A stretch of DNA of 6,135 bases. Source: a virus. Shown piece after piece: positions 1-6,135 of this stretch (the first letter of the stretch is position 1; the number at the start of each line of letters is the position of its first letter). The position numbers and the translations under genes were made by a program. The stretch is from positions 1 to 6,135 of the IMG/VR virus record IMGVR_UViG_3300030397_000117. One strand, written 5' to 3'. Below the pieces are notes generated by a model. That model searched no databases. It was given only the letters and a program-made list of their open reading frames with translations, and was not told the DNA's origin.

Positions 1-123
1 TTTGCTTTCATTGTTAGCTATTTCCATATTGTACCACGCTGTATTTGCTGTTGCTTTTATCTGTGCTACTCTGTCGCTTAGACTTTCCCATTGATATTGT
101 TCGTCCAGTTGTTTAATTCTGTT
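1..123. repeat. Terminal direct repeat, copy A (identical to 6013-6135); circular-assembly overlap
   Basis: Base-by-base comparison: 1-123 (tttgctttcattgttagc...gtttaattctgtt) equals 6013-6135. Offset is 6,012 nt. Confidence 0.92.
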
Positions 124-651
124 CTCTGTTTTTGTTAACAGTTCTTGCGCTTTTTTGTTCTTTATCCCTTGTGATAAATCACTTATTTGCATTTTTGTTA
201 AGTCTGTGTCCACACCTTCTTTTTTGTCTGCATCTACGTTTAAGTTTCTTGCTTGCGCTTCTTTCAGTTTTATGTCTGCTGCTGTTTGCGCTGCTGCCAC
301 CATGTTGTCTATGTCCATTGGTTGCGGTGCTGGTGCATTTCCGCTTGCTGCGTTTCCCCCGCTTTGACTTCCTGTTGTTCCTCCTGCGCCCGACATTCCG
401 TACATTAGCCCTGTGCTTAGTCCTGCTTCTTCAAGCATTGCTACTTGTGCCGGGAAGTTTGTCTTTTTCCACATTTCGTATTGCAGGTCTGATCCCTGTT
501 TGTTCAGTTTTTGTTGGTGTCCGAATTGCAATCCCATCAGTTCTTTTTGATTTTCCATTGCGCGATCTTCTCTTTTGCGCTGTCCTATCATTGATAACAT
601 TGCTGTTGTTGCTCCTATTCCTGCGCTTGCTGCGCCATCCCATATACTCAT
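1..651 (-). CDS. VP2: VP2-like minor capsid / DNA pilot protein, N-terminal 217 codons (gene continues across the circular junction into 6012->5692; full length 323 aa)
   Basis: Plus-strand triplets 1-3, 4-6 ... 649-651 contain no TTA/CTA/TCA, so there is no minus-strand stop. ATG at 651-649 follows an in-frame TAA at 660-658. Hand translation: MSIWDGAASAGIGATTAMLSMIGQRKREDRAMENQKELMGLQFGHQQKLNKQGSDLQYEMWKKTNFPAQVAMLEEAGLSTGLMYGMSGAGGTTGSQSGGNAASGNAPAPQPMDIDNMVAAAQTAADIKLKEAQARNLNVDADKKEGVDTDLTKMQISDLSQGIKNKKAQELLTKTENRIKQLDEQYQWESLSDRVAQIKATANTAWYN. It then runs in frame into MEIANNESKL, the start of the 115-aa track ORF. A Gly/Ala-rich hydrophobic N-terminus followed by a Q/K/E-rich helical region is typical of microvirus pilot proteins. 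The function is assigned from size, position and composition only. Confidence 0.8.
   Translation of the reverse strand, partial: MSIWDGAASAGIGATTAMLSMIGQRKREDRAMENQKELMGLQFGHQQKLNKQGSDLQYEMWKKTNFPAQVAMLEEAGLSTGLMYGMSGAGGTTGSQSGGNAASGNAPAPQPMDIDNMVAAAQTAADIKLKEAQARNLNVDADKKEGVDTDLTKMQISDLSQGIKNKKAQELLTKTENRIKQLDEQYQWESLSDRVAQIKATANTAWYNMEIANNESK
431..643 (-). CDS. Overlapping alternative-frame ORF inside VP2: 70 aa, strongly basic (19 K/R vs 5 D/E). Speculative J/ORF8-like DNA-binding protein, or a frame artefact
   Basis: Track ORF MGWRSKRRNRSNNSNVINDRTAQKRRSRNGK... starts 8 nt downstream of the VP2 ATG in another frame. It is the only alternative-frame minus-strand ORF of 60 aa or more in the track. 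There is no independent support. Confidence 0.15.
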   Translation of the reverse strand: MGWRSKRRNRSNNSNVINDRTAQKRRSRNGKSKRTDGIAIRTPTKTEQTGIRPAIRNVEKDKLPGTSSNA

Positions 652-657
652 GATTTC

Positions 658-789
658 TTAGTTTTTAGTTAATTCTCTTAATATTTTCCTGTACGCTTCT
701 TTTGTTACAGCGTTGTTTGTTTCGCTTATTACTCTTAGTATGTTTGTTATTACATACGCTTCTTCTACTGTTAAGTTTACTGTTATCAT
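658..789 (-). CDS. Small hypothetical protein, 43 aa, missing from the ORF track (too short)
   Basis: ATG at 789-787 and TAA at 660-658. Hand translation: MITVNLTVEEAYVITNILRVISETNNAVTKEAYRKILRELTKN. It fills the gap between the 790-895 structured island and VP2 and ends 6 nt before the VP2 ATG. It shows the same A-ending codon habit and the same A-rich, SD-less leader (gaaaaaATG) as the other genes. Confidence 0.4.
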   Translation of the reverse strand: MITVNLTVEEAYVITNILRVISETNNAVTKEAYRKILRELTKN

Positions 790-794
790 TTTTT

Positions 795-865
795 CGCGTC
801 TTTTTTGGTTAAAAAAGCGGCACGCCCCTTGGTAGTAATGAATAGACGCGTACCGCCTTCGGTAC
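795..865 (-). other. Cluster of overlapping stem-loops in a GC-rich intergenic island (candidate ssDNA/RNA structural element)
   Basis: cgcgtc 795-800 pairs with gacgcg 845-850. T6 801-806 pairs with A6 811-816 (loop ggtt). gtaccg 850-855 pairs with cggtac 860-865 (loop cctt). Positions 817-900 have 48 G+C out of 84, while the flanks are AT-rich. Confidence 0.4.
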
Positions 866-895
866 TGCCTGGCTTTCAGACAGATCGCTTGCCGT

Positions 896-1213
896 CTATG
901 TACCGGCTTCGCCGCCCTCCTCTGCTGCCTTTGCGGCTTCTTCTTCTTGCTTTTTGATTTGATCGCTTCGTGCGATGATAGATTTCTCTATGCTTCCCAT
1001 CGCTTCTGCTGCGACTTCCCATTTGTCTGATCTTATGTTATATGCGGGAATTACGCCTTCTTTTCTTTCTGTGTAGATTAGTGGCGATTCACTTCCTATC
1101 GGTTCGTTATTAGTCATGGCTCGCATGATTCTTGTTTCTAACGGTTCTCCGATTACTATTGGTATTGATTTCATTTGGCTTTTCGCCATTTTGTTTTGTT
1201 TATACGATTTCAT
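896..1213 (-). CDS. Hypothetical protein, 105 aa; possibly an internal scaffolding (VP3-like) protein, function unconfirmed
   Basis: Track ORF on the coding strand, 14-nt overlap with the upstream ORF. The core PLIYTERKEGVIPAYNIRSDKWEVAAEAM resembles, from memory only, a motif in small conserved microvirus proteins. Acidic Ala/Glu-rich tail. An alternative start at M9 (1189) would remove the overlap. Confidence 0.6.
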   Translation of the reverse strand: MKSYKQNKMAKSQMKSIPIVIGEPLETRIMRAMTNNEPIGSESPLIYTERKEGVIPAYNIRSDKWEVAAEAMGSIEKSIIARSDQIKKQEEEAAKAAEEGGEAGT

Positions 1214-1424
1214 TTTTTCTTTGTATTGCGTTTGTTAATAGTTTTATCCTTAGTCCTTCTAAGGCCATTTTTTCAAAGGGATTTATTTTGTCCTTTGTTA
1301 GCACTTTTGATATTCCGAGTGCTGCGTCTTTTGCTTCTTCGAGTGGCACTATTATTAGTACCACCCGTTCTTTTTCTTTCATGAGTTCGATTTGTTCATC
1401 TCTGCTCATATCTCTGTAACCCAT
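1200..1424 (-). CDS. Hypothetical protein, 74 aa
   Basis: Track ORF on the coding strand. It starts 4 nt after the VP1 stop codon, and its stop overlaps the next ORF's start region (ATGAAATCGTATAA). I recognise no motif. Confidence 0.5.
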   Translation of the reverse strand: MGYRDMSRDEQIELMKEKERVVLIIVPLEEAKDAALGISKVLTKDKINPFEKMALEGLRIKLLTNAIQRKNEIV

Positions 1425-1428
1425 TTTT

Positions 1429-3432
1429 CTATGGGTTTGGAATTACTTTTGCGCTCATTTTTCTGCGTGCTGTTATCCCTACTCCTATTTGTACCCAAAA
1501 GTTTTGCGCGTCCAGTTTTGTGTCTGCGAATATATGATTATATTTTGTTGGGTCAATGTATGTTGTTAGGTCTGAAAACGCTCCTGTTTGTGTGTCTGTT
1601 TCGTATCTCCTGTTATATGTCATAAACATTTCTTTATTTTGGTCTGCGAAATTTCCAAAACATTTTCCTACGCTTGTCATGTAGTTTATCCATGCTGGTT
1701 GCTTTCCGGCTGTGTTGTATGTTAATTCTCCGGTGTCGCTGTTTAGTACGGTGTTTGTCCATAACATTTGTTCTGTGATTAGGTCTTGGAATCCGATTTG
1801 GTCAAGGTCTGGTTTATGTAGGTCGTTAAATGTGTCGAGGTTCATATCCCAATCATTTCCCTGTGAGTAGTCAATTCTTGGTGTTATTGATACGATTCCC
1901 ATTATATAACAGGGTTCATCTACCTTTATTTGCATTTTACCGCCTTTGTGTTTTTTTGTCAACACTCCTCTCCCGGCTAATGTTCCTAACGGCTGTCCGG
2001 TTTCTGCTATCTGTTGCGTGTCTGCTGTGCTTATTACTTCCTGAAACGCGATTTCTTTTATTAATGAGCCATGATATACTGGTGAGAATGTTGTTCTCGC
2101 TCTTTCGTGGTCATATACTGCGTCCAGCCAGTCGTCATAACTTCCCCCGCTTATTGCTACGTTGTTTAACAGTTTGTGGATTTTCTTTGCGAGGTTTAAC
2201 GCATCTATTGTAAAACTTCCCCCGGAAGTATCTATTGATGTTACTTCGTTTATCCCTCCTGCTCCGTCTATCCAATCTGTGTTTAGCCAGTTGTTAAATA
2301 GGTCGCTTTGGTATGTTTTTAAACCTAATCCTTCTTGCGAGTATTGCATACTGTATGTTGCTTCCGCTCCTGCTCCTAATTGTGTCATTGGTAGTCCGTA
2401 TGGTGCGGGTGATCCTACATCAATTACAAATTCTCCCGATGCGTAAGGCCATTGCAATATAGCTGTCCTCATATCATCTATGTTTGATAATGGGAATTCT
2501 TCTATATTTATTTGCGGATTTTCTTCGCCTCCTAATGGTGGTACGTTTTGATTTGGTACGTCCCATTCTACTGCTCCCACTTCTACTCCGTTGTACTGGC
2601 TACAGTTTAACGTGTTTGTTGCTTCGTCCCATATAATTTGGTTAAATGCTTCCGTTACGTTATAGTCTGTTCCGTTTATCGTTATTGTGCATTGTTCCGG
2701 GTCTGGCTCTAATGCTTCTGGTAAGAATACGAACGCAACTTCTGTTAATAGTGTTCCGGTATATATTATGGTGTTGTTTAGTATGTTATCTATAAATGCA
2801 CCGTCTTCTGTTAAGTTTGCTGCTTGTACGGGTGCGCCTTGTAATGCGTTGTTTGATGTGTGTATTACAAAGCCCCTTTCTTCCTGTTTGTTAGCGTAAT
2901 AATGTTTGTATGTGTCCCAATACATTACGAGTTTTAGCGCGTTGTATCTTCTTACTGCTGGGTTTGTGTTCCCTGTGATTCTTCCTAATCCGCTTACCCC
3001 CATGTATTTTATTAATGATGATGGGTTTACGTGTTCGTTGTCGTCGTACGTTTGTACGTAGTCCGCATGATTGTTTGTTCGTAGTTCCATTTTCGGGAAA
3101 TATGCGTTTTCCATGTTATTCCCGATTTCAAGCATGTTAATCATTACACCTACGTTGTATAATCTCATAGGTATTTCAAATACGTCCATTTGCAGTTTGC
3201 AGCTTCCAAATAGCGGCCCGACTGTTGGTAACGTTTTTACGTCTGTGTTTAGGTCGATCTTTATTGTGTCCCCCGGTAGTCCTACCTTGAACATGAACGG
3301 TACGAGTGTGCCGACTGACATTGTTGTTCTAAATGGGAAACTTAGGTCATGTGTTGAGTATGGAAACTGATTTGTTGTTACGATTTGTTTCCCTCCTGCT
3401 CCGAGGCGTTTCCCGCCTAATGTGGTTTTCAT
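1429..3432 (-). CDS. VP1: Major capsid protein VP1 (Microviridae F-protein family), 667 aa
   Basis: The N-terminal signature STHDLSFPFRTTMSVGTLVPFMFKVGLPGDT ... LFGSCKLQMDVFEIPMRLYN matches the HDLS / PGD / hydrophobic-FxxPxR pattern of phiX174 F and gokushovirus VP1. It is the largest ORF and has the size expected for non-phiX microviruses. Confidence 0.95.
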   Translation of the reverse strand: MKTTLGGKRLGAGGKQIVTTNQFPYSTHDLSFPFRTTMSVGTLVPFMFKVGLPGDTIKIDLNTDVKTLPTVGPLFGSCKLQMDVFEIPMRLYNVGVMINMLEIGNNMENAYFPKMELRTNNHADYVQTYDDNEHVNPSSLIKYMGVSGLGRITGNTNPAVRRYNALKLVMYWDTYKHYYANKQEERGFVIHTSNNALQGAPVQAANLTEDGAFIDNILNNTIIYTGTLLTEVAFVFLPEALEPDPEQCTITINGTDYNVTEAFNQIIWDEATNTLNCSQYNGVEVGAVEWDVPNQNVPPLGGEENPQINIEEFPLSNIDDMRTAILQWPYASGEFVIDVGSPAPYGLPMTQLGAGAEATYSMQYSQEGLGLKTYQSDLFNNWLNTDWIDGAGGINEVTSIDTSGGSFTIDALNLAKKIHKLLNNVAISGGSYDDWLDAVYDHERARTTFSPVYHGSLIKEIAFQEVISTADTQQIAETGQPLGTLAGRGVLTKKHKGGKMQIKVDEPCYIMGIVSITPRIDYSQGNDWDMNLDTFNDLHKPDLDQIGFQDLITEQMLWTNTVLNSDTGELTYNTAGKQPAWINYMTSVGKCFGNFADQNKEMFMTYNRRYETDTQTGAFSDLTTYIDPTKYNHIFADTKLDAQNFWVQIGVGITARRKMSAKVIPNP
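1934..1962 (-). promoter_or_regulatory. Candidate internal sigma70-type promoter inside VP1 (TTGACA-N17-TAAAAT)
   Basis: On the minus strand, -35 TTGACA is at 1962-1957, the spacer is 17 nt, and -10 TAAAAT is at 1939-1934. It points toward the downstream ORF74 / ORF105 / ORF43 / VP2 block. Confidence 0.25.
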
Positions 3433-3439
3433 AAATTTC

Positions 3440-3452
3440 TGTTTTAATTGTT
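3440..3452 (-). repeat. 13-nt leader motif AACAATTAAAACA (minus strand), copy 1, 7 nt upstream of the VP1 ATG
   Basis: Plus strand tgttttaattgtt at 3440-3452 is identical to 3748-3760. Confidence 0.6.
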
Positions 3453-3741
3453 ATACATTCATTTTAGTTTGTTGCGGATTTTCATATTCCGCTGCTTTAG
3501 TGATCTTGTCGATCTCTTCTTTCTTTTCGATTAATATCATTATGACCTGTGTTAGTCTTTCCCATGATATTTTCGTTACTTCGTCTTCGGCTTCCATTTC
3601 TGATTCGTACCAGTCTGTTAGCCTGTTCTCTCCCATTATTCCGCAAAATTTTCCTTCTTTTCTTAATACGGAGAATGGTGTTCCTTCGATTACTGTTCTT
3701 TTGATTAGTTTGTCATCTGTTTTCTTATTTTTTTTTGACAT
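3451..3741 (-). CDS. Hypothetical protein, 96 aa (Lys-rich N-terminus, acidic middle)
   Basis: Track ORF on the coding strand. It ends 18 nt before the VP1 ATG and has the same 13-nt leader motif as VP1. I recognise no motif. Confidence 0.55.
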   Translation of the reverse strand: MSKKNKKTDDKLIKRTVIEGTPFSVLRKEGKFCGIMGENRLTDWYESEMEAEDEVTKISWERLTQVIMILIEKKEEIDKITKAAEYENPQQTKMNV

Positions 3742-3747
3742 GGTTTT

Positions 3748-3760
3748 TGTTTTAATTGTT
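3748..3760 (-). repeat. 13-nt leader motif AACAATTAAAACA, copy 2, 6 nt upstream of the ATG of ORF 3451-3741
   Basis: Identical to 3440-3452. Confidence 0.6.
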
Positions 3761-3778
3761 GAACTTTATTGAACTCGA

Positions 3779-3802
3779 AAAGCGCCAATTTCTTAGCGCT
3801 TT
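3779..3802 (-). terminator. Stem-loop 25 nt downstream of the stop of ORF 3827-4117 (possible attenuator or terminator)
   Basis: aaagcgc 3779-3785 pairs with gcgcttt 3796-3802 (7 bp, 10-nt loop). On the minus strand only TTTTCG follows it; the longer T tract (attttcttttt) lies on the plus-strand side. Confidence 0.3.
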
Positions 3803-3826
3803 ATTTTCTTTTTCCCTTTAAGTCTT

Positions 3827-4117
3827 TTACAGATCGAAAGATGCTTCGATGTGTAGGCGTGTTGCTTTTTTCCTGATTTCTTCGAGTGTGTTGAAATCTT
3901 CTTCGGATATTAGTCCGGCCTTTTTGATTTGCATGTTGTTTTTTGCGAGTGCTTTAAGCGTGTAACTTACGCTTGTTGTTCTTTTCTTTGGCTTTACGAT
4001 CTCTGCTTGTACTTCGATCTCTGTTGCTGCCGGGATGTTTCTTTCTCCCTTTTCGATCTTCTCTTTTGTTACCGCGTTTGCGGCTTTGTTCTGTTTTTCC
4101 ATTTCTTTTGGTGACAT
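3827..4117 (-). CDS. Hypothetical protein, 96 aa, Lys-rich; first gene downstream of the main promoter
   Basis: Track ORF on the coding strand. The candidate promoter lies about 55 nt upstream of its ATG and a hairpin follows its stop. I recognise no motif. Confidence 0.55.
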   Translation of the reverse strand: MSPKEMEKQNKAANAVTKEKIEKGERNIPAATEIEVQAEIVKPKKRTTSVSYTLKALAKNNMQIKKAGLISEEDFNTLEEIRKKATRLHIEASFDL

Positions 4118-4172
4118 GATTTTAAGTTTTTGTTATATGTTTGCGGGGTCTTTCCCCTTTTTTGTTATTGCT

Positions 4173-4202
4173 AATATACGACATTTTGCACCCCTTTGTC
4201 AA
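4173..4202 (-). promoter_or_regulatory. Candidate main promoter (TTGACA-N18-TATATT)
   Basis: On the minus strand, -35 TTGACA is at 4202-4197, the spacer is 18 nt, and -10 TATATT is at 4178-4173. It sits in the largest non-coding region and faces ORF96a / ORF96b / VP1. The same bases also read CTTG-N21-TATATTAG, one mismatch from each part of the Bacteroides-type TTTG / TAnnTTTG promoter. Confidence 0.5.
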
Positions 4203-4225
4203 GTGTTTTCCTTACTTTAACATTT

Positions 4226-4253
4226 ATTTAACATATCTTAACTTATTAGCCTT
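4226..4253 (-). other. dif-like 28-mer (candidate XerC/XerD recombination site)
   Basis: Minus strand AAGGCTAATAA-GTTAAG-ATATGTTAAAT against E. coli dif GGTGCGCATAA-TGTATA-TTATGTTAAAT gives 18/28 identities: XerD arm 10/11, XerC arm 6/11 (the GC..ATAA core is kept), central region 2/6. A second XerD-arm-like copy AAATGTTAAAG (8/11) lies at 4215-4225. Confidence 0.3.
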
Positions 4254-4291
4254 GTGGAGCTTGCGACACATGGTGTATAAAACCTGCTATC

Positions 4292-4313
4292 AATTATCGT
4301 CGCTGTGCGACAC
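4292..4313. repeat. 22-nt perfect direct repeat, copy 1 (AATTATCGTCGCTGTGCGACAC) with internal hairpin GTCGC-TGT-GCGAC
   Basis: Identical to 4368-4389. A partial third copy, TGCGACAC, is at 4262-4269. Confidence 0.85.
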
Positions 4314-4316
4314 TAC

Positions 4317-4340
4317 TGCAAGCCGTTGTCCCGGCTTGTA
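4317..4340. other. Stem-loop between the 22-nt repeats
   Basis: caagccg 4319-4325 pairs with cggcttg 4332-4338 (7 bp, loop ttgtcc). A flanking t4317-a4340 pair is possible. Confidence 0.5.
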
Positions 4341-4341
4341 C

Positions 4342-4366
4342 GAAATGCGAGGAAATCAGCATTTCC
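4342..4366. other. Two mutually exclusive stem-loops between the 22-nt repeats
   Basis: gaaatgc 4342-4348 pairs with gcatttc 4359-4365 (7 bp, 10-nt loop). Alternatively ggaaat 4351-4356 pairs with atttcc 4361-4366 (6 bp, loop cagc). Confidence 0.45.
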
Positions 4367-4367
4367 G

Positions 4368-4389
4368 AATTATCGTCGCTGTGCGACAC
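4368..4389. repeat. 22-nt perfect direct repeat, copy 2; overlaps the last five codons and the stop of rep
   Basis: Identical to 4292-4313. On the minus strand it reads GTGTCGCACAGCGACGATAATT, which encodes ...VAQRR-stop of VP4. Confidence 0.85.
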
Positions 4390-5569
4390 CTTTGAAAGCA
4401 TTTTTTAATCTTAACTTTGGCAGGAATTTTCTCCCGCTGTTCTCTTTTGTTGGCGGTTCTTTGTATGCTTTTTGCTTAATTTCCCTGCCCTTAATTTCTT
4501 TGCTGTACGCTTCTTCTTTTTCTTTTTCCTTAGCGTACCTTTCCAGCCTTTTAACGTTTCTCCTGTTGTTTTCCCATAGTCTTTTTTCTATGTCGATTTT
4601 ATTATCCCCGTACCCCAGTGTTATATTTTTTTGCCTCATCTTTTTGAGCATGTTGTTATATTTGCTCTCATCTTCAGGCATTTTATATTTTATACCGTTT
4701 AGGTATTTTATACCTTTATCCATACTTTCTATCCATAATAACTCTTTTTCGTCTTCTGTGTATAGTTTGTTTCTGTAGTATGTTGGTAGCGGTAGCCTTA
4801 GCCCTTTTCTTGTTATGTATGTTTGATCCGTCCCTCCTTCCGGTTTAAATTTATTCCTTTTTGCGTCTTCTGTTTCGAGATACCCTTTTCCCATTCCTGG
4901 GCTTGTTAGCACTTTGCTTTTGTAATTTTTGTGTAGTTTATCAAGTTTACTAACGTATTTTACCACATAGTTAACCGTTCTTTCGTTTACGTACCCCTTT
5001 TTTCCTTTGCGTGTTTTTACTCCGTTTTCGTATTTTTCGTTACCTATTGTTATATGCCCGTATCCCCATCTTTCACTTATTACTTCTCCGCTTTCTTTCG
5101 TGAATATTATCCCGTGCATGTGTATGCGCTCTGTGTTCTTTTGCCCTAATTCTGTTACAAACCAGTGTTTTACGCTTTTGTCAAATTTTCTTCTCCATCT
5201 TTCGCAGAATCTTCTTACTGCTATTGTCGCTATTTCGTTTTCGAGGTTATACCCTGTTAAGTAGTTTGCCTCGTTTCTTCGCATTAGCCTGCTATTTCTC
5301 TTTGCGTCTTTTCTGATCGCTCTTTCTAATTTTATCAGTGATATATCACTGAAACTTAACGTTATGAATTTCCCTGTTGTGTCTGTTTTTATTTCTTCTG
5401 TTAGTCGTACTTGCCATTCCCTTGCTTTTTTCTTCCTGCATATCATACATCTATCGCAAGGTATTCCCGTTATTAACGTTCGTTGATCTTTTACCTTTGG
5501 TATAGCCCCTTCATTTTTCTTCGTCTTTTGGTATTTCTTATTGAGTTGATTTCGTTCGTGTAAGCACAT
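4370..5569 (-). CDS. VP4: Rolling-circle replication initiation protein (HUH endonuclease, microvirus VP4 / gpA family), 399 aa
   Basis: Motif I FITLSF (aa 68-73, nt 5351-5368). Motif II HMHGII (aa 150-155, nt 5105-5122). Motif III YVVKYVSK with two tyrosines three residues apart (aa 201-205, nt 4955-4969; compare phiX174 gpA YVAKYVNK). Cys cluster PCDRCMICRKKK near the N-terminus. An SPGMGKGYL motif is typical of microvirus VP4. Codon-to-motif positions were verified by hand. Confidence 0.93.
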   Translation of the reverse strand: MCLHERNQLNKKYQKTKKNEGAIPKVKDQRTLITGIPCDRCMICRKKKAREWQVRLTEEIKTDTTGKFITLSFSDISLIKLERAIRKDAKRNSRLMRRNEANYLTGYNLENEIATIAVRRFCERWRRKFDKSVKHWFVTELGQKNTERIHMHGIIFTKESGEVISERWGYGHITIGNEKYENGVKTRKGKKGYVNERTVNYVVKYVSKLDKLHKNYKSKVLTSPGMGKGYLETEDAKRNKFKPEGGTDQTYITRKGLRLPLPTYYRNKLYTEDEKELLWIESMDKGIKYLNGIKYKMPEDESKYNNMLKKMRQKNITLGYGDNKIDIEKRLWENNRRNVKRLERYAKEKEKEEAYSKEIKGREIKQKAYKEPPTKENSGRKFLPKLRLKNAFKGVAQRR

Positions 5570-5657
5570 TTTTACCTTTTTTCGGGAAAGAAACCTGACG
5601 CCTTTGTCATTAAAACGACAGGAACGCCATACTTGCTTTTCTTTCCGTCTTTAAATT

Positions 5658-5678
5658 GAGCGCGGCATAACCGCGCCC
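5658..5678 (-). terminator. GC-rich stem-loop 14 nt downstream of the VP2 stop (possible terminator or ssDNA structural element)
   Basis: On the minus strand GGGCGCGG-TTATG-CCGCGCTC forms 8 pairs including one G.U, with a core of 6 G-C pairs at 5660-5676. An A tract precedes it and TCAATTT follows it on the minus strand. The plus-strand side carries the strong T tract ccttttctttctttttt. Confidence 0.35.
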
Positions 5679-5691
5679 TTTTCTTTCTTTT

Positions 5692-6135
5692 TTATCTTTT
5701 CATATTTTGCCCTCTCATTTCTACGCCTGCTCCTATCGCTCTACTTAGTCCGTCAACTATTATCTTTTTTTCGTATAGTCCCAATCTTGCTTTTTCGAGT
5801 TCTGCCCATACTTTGGCCTCAAATTCGTTTATCGCGTTTGCGTGCTTTTTTGTTCCTATGTCGTCTATTGTTAGGCTTAGTCTTTCCCATTCCTGCGTTA
5901 ACCTTACCCCGATTTCTCTTGTTTGTTCGCTTATCTGTTTACTTTTTAAGGTTTGGTTAATTAGTTCCCTTCCTAATAGTGCTATTTTTGTTTGCAATGT
6001 TCTTTCACTTAATTTGCTTTCATTGTTAGCTATTTCCATATTGTACCACGCTGTATTTGCTGTTGCTTTTATCTGTGCTACTCTGTCGCTTAGACTTTCC
6101 CATTGATATTGTTCGTCCAGTTGTTTAATTCTGTT
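5692..6135 (-). CDS. VP2: VP2-like minor capsid / pilot protein, C-terminal part (same gene as 1-651; 6013-6135 duplicates 1-123)
   Basis: The track ORF 5692-6039 is open upstream to the window edge in the same frame. 6135-6039 is 96 nt (32 codons) and the unit length 6,012 is divisible by 3, so the frame is continuous with 651->1. Confidence 0.8.
   Translation of the reverse strand, partial: NRIKQLDEQYQWESLSDRVAQIKATANTAWYNMEIANNESKLSERTLQTKIALLGRELINQTLKSKQISEQTREIGVRLTQEWERLSLTIDDIGTKKHANAINEFEAKVWAELEKARLGLYEKKIIVDGLSRAIGAGVEMRGQNMKR
6013..6135. repeat. Terminal direct repeat, copy B (identical to 1-123)
   Basis: See copy A. Confidence 0.92.

What the first reader, a model, noticed from the sequence alone, without database searches (positions are those of the whole stretch)
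4262..4389. Perfect 22-nt hairpin-containing direct repeats bracket two stem-loops just after rep: candidate replication origin or Rep iterons
AATTATCGTCGCTGTGCGACAC occurs twice without mismatch, at 4292-4313 and 4368-4389 (76-nt period, 54-nt spacer). Each copy carries the hairpin GTCGC-TGT-GCGAC, and a third partial copy TGCGACAC lies at 4262-4269. Copy 2 overlaps the final codons and stop of rep. The spacer is almost entirely self-complementary (stems at 4319-4338 and 4342-4366, the latter with two competing folds). A 6-kb genome under strong size constraint should not keep a perfect 22-mer twice by chance. Outside phiX-like phages the plus-strand origin of microviruses is poorly defined, and iterons plus hairpins next to rep are the usual architecture of rolling-circle origins. 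Two functional nick sites in direct orientation would tend to delete the 76 nt between them, so the repeats are more likely binding sites than duplicated nick sites. Alternatively they are a recent duplication of the rep 3' end: a 22-codon ORF at 4294-4362 ends in the same VAQRR-stop.
Basis: partly seen in the sequence, partly recalled or inferred. Interest (0 to 1): 0.7.

Follow-up and report, generated by a model that had tools for sequence, protein, structure and literature searches.

The report
Duplicated hairpin after microvirus rep gene
The perfect 22-base repeat is real, but it is private to this one phage genome and most likely forms the base of a branched stem-loop that ends the replication-gene transcript; a far better replication-origin candidate lies elsewhere in the genome.

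Summary
AATTATCGTCGCTGTGCGACAC occurs exactly twice (4292-4313, 4368-4389), which none of 200 shuffles reproduced, and the 54-nt spacer folds into two strong hairpins (z -4.8). The window is a circular 6012-nt Alpavirinae-like microvirus with all genes on the minus strand.

The origin/iteron reading is not supported.
- The genome is a singleton: nearest Rep 54% identical, nearest capsid 61%.
- None of about 95 relatives carries the 22-mer.
- Repeats straddling the rep stop are no commoner in relatives than at random positions.
- A 70-nt non-coding element elsewhere (window 790-858) is nearly invariant in 82 of 94 relatives. It is the better origin candidate.

In single-stranded form the two copies pair with each other (probability about 0.9, against 0.05 for local hairpins). 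This gives a T-shaped structure (4404-4279), the most stable fold in the genome. It is followed by a T-run and lies upstream of a Bacteroidetes-type promoter. Relatives carry terminator-like hairpins at this position 5.7 times more often than elsewhere.

Best reading: a private duplication of a hairpin, forming this phage's version of the rep-end terminator or structural block. Function is inferred, not shown. Interest is low to moderate.

The parts
4368..4389 (-). Repeat copy A. In viral sense it reads GTGTCGCACAGCGACGATAATT. It overlaps the last six rep codons and the TAA stop (4370-4372).
4292..4313 (-). Repeat copy B, identical to copy A and non-coding.
4342..4365 (-). Spacer hairpin 1: GAAATGC.GA / TC.GCATTTC, with the competing fold GGAAAT-GCTG-ATTTCC.
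   Evidence: z -3.5
4319..4338 (-). Spacer hairpin 2: CAAGCCG-GGACAA-CGGCTTG.
   Evidence: z -4.2, 0 of 200 shuffles
4279..4404 (-). The whole predicted T-shaped (three-way) single-strand structure. The basal stem pairs 4404-4392 with 4293-4279. Copy A pairs with copy B through the palindromic cores, and the two hairpins sit at the tip. It is the most stable 120-nt single-stranded DNA fold in the genome.
   Evidence: The flank contribution is only marginal.
4277..4282 (-). T-run (TTTTAT in viral or mRNA sense), 2 nt after the basal stem.
   Evidence: Read directly. Positional analogy with terminator-like sites in relatives.
4262..4269 (-). Third partial copy (GTGTCGCA). Probably a chance match.
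4216..4232 (-). Motif M1, GTTAAATAAATGTTAAA. It is conserved in a subset of relatives, always on the rep-sense strand and always -9 to +137 nt from the rep stop.
4171..4203 (-). Promoter-like site for the downstream genes. It reads CTTG-21 nt-TATATTAG (Bacteroidetes type) or equally TTGACA-18 nt-TATATT (sigma-70 type).
   Evidence: 11 of 12; 8 of 10, among the top 4 of 6012 positions; relatives
4370..5569 (-). rep gene (HUH rolling-circle initiator, 399 aa), with a 7-residue C-terminal extension that reads into copy A.
790..858 (-). CE1, the window's diverged copy of a family-wide conserved non-coding element. It is not part of the repeat structure. It is listed because it competes with the repeat for the origin role.

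Best explanation
The two 22-mers are a private duplication, probably recent, of a small hairpin-bearing segment (inferred). That segment originally lay just past the ancestral rep stop.

Each copy has a near-palindromic core (GTCGC-ACA-GCGAC). In a single strand of viral or mRNA sense, the 5' half of one copy therefore pairs with the 3' half of the other. Together with the two spacer hairpins this gives a branched, T-shaped stem-loop of about 125 nt (predicted).

The structure occupies the slot between the rep stop and the next promoter. In relatives this slot holds hairpins, often with T-runs. I therefore take it to be this phage's version of the end-of-transcript terminator or 3'-end stabiliser. 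The same fold would also form in packaged single-stranded DNA, where it could serve as an entry site for complementary-strand priming. Both functions are inferred.

The repeats are not the plus-strand origin and are not Rep iterons.
For: Structure:
- The region holds the most stable 120-nt single-stranded DNA windows of the genome (-23.4 kcal/mol against a genome mean of -8.2, sd 3.6).
- Folds of 146 nt give z -3.5 as DNA and z -3.1 as RNA.
- Copy-to-copy pairing has probability 0.86-0.99, against 0.006-0.08 for the local hairpins, on either strand and with either parameter set.
- The spacer hairpins give z -4.8.

Position:
- TTTTAT follows the basal stem by 2 nt.
- A promoter-like site lies about 75 nt further downstream.

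Family context:
- Perfect GC-containing hairpins are 2.7 times denser within 40 nt of the rep stop than elsewhere.
- Hairpin-plus-T-run sites are 5.7 times denser there, and 17 of 76 loci have one.
- The neighbourhood of the rep stop is the most stable window of the genome in 11 of 67 relatives, including L094 (a close capsid relative) and L001 and L004.
- L025 and L079 keep a 46-nt hairpin at this position through a compensatory G-C to C-G change.
- L029 and L033 share CGCGC-CCA-GCGCG-ATAA at the rep end in two different reading frames, so it is a DNA or RNA element and not a peptide.

Non-coding origin of copy A:
- Homologous Rep C-termini end at DAF-stop. Here the protein continues KGVAQRR-stop.
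Against: - No function has been tested.
- The simple terminator scan finds nothing on this strand. The fold is branched, its basal stem is AT-rich, and the T-run has only four T's.
- Structure alone needs only the 13-nt core. It does not explain why all 22 nt are identical.
- Complementarity of the flanks beyond the repeat is only marginal: 16 of 500 shuffled flanks and 32 of 500 random genomic flanks do as well.
- Strong structure at this position is common in relatives but not universal (median z -1.7).
- With no close relatives, neither conservation nor covariation of this particular structure can be assessed.
Confidence: 0.4

Rival explanations
1. The repeat is a neutral, recent duplication with no function. 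A replication or recombination accident copied 22 nt to the far side of two pre-existing hairpins. The perfect identity then reflects youth rather than selection.
For: - The feature is private to a singleton genome.
- The match is perfect, with no significant diverged extension (plus my estimate).
- Recombination between the copies would leave Rep unchanged, so the extra unit costs nothing in protein terms.
- The intergenic region after rep varies from about 40 to 450 nt among relatives, so the size constraint here is loose.
Against: - It is not a simple tandem duplication. Only 22 of the 76 nt recur, and Tandem Repeats Finder reports nothing.
- Direct repeats in a rolling-circle single-stranded DNA genome are prone to deletion, so persistence in the assembled consensus suggests that the duplication is at least tolerated.
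- The duplication creates the most stable fold in the genome.
Confidence: 0.25
2. The branched fold in the packaged strand is the complementary-strand (minus) origin. Host primase, RNA polymerase or a PriA-type primosome would start conversion of single-stranded to double-stranded DNA there. Precedents are the phiX174 F-G hairpin, the G4 origin and the plasmid single-strand origin ssoA.
For: - It is the most stable single-stranded DNA structure in the genome and lies on the packaged strand.
- Such origins are structure-defined and vary in sequence between lineages. That matches hairpin-rich but unrelated intergenic regions after rep in L092, L094, L004 and L024.
- Published work treats intergenic hairpins as candidates for this role in other microviruses (PMC9865509).
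Against: - Two other intergenic regions are also strongly structured (793-957 and 5563-5697).
- The first of these adjoins the conserved CE1 element and is an equally good candidate.
- No motif of a known single-strand origin is present.
- In many relatives the hairpin here looks like a plain terminator.
Confidence: 0.17
3. The 22-mers would be Rep-binding iterons, or the plus-strand origin region, next to rep. Precedents are the iterons of geminiviruses and circoviruses and the direct repeats of the pMV158 origin.
For: - The repeat is a perfect 22-mer with a palindromic core, immediately 3' of rep.
- The sequence G-ATA inside each copy, and TTGATA at the junction after copy B, recall from memory the CTTG/ATA nick site of phiX174 and pC194. 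This is a lead only.
- One other lineage (L016, L027, L028) keeps AGAGGAACG both 25 nt before and 30 nt after the rep stop.
Against: - The repeat is absent from every relative that has a homologous Rep catalytic core.
- Repeats across the rep stop are not enriched: at 9 nt or longer, 10.7% of loci against 8.7% of control positions.
- The family-wide invariant non-coding element is CE1, which lies elsewhere.
- Two identical nick sites in direct orientation would delete the 76 nt between them.
- To my knowledge, phiX-type Reps with two catalytic tyrosines are not known to use iterons.
Confidence: 0.1
4. Each repeat unit is a weak promoter with an operator palindrome in its spacer. A regulator would bind GTCGC-N3-GCGAC at both copies.
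For: - Copy A reads TTCAAA-16 nt-GATAAT (9 of 12).
- Both copies score 7 of 10 for the Bacteroidetes pattern TTTG-N19-22-TAnnTTTG, which puts them among the top 29 of 6012 positions.
- The palindrome sits in the promoter spacer.
Against: - The matches are weak.
- No regulator is recognisable among the small ORFs.
- A much better promoter lies downstream at 4203-4171.
- Nothing comparable is seen in relatives.
Confidence: 0.04
5. The repeat is an artefact of assembly or amplification.
For: The contig is a singleton and the reads are not available.
Against: - The 123-nt terminal overlap implies assembly words longer than the 98 nt that span both copies.
- The rep ORF is intact.
- The unit is not a simple tandem repeat.
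Confidence: 0.03

Closest known systems
phiX174 intergenic hairpins (the transcript terminators and stabilisers after genes J, F, G and H, and the PriA/n' primosome assembly site in the F-G region)
   Same: - Both are stable hairpins confined to the few non-coding gaps of a microvirus genome.
- Both lie on the packaged, mRNA-sense strand.
- Both are placed after a gene and before the next promoter.
   Different: - The structure here is branched, with three helices.
- It is built from a perfect 22-nt direct repeat.
- The host is probably a member of the Bacteroidales, and no function has been tested.
Single-strand origins of rolling-circle replicons (G4 complementary-strand origin, M13 minus origin, plasmid ssoA)
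   Same: - Both are large imperfect folds of about 100-150 nt in non-coding DNA.
- They are strand-specific, variable in sequence between lineages, and lie close to rep.
   Different: - No conserved single-strand-origin motif (such as RSB or CS-6 of ssoA) is present.
- Priming has not been tested.
- Another structured region next to CE1 competes for this role.
T-shaped terminal hairpin of adeno-associated virus (A-B-B'-C-C'-A')
   Same: The topology matches: a long stem capped by two small hairpins, in a single-stranded DNA virus that encodes an HUH Rep.
   Different: - The genome here is circular, so there is no terminal resolution.
- The stem is interrupted and short.
- No Rep-binding repeat (GAGC)n is present.
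- The resemblance is in shape only.
Iteron-plus-stem-loop origins (geminiviruses, circoviruses, nanoviruses; the pMV158 double-strand origin)
   Same: Both have direct repeats and hairpins adjacent to rep.
   Different: - There is no conserved nick motif in a loop.
- The repeats are not conserved or paralleled in relatives.
- The two copies are identical and each contains a hairpin.
- Rep here is of the phiX type, with two tyrosines.
dif-like XerCD attachment sites of Alpavirinae and enterogokushovirus prophages (PMC3091885, PMC7062461)
   Same: They occupy the same intergenic region. In the Dysgonomonas prophages the attachment site lies just downstream of rep.
   Different: Neither the 22-mer nor any other site in the window matches the 11-6-11 dif pattern above background (best 18 of 28).

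Membership tests
Rolling-circle plus-strand origin / Rep iterons | The sequence recognised by Rep is conserved, or visibly co-varies, among replicons with homologous Rep. | tested here: not met
   The 22-mer is absent from about 95 relatives and from all collections searched. The conserved non-coding elements are CE1 and M1 instead.
Rolling-circle plus-strand origin / Rep iterons | Repeats flanking or adjoining the rep end recur across the family. | tested here: not met
   Repeats of 9 nt or longer straddling the rep stop occur in 10.7% of 75 loci, against 8.7% of random positions.
Rolling-circle plus-strand origin / Rep iterons | One functional nick site per genome unit. | tested here: inconclusive
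   There are two identical copies in direct orientation. This is incompatible with both being nick sites but compatible with both being binding sites.
Rolling-circle plus-strand origin / Rep iterons | Rep binds or cleaves the site. | not testable with these tools
   This needs purified Rep and oligonucleotides.
Intrinsic transcription terminator | A stable stem-loop on the sense strand just past a stop codon, followed by a T/U-run. | tested here: inconclusive
   A stable fold is followed by GG-TTTTAT. However, the fold is branched and its base is AT-rich, and the simple scan finds nothing on this strand.
Intrinsic transcription terminator | It sits at the end of a transcription unit, upstream of the next promoter, as in relatives. 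| tested here: met
   A promoter-like site lies at 4203-4171. Terminator-like sites are 5.7 times enriched near the rep stop in 76 relatives.
Single-strand (complementary-strand) origin | An extensive imperfect palindrome in non-coding DNA of the packaged strand. | tested here: met
   It is the most stable single-stranded DNA window of the genome (z -3.5).
Single-strand (complementary-strand) origin | Primer synthesis starts there, and the function depends on orientation. | not testable with these tools
   This needs conversion of single-stranded to double-stranded DNA in extract, or deletion mutants.
XerCD dif-like attachment site | A 28-bp site of two 11-bp arms and a 6-bp spacer that resembles the host dif. 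| tested here: not met
   The best match to attachment sites of Bacteroidales prophages or to E. coli dif is 18 of 28, which is at background level.
Mini-CRISPR array | The repeat is identical or near-identical to a host CRISPR repeat, and the spacer is unstructured. | tested here: not met
   The repeat has no match in genomes of 185,579 species. The spacer is almost wholly self-complementary.
Simple tandem duplication | The whole period is repeated head to tail. | tested here: not met
   Only 22 of the 76 nt recur, and Tandem Repeats Finder reports nothing.
Known RNA family or tRNA-like element | A match to a curated covariance model or to a tRNA model. | tested here: not met
   There is no Rfam match at E of 1 or below and no ARAGORN hit.

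The most novel reading that the evidence does not exclude
The T-shaped fold built from the two 22-mers could be a true replication element. It might be a Rep-loading or priming structure in which Rep, or a host factor, recognises the duplicated GTCGC-ACA-GCGAC-GATAATT unit in folded single-stranded DNA. That would be a circular-genome analogue of the parvovirus T-hairpin, evolved privately in one microvirus lineage.
Probability: 0.08. Interest if true: 0.7.

Novelty: new member of a known kind. Interest (0 to 1): 0.28.

Why it matters
As it stands, the repeat is a lineage-private elaboration of the hairpin block that microviruses keep in their few non-coding gaps. It says little about how these phages replicate.

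Its main value is indirect. Checking it against about 95 relatives showed that the region after rep is built as hairpin(s), then an AT-rich motif, then a promoter. It also exposed a near-invariant 70-nt non-coding element upstream of the pilot-protein gene. That element is a concrete, testable candidate for the still undescribed origin of Bacteroidales-infecting (Alpavirinae-like) microviruses.

If the repeat did prove to bind Rep, it would be the first iteron-type origin in the Microviridae.

Tried and rejected
- **Close relatives for a conservation or covariation test.** None exist. Rep reaches at most 54% identity among 5.8 billion proteins and the capsid at most 61%. Peptide-pattern scans of viral and metagenome contigs found nothing. 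The phage GenBank collection gave only an 80-nt capsid match.
- **Exact searches for the 22-mer** in viral, genome and metagenome collections: 0 hits.
- **Exact searches for the two spacer hairpins**, as a possible mobile cassette: 0 hits.
- **CRISPR mini-array**: rejected (the spacer is self-complementary).
- **dif/XerCD site**: I first thought ATATGTTAAAT at 4236-4226 resembled the XerD arm of dif. Scoring against real attachment sites of Bacteroidales prophages gave only background values, and the flanking bases are not conserved in relatives.
- **The 32-nt extended repeat and the third 8-nt copy**: both are within chance (and my estimate).
- **Flank complementarity as independent proof of the long stem**: only marginal. 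My first rough estimate of 1e-3 was too optimistic.
- **Small basic ORF in the gap** (4202-4122): it starts upstream of the likely transcription start and has no family match. It is probably spurious.
- **Rfam, tRNA and tandem-repeat scans**: all negative.
- **Literature searches** for an Alpavirinae or non-phiX microvirus origin: nothing found.

Full report
**What the window is.** Bases 1-123 repeat at 6013-6135, so this is a circular genome of 6012 nt. All long ORFs lie on the minus strand.
- The 667-aa product of 3432-1429 is a microvirus major capsid protein (PF02305).
- The 399-aa product of 5569-4370 is a rolling-circle initiator (PF23343, phrog_942). It has the HUH motif (ERIHMHG) and a Y-x3-Y pair.
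- Relatives occur as prophages in Dysgonomonas, Bacteroides, Paludibacteraceae and Aphodosoma, flanked by dif-like direct repeats. This matches what has been described for Alpavirinae (PMC3091885).

The packaged, mRNA-sense strand is therefore the reverse complement of the window, and the finding must be read in that sense: rep stop, then a 252-nt gap (4369-4118), then the next ORF.

**The observation.** It is correct in nearly every detail.
- The 22-mer occurs exactly twice, and no shuffle reproduced this.
- Copy A (4389-4368) supplies the codons VAQRR and the stop of rep. Copy B (4313-4292) is non-coding.
- The 54-nt spacer folds into two hairpins, z -4.84.
- The 22-codon ORF ending in VAQRR exists.

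Two embellishments do not hold.
- The 32-nt, 88% extension adds 6 of 10 matches on one side only, which is within chance.
- The third copy, TGCGACAC, is one of two 8-mer matches in the genome where 2.1 are expected.

**Anatomy in single-stranded form.** The core GTCGC-ACA-GCGAC is nearly its own reverse complement. The two direct copies can therefore pair with each other.
- With DNA or RNA parameters, on either strand, copy-to-copy pairing has probability 0.86-0.99. The local 5-bp hairpins have 0.006-0.08.
- The result is a T-shaped structure from 4404 to 4279. It has an interrupted basal stem, the two repeat cores facing each other across a 3x3 internal loop, and the two spacer hairpins at the tip.
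- It is the most stable 120-nt single-stranded DNA fold of the genome: -23.4 kcal/mol against a mean of -8.2, sd 3.6.
- The complementarity of the flanks beyond the repeats (AAAATGCT.TCAA with TTGA.AGCA..TTTT) adds -5 kcal/mol. This is matched by 3% of shuffled flanks and 6% of random genomic flanks, so it is only weak independent support.
- Pairing needs only the 13-nt core. The identity of the other 9 nt points to a copying event or to sequence-specific recognition.

**Can conservation be tested?** It cannot be tested in close relatives, because there are none.
- The best Rep match among 5.8 billion proteins is 54% identical, and the best capsid match is 61%.
- Pattern scans of viral and metagenome contigs find nothing closer.
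- The 22-mer and both spacer hairpins have no exact match anywhere.

I therefore compared architecture across about 95 loci with Rep identity of 35-54%.

**What relatives show.**
1. No relative has the repeat. Long repeats across the rep stop occur only here and, at 9-12 nt, in the L016/L027/L028 lineage. Their frequency equals that at random positions.
2. Hairpins are enriched at the rep stop by a factor of 2.7. Hairpins followed by a T-run are enriched by a factor of 5.7 and are found in 17 of 76 loci, for example L001, L010, L012, L037 and L088.
3. The neighbourhood of the rep stop is the most stable window of the genome in 11 of 67 relatives and among the top five in 18.
   - L094, a close capsid relative, has its most stable window there.
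   - L092 and L094 both have 330-400 nt of stacked hairpins in this region.
4. Sequences differ between lineages, but L025 and L079 keep one hairpin through a compensatory change. L029 and L033 keep CGCGC-CCA-GCGCG-ATAA at the rep end in two different reading frames. That element is a close analogue of GTCGC-ACA-GCGAC-GATAA in the window.
5. Downstream of the hairpins comes a promoter of the Bacteroidetes type (TTTG ... TAnnTTTG) in many relatives. In the window this is CTTG-21 nt-TATATTAG, which also reads as TTGACA-18 nt-TATATT.
6. Rep C-termini homologous to this one (LPKxxxK[D/N]AF) stop right after F in L001 and L004. Here the stop is lost and translation runs seven codons into copy A. 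Copy A is therefore a non-coding element that rep has extended into.

**Where the origin more probably is.** A k-mer survey revealed a non-coding element that I call CE1.
- In viral sense it reads GGTACGCAT-N-T-N-TTCTTATATATCAAG ... CGCTTT(T)AAAAAAGCGCGAAAA.
- It lies upstream of the pilot-protein gene and is present in 82 of 94 loci, including the prophages.
- A strict 27-nt pattern finds 68 IMG/VR contigs. All but one (2.5 kb, cut at the match) are 3.8-10 kb; genome-size contigs carry one copy, and the few with two are longer than one genome or repeat it at both ends.
- Its blocks are nearly invariant, although the proteins of these genomes are only about 45-60% identical.
- The small 3' palindrome shows compensatory changes in L046 and L067.
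- It matches no Rfam family.
- The window has a diverged copy at 858-790.

A second motif, M1 (GTTAAATAAATGTTAAA), occurs with at most one mismatch in 15 loci (14 relatives and the window). It is always on the rep-sense strand and always -9 to +137 nt from the rep stop. In the window it lies at 4232-4216.

An element recognised by the conserved catalytic core of Rep should look like CE1, or perhaps M1, and not like a sequence private to one genome. This is inference: no nicking has been tested. My recollection that TTCTTAT and CTTGATA resemble the nick regions of pC194 and phiX174 is only a lead.

**Mechanism I commit to.** An ancestral small hairpin lay just after the rep stop. A copying event placed a second, identical 22 nt on the far side of two further hairpins. 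The four elements now fold into one branched stem-loop, followed by GG-TTTTAT.
- In mRNA it would end or stabilise the long transcript that finishes with rep, just upstream of M1 and the promoter that restarts transcription on the circle.
- In packaged DNA the same fold is the most prominent double-stranded feature. It may also attract the priming machinery.

What is shown: the sequence, the predicted fold and its rank in the genome, the positional parallels in relatives, and the absence of conservation. What is inferred: the duplication history, and the roles in termination and priming.

My confidences are as follows.

| Reading | Confidence |
|---|---|
| Structural signal at the end of the rep transcript | about 0.4 |
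| Functionless young duplication | about 0.25 |
| Complementary-strand origin as the main role | about 0.17 |
| Rep iterons or plus-strand origin | about 0.1 |
| Promoter/operator pair | about 0.04 |
| Artefact | about 0.03 |

**Comparison with known systems.** The structure works most like the intergenic hairpins of phiX174 (terminators and the primosome site) and the single-strand origins of rolling-circle replicons. In shape it recalls the T-hairpin of adeno-associated virus. It fails the testable criteria for each of the following:
- an iteron-type origin;
- a dif-like attachment site;
- a CRISPR mini-array;
- a simple tandem duplication;
- any curated RNA family.

**Verdict.** The repeat is real, non-random and private to this genome. 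Most probably it is an ordinary structural element of an intergenic region in an unusual, duplicated form. It is a new member of a known kind, of low to moderate interest.

Noticed in passing
window 790-858 (minus strand); e.g. L096 3039-3110, L025 about 1968-2040: CE1 is a near-invariant non-coding element just upstream of the pilot-protein (VP2) gene. Its consensus is GGTACGCAT.T.TTCTTATATATCAAG...CGCTTTTAAAAAAGCGCGAAAA. It occurs in 82 of 94 related loci, including Bacteroidales prophages. A strict 27-nt pattern finds 68 IMG/VR contigs, nearly all of microvirus size, with one copy in genome-size contigs. It is far more conserved than the proteins and is not in Rfam. It is the best candidate for the undescribed origin, or another essential cis element, of Alpavirinae-like microviruses. 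The window's copy is diverged.
   Followed up: partly
window 4216-4232 (minus strand): Motif M1 (GTTAAATAAATGTTAAA, two 7-nt direct half-sites 10 nt apart) is shared, with at most one mismatch, by the window and 14 relatives. It is always on the rep-sense strand and always -9 to +137 nt from the rep stop, and in some relatives it overlaps the stop codon. Its function is unknown. It could be an origin, an operator or an upstream promoter element. It is not convincingly dif-like.
   Followed up: partly
window 4370-4393 (rep 3' end): Rep has the longest C-terminal tail in its family. Relatives with the homologous ending LPKxxxK(D/N)AF stop right after F (L001, L004). Here TTT-TAA has become TTC-AAA, and seven extra codons (KGVAQRR) are read from the repeat.
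   Followed up: yes
L087 3201-3220 and 9258-9277; L086 2669 and 8671; L091 3171 and 9151: Integrated relatives in Dysgonomonas and Aphodosoma are flanked by dif-like direct repeats, e.g. AATGGTAATTATATAACAAA around a 6057-nt prophage. The phage-side site lies downstream of rep. A conserved motif of another clade (CATAGTATAAATTATAGGACAAA, e.g. in L035, L047 and L053) matches this attachment site at 18 of 24 positions. It is probably the XerCD attachment site of that clade. The window has no such site.
   Followed up: partly
L016, L027, L028, around the rep stop (-25 and +30 nt): AGAGGAACG occurs both inside the last rep codons and about 55 nt downstream in three related genomes whose surrounding bases differ. 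ATGCCTATAA / ATGCCTTATAA is also tandem across the stop. This is the only other lineage with a repeat straddling the rep stop.
   Followed up: partly
L009 about 2490-2560, L015 about 4035-4100, L064 about 1755-1820: Three relatives share a structured element after rep: CCCGC..TTTCGCGC.CGCTCA ... AAGCGGGA.GAAGCAC.CGCG. It has two interleaved complementary pairs, so it may form a pseudoknot.
   Followed up: no
L040 about 4030-4060, L062 4014-4045: The CE1 5' block (A/G)GTACGCAT also occurs directly upstream of M1 in these two relatives (GTACGCATGAAATAGTTAAATAAATGTTAAA). This hints that the two motifs may be bound by the same factor.
   Followed up: no
window 4122-4202 (minus strand): A small basic ORF lies in the gap (TTG start, 26 aa; or ATG at 4184, MSYISNNKKGERPRKHITKT). 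It overlaps the promoter-like site and has no family match, so it is probably spurious.
   Followed up: partly
window 793-957 and 5563-5697: These are the two other strongly structured non-coding stretches of the genome (-21.3 and -18.9 kcal/mol per 120 nt). The first adjoins CE1. In many relatives a G-rich/C-rich hairpin with a T-rich tail sits just upstream of CE1.
   Followed up: no
window 1-123 = 6013-6135: There is a 123-nt terminal redundancy, which shows that the contig is a complete circular genome of 6012 nt.
   Followed up: yes
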